Notes under the pieces: model-generated | What the model was told of the DNA's origin: nothing | The model's input: only the letters and a program-made list of their open reading frames with translations | Database searches by the model: none | Part shown: piece after piece, positions 1 to 23,522 of the stretch | How the letters are laid out: each line of letters starts with the position of its first letter | How positions within the stretch are numbered: position 1 is the first letter of the stretch | DNA from: a virus | Lineage: Duplodnaviria; Heunggongvirae; Uroviricota; Caudoviricetes | Virus record (IMG/VR): IMGVR_UViG_2703718809_000014 | Length of the DNA: 23,522 nt | Reading direction: 5' to 3' (one strand) | Translations under genes and position numbers: made by a program

Positions 1-1005
1 TTAATCCCCCGTGGACACTGCGTGGACACTTACGCCACCTTTCAGCGGATTAAGGGCCACCGCATCCTGCAGGTAATCCGGTGCAAAATGCGCATATGCC
101 ATTGTTTGCTGAATGGTTGCGTGACCAAGAATCTTCTGAAGCGCAATAATGTTTCCTCCGTTCATCACAAAATGGCTGGCGAACGTATGCCGCAGCACAT
201 GTGCAGCCTGGCCTTTTGGTAAATCGGGCTTAACTCTTTTCAGCGCCAGGCAGAATTCCCGGTACTTCACCTCAAACAAGCTGCCTGTTTCTCTGGTTTT
301 GATCGCCTCACAAACTGCCTGCGAAATTGGCACTGTTCTCTTCCGGCCATTTTTGGTTTCAAGAAACGTTACACGGTTATGAACTATCTGTTCACCACGA
401 AGCTTACAAGCTTCACTCCAGCGCGCCCCTGTGCTTAAACACAAAAGCGCAACACGCCAGTAGTCGCCCTCCAGTGTATCGAGCAATAGCGCCACTTCCT
501 TCTGTGACAGGAACGCCATTTCTCGTGGAGATACATAAAGAATAGAAATTCCCCTTACTGGATGTTCTGCATCCCAAAGACCTATTTTTTTCAGCACGGT
601 AAACATTCCGGATAACCGATTCATGTACCTGTTAGCAGATGACGGTTTCAATCCTTCAGCTATCTTTTGAGAACGCCACGCGATAATTTTCAGCTTATCA
701 AGATCCACAGCCTGCATATCAGCGCCAAGCTCATTAATTATGTTGCGCAGTTGTTTTCGGTCTTCTTCCGCCTTACGCCTGTGCTGGCCGTGATACATCC
801 ACCACAACTCAAGCAAATCATTTAGCGTTCGACGATCACGGTAGCCCTGTATATATTCCCGCTTTTCAGCGTTCGCCATGATGTAGCGTTCAGTGGCCAC
901 CGCTACCGATTTTTTGTCAAATACCTTACGCACGCGCTTTCCCTTGCGTCCGTTCGGCCTGATGTCCAGCAAATAACGACCATCTTCGAGCTTCTTAATC
1001 GACAT
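1..1005 (-). CDS. int: Tyrosine integrase (P2 Int-like)
   Basis: 334-aa ORF with C-terminal catalytic region HVLRHTFASHFVMNGGNIIALQKILGHATIQQTMAYAHF (R..H..R..Y signature). Start ATG at 1005 preceded by GGAGGG; the ORF track TTG start at 1020 is less likely. Confidence 0.9.
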   Translation of the reverse strand: MSIKKLEDGRYLLDIRPNGRKGKRVRKVFDKKSVAVATERYIMANAEKREYIQGYRDRRTLNDLLELWWMYHGQHRRKAEEDRKQLRNIINELGADMQAVDLDKLKIIAWRSQKIAEGLKPSSANRYMNRLSGMFTVLKKIGLWDAEHPVRGISILYVSPREMAFLSQKEVALLLDTLEGDYWRVALLCLSTGARWSEACKLRGEQIVHNRVTFLETKNGRKRTVPISQAVCEAIKTRETGSLFEVKYREFCLALKRVKPDLPKGQAAHVLRHTFASHFVMNGGNIIALQKILGHATIQQTMAYAHFAPDYLQDAVALNPLKGGVSVHAVSTGD

Positions 1006-1101
1006 TACGAAGCCCTCCAATGAACCGCTCTACAATTTCTCCAGCCTCTTTCCAGCAATAATCAGACCAGACAAAAAGCAGGTCTAACCAGTTTTCTGGC
1101 C

Positions 1102-1422
1102 TCAGCGGGATAATTTTTGGATTGTTTCGGTTGAAACGCGATCTCCCTCCGAATTGCAGGAACCATCAAGAGAGAGAGCCGGAGAAATTTGCCCGACCTC
1201 CGGCATCGTTTCATCTGTTGATAACCAATAAGCATACTTCTTAAATTTAGGGTGTTTCGTAACCTTAAGTAAGGCACCCTCTGTTACTTGCTTCCCCCTC
1301 ACCTCATAGTTAGTTACCGTCCCATAAGGCAGCCCAACACAATCCGCAAACTCCTGGCGGGTCATACCTTCTGCTTCACGAATCAGGCGAAATTTTTCAC
1401 CCATGCTTGACAAAGATGCCAT
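1102..1422 (-). CDS. C: Immunity repressor (P2 C-like)
   Basis: 106 aa from ATG at 1422 (GGAGGA upstream). Motif GLPYGTVTNYE...KFKKYAYWL...EVGQISPALS resembles P2 C (GVPYGTLSYYE...QFTKYTLWF...ESGQIAPALA as recalled). Leftward between int and cox as in P2. Confidence 0.75.
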   Translation of the reverse strand: MASLSSMGEKFRLIREAEGMTRQEFADCVGLPYGTVTNYEVRGKQVTEGALLKVTKHPKFKKYAYWLSTDETMPEVGQISPALSLDGSCNSEGDRVSTETIQKLSR

Positions 1423-1535
1423 ATCGGGCATATCCTCCATCGCAACATGCCACATCGGGCACAAACATAAAAACACTCAAATAAGCCGATATAAGCCATT
1501 TTGAGCCATTCGAACGAATTAGGGAGATTACCACA
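1423..1535. promoter_or_regulatory. C/cox immunity switch region with direct-repeat candidate operators (ATAAGCC, AGCCATT)
   Basis: Intergenic between divergent C and cox. Contains taagccgatATAAGCCATTttgAGCCATTcg at about 1480-1510, direct rather than inverted repeats, as P2 C operators are. Confidence 0.5.
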
Positions 1536-1823
1536 ATGAGCGAATCAGAGCTTGGGGGGTTCATTCAGGTAGCACCATATCCACTTGAAGCGGTGCCATA
1601 TCAACTATTCGCCAAGATGATCGGCCGCAAGGAATCCACAGTCAGAACCATGATTGACGCAGCAAAGCTACCGACAATTGACTTTGTGAAACCAGGTTCA
1701 GTAAAGACGCGTGCATCAGAAAACTGGGTATATCTGCCAGCATTTAACGAAGGCATGCGCAAAGCGTTTTTTGAGCAACCGAAAGAACGCCGCGACGCAT
1801 GGTTGTTGTGGCTGGGACTTTAG
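1536..1823 (+). CDS. cox: Cox-like excisionase / switch regulator
   Basis: 95 aa; YQLFAKMIGRKESTVRTMIDAAKLPTIDF...ENWVYLPAFNEGMRKAF...RRDAWLLWLGL parallels P2 Cox (YQEFAKLIGKSTGAVRRMIDKGKLPVID...EYWVYLPAWNNGL...IRDGWLMWLGL as recalled). Confidence 0.8.
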   Translation: MSESELGGFIQVAPYPLEAVPYQLFAKMIGRKESTVRTMIDAAKLPTIDFVKPGSVKTRASENWVYLPAFNEGMRKAFFEQPKERRDAWLLWLGL

Positions 1824-1829
1824 TCATAA

Positions 1830-2036
1830 ATGACCAGCCATATCATCAGCGCCATTCTGACCCTTGTTTTTATTGAGATAGGCGTAATAGAGATCTATTT
1901 GTTTCGCAAGTTAACGGGACATGAAGAACGCTTTATTGAACTCAGCATTGAATATATCGCCGCTTATACCAAAGGACTTTTCCCGGCAGCTATTGGGGCG
2001 ATGTTTATAGCGTTTGTTATCTGGTTTATCGGGTGA
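1830..2036 (+). CDS. Small hydrophobic protein (two predicted TM segments)
   Basis: 68-aa ORF directly after cox; strongly hydrophobic N- and C-terminal stretches; weak RBS. Confidence 0.4.
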   Translation: MTSHIISAILTLVFIEIGVIEIYLFRKLTGHEERFIELSIEYIAAYTKGLFPAAIGAMFIAFVIWFIG

Positions 2037-2179
2037 GAAACCTGACAACCCACAACTACTGCAATGAGGGTAATTATGTGTGGCATGGACAAATTGGACC
2101 TTATGTTAATTGTAATACTATCAATTAACTTCGGTTACCTCTTAAGCGGCGCAATTCTCATGTGCGGAGGCAAACGAAA

Positions 2180-2287
2180 ATGAACCAGCAGTCCGCAAAA
2201 CGTGAAAACAATGCGATGCGATTTAATCGCAAATATTTTGAGTTCGGCCTCTATGCCGGAATAATTAAATCTGTACAGAGTCTTTAA
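2180..2287 (+). CDS. Short ORF (35 aa), hypothetical
   Basis: ATG at 2180 preceded by GGAGG with about 9-nt spacing; translation MNQQSAKRENNAMRFNRKYFEFGLYAGIIKSVQSL; below the ORF-track size cutoff. Confidence 0.25.
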   Translation: MNQQSAKRENNAMRFNRKYFEFGLYAGIIKSVQSL

Positions 2288-2288
2288 C

Positions 2289-2630
2289 ATGAAACAGCAA
2301 CGTAATTCACGCTTTCGCAATGGTGCAGAACGCCACGCTAACCGTTTTGCTACCAGTGCATCACGCAGCAACATCCGCTACAGCCTGAGTGATACACACG
2401 CAACGCCGGATGGCTACCCAGTAAAACAAATCGGCGAGCACGCCTGGCTGATTGAGAAAGCTGGAATCGTGATCCACAAATGCCCACGCAATCCGTTTAC
2501 CGGAAACCGCATTTTTGCATTGAGCTGTGGCGACAATCAGTTCGGGCAGGATTTCACATTATACGAAGCACTTCGCACGGTTGATCGTCTGCTTCGCGGG
2601 CAAAGTTTTATTAAACAGGCTGATTTATAA
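2289..2630 (+). CDS. Hypothetical early protein
   Basis: 113-aa ORF in the rightward early operon; no recognisable motifs; weak RBS. Confidence 0.45.
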   Translation: MKQQRNSRFRNGAERHANRFATSASRSNIRYSLSDTHATPDGYPVKQIGEHAWLIEKAGIVIHKCPRNPFTGNRIFALSCGDNQFGQDFTLYEALRTVDRLLRGQSFIKQADL

Positions 2631-2640
2631 CGGGTGCTTT

Positions 2641-2928
2641 ATGACCAAAGACCATGCACAAGGTGTATTTATCCGTTTTATTGATTTTCGCGGTGAACTG
2701 TTATTACGTGCATCCGCTATTGACGGAGTGACTCCGGCGGGTAAAAACGGAGCCGACGAAGCCACTTACGTCTATCTGAACGGCACGCGACTGCTTGTGG
2801 AACTTCCGTACCAGACCGTACGAGAAATCATTAGCGAAGCTGAAAAGGCACGCCAGGTTAATGGCGATGAACCCTATATCGAAATTATTTGTATGGATTC
2901 AGAAGCTGAAATACAGAAAGCAGATTAA
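2641..2928 (+). CDS. Hypothetical early protein
   Basis: Internal ATG at 2641 of ORF 2527-2928 preferred, to avoid overlap with the upstream ORF; 95 aa. Confidence 0.5.
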   Translation: MTKDHAQGVFIRFIDFRGELLLRASAIDGVTPAGKNGADEATYVYLNGTRLLVELPYQTVREIISEAEKARQVNGDEPYIEIICMDSEAEIQKAD

Positions 2929-2939
2929 AGGGTGTTGCA

Positions 2940-3182
2940 ATGGACAAAGAATATAAAACACTCATCAACAAAGCACTTGAGCGTTTTTATTTTCGCTTAA
3001 GTGCATCAGGCGTTCATGCTGAACGTGCAGCCCGTGACTCATTGACCAGGGCAATCCGGAGTCTGTATGACGTGGCTTTTTACGCTGATGATCTGGATGC
3101 ACTTAACGAACTTTCCGAGCTGATCTGTGCCGCAGAATGCGGAGAACATATTGAACCGTATAAGCTGGGGAATATCGCATGA
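2940..3182 (+). CDS. Hypothetical early protein
   Basis: 80-aa ORF; stop overlaps the next small ORF start (ATGA). Confidence 0.5.
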   Translation: MDKEYKTLINKALERFYFRLSASGVHAERAARDSLTRAIRSLYDVAFYADDLDALNELSELICAAECGEHIEPYKLGNIA

Positions 3183-3292
3183 GTATATTTATCTCATGGC
3201 TTGTTCTGATTATTTCGGTGGCCTGCGCCATTGGGATTATGCGAATTATTAATTCAGTGAAAAAGATCGAGCGTTTTTTCTCTGATGAATAA
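3179..3292 (+). CDS. Small membrane peptide (37 aa)
   Basis: ATG at 3179 overlaps the preceding stop; translation MSIFISWLVLIISVACAIGIMRIINSVKKIERFFSDE, one hydrophobic helix then a basic tail. Confidence 0.35.
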   Translation: MSIFISWLVLIISVACAIGIMRIINSVKKIERFFSDE

Positions 3293-3385
3293 CGATACAA
3301 ATAAAACATCAAATTAAATAAGAAAACGTGAAAACCATCCGTATTAACGGAGGTATTCGCACACGCAAATAACGGAGATACAAAA

Positions 3386-3796
3386 ATGCACGCAAAAGAA
3401 GAAGGTATCATCAGAGCACTGAAAGAAATTTCAAAGATGGAAAGCGAAGTAGCGAAAAAAGCCGTGGCCAATGCTCACATGGACGTCGCAACCCACACAA
3501 TGATAGTCGCAAAAGTCACGGCAGAAGCTGCCAAAATCATCGAAGAACAGGGTGTGGAACTTGCGCTTCTCAAAACTAAACCAGTCACCGGACTGGATTT
3601 ATCTGACACCGGACGCCTTATTTACACTATTGGCTCGGAGCCACAGCGATACACCATTATCGCCGGATTACAGAACAAATACCTGATCACTCCTCACCCC
3701 ATAAGGGAATCAGCGCTTCTGACAAATCTCCGCCTGATAGAGCGCTCTCAAGTTGCATTCATTGATGACGCCCGACACACCGTATTTAACGCATAG
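3386..3796 (+). CDS. Hypothetical early protein
   Basis: 136-aa ORF with GGAG-type RBS (aacGGAGatacaaaaATG). Confidence 0.6.
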   Translation: MHAKEEGIIRALKEISKMESEVAKKAVANAHMDVATHTMIVAKVTAEAAKIIEEQGVELALLKTKPVTGLDLSDTGRLIYTIGSEPQRYTIIAGLQNKYLITPHPIRESALLTNLRLIERSQVAFIDDARHTVFNA

Positions 3797-3819
3797 GGTT
3801 ACTGGACAAAGGGGGTGCA

Positions 3820-4023
3820 ATGGCAATTAAGCATTTTCCCGTCGTTCGCTTTACCTCCAGAGGGCGCGAATACGAGGTCGACGAACGCCTGATTACCACT
3901 ATCGACAAACATCGTTCGGAAAAGGATGCACACCACATCTACCTCACTGACGGCACTTACTTCTGCGCCACCAACGTGGCGCGGGTGAATCTTATCCGAC
4001 AGGTACAGGAGCCACGCAGATGA
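3820..4023 (+). CDS. Hypothetical early protein
   Basis: 67-aa ORF; stop overlaps the next start (ATGA), implying translational coupling. Confidence 0.55.
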   Translation: MAIKHFPVVRFTSRGREYEVDERLITTIDKHRSEKDAHHIYLTDGTYFCATNVARVNLIRQVQEPRR

Positions 4024-4286
4024 CCATTCTGGACTACATCGCTACTCATCCGGGTTGTAGCGGCGGAGAGATCGCCGCAGCACTGAATACTCCAACCACA
4101 GCCATTAATGCTGAGTTACGCCAACTTTGGCGCGGCGGCTTAGTCATCAGAACAAACCGCAGCACAGGTGGTCGCGCTCGCAAAACTGGAGGCCAGGCTT
4201 CTTACCACGTAAACCCGATGCCGTTCGGGTGTAGCAATCCACTTACTCACATGTTTAACCAGCTACTGAAGGAAGCCAGAACATGA
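4020..4286 (+). CDS. Putative winged-helix DNA-binding protein
   Basis: 88 aa; LDYIATHPGCSGGEIAAALNTPTTAINAELRQLWRGGLVIR has an HTH/wing pattern; coupled to ORFs on both sides by ATGA overlaps. Confidence 0.55.
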   Translation: MTILDYIATHPGCSGGEIAAALNTPTTAINAELRQLWRGGLVIRTNRSTGGRARKTGGQASYHVNPMPFGCSNPLTHMFNQLLKEART

Positions 4287-4582
4287 GCACCATCAACCAC
4301 CAGAAGCTACGCGAACTGGCATTTGCCCTGCAACGAATGGCAACGCCTCAAAAATTACTGGCATTTCGCGCAATGCTCTCGCCGTCTGCTGTGCTGGCAC
4401 TGCTGGATGAGCTGGAGCACGCCAGAACCACGGCTCCTGCCATTCGCCTGACACTCCATCATGAAATCGCTGATTTCTGCGCGACGTTGGAGGCACCCGG
4501 CGAACCGGAAACGCCGGAAGCAATACAGCAAGAGCTGCTGCAACGCATTGACAAGGTTTTTGATTTTTTTCTGAACCAGTAA
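4283..4582 (+). CDS. Hypothetical early protein
   Basis: 99-aa ORF, ATGA-coupled to the upstream gene. Confidence 0.6.
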   Translation: MSTINHQKLRELAFALQRMATPQKLLAFRAMLSPSAVLALLDELEHARTTAPAIRLTLHHEIADFCATLEAPGEPETPEAIQQELLQRIDKVFDFFLNQ

Positions 4583-4705
4583 GAAACCAGAACATGCACA
4601 CACAAAAAAACCGCTTGCCATGCCGCAATCGGTCAGGTTACATTTCCGCTGCACCTCATAAAACGGGTGCCGGGATTCTCAACCCGATACAGAGCAAAGC
4701 GCATA

Positions 4706-4726
4706 ACCGCGCCAGCGGTTTTTTTG
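4706..4726 (+). terminator. Terminator-like hairpin (ACCGC-GCCA-GCGGT plus T7 run)
   Basis: Short GC stem, 4-nt loop, then TTTTTTT, read directly from the sequence in the non-coding stretch. Confidence 0.4.
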
Positions 4727-4904
4727 TGCGTACTGTATTGCCACGTCTTTTTCGCGTCAGAATTATGGCGGGGCGTACGGGGCCGACTTCGGTCGGGCCG
4801 GATTCTTTGCTCTCCGGTGTTGAGAACCCTGTACGTCTCGCCACCCCGAGATTCTCAACTCTGGATGGTGAGCTATTTCTATCACCGAGCAAAGAGGCCA
4901 CACC

Positions 4905-5135
4905 ATGGCAAACCGCAAACAACAGCGCGCATACGCTGCGCGTCGTCACATCCAGACTGAAATCAACCGTAGACTTTTCCGCGCATCACGCGTCGCGCAA
5001 ATCATGCACATCAATATGCTGCATGAGCGCAGCCACGCGCTATCGAACATCTATTCCGCCTCTGTTTTCAGCTATCTGGCGGATGATCTGCGCGAGCTGC
5101 AACAACTCTTCCAGCAGCAAAACAAACTCCATTAA
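4905..5135 (+). CDS. Hypothetical early protein
   Basis: 76-aa ORF with AGAGG upstream of the ATG; basic N-terminus. Confidence 0.45.
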   Translation: MANRKQQRAYAARRHIQTEINRRLFRASRVAQIMHINMLHERSHALSNIYSASVFSYLADDLRELQQLFQQQNKLH

Positions 5136-5207
5136 TTCCTGTTCCGGGCCTTTCCTGCACCTTGCGGCGGGAGGCCTTCGCACATCTGTAGTAAAGAGAA
5201 TTGCAGC

Positions 5208-5597
5208 ATGATTGACGCTCATGACTTCACAAGATGGGTGCGCACACAGGACACCCGTCTGGCTCCCGTTCTTCAGGGATTATTTGATCTCTACATCCGT
5301 GGTCGTGACAACAGAGCACGCACCACAAAACCGGAAAATGCAGACACCCTTTATTTCACAGTAGACGACTGCTACCGCGTGGACTTCACACCACACGGGC
5401 TGGCGTTGCATTGCCTGACACCACACGGAGAATCACTGCTGGCGTATTACGACTCCCCGGCCTCCGTATTTGCGGCAATGCTGGCGCATCGCACTGCTGG
5501 CGGGTGTGCCTCGCTGAGTGAATACACCGCTGAATTTAACCGCCTTTCTGCCCTCTTCTCGCAGGAGTGGCAGCGCGTGACGGGATACCAGCCATGA
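5208..5597 (+). CDS. Hypothetical protein immediately upstream of gpA
   Basis: 129-aa ORF; its stop overlaps the gpA start (ATGA). Confidence 0.6.
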   Translation: MIDAHDFTRWVRTQDTRLAPVLQGLFDLYIRGRDNRARTTKPENADTLYFTVDDCYRVDFTPHGLALHCLTPHGESLLAYYDSPASVFAAMLAHRTAGGCASLSEYTAEFNRLSALFSQEWQRVTGYQP

Positions 5598-8434
5598 GTG
5601 AGTTTGCATGGAGCTGGAATGAACCACGGCCAGCCATTGATCCGGCCAGATTTACGGAGCACAGGCAGGAAACTGAAACCGACCTACAACGCGCCATCCG
5701 TTACTACCTTGAGGCAGACAAAAAGGCTCTGGAAGAACAGGAAGCGAAGGAGGAAGCCTTTTTCGCACAATCCACCGTGGGTAAAAAACTCATGGCATCC
5801 CTTGAGGAAGCCGGACAGCGTGAAAAGCTGGCACAAAGCATCATCAGCAAGCGTCAGGCAACAGAACAAGACCCGGTGGCCCGTGCTTTTGCCACACTGA
5901 AGGTGCTTCCCGTTTATCTGCGTGAACCTCTGAGCCGCCACCTCTCTTTCCTGCGCAAAAAACAGGAAGCCGATCGCCAGAAAGGCAAAAAGAGCTGGCA
6001 GGCTGAACGCTACGCGCGCGGAACCCTGCGCAAAATATTCGAACGCCTGGACCGCACCGATCACCGCTGGCTGACACCGGGTTATCGCTCCCTTGCCGGA
6101 CGCGAACGCCTGGACGATTTGCTTTACCTGCCGCAGCTCAACAAACACCAGATACAGACGCTGGCCACCATGACGGCGGCGATGTTCAGCAGCACCTTCG
6201 AAAAACTCTGCGATGGCTTTGGTGCGACTGATGGCGAACTGACCATGGATGTAACGCTGAAGGCGTATCAGATGCTGGCCCGCATGGCGTTACACCTGCA
6301 CGCCATGCCTCCACATTATGACGCACTGACAACAGACAAAGACCGGAGGAACGAACCGGACACGGAGCTGCTGCCGGGCGCAATCCTTCGCCTGACCTGT
6401 GCGGAATGGTGGAAACGCAAACTGTGGCTGTTACGTTGCGAGTGGAGAGAAGAACAACTCCGCGCCGCCTGTCTGGTTTCCAGAAAAACATCACCCTATC
6501 TGAGCCAGGACGCGTTAAGCGAGTTTCGCGCACAGCGCGAGAAAACACGCGATTTCCTGAAAAGTTTCATGCTGGAAAACGAAGACGGGTTCACGATTGA
6601 TCTCGAGACAGTGTATTACGCGGGAGTAAGTAACCCGGTTCACCGTAAGGCAGAAATGATGGCCACCATGAAGGGGCTGGAACTTCTGGCCGAAGCCCGT
6701 GGCGACAAAGCGGTGTTTCTGACTGTCACCTGCCCGTCAAAATACCACGCCACAACAGAGAACGGTCATCCGAATCCCAAATGGAACGGGGCCACCATGC
6801 GCGACTCCAGCGATTACCTGGTTAACACGTTTTTTGCGGCGGTCCGCAAGAAACTGAACCGCGACGGCCTGCGCTGGTATGGCATCCGCACGGTGGAGCC
6901 TCACCATGACGGCACCGTGCACTGGCATATGATGGTCTTTGCTCATCCGGAAGAAATCGACACCATTGTGTCCCACACCCGCGATATTGCCATTCAGGAA
7001 GACCGCCACGAGCTGGGCAATGATATTACTCCGCGCTTTAAGGTGGAGTATGTCGACGGCTCAAAAGGCACGCCAACCAGCTACATCGCCACCTACATCG
7101 GAAAGAACCTGGACAGCCGCGCCGTGGATGGCATCGACCCGAAAACGGGCAAGCCACGCGTTGACCACGAAACCGGAAAATCAATGGCCGAGAGCGTGGA
7201 ACGCGCCATCGGCTGGGCACGCCTTCACCGGGTCCGCCAGTTCCAGTTCTTTGGCATCCCCTCCCGTCAGGTATGGCGTGAACTCCGCCGCCTTGCCAGC
7301 CAGATGGCACGCAACCCGGAAGGCCCGCAACGGCTGAAGGATGATGCAATGGATGCGGTACTCGCTGCCGCTGATGCCGGGTGTTTTGCCACCTACATTG
7401 AGAAACAGGGCGGCGTACTTGTTCCACGCAAAGACTACCTGATTCGCACCGCCTACGACCTCGCAGATGAGCTGAACGATTACGGCGAACAGAGCGTACA
7501 GATTTACGGGATTTGGTCACCACTCATCGGGGAATCCTCCCGTGTGTGCACGCACCCGGATAACTGGAAGCTGGTAAGACGTAAACCGGAAGCGGAAGAC
7601 AGCACCCGCGAAAATGGTTTTGACCTTCAGGGCGGCCCTGCCGCCCCTTGGACTCGTGGCAATAACTGTCCCCGTGTACAGGAAACGGACAACAACGGGA
7701 CAGAACAGCCGGAAGAACGGCCAGCACCGTGGCCGCAGCTTCCTGACGGCGTTGATGTGGATGAATGGATGCGCTCACTGAAACGGCACGAACGCCGGGC
7801 GCTGATGCGTTCGCTGCGTGACAAACAGGCAAAAAACAGCAGTGATGAAATGCAGAGCTGGACACAGAGCCGCAAACAGCAGCGGCCTTTACCTGATAAC
7901 CACGAATTACTCGCTAAAGAATGGCGGGAGTCTGCCGAATCTCTCGGCCTGCATATCGGTGAACAGCAGATGCAGCACCTGTTACGGGGCGGCAGCCTGT
8001 ACGTTGACGGCAGCATCATTGCACCGCAGGGGTTTGAAATTGTACGCAAACCGGATACCCGCCCGGACAGCCGAATCACGCAGCTCTGGCAGCGCCTGAG
8101 CCGTAATCACGGCGTAAGCAGCACGGAGATCCGCCATAACCCGGTCGCCAGCTATCTGGAACAGCTGGGGGCATCAGACCCCGAAGCCGCCGCACGCCTG
8201 GCATCCACACTTCAGCAGGACCAGAACACCATGAAAACACCCGTTACCGTGCTTTCTGACATGCTGCGCGCCATCCGTGACGCAGAGCACGCACAGAGAA
8301 TCAGTGAAACCACTGAACGCGCCCGCCGCAAAGCAGATCTGCTGCGGGGTGGCCTGACCAGTGGAAACAAAAAACAGACAGAAACGGGATTCACAAATCC
8401 CGTAAATGAGCAAAAAACGCGCCGCGATATATGA
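5594..8434 (+). CDS. A: Rolling-circle replication initiator endonuclease (P2 gpA-like)
   Basis: 946 aa from ATG at 5594. Contains HUH-type motif TVHWHMMVFAHPEEID and paired catalytic tyrosines in TSYIATYIGKN (Y-x3-Y), both characteristic of P2 gpA-type Rep proteins. Confidence 0.9.
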   Translation: MSEFAWSWNEPRPAIDPARFTEHRQETETDLQRAIRYYLEADKKALEEQEAKEEAFFAQSTVGKKLMASLEEAGQREKLAQSIISKRQATEQDPVARAFATLKVLPVYLREPLSRHLSFLRKKQEADRQKGKKSWQAERYARGTLRKIFERLDRTDHRWLTPGYRSLAGRERLDDLLYLPQLNKHQIQTLATMTAAMFSSTFEKLCDGFGATDGELTMDVTLKAYQMLARMALHLHAMPPHYDALTTDKDRRNEPDTELLPGAILRLTCAEWWKRKLWLLRCEWREEQLRAACLVSRKTSPYLSQDALSEFRAQREKTRDFLKSFMLENEDGFTIDLETVYYAGVSNPVHRKAEMMATMKGLELLAEARGDKAVFLTVTCPSKYHATTENGHPNPKWNGATMRDSSDYLVNTFFAAVRKKLNRDGLRWYGIRTVEPHHDGTVHWHMMVFAHPEEIDTIVSHTRDIAIQEDRHELGNDITPRFKVEYVDGSKGTPTSYIATYIGKNLDSRAVDGIDPKTGKPRVDHETGKSMAESVERAIGWARLHRVRQFQFFGIPSRQVWRELRRLASQMARNPEGPQRLKDDAMDAVLAAADAGCFATYIEKQGGVLVPRKDYLIRTAYDLADELNDYGEQSVQIYGIWSPLIGESSRVCTHPDNWKLVRRKPEAEDSTRENGFDLQGGPAAPWTRGNNCPRVQETDNNGTEQPEERPAPWPQLPDGVDVDEWMRSLKRHERRALMRSLRDKQAKNSSDEMQSWTQSRKQQRPLPDNHELLAKEWRESAESLGLHIGEQQMQHLLRGGSLYVDGSIIAPQGFEIVRKPDTRPDSRITQLWQRLSRNHGVSSTEIRHNPVASYLEQLGASDPEAAARLASTLQQDQNTMKTPVTVLSDMLRAIRDAEHAQRISETTERARRKADLLRGGLTSGNKKQTETGFTNPVNEQKTRRDI

Positions 8435-8476
8435 AGCGCGCATAAAACAGGCAAAAACGGGATTTCAGAATCCCGT
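8384..8476. repeat. Twin 20-bp palindromes ACGGGATT-N4-AATCCCGT (8384-8403 and 8457-8476) within a roughly 35-bp direct repeat
   Basis: Read directly: ACGGGATTCACAAATCCCGT and ACGGGATTTCAGAATCCCGT, each with perfect 8-bp inverted arms; the first lies inside the gpA 3' end, the second between gpA and the parM-like gene. Confidence 0.7.
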
Positions 8477-8510
8477 AAACGATTAATTAATCAACATAAG
8501 GAAAAGCGAC

Positions 8511-9470
8511 ATGAAAATTTGTATCGACGACGGCTCCACCAACATCAAGCTGGCATGGACTGAGAACGGCGAACGCCGCAACGCCATCAGCCCGAACAGC
8601 TTCAAGTCGGAATGGTCTGCGCCGTTCGGTGGCACGCAGCCCGCGAACTACATGCTTGATGGCGTGCGCTATGGTTTTGATCCGGTCAGCGATCGCTTTG
8701 TCCAGACGACCGACACGCAATACCAGTACAGCGATGTGAATGTCATTGCCATTCATCACGCGCTGGTCAAATCAGGCATCACACCACAGGAAGTGGATGT
8801 GGTTGTCACCCTGCCACTGAGCGAGTATTTCGACACAAACGCACAGCCGGACATGGCCAACATCAACCGCAAAAAAGCGAACGTTATGCGCCCGGTGGAG
8901 TACCAGAACGGCGAAGCATTCACTATCCGTAACGTGCGGGTTATGCCTGAATCCATTCCGGCTGGCTTTAAAGCACTGGCTGACATGAGTCCGTTTGAAT
9001 CCCTGCTGATTGTGGATTTGGGCGGAACCACGCTGGATGTGGCAAAGGTTCAGGGGCAGCTGGCAGGTATCAGCCAGGTGTTTTGCGATCCACACGTAGG
9101 CGTTTCTCTGATGGCCGATGCCGTGCTGTCGGTGATGGCCACCAACGGTATGCGCACCAGTCACCACATCGCCAATACCATTATCGAACATCGCCACGAT
9201 GAAGCCTGGCTGCGCCAGCACATCCACAATGACGCGCATTACGCCAGCCTGATGGCGGTTATTCGTGAAAAGGAAGAAACACTGAAACAACGCGTGATCC
9301 GCGCGCTGGCGGGTTTTTCGGGTTACGGGCGGGTGATGGTTGTCGGTGGCGGGGCGGAGATTGTGGCACCCGCTATCCGCGAAGCCTGCGGAGTTAATGC
9401 GACTTTCATTGCGGACGGGGTGCCACAGTTTGCTCTGGTTAATGGGCTGCACGCAATGGACAAGGAGTAA
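8511..9470 (+). CDS. parM: Actin-like segregation ATPase (ParM/StbA family)
   Basis: 319 aa. N-terminus MKICIDDGSTNIKLAW...ISPNSFK...YQYSDVNVIAIHHAL, then LLIVDLGGTTLDV, FSGYGRVMVVGGGAEI and ALVNGL parallel plasmid R1 ParM (MLVFIDDGSTNIKLQW...SPNSFK...WQYSDVNVVAVHHAL...LLIIDLGGTTLDI...VMVIGGGAEL...LVNGM as recalled). RBS AAGGA upstream. Confidence 0.85.
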   Translation: MKICIDDGSTNIKLAWTENGERRNAISPNSFKSEWSAPFGGTQPANYMLDGVRYGFDPVSDRFVQTTDTQYQYSDVNVIAIHHALVKSGITPQEVDVVVTLPLSEYFDTNAQPDMANINRKKANVMRPVEYQNGEAFTIRNVRVMPESIPAGFKALADMSPFESLLIVDLGGTTLDVAKVQGQLAGISQVFCDPHVGVSLMADAVLSVMATNGMRTSHHIANTIIEHRHDEAWLRQHIHNDAHYASLMAVIREKEETLKQRVIRALAGFSGYGRVMVVGGGAEIVAPAIREACGVNATFIADGVPQFALVNGLHAMDKE

Positions 9471-9474
9471 ATCA

Positions 9475-9786
9475 ATGGCGACATCAACCAGGAGGATAAG
9501 TTTCTATCTGAAGCCCGCCGCCGTCAAGAACGAAGGCGAAGCATGCGCCTGGCTGGACAGCCTTACACCAGAAGCCCGCAAAAGCGGTCAACGCGTGGCT
9601 TTTCTGGCCGGGCTGGCACTTCTGAAAATGAATCCGGCAGAGGCTTACCGACTGGCTGCATGGGCTGACGATGAGGCGTTATCAGTGACACAAACTAGGA
9701 CGGAACGCCCCGTGTCACAGCCAGCACCAACCGCACAGATAACCAGTCAGATGGCCGGAAATATCCGGGCGTTATTTCCTGAATAA
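9475..9786 (+). CDS. parR: ParR-like small DNA-binding adaptor (putative RHH)
   Basis: 103 aa from ATG at 9475 (AAGGAG 8 nt upstream). RRISFYLKP...WLDSLTPEARKSGQRVAFLAGLALL...IRALFPE parallels R1 ParR (RRTIAFKLNP...TLDSIPQGERSRLNRAALTAGLALY...LRSLFPKE as recalled). Sits directly after parM as in parMR operons. Confidence 0.65.
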   Translation: MATSTRRISFYLKPAAVKNEGEACAWLDSLTPEARKSGQRVAFLAGLALLKMNPAEAYRLAAWADDEALSVTQTRTERPVSQPAPTAQITSQMAGNIRALFPE

Positions 9787-9793
9787 CACAACG

Positions 9794-9813
9794 TCAGGGC
9801 GAGTTCGCCCTGA
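9794..9813 (+). terminator. Hairpin/palindrome TCAGGGCGA-GT-TCGCCCTGA between ParR-like gene and first Ea22-like gene
   Basis: Perfect 9-bp inverted arms read from the sequence; no U-tract follows, so terminator function is uncertain (could be a binding site). Confidence 0.3.
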
Positions 9814-9849
9814 TCCCCACCTCAGAACATAAACAAGGAGACCGACTTA

Positions 9850-10497
9850 ATGAGCAAAATTAACTATCAGGCACTGCGTGAGATAGCAAAACTGGCAACA
9901 CAGGGCGAATGGGTCGCATTCATTTCGCCGGGCACTGATACATATGCGGTGCATACGCCGGGGGATGAACGTTGCGGAGACATTATCAAATGGCCAGGCT
10001 TTGACGACCAGAAAAATGCAGAGAACAACGCAGAATTTATCGCAGCTTTCAACCCTGAAGTAGTACAGGCGTTGTTGGATGAACGGGAAGCCCAAAGTAA
10101 ACGCATTGCAGAGCTGGAGACTAATCTGGTGACACTCGCGGCGGAGAATGAGGCGTTGAAGTCGAACCTGATTTACTGGGGCGGCGAAGATTCAGGGGCT
10201 GTCAGAAGTCCGCTTGATTACGCCCGTGCAGCCGGGCTGGAATCTGGAGAGGAGTTTGAGATGCAAGTGGCAGCCAGAATGCCGAACCTGACTTATCGCG
10301 TTGTGTCGAATTCCCGATTCAGAACAACAATAGAACTGGTTGACGGATCATTGCCGGAAACCCCAGCCACCAATGCTTTTCTGGCTGAAGTACGAGCACA
10401 AGGCGTGGAGATGTTTGCTGAGTGCGCATACACACTTGAACATCATGATCACGCAGTAGCTTTTGCCGCCGAACTACGTAAAGGAGATAAACAGTGA
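9850..10497 (+). CDS. Ead/Ea22-like family protein with coiled-coil segment (paralog 1)
   Basis: 215 aa; N-terminus MSKINYQALREIAKLATQGEW matches the conserved Ea22-like N-terminal motif as recalled; predicted coiled coil KRIAELETNLVTLAAENEALKSNL; AAGGAG RBS. Confidence 0.7.
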   Translation: MSKINYQALREIAKLATQGEWVAFISPGTDTYAVHTPGDERCGDIIKWPGFDDQKNAENNAEFIAAFNPEVVQALLDEREAQSKRIAELETNLVTLAAENEALKSNLIYWGGEDSGAVRSPLDYARAAGLESGEEFEMQVAARMPNLTYRVVSNSRFRTTIELVDGSLPETPATNAFLAEVRAQGVEMFAECAYTLEHHDHAVAFAAELRKGDKQ

Positions 10498-11096
10498 ACA
10501 AAATTGACTATCAGGCACTGCGTGAGGCAGCACAAAACTATCAGTCGACGCTGGCGTGGTATGAGGCCATCCCGGATAGCCCATGCTCTGAGGTTGATTG
10601 TGATAGAGTTTTGGCTGCGTTTAAGTGTCAAATTCGTCATCGGGAAATGGATATTATCGCCGATCTGCTGGATGAACTGGACGAAAAACAGCATTACATC
10701 AAACTCCGCGACCAGGAAAACGAGGAAATTGCGATAACGATAGGGAAGCTGCGTATTGAGCTGGAAGAAGCAAAATCAAAACTCAACGAGCAGCGTGAGT
10801 ATTACAAGAGTGTTATCGCCGATGGAAGTAATCGCATTGCAGAACTGGAAGAGATCGCCACTGACTACGCACTGAAATTTCAGAAAGCACAGGATGCACT
10901 AAAGCATGCTGTGTTAATGCGTAACAAATCGCTTTCTTTTGAGAAAGCGGTGCGTCACCCAACCTCAGAGTGTGGCACATTTACAGTGGAGATCCCGAAT
11001 CCAAAGGAGTATTTCATTAACGGCGTATTCCAGCCTTTGCGATACGAACGGGATGTTGAACGAGCCATCATAAAGGCAGGTGGAAAAGTCTCGTGA
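10494..11096 (+). CDS. Ead/Ea22-like family protein with long coiled coil (paralog 2)
   Basis: 200 aa; GTG start at 10494 overlapping the upstream stop (GTGA), AAGGAG 8 nt upstream; N-terminus MNKIDYQALREAA shared with paralog 1; extended heptad-like region LRIELEEAKSKLNEQREYYK...IAELEEIATDYALKFQKAQDALK. Confidence 0.7.
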   Translation: MNKIDYQALREAAQNYQSTLAWYEAIPDSPCSEVDCDRVLAAFKCQIRHREMDIIADLLDELDEKQHYIKLRDQENEEIAITIGKLRIELEEAKSKLNEQREYYKSVIADGSNRIAELEEIATDYALKFQKAQDALKHAVLMRNKSLSFEKAVRHPTSECGTFTVEIPNPKEYFINGVFQPLRYERDVERAIIKAGGKVS

Positions 11097-11436
11097 CAGG
11101 AGACAGAAGAGAAGCCGCTCCACGGCAAACCGGGGCGATAATCACACATCGCCCTGCTGCACAATAGTGCACAAATTTGCACAATTTTTTTGAACGACTT
11201 TTTGCCCTTCCGGCCCCCGTGGCGGCTGGATCCGTCAAGGATCCGTGCGTGCACAAAAAAACGCGTTTTTTCTGCGCGCAGGTGACGGGGGAACAGCCCG
11301 CGTTTCAGGGGGTAAATAGCACTCCCTGAACGATGTCGCAGAGATACAACAGAATGGCTGTATTTCTCACGCTGAGCGTGAAAAAGACGTGAGGGCTTTT
11401 GATTTGATGGGGTGGCAGATAAGGCCGTCAAAATCG

Positions 11437-11456
11437 CACTGAGGCGGCGAAAACAT
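11437..11456. other. Candidate cos (cohesive end) site
   Basis: cactGAGGCGGCGAAAACAt resembles the P2 cohesive-end sequence as I recall it (GGCGAGGCGGGGAAAGCAC); lies about 150 bp beyond the portal gene stop, as in P2. Recollection-based. Confidence 0.3.
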
Positions 11457-11558
11457 GCAGTCAGCGCAGTGGGATTGCGTAAGAGTCTGACCGTCGATGA
11501 TGGCAATAAGCAGGAAAGCGTCGTGAAATTATCTGATTGATACAGGAGCTGGAGAGTC

Positions 11559-11581
11559 GGGGCATAAATTTTTTATGCCCC
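11559..11581. terminator. Perfect 10-bp hairpin GGGGCATAAA-TTT-TTTATGCCCC between convergent cargo and Q transcription units
   Basis: Read directly from the sequence; lies between the plus-strand cargo genes and the minus-strand Q-P operon; no strong U-tract on either side. Confidence 0.45.
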
Positions 11582-11608
11582 GGCGAAGCAGCAGACAAGC
11601 GAAGCGCG

Positions 11609-12655
11609 TCAGGATGTGGGCTGGGTGTCTAACAGTGCGTAAGGGTTAAAGCGGATCACCTCTTCGCCAAGCCAGTCATTGATGTGCTTCATGGCCTCCA
11701 TGACGGGCATCAGCTCGTTAATTGCGTAAACCCGCGCGGCCTTCTCCACATCACCAAACGCACTTTTTTCGCCCGGCATCGCCCCCATCAGTTGCGGCGG
11801 AACGCGGTGCGCAGCCAGCACATCATCACGGGATGCCGCCTTAACATTCATGAACTCATCCTTTGCGGTGATCTGCTGGAACGGCAAAATTTGCACCCCC
11901 TCTTTGCCCCCGTTGGGCGCATGAATGAGCACGTTTTTAAACGCACCACCACCACGCGCACCCTGTAGCGTTTCTTTCAGGGAGTCCATGCTTTCGCGGT
12001 TTACCTGCGCTGCACCGATGTAGATGATGCACCCGGCGTGGGATCCATTGTCGTAATACAGTTTTCTGAACATGTCCGCCGAATGAGACAGGCTGGCCGA
12101 GAGTAATGCGCCAAGATATTCCGGCATGCCGTAAATTTCCTGGTTAATGTCCGGATTCATCAGGTGGCACACTTTGCCAGGGCGAAACTGAAACGCGTCT
12201 TTGCCATCCTGCACATACCACCATGATTCAAGATCGCTTCCGCGTCGCATGTATTTCGCCAGGGCGTGCCGTAATTTAAGTGGTTCGCCGAGCATATTGC
12301 TTCGAAGCTCAAGGAATGCGTTACCGAACACAAACCAGTCCAGCGCCAGCGCCGAGAAATCCTGCCGGGAAAGCAGCGGGTGCGGGATGTAGCAACCGAG
12401 TAATACATTGCGCTTAAAGTAAAGCGCAGACTGATGCCAGGACGTTTGCCGGGCAGCTCTTGCCAGACCGTACCAGTCTACCGGGGTTTCATACCACCGC
12501 CCGTTATCAGCACAGTACATATTGTCCAGCAGGTCATGCCCGGTCAGGCGATAAGGACCATCAAATGTGAATGCACTGAGCGATGATTCTTTCCTGAGCG
12601 CATCAGCAAGATCAATGCGTGAACTCATGCGCACTTTTTTATTTTTTCTGCTCAT
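11609..12655 (-). CDS. Q: Portal protein (P2 gpQ-like)
   Basis: 348 aa, leftward, immediately downstream of and start/stop-overlapping the terminase large subunit gene, as P2 Q. Confidence 0.85.
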   Translation of the reverse strand: MSRKNKKVRMSSRIDLADALRKESSLSAFTFDGPYRLTGHDLLDNMYCADNGRWYETPVDWYGLARAARQTSWHQSALYFKRNVLLGCYIPHPLLSRQDFSALALDWFVFGNAFLELRSNMLGEPLKLRHALAKYMRRGSDLESWWYVQDGKDAFQFRPGKVCHLMNPDINQEIYGMPEYLGALLSASLSHSADMFRKLYYDNGSHAGCIIYIGAAQVNRESMDSLKETLQGARGGGAFKNVLIHAPNGGKEGVQILPFQQITAKDEFMNVKAASRDDVLAAHRVPPQLMGAMPGEKSAFGDVEKAARVYAINELMPVMEAMKHINDWLGEEVIRFNPYALLDTQPTS

Positions 12656-14406
12656 CAGAACTCCATAACCGTGAAACGCTCGTTTTCTCCTTCGCCGCCA
12701 ATTGGTTCGTTAATGACAGCAAGCATGGTTGCCCACGCAAGGTCGCCGTGGCTGATCCCCCTCGCGCGGTCCGTTTCGTAAGTGATAAAGCCGCCCGGTG
12801 TTTTCACCTTACGCACGGCGTTAAAGGCCGCGACCAGTTCGCGTTCGGCGCGATCGTATTCCCACCGCCCGGCACGCATTATTTGCAGCATTTTCAGTAC
12901 CAGCGACCGTTTTGATGACAGTGTGAAGGTGTACGGAATAGCAGCAGGGAAAAACCGTTTCACTATCTGATAAACAGCCTCCCCGTTCCCGCCCGTCACA
13001 TCAATACCGATGTGTTCCACGTTGTAGCGACACGTGAACTCTTCAATGACTCTGGCCTGTTCTTCAAACTCCAGCCCCTGAACGCGTCGCGTCTCCACCG
13101 TTCGAAAACGGCCACCAGGAACAGCCGGGGGAACCACCACGGACACAGCGCCGCTGTCGCCGTTGCCACTGCTGCCGTTTGCGTCATACCCAATCCATAC
13201 CGGACGATTTCCCATCGGGCGGGGAGCAAAAGGTTTCCAGTCTTTCCAGTCGTCGTATCCGTCAACGCCGCAGCCAATCAGGATGTTCAGGTTAAATGCC
13301 GATTCCCCTTCGCGGACAAACTCACACATGTAGAGATTGAGGAACTCGTCTTCGGTGTTTTCATCACGGATTTCGTCAATATCGGTGTGTTTCCAGCCGT
13401 GATTAACCACATCTTCCAGCGTGACAATCTGCCGCCATGTCCGGTCAGGGCAGATAAGTCCGTTATGCAGCGTTTTCCAGTCCACAGAAAAACGCTGGCG
13501 TTTATGCGAGGCCTTTTTCTCGTTCCAGCGGTCGCCGTTCCAGTAGGCGTATGCCTCGTGCGTTTCGGTGGATGGCGTGGAGAAGTAGGTGCGCCGCAGT
13601 CCGCTGAGGGTTGCCATAGCGCCAGCCACCTTGCGCAGTTCAGCAAAGCGACTGACCCAGAAAAATTCATCAAAATAAAAATTGCCCGTATAGGACTGTG
13701 CCGACGCAGCAGAAGTGCCGAGAAAATGCAGCTCTGCGCCGTTGGAGAGTATGATTTTATCGCCCCCTTTCAGCTCCACATCAACTTCAGCCGCGGCCTT
13801 CTGAATAATGCTTTTAAACTGGAACGCCTGACGACGCGACGCAGACAAAAAAATCTGGTTACGCTGGTAAGGTTGCGCCACATCGTCACGCAGCGCCATC
13901 AGCAGCGCTTCCTGTGCAAAATACCAGGTCGCCCCAATCTGTCGGGATTTCAGGATCATCCTGTTACGTATCCCGGCTTCCCTGCAAAGGGTCAGGGAGT
14001 CAAACCAGCCCCGCTGATGCCACTCCAGCCTGCTGATGATTTTTTCCCGCAGTGCGGCAATCTGTTCCGGCGTGAAATGATTTTTGAGTTTTTTCGCCCG
14101 GCCTTTCTTTCCTGTGGCCGTCGCATCCGGCTGGCCATCATGCAGTTTTTTAAGCTGCCGGGTCAGCAGGTCTATTTCCTTGAAGTCACCACCTGTTTTA
14201 TTCTGTTTTTCAGTGAGCTGGATGAGGCGCGCATCGATGGACTGCGTGACACGCTGCACGGGTGGCGTTTCATCCCACTGGTCGCGTTTTTTCCACGCAT
14301 AAATCGTGTTCGGGTTTATTCCCATCAGACGTGATATTTCTGCGGGCGGATAACCCTGCCAGTAAAGTTGCCGCGCACGCTGGCGCACAAAAGCGTCCTG
14401 AATCAT
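12655..14406 (-). CDS. P: Terminase large (ATPase) subunit (P2 gpP-like)
   Basis: 583 aa, leftward, divergent from the O-N-M operon as in P2; N-terminal HTH-like segment AEISRLMGINPNTIYAWKKRDQWDE. Confidence 0.9.
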   Translation of the reverse strand: MIQDAFVRQRARQLYWQGYPPAEISRLMGINPNTIYAWKKRDQWDETPPVQRVTQSIDARLIQLTEKQNKTGGDFKEIDLLTRQLKKLHDGQPDATATGKKGRAKKLKNHFTPEQIAALREKIISRLEWHQRGWFDSLTLCREAGIRNRMILKSRQIGATWYFAQEALLMALRDDVAQPYQRNQIFLSASRRQAFQFKSIIQKAAAEVDVELKGGDKIILSNGAELHFLGTSAASAQSYTGNFYFDEFFWVSRFAELRKVAGAMATLSGLRRTYFSTPSTETHEAYAYWNGDRWNEKKASHKRQRFSVDWKTLHNGLICPDRTWRQIVTLEDVVNHGWKHTDIDEIRDENTEDEFLNLYMCEFVREGESAFNLNILIGCGVDGYDDWKDWKPFAPRPMGNRPVWIGYDANGSSGNGDSGAVSVVVPPAVPGGRFRTVETRRVQGLEFEEQARVIEEFTCRYNVEHIGIDVTGGNGEAVYQIVKRFFPAAIPYTFTLSSKRSLVLKMLQIMRAGRWEYDRAERELVAAFNAVRKVKTPGGFITYETDRARGISHGDLAWATMLAVINEPIGGEGENERFTVMEF

Positions 14407-14560
14407 TGCTCCCCCTGAGTAATTACAGGAAGATTACCCGCGCGCGAAACTGTTCTCCTTAACCCCCTGTTCTGGCCGTTTTCTTACAACAAAAGCCCTT
14501 TGTATCAACCTGTTACGCTTTGCCATCATGACTGAAGAACCAGTCAGAGGGGCAAAAACT
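14407..14560. promoter_or_regulatory. Divergent late promoter region (P-Q leftward, O-N-M-L rightward)
   Basis: Intergenic region between divergent late operons; in P2 this holds the Ogr-activated PP/PO promoters. Several TGT...ACA elements are visible but no site is confidently assigned. Confidence 0.4.
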
Positions 14561-15397
14561 ATGGCTAATGAAAAAAAGACATCCCGCAAAAAGTTTCGCG
14601 TGGCTGTCTCCGGTGTAACGGCAGACGGGCGCGAAATCAACGGCGACATGCTGAAAGCTGCCGCCACCAGTTATAACCCGTCCGTTTATGGTGCACGTGT
14701 GAATATTGAGCACATCCTGTCACCACTCCCCGGTAGCGAGTTTTCCGCTATGGGCGATGTTGTGGGGTTGAGCACCGAAGACATAACCGATGGCCCGCTG
14801 GCAGGTCGCACGGCACTGTATGCCGAAATTGAGCCGACCGCTCGCATGATGTCCCTGCTTAACGATGGTAAAAAAATTTACTCCAGTATTGAGCTGGAAC
14901 CACAGTCAACCATCACGGGAGGCCCTTACCTGCGCGGGCTGGCAATGACCGACACCCCTGCCAGCCTGGGCACGGAACGTCTGGCCTTTGCGGCACAACA
15001 ACGTATGCAACTGATGACATTCAACTGTCAGCAGGGAGACGTGGCGATGTTTACCGCCGCTATGGAGTCAGAACTTATCGAACTCACCGAACAACGTCAG
15101 GAAGAAGGCACCCAGTGGTTTAACCGCGTTATGGGGATTATTGGCCGTGGCCGCAAAGCGGATGACGCCAGTTTCTCCCGCATTCAGGAAGCGGTGGAAG
15201 GTGTCGCAACGTCACAGGCCGACATTATCGACCGTTTTAATGTGCTGGAAACCCGCCATCAGCAGGACAGCCAGAAAATCACTTTACTGACCACAGAGCT
15301 GGCAGCACTGAAGGAAAAACTGCGCACGCAGGACGGCGATCCGCAGAATCGGTTCACCGCAACGGGCGCAGCCTCCGACCAGCTGGCTGACTTCTGA
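14561..15397 (+). CDS. O: Capsid scaffolding protein (P2 gpO-like)
   Basis: 278 aa from ATG at 14561 (GAGGGG RBS); KKFRVAVSGVTADGREINGDMLKAAATSYNPSVYGARVNIEH parallels P2 gpO N-terminus (KFFRIGVEGDTCDGRVISAQDIQEMAETFDPRVYGCRINLEH as recalled). Confidence 0.85.
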   Translation: MANEKKTSRKKFRVAVSGVTADGREINGDMLKAAATSYNPSVYGARVNIEHILSPLPGSEFSAMGDVVGLSTEDITDGPLAGRTALYAEIEPTARMMSLLNDGKKIYSSIELEPQSTITGGPYLRGLAMTDTPASLGTERLAFAAQQRMQLMTFNCQQGDVAMFTAAMESELIELTEQRQEEGTQWFNRVMGIIGRGRKADDASFSRIQEAVEGVATSQADIIDRFNVLETRHQQDSQKITLLTTELAALKEKLRTQDGDPQNRFTATGAASDQLADF

Positions 15398-15420
15398 TAA
15401 GACAAAGGAGCAAATTTTTT

Positions 15421-16473
15421 ATGAATCTGGTGATGTCAGATATTACCCGCAACAAGCTGGGTTGCTATATGGCGCAGCAGGCGTCGCTTAACAATATCCC
15501 GGTTTCCGCACTGGTATCGCGATTTACCGTGGAACCCTCGGTACAGCAGCGTTTTGAAAACGCCTCAAAGGAAAGCACCGAATTTACAAAAAGAATTAAC
15601 GTGATCGGCGTGACCGACCAGAAAGGCGAAAAAATCCTCCTGGATACCACCGGGCCGATTGCGCGCACGAATACCAGTTATGACGGCACAAAACGCCGTA
15701 ACCCGAATAACGTGGTTGATCTGAAAAACCGCAAATACCAGTGCGAACAGGTGAACTACGACACGTTTATTTCATATCCGCAGCTTGATGCCTGGGCGGC
15801 ACACCCTGATTTTCAGTCCCGCATCAGCGCACAGATTGCCCGACAGGTGGCACTTGACCGCATCATGATCGGTTTCAACGGCACGTCTCACGCGGATGAG
15901 TCTAACTTCAGCACCAACAAGTTGCTTCAGGACGTTAACGTGGGCTGGCTGGAGCACATCAGAACCGACGCCAGCGAACGCGTTATGAATAACGTGACGC
16001 TGACCTCCCGTAACATGGACAACACCGTGGCGCACGCGGGTAAGTATGCGAACGCTGATGCACTGGTACAGGACGCGCGCTCATCCCTGCTGGATGAATG
16101 GCACAAGGAAGCTGACGACCTCGTGGTGATTATGGGGCGCAACCTGTTTAACTCGCTGCGTCTGCCCGTGCTGAACAGCATCAGCGGCCAGAATCCCAAT
16201 GCGGAATTACTCGCCGGGCAGCTCATCCTGTCATCGCGCACCATTGGCGGGCTGGGCGTGTTCCTTGCGCCGTTCTTCCCGGATGCAACGATGCTGATCA
16301 CCTCGTTCAACAACCTGTCGATTTACTGGCAGAAAGGTTCAATGCGTCGCCTGATGAAAGACGAGCCGGAATACAACCGCATCGCCACCTACCAGTCCAT
16401 CAATGACGCTTATGTCGTTGAAGACTATGGCAAGTGCGCGATGGTCACTGGCCTGAAGTTCGCCGACAGCTAA
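15421..16473 (+). CDS. N: Major capsid protein (P2 gpN-like)
   Basis: 350 aa; FTVEPSVQQRFENASKESTEFTKRINVIGVTDQKGEKI parallels P2 gpN (KFTVEPSVTQTLMNTMQESSDFLTRINIVPVSEMKGEKI as recalled). Alternative start ATG at 15433. Confidence 0.9.
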   Translation: MNLVMSDITRNKLGCYMAQQASLNNIPVSALVSRFTVEPSVQQRFENASKESTEFTKRINVIGVTDQKGEKILLDTTGPIARTNTSYDGTKRRNPNNVVDLKNRKYQCEQVNYDTFISYPQLDAWAAHPDFQSRISAQIARQVALDRIMIGFNGTSHADESNFSTNKLLQDVNVGWLEHIRTDASERVMNNVTLTSRNMDNTVAHAGKYANADALVQDARSSLLDEWHKEADDLVVIMGRNLFNSLRLPVLNSISGQNPNAELLAGQLILSSRTIGGLGVFLAPFFPDATMLITSFNNLSIYWQKGSMRRLMKDEPEYNRIATYQSINDAYVVEDYGKCAMVTGLKFADS

Positions 16474-16482
16474 TCAACTCAC

Positions 16483-16501
16483 GGCGGGCATCATGCCCGC
16501 C
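16483..16501 (+). terminator. Stem-loop GGCGGGCA-TCA-TGCCCGCC just after capsid gene (possible attenuator or mRNA stabiliser)
   Basis: Perfect 8-bp GC-rich stem read from the sequence between N and M; no U-tract. Confidence 0.4.
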
Positions 16502-16518
16502 TGTAACGGAGAGAAAAA

Positions 16519-17319
16519 ATGATTACTCCTGCACAACAACACTGGCAGAACGTGATGGCACAGCGCGCAGGCCGGGCGAATGAAGGCGTGGACCACGCCG
16601 CGCGTACCGCGCATGAAGAGGTGCTGTATCGTCTGCGTCTGGCACAGGCCCGGCTTAAGGGCGTACAGGCCAGAAGCGCGAAAGCCGCCATCAAAAAAGA
16701 GTTGTTGCCGGATTTTTCCGGCTGGATTGAGGGAACGCTGGAGGCTGACGGCGGGCAGCAGGATGAAGTGATTGCCACGCTGATGGTGTGGGCGATTGAC
16801 TGCGGCGATCTTCCGCTTGCGTTGCGTATTGGTGCGTATGTGGTCCGTCATAACCTCATCATGCCGGATAACTTTGGCCGTACTGCTGCCACGGTACTGA
16901 CCGAAGAAATCTGCAACCCGGTACTGACGCAGGCCGGGACGGATGCTGACGCGGATTTGTCCGCCTTTATCGAACCACTGGACACCCTCCGGGAGATTGT
17001 CACAGACCAGGACATGCCGGACGAAGTGCGCGCCAAATTATGCAAGGCGTGCGCCTTTGCCCGTCGTGGTCTGACCGATGCAGACAACATGGCCTTATCA
17101 CTGAAGCTGCTGCGCGAAGCGATGCACCTGAACCCGAACGCAGGTGTGAAACGCGAGATTGCAACCCTTTCCCGCGCCCTGAAAAAAGCCGATTCCGCAG
17201 CCGAACCAGAAGACGCCAGCGCACAGCAGGCGCAGGACGAAAGCAGCAAAAGTAAAAAGACAACGCGGAAGCCTGCAACACGAAAAACCACCGCGACGCA
17301 GAAGGCGAAGCGCGGTTAA
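16519..17319 (+). CDS. M: Terminase small/endonuclease subunit (P2 gpM-like)
   Basis: 266 aa; DMPDEVRAKL and GVKREIA motifs match P2 gpM as recalled; synteny N-M-L. Confidence 0.85.
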   Translation: MITPAQQHWQNVMAQRAGRANEGVDHAARTAHEEVLYRLRLAQARLKGVQARSAKAAIKKELLPDFSGWIEGTLEADGGQQDEVIATLMVWAIDCGDLPLALRIGAYVVRHNLIMPDNFGRTAATVLTEEICNPVLTQAGTDADADLSAFIEPLDTLREIVTDQDMPDEVRAKLCKACAFARRGLTDADNMALSLKLLREAMHLNPNAGVKREIATLSRALKKADSAAEPEDASAQQAQDESSKSKKTTRKPATRKTTATQKAKRG

Positions 17320-17337
17320 CGACTGACCCCGTCAGCG

Positions 17338-17407
17338 GGCGGCGTGCGCGGTGTTCCGGTTTGACTCCGTGACCGTTTACACCGCGCACCCACCGCCCGA
17401 TTTTTTT
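17338..17407 (+). terminator. Intrinsic-terminator-like structure (long GC inverted repeat plus T7 tract) between M and L
   Basis: GGGCGGCGTGCGCGGTGT ... ACACCGCGCACCCACCGCCC followed by TTTTTTT at 17401-17407, read from the sequence. Confidence 0.5.
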
Positions 17408-17412
17408 CAGGA

Positions 17413-17916
17413 GTGAACCCCATGAGTATGGTTGCCAGAACTGAACCCAGACCCGCAGAGGACGACATCACCGATACCGATGATGGAGATACCCGCATTT
17501 CAGCGGGTGCATTCTGGCCGGATATTGTGTTGCGCGAGCTGCGTCTGGCGGTACGACTGCCGGGGCGCGTGACCACCTCCCGCCTGCTGCATACCGCCAC
17601 CGGGGCCGTGGCACACGTTACCCGCGAGCTGGAAGCGTGGCAGCAGGAACAGCAGGCGGCTGGCCATCAGACGCTGGCCGATGTTCCGGCACCCGTAATT
17701 AACGGAGAAAGCGTCAATCTCTGGCACTGGCGCAATGCCGTTTATACCGCCACACGCGCCCTGATTCTGGAGCGTTACCGCGATGCGGACACAACGGATA
17801 AGGGCGACCGCCGGGCGGACGCACTGGATATACAGACATCGGATTTGTGGCGCGATGTGAGCTGGGCCATCTCTGACATTCTGCGCCGCCCGCGAATCTT
17901 TGCGGAGCTGTGCTGA
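17413..17916 (+). CDS. L: Head completion/stabilisation protein (P2 gpL-like)
   Basis: 167 aa, GGAG RBS; position after M and size match P2 gpL; stop overlaps X start. Confidence 0.8.
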   Translation: MNPMSMVARTEPRPAEDDITDTDDGDTRISAGAFWPDIVLRELRLAVRLPGRVTTSRLLHTATGAVAHVTRELEAWQQEQQAAGHQTLADVPAPVINGESVNLWHWRNAVYTATRALILERYRDADTTDKGDRRADALDIQTSDLWRDVSWAISDILRRPRIFAELC

Positions 17917-18116
17917 TGAAAGTGAAGGCACTGGAAGGCGACACCGTGGATTCGCTCTGTTTCCGGTACTACGGCACGACGCAGGGCGTCACCGAAAAGG
18001 TGCTGGATGCCAACCCCGGACTCTGTCAGCAGGTATTTCTGGACGCCGGGCAGGAAGTGGAGATGCCGGAGCCGGAGAAGAAGAAACGAGAAATGATTCA
18101 GTTGTGGGGGGAGTAG
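17916..18116 (+). CDS. X: Tail protein X (P2 gpX-like)
   Basis: 66 aa from ATG at 17916 (TGATG overlap with L); size and position as P2 X. Confidence 0.75.
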   Translation: MKVKALEGDTVDSLCFRYYGTTQGVTEKVLDANPGLCQQVFLDAGQEVEMPEPEKKKREMIQLWGE

Positions 18117-18118
18117 CA

Positions 18119-18442
18119 GTGAGCACCATTCAAACAGGGATCACAGAGCAGGTTATTGCGTGGCTCTTTGACCACCTGCCAACGGTGTATGCAGTAGGCG
18201 CGGCAGTCAGCATTTCCGCGCTGATGAGTCTTTATGACGGACGAACACTGGTTCAGACCGTAACGGGATCGCTGGCGTGCGGCGTTCTTGCCATGGCCGT
18301 GGCCGGGTCGTTGCGCTTCTTCGGGTTTCCTGAAGATGCCGTGACGTTTATCGGCGCATCAATCGGTTTTATGGGCGCAGAGAAAGCACGCGACAAGGTT
18401 ATTGCGGCCTTTAATCGCAGGGTGAAGGAGAAGGACGAATGA
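18119..18442 (+). CDS. Putative holin
   Basis: GTG start at 18119 with GGGGGGAG RBS; about 107 aa with hydrophobic segments (VYAVGAAVSISALMSL, LACGVLAMAVAGSL) and a charged C-terminus; sits directly upstream of the endolysin. Confidence 0.6.
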   Translation: MSTIQTGITEQVIAWLFDHLPTVYAVGAAVSISALMSLYDGRTLVQTVTGSLACGVLAMAVAGSLRFFGFPEDAVTFIGASIGFMGAEKARDKVIAAFNRRVKEKDE

Positions 18443-18831
18443 GCAACACATTTAAATTCAGCAGCCGGAGCGAAAAGAATTTGCAGGGCGTAAATCCTGA
18501 TCTGGTGAAAGTGACCCGACGGGCACTGGAAATTTCGGAAGTGGATTTTGGTATCACCGAAGGGTTGCGCAGCCGTTACCGCCAGAAGCAACTTGTGGCT
18601 ACAGGTAAGAGCCAGACCATGAACAGCCGCCACCTTACGGGACATGCCGTGGATGTTGTGGCTTATATCGGCAGCCAGGTGTCATGGGAATGGCCGCTGT
18701 ACGAAAAAATCGCAGCAGCATTCAGACAAGCCAGCCGGGAACTGAATATTCCGGTGGAATGGGGCGGCGACTGGAAGACCCTGAAAGACGGACCGCATTT
18801 TCAGTTGCCACACGGAGCCTATCCGGCATGA
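18439..18831 (+). CDS. Endolysin, peptidase M15-type zinc peptidase (L-alanyl-D-glutamate peptidase-like)
   Basis: 130 aa; SRHLTGHAVDV plus downstream DGPHF resemble the M15 zinc-binding signature; occupies the slot of P2 K lysozyme. Confidence 0.75.
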   Translation: MSNTFKFSSRSEKNLQGVNPDLVKVTRRALEISEVDFGITEGLRSRYRQKQLVATGKSQTMNSRHLTGHAVDVVAYIGSQVSWEWPLYEKIAAAFRQASRELNIPVEWGGDWKTLKDGPHFQLPHGAYPA

Positions 18832-19235
18832 AGCTCTGGCCCACGCTTGGCGTCGCTTTCCTTCTGATTGCCGCATGGGGAACATCCATGCGTCTGTCGT
18901 GGTCGCTGGGCAGGGAGAACGCCAGAAACGAAGCGCAGGCCAGCGCCCTGAAAAGTACCGTCGACACCCTGAATATCATCAGCGCTGGGGTACAGGATAT
19001 GCAGCAGGTGCTGGCGCAACTCCGCGTGGAAAATCAGCAACGCAATCAGGACGGAGAGGCAAGACGTGAACAGCTACGCAACGATATTGCAAAAGATGAA
19101 TGCGCCCACGCTTTGCCTGACGCTCGTTTTACTGACAGGCTGCGCAGGCACGCAGAACGCGCCACGGCCAGCGCCGTCAGTCCGGCTTATACCGCAGACG
19201 CTGACCATACCGGTAACGCCTCCCCCCTTCCCTGA
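18828..19235 (+). CDS. lysB: i-spanin (LysB/Rz-like)
   Basis: ATG at 18828 overlapping the endolysin stop; N-terminal TM helix (LWPTLGVAFLLIAAWG) then a charged, coiled periplasmic domain. Confidence 0.65.
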   Translation: MKLWPTLGVAFLLIAAWGTSMRLSWSLGRENARNEAQASALKSTVDTLNIISAGVQDMQQVLAQLRVENQQRNQDGEARREQLRNDIAKDECAHALPDARFTDRLRRHAERATASAVSPAYTADADHTGNASPLP

Positions 19236-19386
19236 CTCTCCCACATGGGGAAATCTCGGTATATGGGGCGACCGCCTTCTGGATGCACTGGAAACCTGTA
19301 ACGCGGATAAACGGGCCATTGAATTGCTGGAACAGCGCAGGCTGCAACGACTGAACAACGAGGATAACAACCATGCTGAAAACTGA
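19096..19386 (+). CDS. lysC: o-spanin lipoprotein (LysC/Rz1-like)
   Basis: Starts out of frame within lysB; signal peptide with lipobox LLTGC; proline-rich; 96 aa from ATG at 19096 (ORF track start 19066 also possible). Confidence 0.6.
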   Translation: MNAPTLCLTLVLLTGCAGTQNAPRPAPSVRLIPQTLTIPVTPPPFPDSPTWGNLGIWGDRLLDALETCNADKRAIELLEQRRLQRLNNEDNNHAEN

Positions 19387-19840
19387 TTCCCTGCGTGAAG
19401 CCATGACCCGTTCATGCCGATGGTGTCAGGCTAACCCGGAAAAATTCACCATTTTCGTGGAGAGCGGCAACATTGAAACGACCGGAGAAACGCCCTCGTT
19501 TGTTTACCGCTATCAGATGGTGATGTTTGTCATGGATTACGCCGGGGAGCTGGACGACCTCACGCTGCCGCTGCTGGCGTGGTTATCCGAAAATCAGCCA
19601 CAGTTGTTGCTCAACCCTGAGCATAATCAGGACATCAAATTCTCCGCCGTTATCAATGACGATGACAGCGCCGATCTCCTGTTTACACTCCCCCTGCGGG
19701 AACGCGTTCGCATCACGCGCAGCAGTCAGGGCACACCGCAGGCAGAGCACCTGCCGGAGCCAAAACCCCGCCTGCCATCTTCCGAAGGCGACTGGTCGCA
19801 TGTATTCCAGGATGTGACGTGGGGTGAAAGCGATGGATAA
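19373..19840 (+). CDS. R: Tail completion protein R (P2 gpR-like)
   Basis: 155 aa, same size as P2 gpR and in the conserved position after the lysis genes. Confidence 0.8.
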   Translation: MLKTDSLREAMTRSCRWCQANPEKFTIFVESGNIETTGETPSFVYRYQMVMFVMDYAGELDDLTLPLLAWLSENQPQLLLNPEHNQDIKFSAVINDDDSADLLFTLPLRERVRITRSSQGTPQAEHLPEPKPRLPSSEGDWSHVFQDVTWGESDG

Positions 19841-20468
19841 GGCATTCACCCGCGTGGATGAAACCTTTGAGGCTATCCGCGACAGCCTGAATCAGCAGGC
19901 CATCAATAACATCGCCAGAAAGCTGGCACACGATTTACGTCGCGCCCAGCAGGCACGCATCCGGTCACAGAAAACGCCGGACGGGACCGCATGGACACCA
20001 CGCAGACGCCGCGTAACCCGGATACAGGAGCGCATTCGCTTTATCTGGAATAACGAAGCACGCACGCTGAAAAACTGGCATCACGACACGGGGAAATACG
20101 GGCGAACCATTACCGGGTGGGATGAGGATAAAAACAATATCCGCACGTTTTACCGGGATGACATCGACCGCTTTCTGGAAATACGCACCCGGCGCATCAA
20201 CCAGGACAGCACAAAGCGCGTCCCCATGTTCGTAAAACTGCGCACCGCCCGCTACCTGAAAGCCCGTGCGGATACTTCCGGTGTGACGGTGGGTTACAGC
20301 GGCGTGGCTGCACGTATTGCACGCGTTCATCAGTTCGGTGAGCGCGATCAGGTTGCGCCGGGCATTTTCACCGATTACCCGGTACGTGAGCTGTTGGGCA
20401 TCAGTCAGGCAGATGAACGCCTGATTTATAACACGGTGCTGGGCCGGATTGCGGAGGCTGTACGGTGA
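19833..20468 (+). CDS. S: Tail completion / virion morphogenesis protein S (P2 gpS-like)
   Basis: ATG at 19833 overlapping the R stop; position between R and V. Confidence 0.8.
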   Translation: MDKAFTRVDETFEAIRDSLNQQAINNIARKLAHDLRRAQQARIRSQKTPDGTAWTPRRRRVTRIQERIRFIWNNEARTLKNWHHDTGKYGRTITGWDEDKNNIRTFYRDDIDRFLEIRTRRINQDSTKRVPMFVKLRTARYLKARADTSGVTVGYSGVAARIARVHQFGERDQVAPGIFTDYPVRELLGISQADERLIYNTVLGRIAEAVR

Positions 20469-21046
20469 GTGCAGAACTCATGCGACTGCTGAGCAACATC
20501 ATCCGCACCGGGATCATCTCTGAAGTTGATGAGAAGTCCTGGCGCGTTCGCGTTCGCAGTGGCGAACTGGAAACAGGCTGGCTGCGCTGGAACACCACGC
20601 GCGCGGGAGCCTTCAATGTATGGTTGCCACCATCACCTGGCGAACAGGTGGTAATTGCCTGCATCGGCGGCAATCCGGAAACCGCCATGATAATCGGCAG
20701 CCTGTGGAGTGATGCCATTCCGGCCCCCGGCAAAAGCCTGAAAGAAATCGTGGTCAGCGCGCCGGATGGCGCGGTGTTCCGCTACGACGCAGACGCAGGC
20801 GCACTGAGCGCCAGCGGCATGAAAACAGCCACCCTGCAGGCATCCGTCAGTGTGACACTGGACACGCCTGTCGTGGAATGCACAAACCTTCTGAAAACAG
20901 CCGAGATTGACGTCACAAAAGGGGGAAAGATGAGCGGCAATATCACGCACAGCGGCGGCGATTTCACCTCAAACGGCATCACAGTGCATACGCATAAACA
21001 CGGTGGCGTTAAAGGTGGCAGCGATTCGACAGGAGGCCCGCAGTGA
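20465..21046 (+). CDS. V: Baseplate central spike / assembly protein V (P2 gpV-like)
   Basis: 193 aa; synteny S-V-W-J-I; Gly-rich C-terminal region (GGKMSGNITHSGGDFTSNGITVHTHKHGGVKGG) typical of spike proteins. Confidence 0.85.
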   Translation: MSAELMRLLSNIIRTGIISEVDEKSWRVRVRSGELETGWLRWNTTRAGAFNVWLPPSPGEQVVIACIGGNPETAMIIGSLWSDAIPAPGKSLKEIVVSAPDGAVFRYDADAGALSASGMKTATLQASVSVTLDTPVVECTNLLKTAEIDVTKGGKMSGNITHSGGDFTSNGITVHTHKHGGVKGGSDSTGGPQ

Positions 21047-21393
21047 CAACCCGCTACACAGGAATGAACCCGGACGGAACGGGAAACCTGAACGATATGG
21101 AGCACCTGAAACAGTCAGTCAGGGACATCCTGATCACCCCGCTGGCAAGCCGGGTTATGCGACGGGAATATGGCAGCCTTGTGCCTGATTTGATTGACGA
21201 ACCCATGAATAACACCACGCGTCTGCAATGCATGAGTGCTGCCGTGATTGCACTGACACGATGGGAACCCCGCATTGCCCTGGACGCTATCGACGTTGTC
21301 TGGAAGGCAGGAGGCCGCGCCGGGGTGACGCTGTCGGGCACTGTCATGCAGACCATGCAGAATGTTGAATTAACCATCACGCTGAGAGAGTAA
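21043..21393 (+). CDS. W: Baseplate wedge protein W (GPW/gp25 family)
   Basis: 116 aa, lysozyme-like GPW/gp25-size protein in the conserved position. Confidence 0.85.
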   Translation: MTTRYTGMNPDGTGNLNDMEHLKQSVRDILITPLASRVMRREYGSLVPDLIDEPMNNTTRLQCMSAAVIALTRWEPRIALDAIDVVWKAGGRAGVTLSGTVMQTMQNVELTITLRE

Positions 21394-21396
21394 ATC

Positions 21397-22293
21397 ATGC
21401 CTGCTGTTGACCTTTCCCAGTTACCGGAACCCGCCATCATCGCGGAGCCTGATTTTGAGGCAATTCTGGCTGACACAAAGGCCATGATGATTGCGGCTTA
21501 TCCCGCAGAACAGCGTGAAGCCGTCTCCGCCGCGCTGGAGCTGGAATCGGAACCCCTGAACGTTATCGCCCAGACAACAGCGTTTCGCGAAATGCTGTTA
21601 CGCCAGCGGATCAATGAGGGGGCACGCGCCTGCATGTTAAGCCACAGCGCCGGGACAGACCTGGACAACCTCGCGGGCAATATGAACACAAAGCGCCTGA
21701 CCATCACTCCGGCAACGGATACCACCGACGCGGTGATGGAGAGCGACACCTCGCTGAGACTGCGGGCGCAACGGGCGTATGACGGCCTGAGCGTTGCTGG
21801 CCCGTCAGGCGCATACGAGTATTTTGCCCGCAGCGCCAGCGGTCTGGTGCGTGATGCGCGGGCTATCAGCCCGTCTCCGGCAAATGTGACGGTTTCCATC
21901 CTGTCCACTGAGGGCGACGGCACAGCAACGGAGGCGTTGCTTAATACCGTTCGCGCCGTTCTGAATGCAGAGGATACCCGCCCGGTGGCCGACCGACTGA
22001 CCGTACAGAGCGCCAGCATCGTGACATGGCGGCTGAATGCAAAACTGTACTTTTACCCCGGTCCGGAATCCGAACCTATTCTGGCCGCGGCGGAATCGTC
22101 ATTCAGGAAGTGGCTGGCTGAACAGGGGCTTATCGGTCAGGACGTGGCGTTGTCCGCCATTGCTGCCGCACTTCATGTGCACGGCGTGCAACGCGTGGAG
22201 ATAATCGAACCCACACAGAATATGGCCATCAGCGACATACAGGCGGCGCGCTGTGAGTCATTCACCATCAGCGAAGGTGGGCGCAATGAGTAA
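21397..22293 (+). CDS. J: Baseplate assembly protein J (P2 gpJ-like)
   Basis: 298 aa in the conserved position between W and I. Confidence 0.85.
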   Translation: MPAVDLSQLPEPAIIAEPDFEAILADTKAMMIAAYPAEQREAVSAALELESEPLNVIAQTTAFREMLLRQRINEGARACMLSHSAGTDLDNLAGNMNTKRLTITPATDTTDAVMESDTSLRLRAQRAYDGLSVAGPSGAYEYFARSASGLVRDARAISPSPANVTVSILSTEGDGTATEALLNTVRAVLNAEDTRPVADRLTVQSASIVTWRLNAKLYFYPGPESEPILAAAESSFRKWLAEQGLIGQDVALSAIAAALHVHGVQRVEIIEPTQNMAISDIQAARCESFTISEGGRNE

Positions 22294-22813
22294 TTCACTG
22301 TTACCGCCATCAGCCAGCAGTTTCATGCGTTGTGCCGAAGCCGTCGGAACACGCATTACAGACATCCCGGTAGACCTCAACACGCTGTGGTCACCGGACA
22401 CCTGCCCGGTGCATCTGCTGCCTTATCTCGCCTGGGCATTTTCCGTTGACCGCTGGGATCGCAACTGGCCGGAAGAGACAAAGCGACAGGTTATTCGTGA
22501 TGCATGGCTGATACACCGACACAAAGGGACCATCAGCGCACTGCGCCGGGCCATTGAGCCGCTGGGATACCTCATTCGTGTGTCTGAGTGGTGGGAGTTC
22601 GACGGCGAACCCGGAACATTCAAGGTTGATGTTGGCACACTGGACAGTGGTGTGACCGAGGAAATGTATCTGGAAATGGAACGGCTGATTGCCGACGCCA
22701 AACCCGCAAGTCGCCACCTTATCGGCCTGAACATTATCCAGGACATTCCCGGCTATCTGTATACAGGCGGTGTGGTCTGTGATGGTGATGTTATTACTGT
22801 TTATCCCGGATAA
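22286..22813 (+). CDS. I: Baseplate/tail protein I (P2 gpI-like)
   Basis: 175 aa from ATG at 22286 overlapping the J stop; P2 gpI is 176 aa. Confidence 0.8.
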   Translation: MSNSLLPPSASSFMRCAEAVGTRITDIPVDLNTLWSPDTCPVHLLPYLAWAFSVDRWDRNWPEETKRQVIRDAWLIHRHKGTISALRRAIEPLGYLIRVSEWWEFDGEPGTFKVDVGTLDSGVTEEMYLEMERLIADAKPASRHLIGLNIIQDIPGYLYTGGVVCDGDVITVYPG

Positions 22814-22823
22814 GTGAGAAATA

Positions 22824-23522
22824 ATGAGCACGAAATTTAAAACCGTTATCACTACTGCCGGAGCCGCAAAGCTGGCAGCCGCCACTGTCCCCGGCGGGAA
22901 AAAAGTAACCCTGTCTGCAATGGCCGTGGGTGACGGTAATGGCAAATTGCCAGTGCCGGATGCCGGTCAGACGAAACTGGTGCATGAGGTCTGGCGTCAC
23001 GCTCTGAATAAAGTCAGCGTGGATAACAAGAATAAAAACTATATCGTGGCTGAACTGGTTGTACCGCCCGAAGTGGGCGGCTTCTGGATGCGTGAGCTTG
23101 GTCTGTATGACGATGCCGGAACACTGATTGCGGTATCCAATATGGCAGAAAGCTATAAGCCAGAACTGGCTGAAGGCTCCGGACGTGCGCAGACCTGCCG
23201 CATGGTCATTATTGTCAGTAACGTGGCGTCCGTTGAGCTGAGTATTGATGCCAGCACAGTGATGGCGACGCAGGATTACGTCGATAACAAAATCGCAGAA
23301 CATGAGCAGTCCCGCCGCCATCCTGACGCCACGCTGACAGAAAAAGGTTTTACTCAGTTAAGCAGTGCAACAAACAGCACCAGTGAAAGGCTGGCAGCAA
23401 CGCCAAAGGCAGTAAAAGCAGCCTATGACAATGCTGAAAAACGTATGCAGAAAGACCAGAACGGTGGCGATATTCCAGATAAGGACGCTTTTCTGGGCAA
23501 TGTTGGCGTTACCAGCCTGACG
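22824..23522 (+). CDS. H: Tail fibre protein H, N-terminal part (truncated by window end)
   Basis: Open frame from ATG at 22824 to the window end (MSTKFKTVITTAGAAKLAAATVPGGKKVTLSAMAVGDGNGKLP...); conserved tail-fibre N-terminal domain in the expected position after I. Confidence 0.8.
   Translation, partial: MSTKFKTVITTAGAAKLAAATVPGGKKVTLSAMAVGDGNGKLPVPDAGQTKLVHEVWRHALNKVSVDNKNKNYIVAELVVPPEVGGFWMRELGLYDDAGTLIAVSNMAESYKPELAEGSGRAQTCRMVIIVSNVASVELSIDASTVMATQDYVDNKIAEHEQSRRHPDATLTEKGFTQLSSATNSTSERLAATPKAVKAAYDNAEKRMQKDQNGGDIPDKDAFLGNVGVTSLT

Follow-up and report, generated by a model that had tools for sequence, protein, structure and literature searches.

The immunity region of the satellite phage P4 consists of the promoter PLE, seqA, the CI RNA/seqB and seqC, followed by epsilon, orf151 and alpha. 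CI is the experimentally defined immunity RNA of P4; it controls expression of the replication operon, and its main documented output is premature transcription termination, not a pure translational block. In phages P1 and P7 the c4 RNA controls an antirepressor and forms a second immunity layer beside the protein repressor, and P1 and P7 differ in specificity, as do the classes of the locus described below. The c4 repressors of P1 and P7 are described as antisense RNAs (Citron & Schuster 1990, as cited in PMC2864571). The isrK, orf45 (STnc1160) and anrP genes of the Salmonella prophage Gifsy-1 are the founding member of the Rfam family isrK. There, translation of the antirepressor gene further downstream rises 139-fold when IsrK is supplied in trans (PMC4825925), and the authors of that study pointed out that IsrK resembles P4 seqA and that STnc1160 resembles CI (PMC4825925). 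Hfq binding, together with trans action on its own read-through mRNA, is known only for the Gifsy-1 IsrK (PMC4825925).

The DNA examined here, a stretch of 23.5 kb that we call the window, is a complete P2-family prophage whose nearest sequenced relatives are the P88-like phages, genus Xuanwuvirus. Its principal features are collected in Table 1; ParM, portal, terminase and a P2-type capsid are encoded as well. P4-like satellites are recognised by a lack of structural genes and by an alpha primase and sid/delta/psu, a description that does not fit this element. Between the Ead/Ea22-like gene and a gene for a 76-aa protein, 5' of ORF129 and gpA (which are joined by an ATGA overlap), the early operon has an apparent gap, positions 4583 to 4904, that had been singled out from the sequence as a non-coding stretch. 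We consider it very likely that this interval is an RNA immunity cassette of the P1 immI/P4 type, lying in the early operon of a P88-like prophage and blocking translation of an antirepressor. A mechanism of the P1/P4 type is proposed because of homology with P1 c4, P4 CI and Gifsy-1 IsrK. The element is not novel in kind: its counterparts are the immunity region of P4 (seqA-CI-seqC) and the c4 region of P1 immI. Its presence accounts for the gap.

Table 1. Features of the cassette and of the surrounding prophage, in window coordinates
Feature	Position	Strand	Basis or detail
Integrase	1-1020	-	
P2 C-type immunity repressor	1102-1476	-	37% identity to P2 C, E 1e-22; HTH_3
Cox	1536-1823		early region of the window; small early genes follow, then gpA
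Ead/Ea22-like gene	4283-4582		left neighbour of the interval
Sigma-70-like promoter (putative)	TTGCCA 4615-4620, 18-nt spacer, TACATT 4639-4644	+	consensus scan, 9/12
IsrK-like leader/small RNA (P4 'seqA' equivalent)	4651-4725	+	Rfam RF01394
b1	4676-4683	+	UUCUCAAC; loop of IsrK hairpin 2, complementary to b'
a1	4691-4699	+	AGAGCAAAG; unpaired within IsrK, 9-bp complement of a'
Intrinsic terminator ending IsrK	4705-4725	+	stem AACCGC/GCGGTT, loop GCCA, T7 run 4719-4725
C4/CI-type antisense RNA	4761-4848	+	Rfam RF01695
a'	4803-4813	+	UUCUUUGCUCU; C4 hairpin loop, specificity segment pairing with a1 and a2
b'	4819-4826	+	GUUGAGAA; unpaired C4 junction strand, pairs with b1 and b2; the 'inverted' motif
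b2	4852-4859	+	UUCUCAAC; downstream target of b'
a2	4887-4896	+	GAGCAAAGAG; downstream target of a', 9 Watson-Crick pairs and 1 G-U
Putative antirepressor, 76 aa, homologous to P4 epsilon ('helper derepression' protein)	4905-5135	+	Pfam PF25738 Derepression
ORF129	5208-5597	+	same operon; no family found
Replication protein gpA	5594-8434	+	Pfam Phage_GPA, 437 bits

The closest match in layout is P4, in which isrK (8615-8692, by Rfam), the C4 family match that is the CI RNA gene (8420-8507, by Rfam) and epsilon (7888-8175) lie on one strand. The window shows the same order of promoter-like site, isrK/seqA leader with terminator, C4-family RNA, targets and epsilon-family gene, and likewise has b2/a2 targets with a2 over the Shine-Dalgarno sequence (AGGAGG in P4), upstream of the element's replication gene. 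The two differ in several respects. In P4 a 65-aa ORF between CI and epsilon bears the targeted Shine-Dalgarno sequence, whereas in the window the epsilon-like gene is itself the direct target; P4 has the alpha primase where the window has P2 gpA, a nickase, and ORF129 is unrelated to orf151, a direct comparison revealing no similarity between them; and the a'/b' sequences are not those of P4. P4 is moreover a satellite; the window has the structural genes, C repressor and Cox switch of a complete P2-like phage, so that a P4-like cassette is carried by a full P2-family phage. Neither isrK nor C4 was matched in the early region of P2 itself; hence the cassette is no general trait of P2. Compared by description, immI of P1/P7 (c4, icd, ant) shares the Rfam family, the logic of a1/b1, a'/b' and a2/b2, and a downstream target that lies over the first gene's ribosome-binding site. 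Beyond the target, however, P1/P7 have icd/ant where the window has a small epsilon-type protein. The window also differs in having its cassette inside the early replication operon, with C4 preceded by a separately terminated leader of the IsrK type.

The original prediction had proposed a structured small RNA or regulatory element in the interval, 5' of the replication genes, and had suggested a covariance-model search. The location holds with respect to gpA, and the search, run on the whole window, returned exactly two matches above the gathering score, both on the + strand and both inside the interval. The isrK model (RF01394) aligned over positions 1-77 of 77 at 62.8 bits (gathering 50, E 1.7e-11), and the C4 model (RF01695) over positions 1-87 of 87 at 78.5 bits (gathering 45, E 4e-14); both were present in all 16 related loci scanned. 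The interval accordingly holds two RNAs, isrK and C4, where one had been envisaged, and a transcript of 100-150 nt gives way to a predicted terminated RNA of about 75 nt (4651-4725). A third model of this group, c4-a1b1 (RF03163), scored 15.9 bits at 4638-4690, below its gathering score of 46.7; P4 itself scores 44.1 bits on this model, and the region of the weak match is better described by the overlapping isrK. Sub-threshold matches to CRISPR-DR33, STnc410, Hrs13 and Ms_IGR-4 were dismissed as chance.

Transcription from the putative promoter in Table 1 is predicted to start at about 4651. Neither hexamer varies among the 46 distinct sequences aligned, whereas the DNA left of about 4603 diverges into several classes among relatives, and the site aligns with TTGCCT-18-TATAGT located 5' of the isrK/seqA element of P4. 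The IsrK-like RNA has the fold of its family, with three hairpins, and carries the decoy target sites b1 and a1; the last of these hairpins is the intrinsic terminator; the hairpin with a run of seven T residues had been reported before, and we find it at 4705-4720 with the T run as given in the table. It is nearly invariant (identical in 41 of 46). The MFE of the IsrK fold is -24.2 kcal/mol, with a z-score of -3.1 on the + strand against -1.2 on the - strand. A second promoter-like match, at 4738-4766 just before C4, was set aside. In 19 of 46 relatives something other than TTGCCA, such as TCGCCA, stands in the place of its -35 hexamer, and its -10 hexamer coincides with the 5' flank conserved in the C4 model.

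In the folded core of C4 (4766-4843) a closing stem of 17 bp encloses two hairpins, one with the UUCG loop (4783-4796) and one with a' (4797-4818). The UUCG hairpin had been seen in the original prediction and is real, but the string first written for it is not fully complementary; the true stem is 5 bp long (CCGAC-UUCG-GUCGG). The MFE structure of C4 is the family structure, at -47.6 kcal/mol and with a z-score of -4.9 on the + strand against -2.6 on the - strand, and none of 200 shuffled sequences was as stable. In an alignment of 16 sequences (the window copy, P4 CI, two lambdoid copies and twelve relatives) all 405 cells of the 27 base pairs are paired, and 13 pairs show compensatory changes, a result matched by none of 500 shuffles. 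Because of the G-U pairs and the asymmetry of folding between the strands, we take the + strand to be the RNA strand.

Every feature listed in the original prediction could be found on reading the sequence, at the same position or within 1-2 nt of it. The motif GATTCTCAAC occurs exactly, in direct orientation, at 4674-4683 and 4850-4859, and these direct repeats are the b targets, b1 and b2. The inverted copy (4819-4828) is also there, although it agrees at 9 of 10 positions (GTTGAGAACC) and is therefore not exact. These are the only three matches to the motif with at most one mismatch in the 23.5-kb window, but the count alone is not significant, as 18 of 100 shuffles give at least three matches at one mismatch; the significance of the interval comes from the Rfam E-values, the fold z-scores and the covariation, not from motif counts. 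A second complementary set, absent from the original prediction, consists of a1, the loop a' and a2. The C4 segments pair with the upstream targets over 8 and 9 bp and with the downstream targets over 8 and 10 bp. The a2 segment overlaps the Shine-Dalgarno sequence AAGAGG (4892-4897), 7 nt before the ATG at 4905. When the read-through transcript (4651-4915) is folded to minimum energy (z -4.7), a' and b' pair in cis with b2/a2 and the Shine-Dalgarno sequence is buried. A whole-length RNAduplex calculation of C4 against its flanks gave -55 kcal/mol, which is uninformative as intramolecular structure is ignored; segment-level duplexes and covariation counts were used instead. Cognate segment duplexes average -10 to -16.5 kcal/mol and are about twice as stable as non-cognate duplexes (-3.4 to -8.3 kcal/mol).

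A comparison of conservation across relatives, another of the checks suggested at the outset, was made with 80 IMG/VR loci having copies of the 76-aa protein at least 91% identical, which yielded 45 distinct upstream sequences that are 78-100% identical. The stems, promoter and terminator are kept in these relatives, and six short segments vary together: mean column entropy is 0.7-1.1 bits in the six segments and 0-0.2 bits in the C4 stems, IsrK hairpins, promoter and terminator. The a' loop is hypervariable (0.85 bits, against 0.0 for its own stem). Twenty segment combinations were found: the loci draw, in differing mixes, on at least 12 a types and at least 6 b types, and for each segment the three copies change in concert from relative to relative. 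Among 18 distinct relatives, 95.4% of cells are paired between a1/b1 and a'/b', with 75 double-sided changes against 21.0±3.3 in shuffled data, and 93.0% are paired between a'/b' and b2/a2, with 73 double-sided changes against 22.7±3.7; slid controls were 25-53% paired. The a1-a' helix is paired in 100% of cells, with changes on both sides in 6 of its 9 pairs. The occasional G-U pairs fit RNA pairing, not DNA repeats.

This pattern bears on the idea, raised in the original prediction as a protein-binding array, that the copies of GATTCTCAAC are DNA sites of a sequence-specific binding protein. Three copies within 186 bp, two of them direct and one inverted, would suit such an operator array, but the motif behaves as an RNA-RNA pairing element, co-varying with Watson-Crick and G-U complementarity, and wobble is tolerated in the pairing. 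The segment types are reshuffled even though the flanking proteins are at least 91% identical and no DNA-binding protein co-varies with them, and the motifs sit in the hairpin loop and junction strand of RNAs matched by covariance models. We regard an operator array as exceedingly improbable, and continue with the RNA immunity cassette.

The pairing design extends beyond these relatives. Scanned without bias with an IUPAC pattern of the C4 core, IMG/VR yielded at least 127 cores in at least 120 loci. Among the matches listed, 126 of 127 cores have a cognate a2 run of at least 8 nt, and 126 of 127 a cognate b2 run of at least 7 nt, in each case far more than with swapped loops; cognate upstream complements are also nearly universal among the matches listed and are absent with swapped loops. 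In 85 of the 119 C4 loci that are independent among those matches, the next ORF starts 8-9 nt beyond a2. At least 54 a' loops and at least 21 b' segments occur among the at least 127 cassettes listed. Among the matches listed, then, the design is general. Cassettes in the same genome or in tandem all have different combinations, an observation that is statistically uninformative given 75 combinations among the 127 listed. Between P4-like satellites and P88-like phages no common a'/b' combination was found among the sampled cassettes; only some b' types are common to the two.

The gene that begins 7 nt beyond the buried Shine-Dalgarno sequence belongs to the epsilon family. Its product scores 31.5 bits against PF25738 Derepression (gathering 27), and 117 of 120 listed homologues carry this domain, many under the name 'derepression protein'; BLASTP against P4 epsilon itself gives only 33% identity over 51 aa (E 4e-9). 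By analogy, and from the biology of P4, its presumed target is the P2 C-type repressor of the prophage. In the epsilon frame, variable sites by codon position number 15, 16 and 27, the peak falling on position 3, and comparison with Shae_phiSM, a Citrobacter relative, gives 64.5% amino acid identity in the epsilon frame against 48% in the overlapping open frame. An NCBIfam scan of the epsilon-like gene, ORF129 and a 205-aa ORF in the interval returned no matches.

That 205-aa Arg/Ser-rich ORF (4594-5211) raises the question of whether the interval encodes a protein of the 'Ash family' instead. Its frame is open, it is entered as a CDS in the record of phage PhiR44_2, one record carries the note 'similar to ash family protein', and there is a weak match to Pfam Phage_ASH (19.3 bits, E 0.0016). 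The score is nevertheless under the gathering value of 26 for PF10554, and matches to Phage_ASH in P4 and ASU11 coincide with isrK and C4 DNA. The ORF would start 5' of the conserved promoter-like site and span the intrinsic terminator; its substitutions, which fall on codon position 2 and compensate one another in the RNA, are not of coding type; and the gene called in RefSeq and in the P88 record is the one for the 76-aa derepression protein. A protein-coding interval is therefore very unlikely in our judgement, and the earlier statement that no credible ORF covers it holds. Pfam Phage_ASH itself appears to be a translation of DNA encoding isrK/C4 RNA.

If the interval is an RNA immunity cassette, its operation can be sketched as follows. 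In the lysogen transcription would begin at the internal promoter or, after infection or induction, at Pe, the early promoter. Most of those from the internal promoter would end at the terminator and yield IsrK, while read-through transcripts would carry C4, to be excised as a stable RNA (by RNase P in P1 and P4). Pairing of C4 with b2/a2, in cis or in trans, would hide the ribosome-binding site, so that the epsilon-like antirepressor is not made; ORF129 and gpA, possible indirect targets of the cassette, might then be lowered by polarity. With its duplicate targets the IsrK leader would compete for C4, and the ratio of targets to C4 would set the switch. The epsilon-like protein, once made, would be expected to inactivate the P2 C-type repressor and lead to lytic growth, and the variable a' and b' segments would define specificity (heteroimmunity) classes. 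As the cassette lies inside a Pe-driven operon, unlike those of P4 and P1, its role in the lysogen as against infection is uncertain. Given the termination output of P4 and the activation model of Gifsy-1, the sign or level of control in the window could also differ in detail.

One such difference would be a P4-style output, in which C4 pairing causes premature termination (Rho-dependent or terminator-enhanced), gpA is what is truly controlled and the block on epsilon is the trigger. In its layout the cassette is nearest to the immunity region of P4; the two genes immediately 3' in the operon, ORF129 and gpA, are translationally coupled via ATGA; and a 72-nt intergenic hairpin stretch (5136-5207) is identical in the window and in the diverged Citrobacter relative. 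On the other side, a2 lies on the Shine-Dalgarno sequence exactly as in the c4/icd design of P1, a terminator scan found no terminator-like T-run after the targets, and gpA must be expressed from Pe through the cassette in lytic growth. We rate this output as unlikely, though well worth keeping in view; it is compatible with the translational-block reading.

Gifsy-1 suggests a different departure. It resembles the window, as interpreted here, in its short terminated IsrK and read-through mRNA, in a processed, stable RNA further downstream, and in regulating an antirepressor (PMC4825925). Gifsy-1 differs in being a lambdoid prophage with an antirepressor of another family, and its published model is activation by IsrK, not repression by a C4-like RNA. 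A translated 45-codon upstream ORF mediates coupling there, and the window has no equivalent short ORF. On the Gifsy-1 pattern the read-through mRNA would adopt an inactive structure in cis, IsrK would activate it in trans, and translation of an upstream ORF from ATG 4765 would open the ribosome-binding site. Experiments on the isrK-orf45-anrP locus stand behind such a scheme (PMC4825925), as does the cis fold, in which C4 pairs with b2/a2. ATG 4765 is 115 nt from the predicted start, which matches the orf45 AUGs at nt 107 and 120, and in 73 of 80 relatives its frame stays open over 148 codons, its stop overlapping the start of ORF129 (ATGA, 5208-5211). This ATG, however, has no Shine-Dalgarno sequence before it, and its frame crosses the epsilon-like gene instead of ending before it. 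Variable sites in the frame number 16, 27 and 15 by codon position, with the peak on position 2, and its identity with Shae_phiSM is the lower of the two values given above. Activation of the Gifsy-1 type is improbable to our mind, and repression of epsilon translation by C4 is the reading we retain.

Related cassettes are found in other phages as well. About 130 lambdoid (mostly Stx) phage records match the RNA region of the window at 60-80% identity. Lambdoid isrK-C4 cassettes precede Rha-family/antirepressor genes and have the same geometry, C4 ending about 55 nt before the start codon; the regulated gene family (Rha) thus differs from the epsilon type of the window. Some b' types are common to lambdoid and epsilon-linked cassettes, whereas a' loops are not shared, and some lambdoid contigs carry 2-3 tandem cassettes.

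The cassette region is present in 1181 of 5426 complete E. coli genomes, about a fifth, and offers a worked example of what would be RNA-only immunity control. In the one RefSeq record and the phage records inspected, no RNA gene is annotated at the locus, and in some records the DNA encoding the RNAs is mis-annotated as protein, namely as an over-extended 'antirepressor', with an 'ash family' note or as a 205-aa hypothetical protein. We found no paper in the open-access literature describing the cassette in P88-like phages. Rfam already contains both RNA families, and the cassette of the window leaves unchanged a principle known from P1/P7, P4 and Gifsy-1. What is new here, and of some interest, is an unannotated member, its direct wiring to an epsilon-type gene in a full P2-family phage, and the extent of its specificity polymorphism.

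These observations lead to the prediction that P2-family prophages of this kind are induced via an epsilon-type antirepressor under antisense control. The three-way covariation offers ready-made sets of orthogonal RNA-target pairs and heteroimmunity classes that can be tested. More tentatively, and with rather more doubt than confidence, we suggest that in P88-like (Xuanwuvirus) phages a P4-type cassette wired to an epsilon-type antirepressor may act as a second immunity layer over C/Cox, its recognition segments forming a combinatorial 'barcode' under diversifying selection. P88 has been recovered after mitomycin C treatment (PMC5285337), and the barcode, if real, might explain such recovery of P88-type phages despite a P2-type repressor. 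Cassettes in one cell would then stay orthogonal, and phages, lambdoid prophages and P4-like satellites would exchange specificity modules; the barcode could thereby decide which co-resident prophages and satellites derepress together.

Matches to the Pfam family PF10554 ('Phage_ASH') overlie the DNA of the isrK-like and C4 RNAs in three unrelated contexts, namely the window, phage P4 and ASU11, where the match makes up the N-terminal part of a 'putative antirepressor' whose actual Rha domain begins only at residue 123 and whose true start is likely the ATG at 2259. The Phage_ASH family looks like RNA genes in translation and gives rise to mis-annotation. An RNA gene in the cassette interval is annotated in none of the RefSeq and GenBank records we inspected (NZ_CP027435.1, handle L088, and phage records L001-L003 and L085), and some of them set spurious CDSs on either strand over it; SF19_gp13 of P88 is one such minus-strand CDS across IsrK/C4.

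The 205 residue frame that contains the window's match is stop-free in 73 of the 80 IMG/VR relatives and also in the diverged Citrobacter phage Shae_phiSM, and it ends in a TGA that shares bases with the ORF129 start codon (ATGA, 5208-5211). Both features are probably due to chance in GC-rich structured DNA.

Coordinates of features in the window and in other sequence records (L-numbers)
Feature	Sequence	Position	Context	Score (bits)
Phage_ASH match	window	4639-4926	within 205-aa ORF	19.3
Phage_ASH match	P4 (L004)	8330-8521	obsolete P4 'cI protein' ORF	59.7
Phage_ASH match	ASU11 (L086)	2003-2278	'putative antirepressor', N-terminal 107 aa	67.8
Overlapping 205-aa frame	window	4594-5211		
Inspected RefSeq record	NZ_CP027435.1 (L088)	1501-1822		
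Tandem cassettes	L107	4694, 5353		
Tandem cassettes	L108	3682, 4338		
Tandem cassettes	L125	9729, 10385, 11041		
Tandem cassettes	L193	4821, 5477		
Ead/Ea22-like gene, sub-threshold	window	4283-4582	immediately upstream of cassette	
Spacer, 72 nt	window	5136-5207	between epsilon-like gene and ORF129	
ParM/StbA-type actin-like segregation gene	window	8511-9470		StbA_N 275, ParM_N 229
Ead/Ea22-like genes, clear (two)	window	9850-10497, 10494-11096	3' of ParM	

On some lambdoid viral contigs isrK-C4-Rha cassettes stand in tandem, in two to three copies with a 656 bp period, and the a'/b' combination is different in each copy. Cassettes on separate contigs of the same genome (L030/L056, L119/L149, L193/L199) also differ in a'/b'. 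In one relative (L018, 236-340) an 18 nt insertion duplicates the a' hairpin of C4; this RNA would present two different a' loops, one of the window type and one of the type found in locus L071, and it still scores 73.9 bits against the Rfam C4 model.

Conservation of the cassette has its left edge at ~4603, beyond which several unrelated upstream sequences alternate among relatives, a switch that suggests a recombination junction. Downstream, the window and Shae_phiSM share the 72 nt spacer in nearly the same sequence, although their adjoining coding DNA is down to ~73% identity. The spacer holds a hairpin at ~5146-5177 (fold of 5128-5212: -28 kcal/mol, z -1.9), and may be an additional regulatory or termination element.

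Directly 3' of gpA lies the ParM/StbA-type gene, unusual cargo for a P2-family phage, which suggests a plasmid-like maintenance option for the window phage.

Follow-up and report, generated by a model that had tools for sequence, protein, structure and literature searches.

Twin palindromes at the gpA-parM junction of P88-like prophages as a candidate split parC site

Which DNA does the plasmid-type segregation machine of an integrating phage act upon? In P88-like prophages, annotation routinely covers parM and parR but leaves their cis site unmarked, and we found no paper on this system. The window analyzed here, a stretch of 23,522 nucleotides, is a P88-like (Xuanwuvirus) P2-type prophage with R1-type parM and parR genes downstream of gpA, which encodes the replication endonuclease (longest open reading frame, ORF, on the plus strand, 5567-8434; Pfam Phage_GPA, 4.4e-131). 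The P88 homolog of gpA is annotated at 940 aa, and the last ~17 codons of the window gpA enter the parMR module. Downstream, parM (plus strand, 8511-9470) encodes an actin-like partition ATPase with StbA_N (1.8e-82) and ParM C-terminal (4.3e-68) domains, which matches the R1 ParM structure 1mwk at E = 3.9e-92. The product of parR (plus strand, 9475-9786; PF10784, 3.7e-24) is a ribbon-helix-helix type adaptor and the presumed binder of the sites described below. This ParR is ~25% identical to R1 ParR; as a single sequence it had no match among PDB sequences, and the family profile was needed to reach pB171 ParR/StbB (2jd3, E = 2.5e-9). All genes in the 3 kb to the right, namely parM, parR, and two Ead/Ea22 genes, are on the plus strand.

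About one quarter of complete E. coli genomes carry the module (1303 of 5426), O157:H7 and O104:H4 strains included. The element was integrated in the chromosome at 1440 of 1442 places, and with such near-constant integration a role in segregation is not obviously needed. P88 also has a hok-type gene elsewhere in its genome.

The gpA-parM junction holds two perfect palindromes of 8+4+8 nucleotides with the arms ACGGGATT and AATCCCGT. Site 1 (8384-8403; spacer CACA, ACGGGATTCACAAATCCCGT) belongs to the 17-codon tail of gpA, and site 2 (8457-8476; spacer TCAG, ACGGGATTTCAGAATCCCGT) lies between the genes, its right end 35 bp from the parM ATG. They lie 73 bp apart, start to start, just as a preliminary description of this locus had reported, and the range given there (8374-8486) encloses both. 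The direct repeat in which that description placed them is also real, although its length is 42 nt rather than roughly 35 bp: unit 1 (8368-8409), with which the conserved parMR module begins on its left, consists of an A-rich left flank, site 1, and AAATGA, and its partner, unit 2 (8441-8482), of an A-rich left flank, site 2, and AAACGA, with 81% identity between the two. The 53-bp inter-site segment (8404-8456) contains the gpA stop codon and is fixed in length and diverging in sequence; on the pattern of R1, it is where a promoter would be expected. A third, different palindrome, GATTAATTAATC (8481-8492), sits just upstream of the parM ribosome-binding site, and eight haplotypes carry a symmetric double variant of it, GGTTAATTAACC.

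Chance would provide 0.12 matches to the full palindrome in the window at up to three mismatches; two perfect ones are present, and there are no further copies at this threshold. For the core GGGATT-N4-AATCCC, allowing one mismatch, the expectation is 0.01, and none of 100 shuffles contained two matches. A search of the whole 35.8-kb P88 genome for further copies likewise returned two sites only, and 114 of the 119 IMG/VR loci with the exact palindrome are gpA-parM junctions. Of 102 distinct haplotypes, 97 share the 73-bp spacing between the sites. The arms had been described as perfect, which holds for the window but not for its relatives: site 1 of P88 itself is ACGGGACTCACGAATCCCGC, and in many haplotypes site 2 has the form GCGGGATT...AATCCTGT. 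To read perfect arms as a sign of selection was too strong, as the outer positions of the arms do vary, and what stays fixed is the GGGA../..CCC core alone. Among the 102 haplotypes, which are closely related and of E. coli type, the site arms are not clearly less polymorphic than neighboring DNA.

More diverse loci came from searches with ParR; a ParM search of genome contigs gave three matches, all at least 98% identical. Left out of the comparison were a Shigella plasmid match with IS-like sequence in place of the upstream region (L203), two loci that begin inside parM (L212 and L219), and two frameshifted or noisy assemblies (L225 and L227). In L213-L215, a 145-aa ORF stands between gpA and parM, and both sites, 73 bp apart, are still directly upstream of parM; the site 1 core of L213 differs by T15A only (AAACCC). 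The Hafnia loci (L209-L211) keep the 73-bp spacing, the A-rich left flank, and GGGATT/AATCCC. Between the window and Hafnia these cores are identical at 24 of 24 positions, compared with 35 of 53 in the inter-site DNA and 214 of 300 third codon positions of parM. The flank of 16 bp to the left of site 1 is 11-13/16 identical to L213 and Hafnia, and beyond it similarity drops to background (4/24 for L213, 9/24 for Hafnia). In L204, where ParR is 50% identical overall, the N-terminal 20 residues are kept and the sites are the same.

A Plesiomonas prophage (L226) extends the comparison to 63% identity in ParM and 40% in ParR. Its ParR has the same N-terminal TRRISFYL, which is invariant across all phage-borne relatives; the presumed DNA-reading strand of ParR is without variation within the family. 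At the homologous place stand twin repeats, GCGGGACAACAAAAACCC and GCGGGACAACACTAACCC, 72 bp apart and of the pattern GCGGGACAACA..AACCC (0.01 expected by chance; two copies in 0 of 200 shuffles), and the inter-site DNA has diverged beyond alignment. Both site copies hold the same core in every lineage compared. The sites are linked to parMR rather than to gpA coding: the repeats are co-inherited with parMR in the differing contexts of L213-L215, Hafnia, and Plesiomonas. A relative with the repeat at the gpA end but unrelated cargo replacing parMR, which the preliminary description had held would, together with a lack of binding by the ParR-like protein, speak for a generic terminator or a recombination scar, was not found, an outcome that favors this linkage. 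On these comparative grounds, the conserved unit is a DNA site with the core CGGGA-N9-CCC rather than a terminator, a peptide, or a scar without function: frames and stops differ by lineage, whereas spacing and core persist in Plesiomonas.

We postulate that the twin palindromes are a minimal split parC of a prophage type II (ParM/ParR) cassette, putatively bound by ParR, and assign this reading a probability of about two in three. Several features of a type II system are present, with site 2 immediately upstream of parM-parR, an actin-like ParM, and a ParR of PF10784. Centromeres of this type are located upstream of parM, and the parC of R1 is split around the promoter (PMC5016525; PMC2241845). 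The half-site of each palindrome is similar to the iterons of an R1/NR1-type stbAB locus; AATCCCGTAAA resembles the R1 iteron AAACCCAAAAA. A parC-like centromere/operator for ParR was among the candidates of the preliminary description, and it is the one that comparison of sequences favors. Its operator half is weak, since no sigma-70-like promoter was detected: a consensus scan of 8000-9000 gave no promoter-like match between or at the sites. Weak candidates can be picked by hand, TGAGCA-N15-TATATG in the window and TGAACA-N16-TATAAG in Hafnia, and are absent from Plesiomonas.

We infer that ParR would be the binder and that the sites would serve in complex formation, regulation, or segregation. 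A ParR dimer-of-dimers would bind each palindrome as two inverted half-sites. With seven helical turns between them, the two ParR-bound sites would face the same side of DNA rich in A-tracts and could then make up one ParR-DNA complex, which would capture the ends of ParM filaments and may also repress parMR. The cassette abuts gpA so closely that the gpA frame runs on into site 1, and the look-alike peptides TGFTNPVNE and TGFQNPVND would be by-products of this arrangement. It is tempting to go further, to a scenario that we nevertheless hold to be unlikely: ParR bound to a working, unusually small centromere might do more than partition and, acting at the gpA stop as an operator or a roadblock, might tie parMR expression to the early (replication) operon, and ParM might position or separate excised, replicating phage circles at induction or establishment, as AlpAC does for the prophage CGP3. 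Together with the hok-type gene, this would make P88 a latent phage-plasmid.

Other readings of the repeat have to be weighed against a parC site. The repeat might be coding, either as a repeated C-terminal peptide of gpA, its second copy being reached by a frameshift or in variants, or as a real small gene. The gpA frame reads site 1 as TGFTNPVNE, as had been noted before, and goes on with QKTRRDI to a TGA at 8432-8434, between the sites; site 2, past this stop and in another frame, is read as ...KQAKTGFQNPVND and a stop. In the latter frame, an ATG at 8406 starts a 26-codon ORF over the inter-site segment and site 2 (plus strand, 8406-8486), which the preliminary description does not mention; it is intact in ~95 of 102 haplotypes and of equal length in Hafnia and L213. 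Haplotypes in which the run at 8411-8416 is one A shorter fuse gpA to it, ending in ...NPVNEQKRAAIYEARTKQAKTGFQNPVND and a stop. However, no Shine-Dalgarno sequence precedes the small ORF, its sequence carries many non-synonymous variants, an open frame of 26 codons is not improbable by chance, and its length would be preserved by the fixed spacing alone, so that it is possibly a mere by-product. At least three frames or stop arrangements exist at site 1 among relatives: L213 reads KRDSQNP and a stop where the window reads TGFTNPV, a TGA in the site 1 spacer cuts the frame in Hafnia, and frameshifted E. coli haplotypes read the site in other frames, with variable gpA tails. Plesiomonas has the twin DNA repeats without the peptide, and relatives of the C-terminal ~85 residues of gpA are confined to this phage genus. 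The earlier view of a duplicated gpA C-terminal segment finds no support as a coding feature, as relatives read the same DNA in other frames or have different ORFs ending in it, and of all the readings considered a coding one seems to us the least probable. The repeat might also be a duplication or recombination scar without function, dating from the joining of the parMR cargo to the gpA 3' end, and the gpA tail is plastic. This had also been proposed for the locus, and part of it stands: the parMR module has its left boundary at site 1, where between-lineage similarity ends, and in the defective prophage EC7518 a deletion endpoint falls exactly at the right edge of site 2. Still, a neutral scar should decay, and here the core, the twin layout, and a spacing of 72-73 bp are still in place where ParM identity is down to 63% and ParR identity to 40%, with the core the same in both copies of every lineage while the inter-site DNA diverges. 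A scar is, in our estimate, quite unlikely.

The palindromes could instead act as RNA hairpins, either as tandem leftward terminators that shield gpA from antisense transcription or as intercistronic hairpins on the plus strand that affect processing or stability. A T-rich run follows each hairpin on the minus strand, where both are called terminator-like, and the A-rich left flank retained in Hafnia agrees with this. On either strand the region folds more stably than its shuffled versions (z = -5.4 and -4.8), and the common site 2 variants A1G and C18T would preserve G-U pairs on the plus strand. The low folding energy is trivial, however, since the two palindrome copies pair with each other, and when wobbles are counted the bias is opposite at the two sites and hence gives no consistent strand signal. 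The 3 kb to the right hold no gene on the minus strand that a leftward terminator would serve, no U-tract follows either stem on the plus strand, and Rfam covariance models run against 8200-8700 gave no match at E <= 1. Terminators, moreover, need neither identical stem sequences nor a fixed spacing of 72-73 bp, and in Plesiomonas neither the stem nor the minus-strand T-tract is kept, the repeats there being reduced to a dyad of 3-4 bp around a 10-nt gap, with almost no hairpin potential. We therefore consider a function as RNA very improbable. Only a little credence, and less than for RNA hairpins, is given to a DNA site read by a protein other than ParR, be it the HUH endonuclease gpA (with an origin or terminus hairpin), another phage regulator, or a host factor. 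HUH enzymes often recognize inverted repeats, and site 1 is located within gpA. Against this, the sites stay beside parM where another ORF parts them from gpA, the module boundary is just left of site 1, and the gpA proteins, of 789 aa in Plesiomonas and about 940 aa in the window, differ greatly, whereas the N-terminal strand of ParR is identical. The P2 origin nick sequence, in a form that may be incorrect, had no match within three mismatches.

If the twin palindromes are indeed a parC, they would be among the smallest type II centromeres, and palindromic, which would be useful for understanding how ParR rings assemble. A defined 20-bp site also offers a handle on the role of a plasmid-type segregation machine in an integrating phage. 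For annotation there is a warning, in that the last ~17 gpA codons and the apparent peptide repeat would be by-products of an overlapping DNA element.

A split site of this kind has known counterparts. As with the R1/NR1 parC, homologous parM and parR genes follow it directly, and its repeats form two blocks; in both, the DNA is A-rich and A-tract-phased, with a unit that carries AACCC/AATCCC followed by an A run, and the ParR proteins share a Pfam family and a conserved N-terminal R-x-x-x-F strand. The differences lie in the array and the gap. R1 parC has 2 x 5 direct 11-bp iterons, ten in all, whereas here there are 2 x 1 palindromes, that is, two 42-nt units or four inverted half-sites; the enterobacterial parC loci compared (R1, IncF, and IncL/M) have direct repeats and no palindromes. 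The gap between the blocks is 39 bp in R1, with a documented promoter, and 53 bp here, with none detectable, and unlike in R1 the left block overlaps the 3' end of the upstream gene.

Other systems share single aspects of this design. The srpC site of the SXT/R391 elements (SrpMRC) comprises four direct and inverted repeats upstream of a parM homolog and is bound by SrpR in EMSA (PMC4489591). As here, it is a type II centromere with few short repeats on an element that is normally integrated in the chromosome, although SrpR lacks detectable similarity to ParR, the 13-bp repeats are of another sequence, and the element is an ICE, not a phage. The parC of pSK41 is built of 20-bp units, each of two 10-bp halves, that are bound by ribbon-helix-helix ParR dimers (PMC5016525); its four units are contiguous and direct and belong to an unrelated Gram-positive system, in contrast to the two separated palindromes here. 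In the Corynebacterium prophage CGP3, the AlpAC/alpS system combines an actin-like filament with an adaptor that binds repeats near its own operon, and its proposed role is to position phage DNA during replication, not a plasmid (PMC4446434). Its gene order is reversed, its proteins are unrelated to ParR, and its repeats are 24 short TTAAnnG motifs; even so, AlpAC is a possible functional model for ParMR in an integrating phage. As a putative centromere, the site pair would be a sensible new example of a well-known kind of system.

The two palindromes between the end of gpA and parM are probably the type II parC of the P88-like parMR system, a reading that we draw from comparative sequence analysis and to which we assign a probability of about 0.68. 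The sequence of the window is that of a temperate, P88-like phage of P2 type (genus Xuanwuvirus) and in this region is 95-97% identical to P88, P884B11, PhiR44_2 and Citrobacter phage Shae_phiSM. Directly downstream of the palindromes lies parM (8511-9470; Pfam StbA_N, 1.8e-82; ParM C-terminal domain, 4.3e-68), whose product matches the structure of R1 ParM (1mwk) with E = 3.9e-92, followed by parR (PF10784, 3.7e-24), whose family profile matches the pB171 ParR/StbB structure 2jd3 (E = 2.5e-9). Identity between the phage ParR and plasmid ParRs is about 25%, and they have in common an N-terminal R-x-x-x-F strand and the LDS..ER and G.AL motifs.

Site 1 (8384-8403, spacer CACA) and site 2 (8457-8476, spacer TCAG) both read ACGGGATT-N4-AATCCCGT, are perfectly palindromic and start 73 bp apart, as the preliminary description had stated. 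The surrounding direct repeat, which that description put at roughly 35 bp, is real but longer, reaching 42 nt without gaps (8368-8409 and 8441-8482, 81% identity), and its unit includes a 16-nt A-rich left flank and a right-hand AAAYGA. Chance does not explain the pair: a palindrome with up to three mismatches is expected 0.12 times in the 23.5-kb window, the core GGGATT-N4-AATCCC with at most one mismatch 0.01 times, and two copies of this core appeared in none of 100 shuffles. The entire P88 genome holds only these two sites, and 114 of 119 loci with the exact palindrome among the IMG/VR matches listed are this same junction.

Among 102 haplotypes, distinct E. coli-type variants of the region upstream of parM, 97 have the two sites 73 bp apart. 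Variation falls on the outer arm positions and the spacers, common changes being T7C in site 1 and A1G, C18T and TCAG to TAAA in site 2, so that the arms, earlier said to stay perfectly palindromic, do so in some lineages and not in others. Relatives with divergent ParR were collected by protein searches and their contigs inspected. In Hafnia (ParR 73%, ParM about 94% identical to those of the window), the sites are GCGGGATT-CATG-AATCCCAA and ACGGGATT-TGAA-AATCCCAT, again 73 bp apart, and the GGGATT/AATCCC cores of both are identical to the window at 24/24 positions, against 35/53 for the inter-site DNA and 214/300 for parM third codon positions; by our own arithmetic, full core identity has a probability of about 3e-4 given a neutral proxy of 71%. 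In three further loci (L213-L215; ParR 55% identical), a 145-aa ORF (2494-2931 in L213; no Pfam match) intervenes between gpA and parM, yet both sites adjoin parM, 73 bp apart.

Beyond 16 bp to the left of site 1, identity to the window is at background (4/24 in L213, 9/24 in Hafnia), whereas from about that point rightwards the similarity is clear in both; site 1 with its A-rich flank thus marks the left boundary of a conserved module of sites, parM and parR. On this comparison, the sites belong to the parMR module and not to gpA coding. The most distant relative found, a P2-like prophage of Plesiomonas shigelloides (ParM 63%, ParR 40% identical), has a ParR N-terminus, TRRISFYL, identical to that of the window. 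Two 26-nt direct repeats in this prophage, GCGGGACAACAAAAACCCGAAATAGC and GCGGGACAACACTAACCCACAATGGC, are spaced 72 bp apart (0.01 expected by chance; two copies in 0/200 shuffles), one in the 3' end of gpA, 8 bp before the stop, and one upstream of parM. What remains of the site in these repeats is CGGGA-N9-CCC(G) alone, since the inner AT-rich arm and most hairpin potential are lost. The family-wide signature is therefore a pair of CGGGA-N9-CCC copies, separated by about seven turns of the helix, upstream of parM. A prophage on the IncC plasmid pC-Ec2-KPC has ParM 99% identical and the same sites as the window, while the product of its parR (4001-4315 in locus L204) is only 50% identical overall to that of the window (9475-9786), with the first 20 residues almost unchanged and the C-terminal LFPE retained. 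This pattern agrees with recognition via the N-terminal strand, and the mosaic suggests that parR has recombined internally or that its middle part is under diversifying selection.

Could the repeat be a coding feature? The frame of gpA (5567-8434, plus strand; Pfam Phage_GPA, 4.4e-131) reads site 1 as TGFTNPVNE, followed by QKTRRDI and a TGA at 8432-8434 between the sites, and another frame, past this stop, reads site 2 as TGFQNPVND and then TAA, both as first described. A 26-codon ORF (MSKKRAAIYEARIKQAKTGFQNPVND; 8406-8486, ATG at 8406) also runs from just after site 1 to just after site 2, is intact in about 95 of the 102 haplotypes and has equal length in Hafnia and L213. Its intactness can result from the constant spacing, however; it has no Shine-Dalgarno sequence, and amino-acid variants are numerous. 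The gpA tail (8330-8434) is plastic, with four end points (8403-05, 8432-34, 8443-45 or 8484-86) among the 102 haplotypes (200 bp upstream of parM), which arise from upstream frameshifts and from indels in the A6 run at 8411-8416, one A fewer fusing gpA to the small ORF; part of these variants may be sequencing errors. Frames and stops also differ among lineages: the Hafnia gpA stop codon falls within the site 1 spacer, and in L213 site 1 is in a different frame (KRDSQNP), the 145-aa ORF terminating at its right edge with a stop codon that overlaps the end of the site. The proposal of a duplicated gpA C-terminal coding segment is thus not supported, the look-alike peptides being a by-product of a DNA repeat, and a coding role for either the repeat or the ORF is highly improbable.

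A scan labels both palindromes terminator-like hairpins of the minus strand, yet there is no minus-strand gene to the right within about 3 kb, the Plesiomonas repeats have neither stem nor T-tract, and terminators would require neither stem identity nor constant spacing. As plus-strand hairpins they lack a U-tract after either stem, the Rfam search gave no match, and wobble bias runs in opposite directions at the two sites; the strong folding z-scores are explained by the ability of the two palindrome copies to pair with each other. An RNA role is thus quite unlikely. A neutral recombination scar at the gpA 3' end, raised in the preliminary description, is unlikely: site 1 does sit at a module boundary, and in a defective prophage of the E. 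coli EC7518 chromosome (locus L228, 2490-2545) a deletion that removed gpA and both palindromes, joining a DUF4761 gene to parM, ends precisely where site 2 ends on its right side, but a scar would not retain two copies, core and spacing as far as Plesiomonas. Very unlikely, too, is a different binder such as gpA, as the sites remain by parM where another ORF intervenes, and the gpA of Plesiomonas is very different from that of E. coli whereas the ParR strand is not.

The junction (8340-8520) occurs in 1303 of 5426 complete E. coli genomes, with 1440 of its 1442 copies on chromosomes; an almost always integrated phage therefore carries a partition system of the plasmid type. A circular 34,461-bp record deposited as a plasmid (NZ_CP148288.1) is a complete P88-like phage genome with gpA, parM, parR, terminase and scaffold, and represents either the phage in a plasmid state or a replicating or excised form captured by the assembly. 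Phage P88 (NC_026014.1) also carries, outside the window, a hok/gef-type (MokW-like) host-killing gene at 34928-35068, a second stability function of the kind on plasmid R1. A contig of the Gram-positive assembly 'Vagococcus sp. WN89Y' with a ParM 98% identical to that of this E. coli prophage is probably contamination. Downstream of parR lie two neighbouring Ead/Ea22-like genes (9850-11096), with short matches to lambdoid phages (HK97, HK75 and others) at 9851-9900; the parR-to-portal region differs in every relative examined and behaves like a cargo hot spot. A separate 12-bp perfect palindrome, GATTAATTAATC (8481-8492), lies after site 2 and before the parM ribosome-binding site, with a symmetric double change (GGTTAATTAACC) in 8/102 haplotypes, a single change in another 8/102, and a Plesiomonas counterpart, TTATTAATCAA, at this position. 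Its role may be that of a second operator or of part of a promoter.

If the twin sites are parC, each palindrome would represent two inverted iterons and the pair a minimal split centromere, in which the constant 72-73 bp spacing would put both sites on one helix face; ParR would bind them, and the resulting complex would then segregate or regulate. The operator half of this model is weak because a scan around the sites found no sigma-70-like promoter, and parMR may be co-transcribed with gpA. Our literature search found no description of a centromere for P88-like parMR, and the element makes testable what role a segregation machine of plasmid type has in a phage that integrates and that is present in about one in four complete E. 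coli genomes. Known type II centromeres are located upstream of parM, as one continuous block (pSK41) or in two parts round the promoter (R1), and bind one ParR dimer per repeat in a complex that represses the promoter (PMC5016525). In R1, parC consists of 2 x 5 iterons, each 11 bp long, on either side of a 39-bp gap that holds the promoter; its DNA is intrinsically curved, and the complex that it forms is U-shaped (PMC2241845). For RHH proteins, direct and inverted repeats can be equivalent, omega being an example (PMC5016525). In an R1/NR1-type stbAB locus we read two blocks of AAACCCAAAAAC-type iterons; a similar unit is the half-site of the phage, AATCCCGTAAA, which takes the form AAACCCGTAAA in L213 and AAACCCGAAA in Plesiomonas. 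Unlike these centromeres, the phage element has only two palindromic units and overlaps the end of the upstream gene, but it is like them in its position, its partners, its repeats and its split layout, and in srpC of SXT/R391 there is a precedent for an integrating element with a small centromere.

Follow-up and report, generated by a model that had tools for sequence, protein, structure and literature searches.

The 23,522-nt stretch of phage DNA analyzed here (the window) carries a complete gene pair for an actin-like ParM and its ParR adaptor, placed directly after the replication gene of a P2-like temperate phage. We consider it probable that this pair and the palindromes just upstream make up a functional type II ParMRC cassette, which would belong to the backbone of P88-like phages and act on free circular phage DNA, not on the integrated prophage. 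The parts themselves are identified, they are conserved, and selection acts on them. An earlier note, made from the sequence alone, had placed a complete ParM and ParR pair at positions 8511 to 9786; both genes lie at exactly these coordinates, and their products match Pfam StbA_N, the ParM C-terminal domain, and PF10784 (Table 1). The pair itself was already on record: GenBank, RefSeq, and PHROGs all annotate both proteins. New are the comparative picture, with a single phage clade, a backbone position, and selection that differs by domain, and a conserved two-palindrome candidate site, whose spacing is shared with plasmid parC.

The ParM-ParR pair and its carrier phage

In Pfam, the ParM of the window hits StbA_N with an E value of 1.8e-82 and the ParM C-terminal domain with one of 4.3e-68, and its residues 2 to 315 align end to end with the crystallized ParM of plasmid R1 (1mwk; E = 3.9e-92). 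It is approximately 50% identical to R1 ParM over the full length and 52% identical to the ParM of an IncL/M plasmid. The ASKHA/actin phosphate-binding motifs, which the earlier note had read as intact, are indeed so, and none is degenerate. In the alignment with R1 ParM, the nucleotide-binding elements IDDGSTNIKL, VMPESIPAG, DLGGTTLD, and GGGAE are the same in both proteins, with exact matches at DDGSTN, PES, DLGGTT, and GGGAE. We take IDDGSTNIKL to be the phosphate 1 motif, DLGGTTLD the phosphate 2 motif, and GGGAE the adenosine motif; the glutamate in VMPESIPAG is presumably the catalytic E148 of R1 ParM.

parR starts 4 nt past the parM stop codon, and its ribosome-binding site, AAGGAG, lies within the 3' end of parM. 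The product matches Pfam PF10784 (Plasmid_stab_B), which we take to be the StbB/ParR family, as well as PHROGs family phrog_2515 ("partition protein"); as expected of an adaptor, parR is therefore a small StbB/ParR-family gene immediately 3' of parM. Its N-terminal part, with the strand RRISFYLKP and helices, is a putative ribbon-helix-helix; a variable linker connects this part to a conserved tail, NIRALFPE, at the C terminus. When the ParR of the window was aligned with ParRs of plasmids (IncF and IncL/M) and of the four other lineages of phages, the invariant residues were R6, F10, Y11, and P14 in the strand, R35, R40, G46, and A48 in the helix, and N96, L100, and F101 in the tail, where they form an N-x-x-x-L-F(P) motif. 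The RRISFYLKP strand is also invariant across the ParR allele classes found in related loci.

A single-sequence search of the PDB with ParR returned only noise; a profile of 30 phage ParRs had as its top match the ParR of pB171 (2jd3, "StbB protein"), at a marginal E value of 0.012. The AlphaFold monomer is a poor model (pLDDT, 54), in which residues 1 to 12 are unstructured and helices at 14 to 29 and 32 to 52 are followed by a disordered linker and, at this low confidence, a C-terminal helix at 86 to 100. The predicted secondary structure would fit a ribbon-helix-helix whose folding requires dimerization. We found no relatives of the phage ParR on genuine plasmids by tblastn, and the phage ParR appears to be a lineage of its own.

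Over window positions 8300 to 9900, the DNA is 94 to 97% identical to P88, P884B11, PhiR44_2, Citrobacter phage phiSM, and others. P88, P884B11, phiSM, 520873, and other members of Xuanwuvirus, which are in this same range of DNA identity, have the gene order of the window, and their homologues, which show no substantive difference, carry the automatic labels "plasmid segregation protein ParM" and "partition protein." The P88 record runs from integrase, C repressor, Cox, and early genes through gpA to the two genes so labeled, and then through a few small genes to an opposite-strand portal and terminase and to head and tail genes of the P2 type. A P2-type gene set and order, in which scaffold, capsid, and small terminase genes come after the portal and terminase, was thus found for the carrier in the P88 annotation, in the Pfam matches (Phage_GPA, Phage_Cox, and integrase), and in the DNA identity, and on these grounds we assign it to the P88-like phages, genus Xuanwuvirus, in the P2-like family Peduoviridae. 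The earlier note had described a temperate phage with an intact integrase, and the integrase open reading frame (ORF) contains both of the expected domains. A Pfam domain scan of the phage found no plasmid-type theta replicon.

The GC-rich hairpin behind parR is a border, where the conserved cassette ends and variable cargo begins: homology among related phages breaks at window position 9786 or 9814, and the sequence 3' of parR differs between close relatives. In other genera, the variable region after parR contains HicAB, a KAP NTPase, or a transposase; in P2, the corresponding region between gpA and the portal gene carries old and tin.

Table 1. Features of the window, with coordinates, strand, and basis of assignment
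Feature	Coordinates	Strand	Basis or remark
Tyrosine integrase	1-1020	-	Pfam Int_N and Phage_integrase, both domains; labeled integrase in P88
Cox	1536-1823	+	Pfam Phage_Cox
gpA, rolling-circle replication endonuclease	5567-8434	+	Pfam Phage_GPA, E = 4.4e-131; directly upstream of the cassette
Candidate centromere, repeat block 1	8368-8409		Palindrome ACGGGATTCACAAATCCCGT at 8384-8403; within the last gpA codons
Candidate centromere, repeat block 2	8441-8482		Palindrome ACGGGATTTCAGAATCCCGT at 8457-8476; gpA-parM intergenic
parM, actin-like (ASKHA) ATPase, 319 aa	8511-9470	+	ATG ORF; Pfam and alignment with R1 ParM
parR, adaptor, 103 aa	9475-9786	+	ATG at 9475; Pfam PF10784, E = 1.6e-24
GC-rich hairpin TCAGGGCGAGTTCGCCCTGA	9794-9813		Directly 3' of the parR stop codon
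Portal	11609-12655	-	ORF matching the P88 layout
Large terminase	12655-14406	-	ORF matching the P88 layout

Distribution and selection

parM is present in 1303 of 5426 complete Escherichia coli genomes (∼24%), at 1443 places, all but two of which are chromosomal. Carriers of the cassette in E. coli include STEC and ST131 strains. The 3' part of gpA of this type occurs at 1777 places in complete E. coli genomes, compared with the 1443 for parM, so most prophages of this type keep parM. We also collected 82 related loci, 80 from IMG/VR and two from GenBank/PLSDB records: parM is a full 319-codon ORF in every one of them, and parR encodes 103 to 104 residues in nearly all, with several alleles.

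The closest ParMs outside Escherichia are those of Plesiomonas (63% identity), Hafnia (62%), Serratia (58%), and Enterobacter (54%), and the P2-like prophages of these four genera share the order gpA, parM, parR, variable genes, portal. In a neighbor-joining tree of 108 ParMs, calculated without support values, the phage proteins form one clade that adjoins the IncL/M-type plasmid ParMs; the ParMs of R1, of IncF plasmids, of an integrative and conjugative element (ICE) of Dickeya, and of an integrated F-like element of Mangrovibacter fall outside it. The ParM-ParR pair of the ICE-like region of Dickeya (L090), which lies outside the phage ParM clade, is of the R1 type.

Selection on parM is purifying: pN/pS, pooled over pairwise comparisons of 67 distinct sequences, is 0.05. 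The corresponding value for parR is 0.23 overall (41 distinct sequences of the allele class found in the window), and it differs by region, at 0.13 for residues 1 to 66, 0.61 for the linker (residues 67 to 90), and 0.07 for the tail (residues 91 to 103). Constraint bears on the putative DNA-binding part and on the tail of ParR, with a relaxed linker between them, a pattern that would be expected of a DNA-binding domain, a flexible linker, and a short partner-binding peptide. Because gene order is conserved, the phage ParMs form a single clade, and the genes downstream turn over, the cassette behaves as phage backbone at the edge of the cargo region, rather than as cargo.

Candidate centromere and expression context

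The twin palindromes pointed out in the earlier note are real, and each lies in one of two 42-nt direct repeats that are 73 bp apart, start to start. Both palindromes are 20 bp long and have the form ACGGGATT-N4-AATCCCGT, a pattern for which 0.12 matches per window are expected by chance; two or more matches occurred in 1 of 100 shuffles. The upstream regions of E. coli, Plesiomonas, and Hafnia phages align with two YGGGA...TCCCR inverted repeats, and in these three genera the distance is 14 bp from CGGG to CCCG and 72 to 73 bp (about seven helical turns) from block to block. Block 1 of the Hafnia phages reads TGGG...CCCA, a symmetric change that affects both arms. The stretch between the blocks diverges among the three genera, being coding in some lineages and noncoding in others, and ATTAATCAA, just 3' of block 2 and before the ribosome-binding site, is conserved in all three. 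The Serratia and Enterobacter phages have a different, long-range inverted repeat (∼20 bp) in place of the two-palindrome form and retain a GGCAAAAACGGGA-like element.

The parC regions of IncL/M and IncF plasmids likewise contain two repeat blocks, 72 to 73 bp apart, so that R1-type plasmid loci and the phages have in common a pair of upstream blocks with a spacing of approximately 73 bp. The plasmid sites, however, are arrays of 10- to 11-bp direct repeats (iterons) built around a clear, strong promoter, whereas the phages have two 20-bp palindromes. The parC of R1 comprises ten 11-bp iterons; the candidate centromere has four half-sites, which is far fewer and counts against its assignment, as does the different form of the region in the Serratia and Enterobacter phages. 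We found no covariation of ParR allele class with palindrome variant within the E. coli copies: palindrome variants are common to several ParR allele classes, in agreement with the invariance of the ParR N-terminal strand. Overall, we regard the twin palindromes as a good candidate for the ParR site.

The palindromes could also serve another purpose, as an RNA fold or a minus-strand terminator. Both resemble intrinsic terminators on the minus strand, and as RNA the palindrome segment folds strongly (z = −6.4); a search of Rfam with this segment gave no match. The variants found in E. coli include both wobble-compatible and pair-breaking changes. Across genera, the palindromes keep only their GGG/CCC cores and the spacing of these, and a protein site therefore fits better than a stable hairpin.

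At our scan threshold, no consensus σ70 promoter was found between positions 8200 and 10000. A weak promoter candidate (TTCAGA, 16 nt, ATTAAT) was read by eye, and its −35 element may overlap block 2. The conserved ATTAATCAA could be a weak −10 element, with its −35 element inside block 2. No terminator-like site was detected on the plus strand between gpA and parM. Since parMR is on the same strand as gpA, with no such site in between and no strong promoter of its own, coexpression with gpA is tentatively predicted; on this simplest reading, parMR is most likely expressed together with gpA and the early replication genes, possibly with modulation by ParR. The early region also contains at least one internal terminator-like hairpin, at 4705 to 4720, and is thus not a simple single operon.

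Proposed function, precedents, and alternative readings

In the ParMRC cassette that we propose, the two GGGA...TCCC palindromes that closely precede parM would serve as binding sites for ParR dimers and, by analogy with R1, the C-terminal tail of ParR would capture the ends of ATP-driven ParM filaments, which would then push apart DNA molecules bearing the candidate parC. As the substrate we envisage the phage genome in its extrachromosomal circular form, following infection or excision and during replication by gpA, a choice based on the predicted coexpression with the early and replication genes. Replication of P2 by gpA yields monomeric double-stranded circles, which are plasmid-like substrates. 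The benefit might be that replicating circles are distributed, for efficient replication and packaging, as with AlpAC of the CGP3 prophage, or that both daughter cells inherit the excised phage before killing or reintegration, as with SrpMRC of R391, or both. Of the roles listed in the earlier note, stabilizing an excised episome and positioning replicating DNA remain the best candidates. To our knowledge, P2 itself is without such a cassette, yet it is viable, and the benefit may therefore be small.

The nearest relatives are the ParMRC (StbA/StbB/parC) systems of plasmids R1/NR1, IncF, and IncL/M. They have in common with the phage cassette the order of site, parM, and parR, and their ParRs share with the phage ParR a Pfam family, the N-terminal strand, and the N-x-x-x-L-F motif of the C-terminal tail. 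The phage cassette differs in that its carrier is P2-like and integrates, and in that block 1 of its candidate centromere overlaps the end of gpA. The earlier note had considered a parMR module unexpected in an integrating phage. This premise finds no support, as the module is already annotated and occurs in ∼24% of E. coli genomes and in four other genera, and as actin-type systems have precedents in integrating elements, namely AlpAC of CGP3 (PMC4446434) and srpMRC of SXT/R391 (PMC4489591).

AlpAC, from the CGP3 prophage of Corynebacterium glutamicum, is the closest functional precedent for the phage cassette. AlpC and AlpA, whose genes are induced early, link circular phage DNA to actin-like filaments, and efficient phage replication requires them (PMC4446434). 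The AlpC/AlpA/alpS system resembles the phage cassette in that an actin-like ATPase and a cotranscribed DNA-binding adaptor are encoded in an integrated prophage, with AlpA binding to DNA upstream of the operon that encodes it (PMC4446434, PMC5539076). AlpC, however, belongs to a different actin-like family, in a host of another phylum, whereas the P88-type ParM is a close relative of R1 ParM and not a distant Alp; AlpA, unlike the phage ParR, is not known to be a Pfam StbB-type ParR. The second precedent, the type II partition system SrpMRC, belongs to the SXT/R391 ICEs, which normally reside in the chromosome; in ICE R391 it lowers the loss of the excised, rolling-circle-replicating, plasmid-like form, and its centromere has only four repeats (PMC4489591). 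Its carrier is a conjugative element rather than a P2-like phage, and SrpM and SrpR are described as no more than distant relatives of R1 ParM and ParR (PMC4489591). A full-text literature search turned up no work on what ParMR does in P2-like phages.

That the cassette instead serves the lysogen, as a host "fitness factor," through interference with incoming ParMRC plasmids or related phages, or as cargo of a defense hotspot, seems to us unlikely. It does adjoin the variable gpA-portal region, where relatives carry HicAB, a KAP NTPase, and other cargo, and the phiSM homologue is listed as a putative fitness factor in a paper on prophages of C. rodentium (PMC6456863). However, the cassette is kept while this adjacent cargo turns over, and parMR has no consensus promoter of its own for expression in the lysogen. 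Interference with plasmids is made unlikely by the phage ParR, which has no detectable relative on genuine plasmids, and by a candidate site unlike plasmid iterons. Anti-phage defense cargo was rejected as a class, as the PADLOC defense models match neither ParM nor ParR and the cassette is conserved where the downstream genes vary. A relic of past plasmid-phage recombination, now decaying and functionless, is very improbable. Plasmid ancestry is plausible, given that the sister clade in the ParM tree is of the IncL/M type, and P2 itself is not known to carry such a cassette; nevertheless, each of the 82 related loci has an intact parM, no catalytic motif is lost, synteny is kept in five genera at 54 to 63% ParM identity, and purifying selection is strong with a domain-specific pattern. 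These selection data contradict a dead relic.

We also weighed the idea that the phage is a facultative plasmid prophage, with a low-copy circular carrier or pseudolysogenic state partitioned by ParMRC as in phage-plasmids, and consider it quite unlikely. One circular PLSDB record of 34,461 bp (NZ_CP148288.1) is a whole P88-like genome, and a 100% identical copy of this phage is integrated in the chromosome of a similarly named strain, probably from the same study; at the level of assemblies, the same phage is thus present in both circular and integrated states. A lone circular contig can, however, arise when the assembler picks up a phage that has been induced or has excised, and the other PLSDB matches are either large records with chromosomal genes or a linear fragment. 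Against a plasmid prophage also stand the 1441 of 1443 chromosomal parM places in the E. coli genomes, the intact integrase, the rolling-circle gpA, and the failure of the domain scan to find a plasmid-type theta replicon. Membership in the phage-plasmid class (P1/N15-like) was rejected on the intact integrase, the chromosomal copies, and the single phage-sized circle in PLSDB. We are just as doubtful about a facultative episomal phase, in which a low-copy circle would be replicated by gpA, partitioned by ParMRC via a minimal two-palindrome centromere, and inherited for generations.

About one complete E. coli genome in four carries the cassette, as do P2-like prophages from several further members of the Enterobacterales. 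Should it have no measurable effect, it would be an ordinary, correctly annotated accessory module. Should an episomal phase be real, the P88-like phages, found in about one-quarter of E. coli genomes, would be a hybrid of integrating prophage and phage-plasmid. If, as we propose, the cassette positions or partitions excised circles, then the idea drawn from AlpAC and SrpMRC, that an integrating element relies on plasmid-type cytoskeletal partition while it is free, would also apply to a classic, genetically tractable family of E. coli phages; this could explain how spontaneous excision avoids curing, and mechanistic studies would gain a naturally minimal centromere of the R1 type.

Variation and exchange at parR

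At window 9475-9786 and in the related parM-parR loci compared with it (L003-L082), several parR alleles lie alongside parM genes that are otherwise 99% identical. In this same set, the N-terminal ~18 and C-terminal ~8 residues are kept across allele classes; the helices of the parR product share ~60% identity from one class to another, whereas the linker that joins the domains is hypervariable. Breaks in homology between genomes fall at window positions ~9529, ~9620, 9786, and 9814, from which we infer that the 3' part of parR has been swapped by recombination, jointly with the downstream cargo.

Genes and signals flanking parMR

Immediately upstream of parM, gpA (replication endonuclease) encodes 955 aa when counted from the first start codon (GTG), versus about 940 aa in the annotation of P88; gpA of related prophages is 785 to 907 aa long. 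Only residues 194-518 of the window protein fall within the Pfam GPA domain, its ~430 C-terminal residues are without a family match, and the final gpA codons overlap the first of the two repeats of the candidate centromere.

In the early region, the hairpin at 4705-4720 and the promoter-like sites flanking it may form a small independent transcription unit. No family match was found for the ORF that contains the hairpin. The early region also holds a third ORF with Ead/Ea22 similarity, which is weak.

Downstream of parR, the second Ead/Ea22-like copy gave a weak PADLOC match to PbeC (E=4e-4) that is probably noise. The 183-aa ORF matched nothing in Pfam, PHROG, or PADLOC; Plesiomonas and Hafnia relatives carry an Ogr/Delta gene at this place.

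Features of the window outside parMR
Feature	Window coordinates	Strand	Remarks
ORF, Ead/Ea22 similarity	4283-4582		third such ORF
ORF	4594-5211		contains the hairpin
Promoter-like sites	4615-4644, 4738-4766		flank the hairpin
Intrinsic-terminator-like hairpin	4705-4720	+	good; AACCGCGCCAGCGGTT then TTTTTGTG
gpA	5567-8434		
Two Ead/Ea22-like genes	9850-10497, 10494-11096		adjacent, overlapping; downstream of parR
183-aa ORF	10955-11506	-	between Ead-like genes and portal gene

The cassette in other records and elements

A P88-like genome from a cat isolate was deposited as a circular "plasmid" of 34,461 bp (NZ_CP148288.1); over the 12 kb compared, it is 100% identical to a chromosomally integrated prophage in NZ_CP148378.1, from a human isolate whose strain name follows the same scheme. 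The 272-kb Salmonella "IncHI2A plasmid" record NZ_CP110658.1, which contains the core chromosomal genes ffh, rpsP, trmD, and pheA, probably arose by misassembly or by fusion of a chromosome with a plasmid. A P88-like prophage in this record carries both parMR and sopE, which shows that the parMR cassette occurs in a sopE-carrying P2-like phage.

In P2-like prophages of Serratia (L088, 7887-7940) and Enterobacter (L089, at the equivalent position ahead of parM), the twin short palindromes of the window type are replaced by a pair of arms in inverted orientation (GAAATAGAAAAATG / CATTTTTCTATTTC; roughly 14-20 bp each, about 26 bp apart). Such a pair may represent a different centromere design within the same phage ParM clade. 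Beyond phages, a Dickeya chromosome carries an R1-type parM-parR pair within an ICE-like region (with TraG_N, TraU, and an integrase), and a Mangrovibacter chromosome has one in a segment of integrated F-like plasmid (Rep3, ParA/ParB-like, umuDC); this family is also borne by nonphage integrated elements.

Follow-up and report, generated by a model that had tools for sequence, protein, structure and literature searches.

Two tandem Ead/Ea22-like genes in the gpA–gpQ slot of a P88-like prophage

The variable slot and its borders

The window, by which we mean the whole stretch of 23,522 nucleotides that was analysed, carries genes in the order integrase, repressor, Cox, gpA, ParM and StbB. It belongs to a P88-like prophage (Xuanwuvirus, P2-family; Peduoviridae) of E. 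coli, with 94–98% nucleotide identity over the ParM–StbB segment. Two open reading frames, ORF1 and ORF2, occupy the gpA–gpQ variable slot, which follows the ParM/StbB partition module and precedes a conserved terminator-like hairpin and the portal gene. The slot and its borders contain the following features:

9794–9813, no strand assigned: perfect palindrome with an 8-bp stem in the interval between StbB and ORF1, TCAGGGCG AGTT CGCCCTGA
9835–9840, plus strand: Shine-Dalgarno-like AAGGAG, 9 nt 5′ of the ORF1 ATG
9839–11157, plus strand: variable cargo slot of P88-like prophages, here filled by ORF1 and ORF2, delimited by the ends of homology blocks in the compared IMG/VR P88-like loci
9850–10497, plus strand: ORF1, 215 amino acids, ATG start, Ead/Ea22-like by Pfam PF13935 and by PHROG 368 over its full length
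10494–11096, plus strand: ORF2, 200 amino acids, GTG start, Ead/Ea22-like by Pfam PF13935
11167–11192, plus strand: hairpin GTGCACAAATTTGCAC resembling a terminator, with a T-run behind it, where the conserved right flank begins

When P88-like loci from IMG/VR are compared with the window, blocks of homology stop on the left at 9787, 9814 (in 11 loci), 9838 or 9881 and restart on the right at 11126–11159, in 53 loci at 11157–11159; the slot edges given by this comparison are at about 9838 and 11158. The palindrome at 9794–9813 is not followed by a T-run on the plus strand. A P2 cos sequence was not found in the window, so the putative cos region at 11158–11608 is placed by its conservation and position. 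The slot coincides with the published gpA–gpQ hotspot of P2-like phages (Rousset 2022, PMC9122126; PMC13586616), in that it lies between the replication endonuclease and portal genes and varies among close relatives. Its cargo is highly diverse among P88-like relatives, and in sister loci includes genes with strong PADLOC matches to IetA, AbiLi, RmrA and PDC-M04A.

A preliminary description of this DNA held that Ea22-like genes do not normally occur in P2-like phages, which proved incorrect. Of 566 complete E. coli genomes that match a query spanning the StbB-to-Ea22 junction, 223 (about 40%) cover at least 80% of its length, and an Ea22-like open reading frame is present in 24 of 75 IMG/VR P88-like loci. 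RefSeq annotation contains cassettes of ParM, partition and one or two ead/Ea22 genes beside the replication endonuclease and the portal, and Ead_Ea22 had already been listed as hotspot cargo (Rousset 2022, Table S5; PMC9122126). The StbB-to-Ea22 junction of the window is also found in loci L001, L077 and L082. Two Ea22-like reading frames in tandem are the minority state, seen in one of the 75 IMG/VR loci and in a few RefSeq genomes. P22-like SE21, PAS61 and further P88-like prophages have similar tandem pairs with a 4-nt overlap and at least one Ea22-like member.

Two further arrangements were considered and rejected. An obligate two-gene system is contradicted by ORF2-type genes that stand alone or behind other partners, namely a 174-aa protein ending in KGGNQ or a ClpX-type zinc-finger gene, and by the single doubled locus among the 75. 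A functional link to ParM is contradicted by the constancy of ParM/StbB as a flank, the Ea22 genes being one of dozens of alternative cargoes.

The higher AT content of the two genes relative to their flanks, pointed out in the preliminary description, is real but modest. The GC content is 0.508 for ORF1 and 0.466 for ORF2, compared with 0.535–0.570 for gpA, ParM, StbB, portal and terminase, while GC at third codon positions is about 0.48 for both genes and 0.54–0.66 for the flanking genes (0.61–0.66 without the short StbB gene). The overall GC of the two genes equals that of lambdoid ea genes (0.44–0.53). The region 1600–3400 of the window is lower still in GC. Matches to lambdoid phages come as blocks of 86–87% nucleotide identity, one of them running across the ORF1/ORF2 junction. 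These blocks, and the exact fit of the pair into the variable slot of P88-like prophages, support the separate acquisition that had been proposed from composition. At the level of sequence similarity, it is clear that the modules of ORF1 and ORF2 circulate in the ea / exo-xis regions of lambdoid phages.

Architecture of ORF1 and ORF2

Both proteins were assigned to the Ea22-like family in the preliminary description, and Pfam PF13935 (Ead_Ea22, gathering threshold 27 bits) confirms this, with 97.1 bits over profile positions 1–98 of 139 for ORF1 and 78.2 bits over positions 2–139 of 139 for ORF2. The family is widespread, and homologues labelled "ead/Ea22-like" number in the thousands. Each has the family pattern of a leader M-x-x-I-(D/N)-x-Q-A-L-R-E, an LLDE joint and a heptad-periodic helix. 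Their internal features are:

10045–10170, plus strand: heptad-periodic helix of ORF1 (residues 66–107), which holds the LLDE and RIAELE joints (repeats D3 and D2), from the heptad test and the AlphaFold2 model
10357–10494, plus strand: carboxy-terminal module of ORF1 (residues 170–215), ETPATNAFLAEVRAQGVEMF...AAELRKGDKQ, common to P22-like "EaE" proteins
10656–10865, plus strand: coiled coil of ORF2 (residues 55–124), ten heptads in a single register, from the heptad test and the AlphaFold2 model
10977–11093, plus strand: small carboxy-terminal domain of ORF2 (residues 162–200), FTVEIPNPKEYFINGVFQPLRYERDVERAIIKAGGKVS, from the AlphaFold2 model and slot relatives

ORF1, for which 4862 homologues were found, starts with the leader and an Ead-type N-domain, continues with a short coiled coil and a variable insert, and closes with an EaE/Oad2-type carboxy-terminal module that ends in LRKGDKQ and the stop codon. 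Residues 1–107 are 76% identical to a protein of phage PAS61 and residues 170–215 are 91% identical to the SE21 "EaE" protein; from this carboxy-terminal module onwards, across the junction and into ORF2, nucleotide identity is 86%. The AlphaFold2 model of ORF1, made from a 33-sequence alignment, contains a helix at residues 69–105 and is of low confidence (pLDDT 52), so the domain boundaries of ORF1 rest on the alignments.

ORF2 consists of the leader, an alternative N-subdomain, a long coiled coil of the lambda-Ea22 type and a small carboxy-terminal domain typical of the P88 slot. It is 40% identical to lambda Ea22 (E 1e-31) and 45% identical to P22 EaD. The segment between its LLDE joint (10666–10681) and its RIAELE joint (10826–10849) is of the lambda-Ea22 type, and the central coiled coil is about 73% identical to lambda Ea22 residues 43–101 by a hand count on the alignment. 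In the AlphaFold2 monomer model, a single long helix spans residues 34–145, with block-mean pLDDT values of 94–98 across approximately residues 61–130, and is followed by a carboxy-terminal domain made up of a short beta-element and a helix (pLDDT about 70–83). This last domain is 65% identical to a Xuanwuvirus P884B11 reading frame, and genes of its type usually close the P88 slots that carry Ea22 (22 IMG/VR loci). A Foldseek comparison of the ORF2 model with the PDB gave no match at E ≤ 0.001, and neither ORF matched a PDB sequence at E values up to 1, save for one irrelevant match.

The coiled-coil bodies claimed earlier are supported by the predicted helices and by heptad periodicity, with p about 0.003 for residues 55–124 of ORF2 and about 0.02 for residues 66–107 of ORF1 in a crude shuffle-controlled statistic of our own, which is distinct from COILS and MARCOIL.

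The shared leader and the gene junction

The two genes begin alike and are joined by a compact overlap:

9851–9891, plus strand: first copy of the leader repeat (M-S-K-I-N-Y-Q-A-L-R-E-I-A-K), direct repeat family D1
10480–10497, plus strand: putative coupling junction, AAAGGAGA (10480–10487), a 6-nt spacer and GTGA, from sequence and family comparison
10495–10535, plus strand: second copy of the leader repeat (M-N-K-I-D-Y-Q-A-L-R-E-A-A-Q), direct repeat family D1

The near-identical amino-termini noted earlier correspond to ten identities in the first 14 residues and to a 41-nt direct repeat with 88% identity. The exact 18-mer TATCAGGCACTGCGTGAG occurs twice in the window, the first time at 9865–9882, with a chance expectation of 0.02 matches even when three mismatches are allowed. 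Beyond the leader the proteins had been said to diverge completely. This is not the case, as the LLDE and S-x-RIAELE repeats are common to both and the Pfam match covers about 100 or more residues of each. At the nucleotide level the repeats are in register, LLDE at 10073–10088 and 10666–10681 and S-x-RIAELE at 10095–10118 and 10826–10849, the latter with 92% identity.

The start of ORF2 inside the stop of ORF1 is as the preliminary description had it: the GTG overlaps the TGA of ORF1 at 10494–10497. The tandem layout, in which the genes overlap by 4 nt and a Shine-Dalgarno sequence lies within ORF1, looks to be of the coupling type. This Shine-Dalgarno sequence, AAAGGAGA, is encoded by the K-G-D codons of ORF1. 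The family consensus of the junction is AAAGGAGGCAACCAGTGA, with GTGA or ATGA in 119 of 120 non-identical junctions, and the sequence AAAGGAGGCAACCA-GTG-leader is present in more than 100 IMG/VR contigs. Upstream genes end in RKG(G/D)xQ and a stop codon, the AAAGGAG codons forming the ribosome-binding site of the next gene, and the stop overlaps the GTG or ATG of the leader M-x-x-I-(D/N)-Y-Q-A-L-R-E. The junction joins 38 upstream clusters to 27 downstream clusters in 73 combinations. Its identity is 0.66, versus about 0.27 in adjoining DNA; most of these loci were picked by the exact 18-mer, which inflates conservation at positions +15 to +32, not at −25 to 0. By these comparisons, the shared amino-terminus and the GTGA overlap are the standard portable gene junction of the family. 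A constant leader with variable carboxy-termini, taken earlier for a feature of this pair, is likewise what defines the architecture of the family at large (PMC10834534; our alignments).

The shared amino-terminus might be a DNA or RNA element only, a linker for recombination and a region of translation initiation that has been homogenised among cassettes. All ten identical leader residues use identical codons in the two copies, the junction is conserved amid otherwise unrelated flanks, homology breaks at 9881–9882, where the leader ends, in 11 loci, and short boundary sequences were proposed earlier for lambdoid phages (Clark 2001, cited in PMC3029335). We nevertheless consider this explanation quite unlikely. 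Loci chosen without the 18-mer keep the peptide through synonymous changes (CTG/TTA for leucine, CGT/CGC for arginine, GAG/GAA for glutamate), which argues that the peptide itself matters; moreover, the Pfam domain model includes the leader, and AlphaFold2 puts it in a helix. Judged from these sequences, leader identity as pure DNA-level homogenisation is only partly tenable. A common interaction partner, suggested in the preliminary description, may exist: the leader also belongs to the gene boundary, yet its peptide is kept.

The combination of Shine-Dalgarno sequence, overlapping stop and start, and leader illustrates neatly what a portable gene boundary looks like and may account for the shuffling of cassettes inside a phage family and from one family to another. 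From the comparisons above, ORF1 and ORF2 are probably unremarkable representatives of the mosaic Ead/Ea22-like family, built from circulating modules and lodged in a P88-like slot. Their arrangement is an ordinary mosaic that public annotation already records, and does not amount to a novel type of system. Pfam, RefSeq annotation and the supplementary tables of published work already cover the family, the way it is assembled from modules, and its occurrence in the hotspot of P2-like phages.

Possible roles and comparison with known systems

ORF1 and ORF2 appear to be the last genes of the early operon, followed by the conserved terminator-like hairpin. This placement is inferred from three observations: a crude consensus scan of 8300–11700 found no sigma-70-like site, the genes lie on the same strand as gpA, and the terminator-like hairpin is located downstream. 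In P2, the equivalent slot holds old and tin, exclusion genes expressed in the lysogen, which counts against the early-operon reading. In the mechanism that we propose, the two genes would be transcribed as the tail of the Cox–gpA early operon and the junction would couple the translation of one cassette to that of the next. Along with the LLDE, RIAELE, ETPATDAFLAEVRAQ and RKGGNQ joints, the junction would also provide short homologies for cassette swaps between phages, including swaps from lambdoid to P2-like phages. The proteins would self-associate via their coiled coils, like the lambda Ea22 tetramer, and their exchangeable carboxy-terminal modules would bind proteins of the host or of rival elements. 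A role in host modulation or counter-defence, rather than in defence expressed by the lysogen, is the reading we tentatively adopt, although it may well be wrong.

Among the specific roles, inhibition by ORF1, and perhaps by ORF2, of an OLD-family protein (ABC ATPase and TOPRIM) or of another immune protein of the host or of a competing prophage is possible but doubtful. It is suggested by analogy with HK446 gp27, Oad2 (OLD anti-defence 2), which directly binds and inhibits the P2 OLD tetramer (10.64898/2026.07.10.737580). The ORF1 family aligns with Oad2 residues 22–175 (hhalign probability 98.7%, E 4e-16; BLASTP E 1e-7), with the similarity concentrated in conserved joint motifs, and the carboxy-terminal module of ORF1 resembles that of an EaE protein whose N-half nearly matches Oad2. 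Relatives of Oad2 fused to EaD/Ea22 proteins are mentioned in the same preprint, an anti-defence role fits the early-operon position, and the slot in relatives holds AbiL-type ATPase and TOPRIM-like cargo, IetAS and RmrA-like genes. However, the variable inserts, the presumed source of specificity, differ between ORF1 and Oad2 (30% overall identity), and ORF2 has no similarity to Oad2. Since an Oad2 homologue at 54% identity is reported not to inhibit OLD (10.64898/2026.07.10.737580), activity is allele-specific and cannot be assumed for ORF1. The recent Oad2 result does supply a specific hypothesis that can be tested on proteins of the ORF1 type, namely activity against OLD or against immunity. 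A broader version, in which the Ea22/EaE cassettes of the hotspot are early counter-defence genes, ORF1 is an Oad2-like inhibitor, and lambdoid and P2-like phages exchange cassettes at the junction of about 65 nt (Shine-Dalgarno sequence, overlapping stop/start and leader), is improbable on our estimate; if true, the "defence hotspot" would double as a hotspot of counter-defence that follows its own rules for swapping cassettes.

By analogy with lambda Ea22, the proteins could instead be pro-lysogenic modulators that bias the lysis–lysogeny decision or damp prophage induction via a host partner. The leader of lambda Ea22 and much of its central coiled coil recur in ORF2, and deletion of ea22 in lambda or Stx phage leads to faster induction and a higher phage yield (PMC7093339, PMC10834534). 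The carboxy-terminal domains, however, differ from that of lambda Ea22 and have no PDB match, the lambda domain is by itself insufficient for the phenotype, and the P2-type switch is different (C/Cox, here also with C4 RNA and a derepression protein), so we regard this role as unlikely. Anti-phage defence or superinfection exclusion by the prophage, as expected of gpA–gpQ cargo, seems to us more unlikely still. [quoted passage not shown] Yet PADLOC-DB v2 and NCBIfam gave no real match for either ORF, the PADLOC matches being coiled-coil noise (E at least 4e-4), and Pfam revealed no enzymatic or effector domain. A promoter of their own is likewise missing from the scan of 8300–11700, and the native setting of the family is the lambdoid early-left operon, expressed in infection. 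A considerable fraction of P88-like prophages have lambdoid early-region cassettes in the "defence hotspot", which is relevant wherever hotspot cargo is taken to be defensive.

Compared with lambda Ea22, a tetramer with a variable carboxy-terminal domain (PMC10834534), and with P22 EaD, ORF2 has the same leader, LLDE joint and long central coiled coil. It also has the three-part plan of lambda Ea22, a short N-region, a coiled coil (predicted helix 34–145 of 200 residues) and a variable carboxy-terminal domain; ORF1 has this plan only in part, because its coil is about 40 residues long. The N-subdomain and carboxy-terminal domain of ORF2 differ from those of lambda Ea22, the alignment losing similarity after residue 119, and neither ORF matches the mixed alpha–beta dimeric domain of lambda Ea22 solved by NMR. 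Where lambda ea22 lies in the exo-xis / ea early-left region, ORF1 and ORF2 follow ParM/StbB in a P2-family prophage. With P22-type EaE and Oad2, ORF1 shares most of its body (approximately residues 54–215 align with the Oad2 segment given above) and the LAAEN...KSN, ETPATDAFLAEVRAQ and QLRKGGNQ-stop motifs, while its Ead-type N-domain and central insert are different; it corresponds to the EaD/Ea22–EaE fusion type mentioned in the Oad2 preprint (bioRxiv 10.64898/2026.07.10.737580).

The junction resembles the conserved boundary sequences described for the mosaic modules of lambdoid phages (Clark et al. 2001 on HK620, and Susskind and Botstein 1978, cited in PMC3029335), in that about 65 nt are conserved between unrelated upstream and downstream genes in many combinations. 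Relative to the boundary sequences as described there, the junction also encodes a Shine-Dalgarno sequence, an overlapping stop and start and a conserved peptide, and it occurs outside lambdoid phages. As cargo of the gpA–gpQ hotspot, ORF1 and ORF2 share with other occupants the position beside the portal gene and a very high turnover in close relatives. They differ from old, tin, retrons, IetAS and AbiL in fitting no defence model and in looking co-transcribed with the early operon.

Layout and composition of the gene pair

The two genes under study, ORF1 and ORF2, are arranged in tandem and contain two in-register DNA repeats:

9850–10497, + strand: ORF1, ATG start, 215 aa
10494–11096, + strand: ORF2, GTG start, 200 aa
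10073–10088 and 10666–10681, + strand: LLDE repeat (ORF1/ORF2)
10095–10118 and 10826–10849, + strand: S-x-RIAELE repeat (ORF1/ORF2), 92%

As the preliminary description had it, both ORFs exist and the TGA stop codon of ORF1 is overlapped by the GTG start codon of ORF2, forming GTGA; AAAGGAGA is located inside ORF1, 6 nt upstream of this overlap. Pairwise BLASTP gives a single alignment, of residues 1–14, with 10 of the 14 identical, and the DNA encoding this leader is a 41-nt direct repeat of 88% identity. An exact 18-mer within it has two copies in the window, against a chance expectation of 0.02 matches with up to 3 mismatches allowed. The near-identity of the N-termini is thus borne out; the complete divergence proposed beyond them is not, as the LLDE and S-x-RIAELE repeats give both genes a common scaffold of short joints. 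The reported AT-richness is genuine yet modest: ORF1 and ORF2 have GC contents of 0.508 and 0.466, compared to 0.535–0.570 for neighbouring genes, and GC3 is about 0.48 for both, compared to 0.54–0.66 (0.61–0.66 without the short StbB gene).

Both proteins belong to the Ea22-like family, as proposed, scoring 97.1 (ORF1) and 78.2 bits (ORF2) with Pfam PF13935 (Ead_Ea22; threshold 27). Their PHROGs are of unknown function, and the named proteins among their relatives in a large protein database (4862 for ORF1, 2295 for ORF2) are nearly all called "ead/Ea22-like family protein". ORF2 is 45% identical to P22 EaD and 40% to lambda Ea22 (E 1e-31); in the central helix about 73% of residues match those of lambda Ea22, while the C-terminal part shows no similarity. 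The proposed coiled-coil bodies are supported by a shuffle-controlled heptad statistic, with ten uninterrupted heptads in ORF2 (residues 55–124, p about 0.003) and about six in ORF1 (residues 66–107, p about 0.02). AlphaFold2 predicts for ORF2 a single long helix (residues 34–145), with block-mean pLDDT above 90 over about 61–130, followed by a small C-terminal domain. This plan agrees with the published picture of lambda Ea22, in which a short N-terminal segment leads into a central coiled coil, followed by a C-terminal domain that varies (PMC10834534, PMC7093339).

The cargo slot of the prophage

A P2-family prophage makes up the window. Its integrase and repressor genes are on the minus strand; rightward follow Cox, DUF4761, DUF4754, a MarR-like gene, isrK and C4 RNAs, the derepression protein, gpA, ParM, StbB, ORF1 and ORF2, and then the minus-strand portal and terminase genes:

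4651–4725, + strand: isrK (Rfam, 62.8 bits, above gathering score)
4761–4848, + strand: C4 antisense RNA (Rfam, 78.5 bits, above gathering score)
4905–5135: "Derepression" family ORF, directly downstream of isrK/C4
5567–8434: gpA ORF, as listed 955 aa with GTG start, overlapping the preceding 129-aa ORF (5208–5597)
within 8511–9786, + strand: ParM, complete, 319 aa, StbA_N and ParM C-terminal domains
within 8511–9786, + strand: Plasmid_stab_B partner, 103 aa, between gpA and the cargo slot
9794–9813: palindrome with a perfect 8-bp stem, in the 63-nt StbB–ORF1 spacer
11167–11192: terminator-like hairpin with T-run, where conservation of the right flank begins

The isrK, C4 and Derepression elements look like a P1/P7-style C4/antirepressor module in a P2-family early operon. 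Relatives of gpA are called at 940–946 aa, so its true start probably lies downstream of 5567. About a quarter of P2-like phages have such a ParM module, which might permit plasmid-like maintenance (Rousset 2022, PMC9122126). The lowest GC content of the window (0.41–0.45) is found at 1600–3400, where DUF4761, DUF4754 and unannotated small early ORFs lie downstream of cox; this may be a further accessory or mosaic region.

The ParM–StbB DNA is 94–98% identical to that of Escherichia phage P88 and other Xuanwuvirus genomes, while between StbB and the portal gene P88, Shae_phiSM and phage 520873 carry different genes. This interval is between 1.1 and 4.2 kb long, in dozens of arrangements, in the 75 IMG/VR relatives whose slot is complete. 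Homology with the window stops at 9787, 9814, 9838 or 9881 and restarts at 11126–11159, so that ORF1 and ORF2 are exactly the cargo of the slot, which is the published gpA–gpQ hotspot (PMC9122126, PMC13586616). The palindrome at 9794–9813, not followed by a T-run on the + strand, marks one class of slot boundary, homology stopping at 9814 in 11 loci; it may serve in RNA processing, in attenuation or as a recombination site. To the right, 11158–11608 is presumed to be the cos region; a P2 cos sequence was not found in the window. Further hairpin/T-run elements are present near 11252–11275 and 11553–11582. An antisense ORF (10955–11506, minus strand, 183 aa, TTG start) recurs in 37 sister loci, probably for no other reason than that it falls within conserved non-coding sequence ahead of the portal gene.

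Of 5426 complete E. coli genomes, 566 were matched by a probe that runs from the 3' end of StbB through the spacer into the start of ORF1; about 10% of sampled rows were leader-only matches, and coverage reached at least 80% in 223. RefSeq labels there read ParM, partition protein and one or two ead/Ea22-like. At least one Ea22-like ORF is present in 24 of the 75 IMG/VR loci and two in only one. Contrary to what had been supposed, Ea22-like genes are therefore not foreign to P2-like phages, and homologues are found in P1-like, D6-like and further temperate phages as well. The exact ORF1 sequence was found on 18 contigs; all four places examined have a P88-like context and an ORF starting at the position of ORF2; the contig extends further in two of them, and there this ORF has its full 200 aa. 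In sister locus L213 (GCA_023885525.1), an identical ORF1 and a 200-aa Ead_Ea22 ORF are followed, before the portal gene, by an extra 174-aa gene (7834–8358) with no Pfam match, indicating that the slot kept changing after gaining the pair.

Mosaic build and the portable junction

Family members are built of interchangeable blocks parted by short conserved joints (alignments A1 and A2): the leader, LLDE, RIAELE, LAAEN, ETPATDAFLAEVRAQ and a C-terminal LRKGGNQ* or GIRIKGE*. A protein of phage PAS61 is 76% identical to residues 1–107 of ORF1, "EaE" of the P22-like phage SE21 is 91% identical to its last 46 residues, and some database proteins resemble it in the C-terminal half alone, their N-termini being unrelated. 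Separate nucleotide blocks of the pair are 86–87% identical to lambdoid phages. One of these (query 509–994) crosses the ORF1/ORF2 junction, its SE21 counterpart being an EaE/EaA pair likewise with a 4-nt overlap. Lambdoid ea genes have GC contents of 0.44–0.53, the range of ORF1 and ORF2. Together with the nucleotide blocks, this makes acquisition from the lambdoid pool well supported, in line with the separate acquisition proposed before.

Scanning IMG/VR with the 18-mer gathered junction contexts from at least 120 contigs. In most of those listed, the gene start reads ...CTTCGCAAAGGAGGCAACCA-GTG-AGCAAGATTGACTATCAGGCACTGCGTGAG; the upstream gene ends in RKGGNQ*, its AAAGGAGG codons serve as Shine-Dalgarno sequence and its TGA is overlapped by the GTG. 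When 120 non-identical contexts are clustered by sequence, the 38 upstream and 27 downstream groups occur in 73 combinations, and 119 of the junctions have GTGA or ATGA. For pairs with unrelated flanks, mean identity is 66% over the junction (−25 to +42), a figure partly raised by the 18-mer selection except in the −25 to 0 segment, compared to about 27% in adjacent DNA. In loci chosen by StbB, the leader peptide is kept despite synonymous CTG/TTA, CGT/CGC and GAG/GAA changes, so the peptide itself seems to be constrained too.

Expression, possible function and comparison with known systems

No sigma-70-like site was found in 8300–11700 (2.4 expected in shuffles). Together with the location of both ORFs on the gpA strand and the terminator-like hairpin at 11167–11192, this suggests that they form the tail of the Cox–gpA early operon.

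The same slot in sister P88-like prophages is occupied by a range of genes, some of them recognised or candidate defence systems:

32 loci: ClpX-type zinc-finger gene
L194, L195, L202: IetA and S8 peptidase
L185: AbiLi/AbiLii-like
L168 and relatives: RmrA-like protein, 381 aa
L144: PDC-M04A
L169, minus strand: two adjacent ORFs resembling a Doc/Phd pair, judged by eye
sister loci: membrane proteins

A defence role would fit such company, but defence models gave no match to ORF1 or ORF2. Alternatively, they may have a role like that of lambda Ea22, which is tetrameric and has a pro-lysogenic phenotype (PMC10834534, PMC7093339). Tentatively, and at somewhat less than even odds, we regard both as early-expressed, self-associating coiled-coil proteins, the swappable C-terminal modules of which would bind proteins of the host or of rival elements; the preliminary observation is thereby borne out as a whole, its interpretation in part. 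A July 2026 preprint describes HK446 gp27 (Oad2, OLD anti-defence 2), which binds and inhibits the P2 OLD defence, is akin to P22 EaE and is at times fused to EaD/Ea22 proteins; a homologue with 54% identity is inactive (10.64898/2026.07.10.737580). Residues 22–175 of Oad2 can be aligned with the ORF1 family at 98.7% probability; overall identity is only 30% and concentrated in the joints. No similarity of ORF2 to Oad2 was found.

Such an arrangement is ordinary and already catalogued: the family and the hotspot are both known, and what is new is the combination of alleles. The Oad2 lead and the description of the portable junction are useful additions. In the sister prophages, several unrelated + strand cargo genes, one acetyltransferase-like, one methyltransferase-like and one for a protein of 174 aa, likewise terminate in KGGNQ*, GNQ* or IKGE*, and thus have a lambdoid-type gene boundary in common. 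The Ea22 junction itself is similar to the "short conserved boundary sequences" that have been put forward for mosaicism in lambdoid phages (Clark 2001, as cited in PMC3029335).
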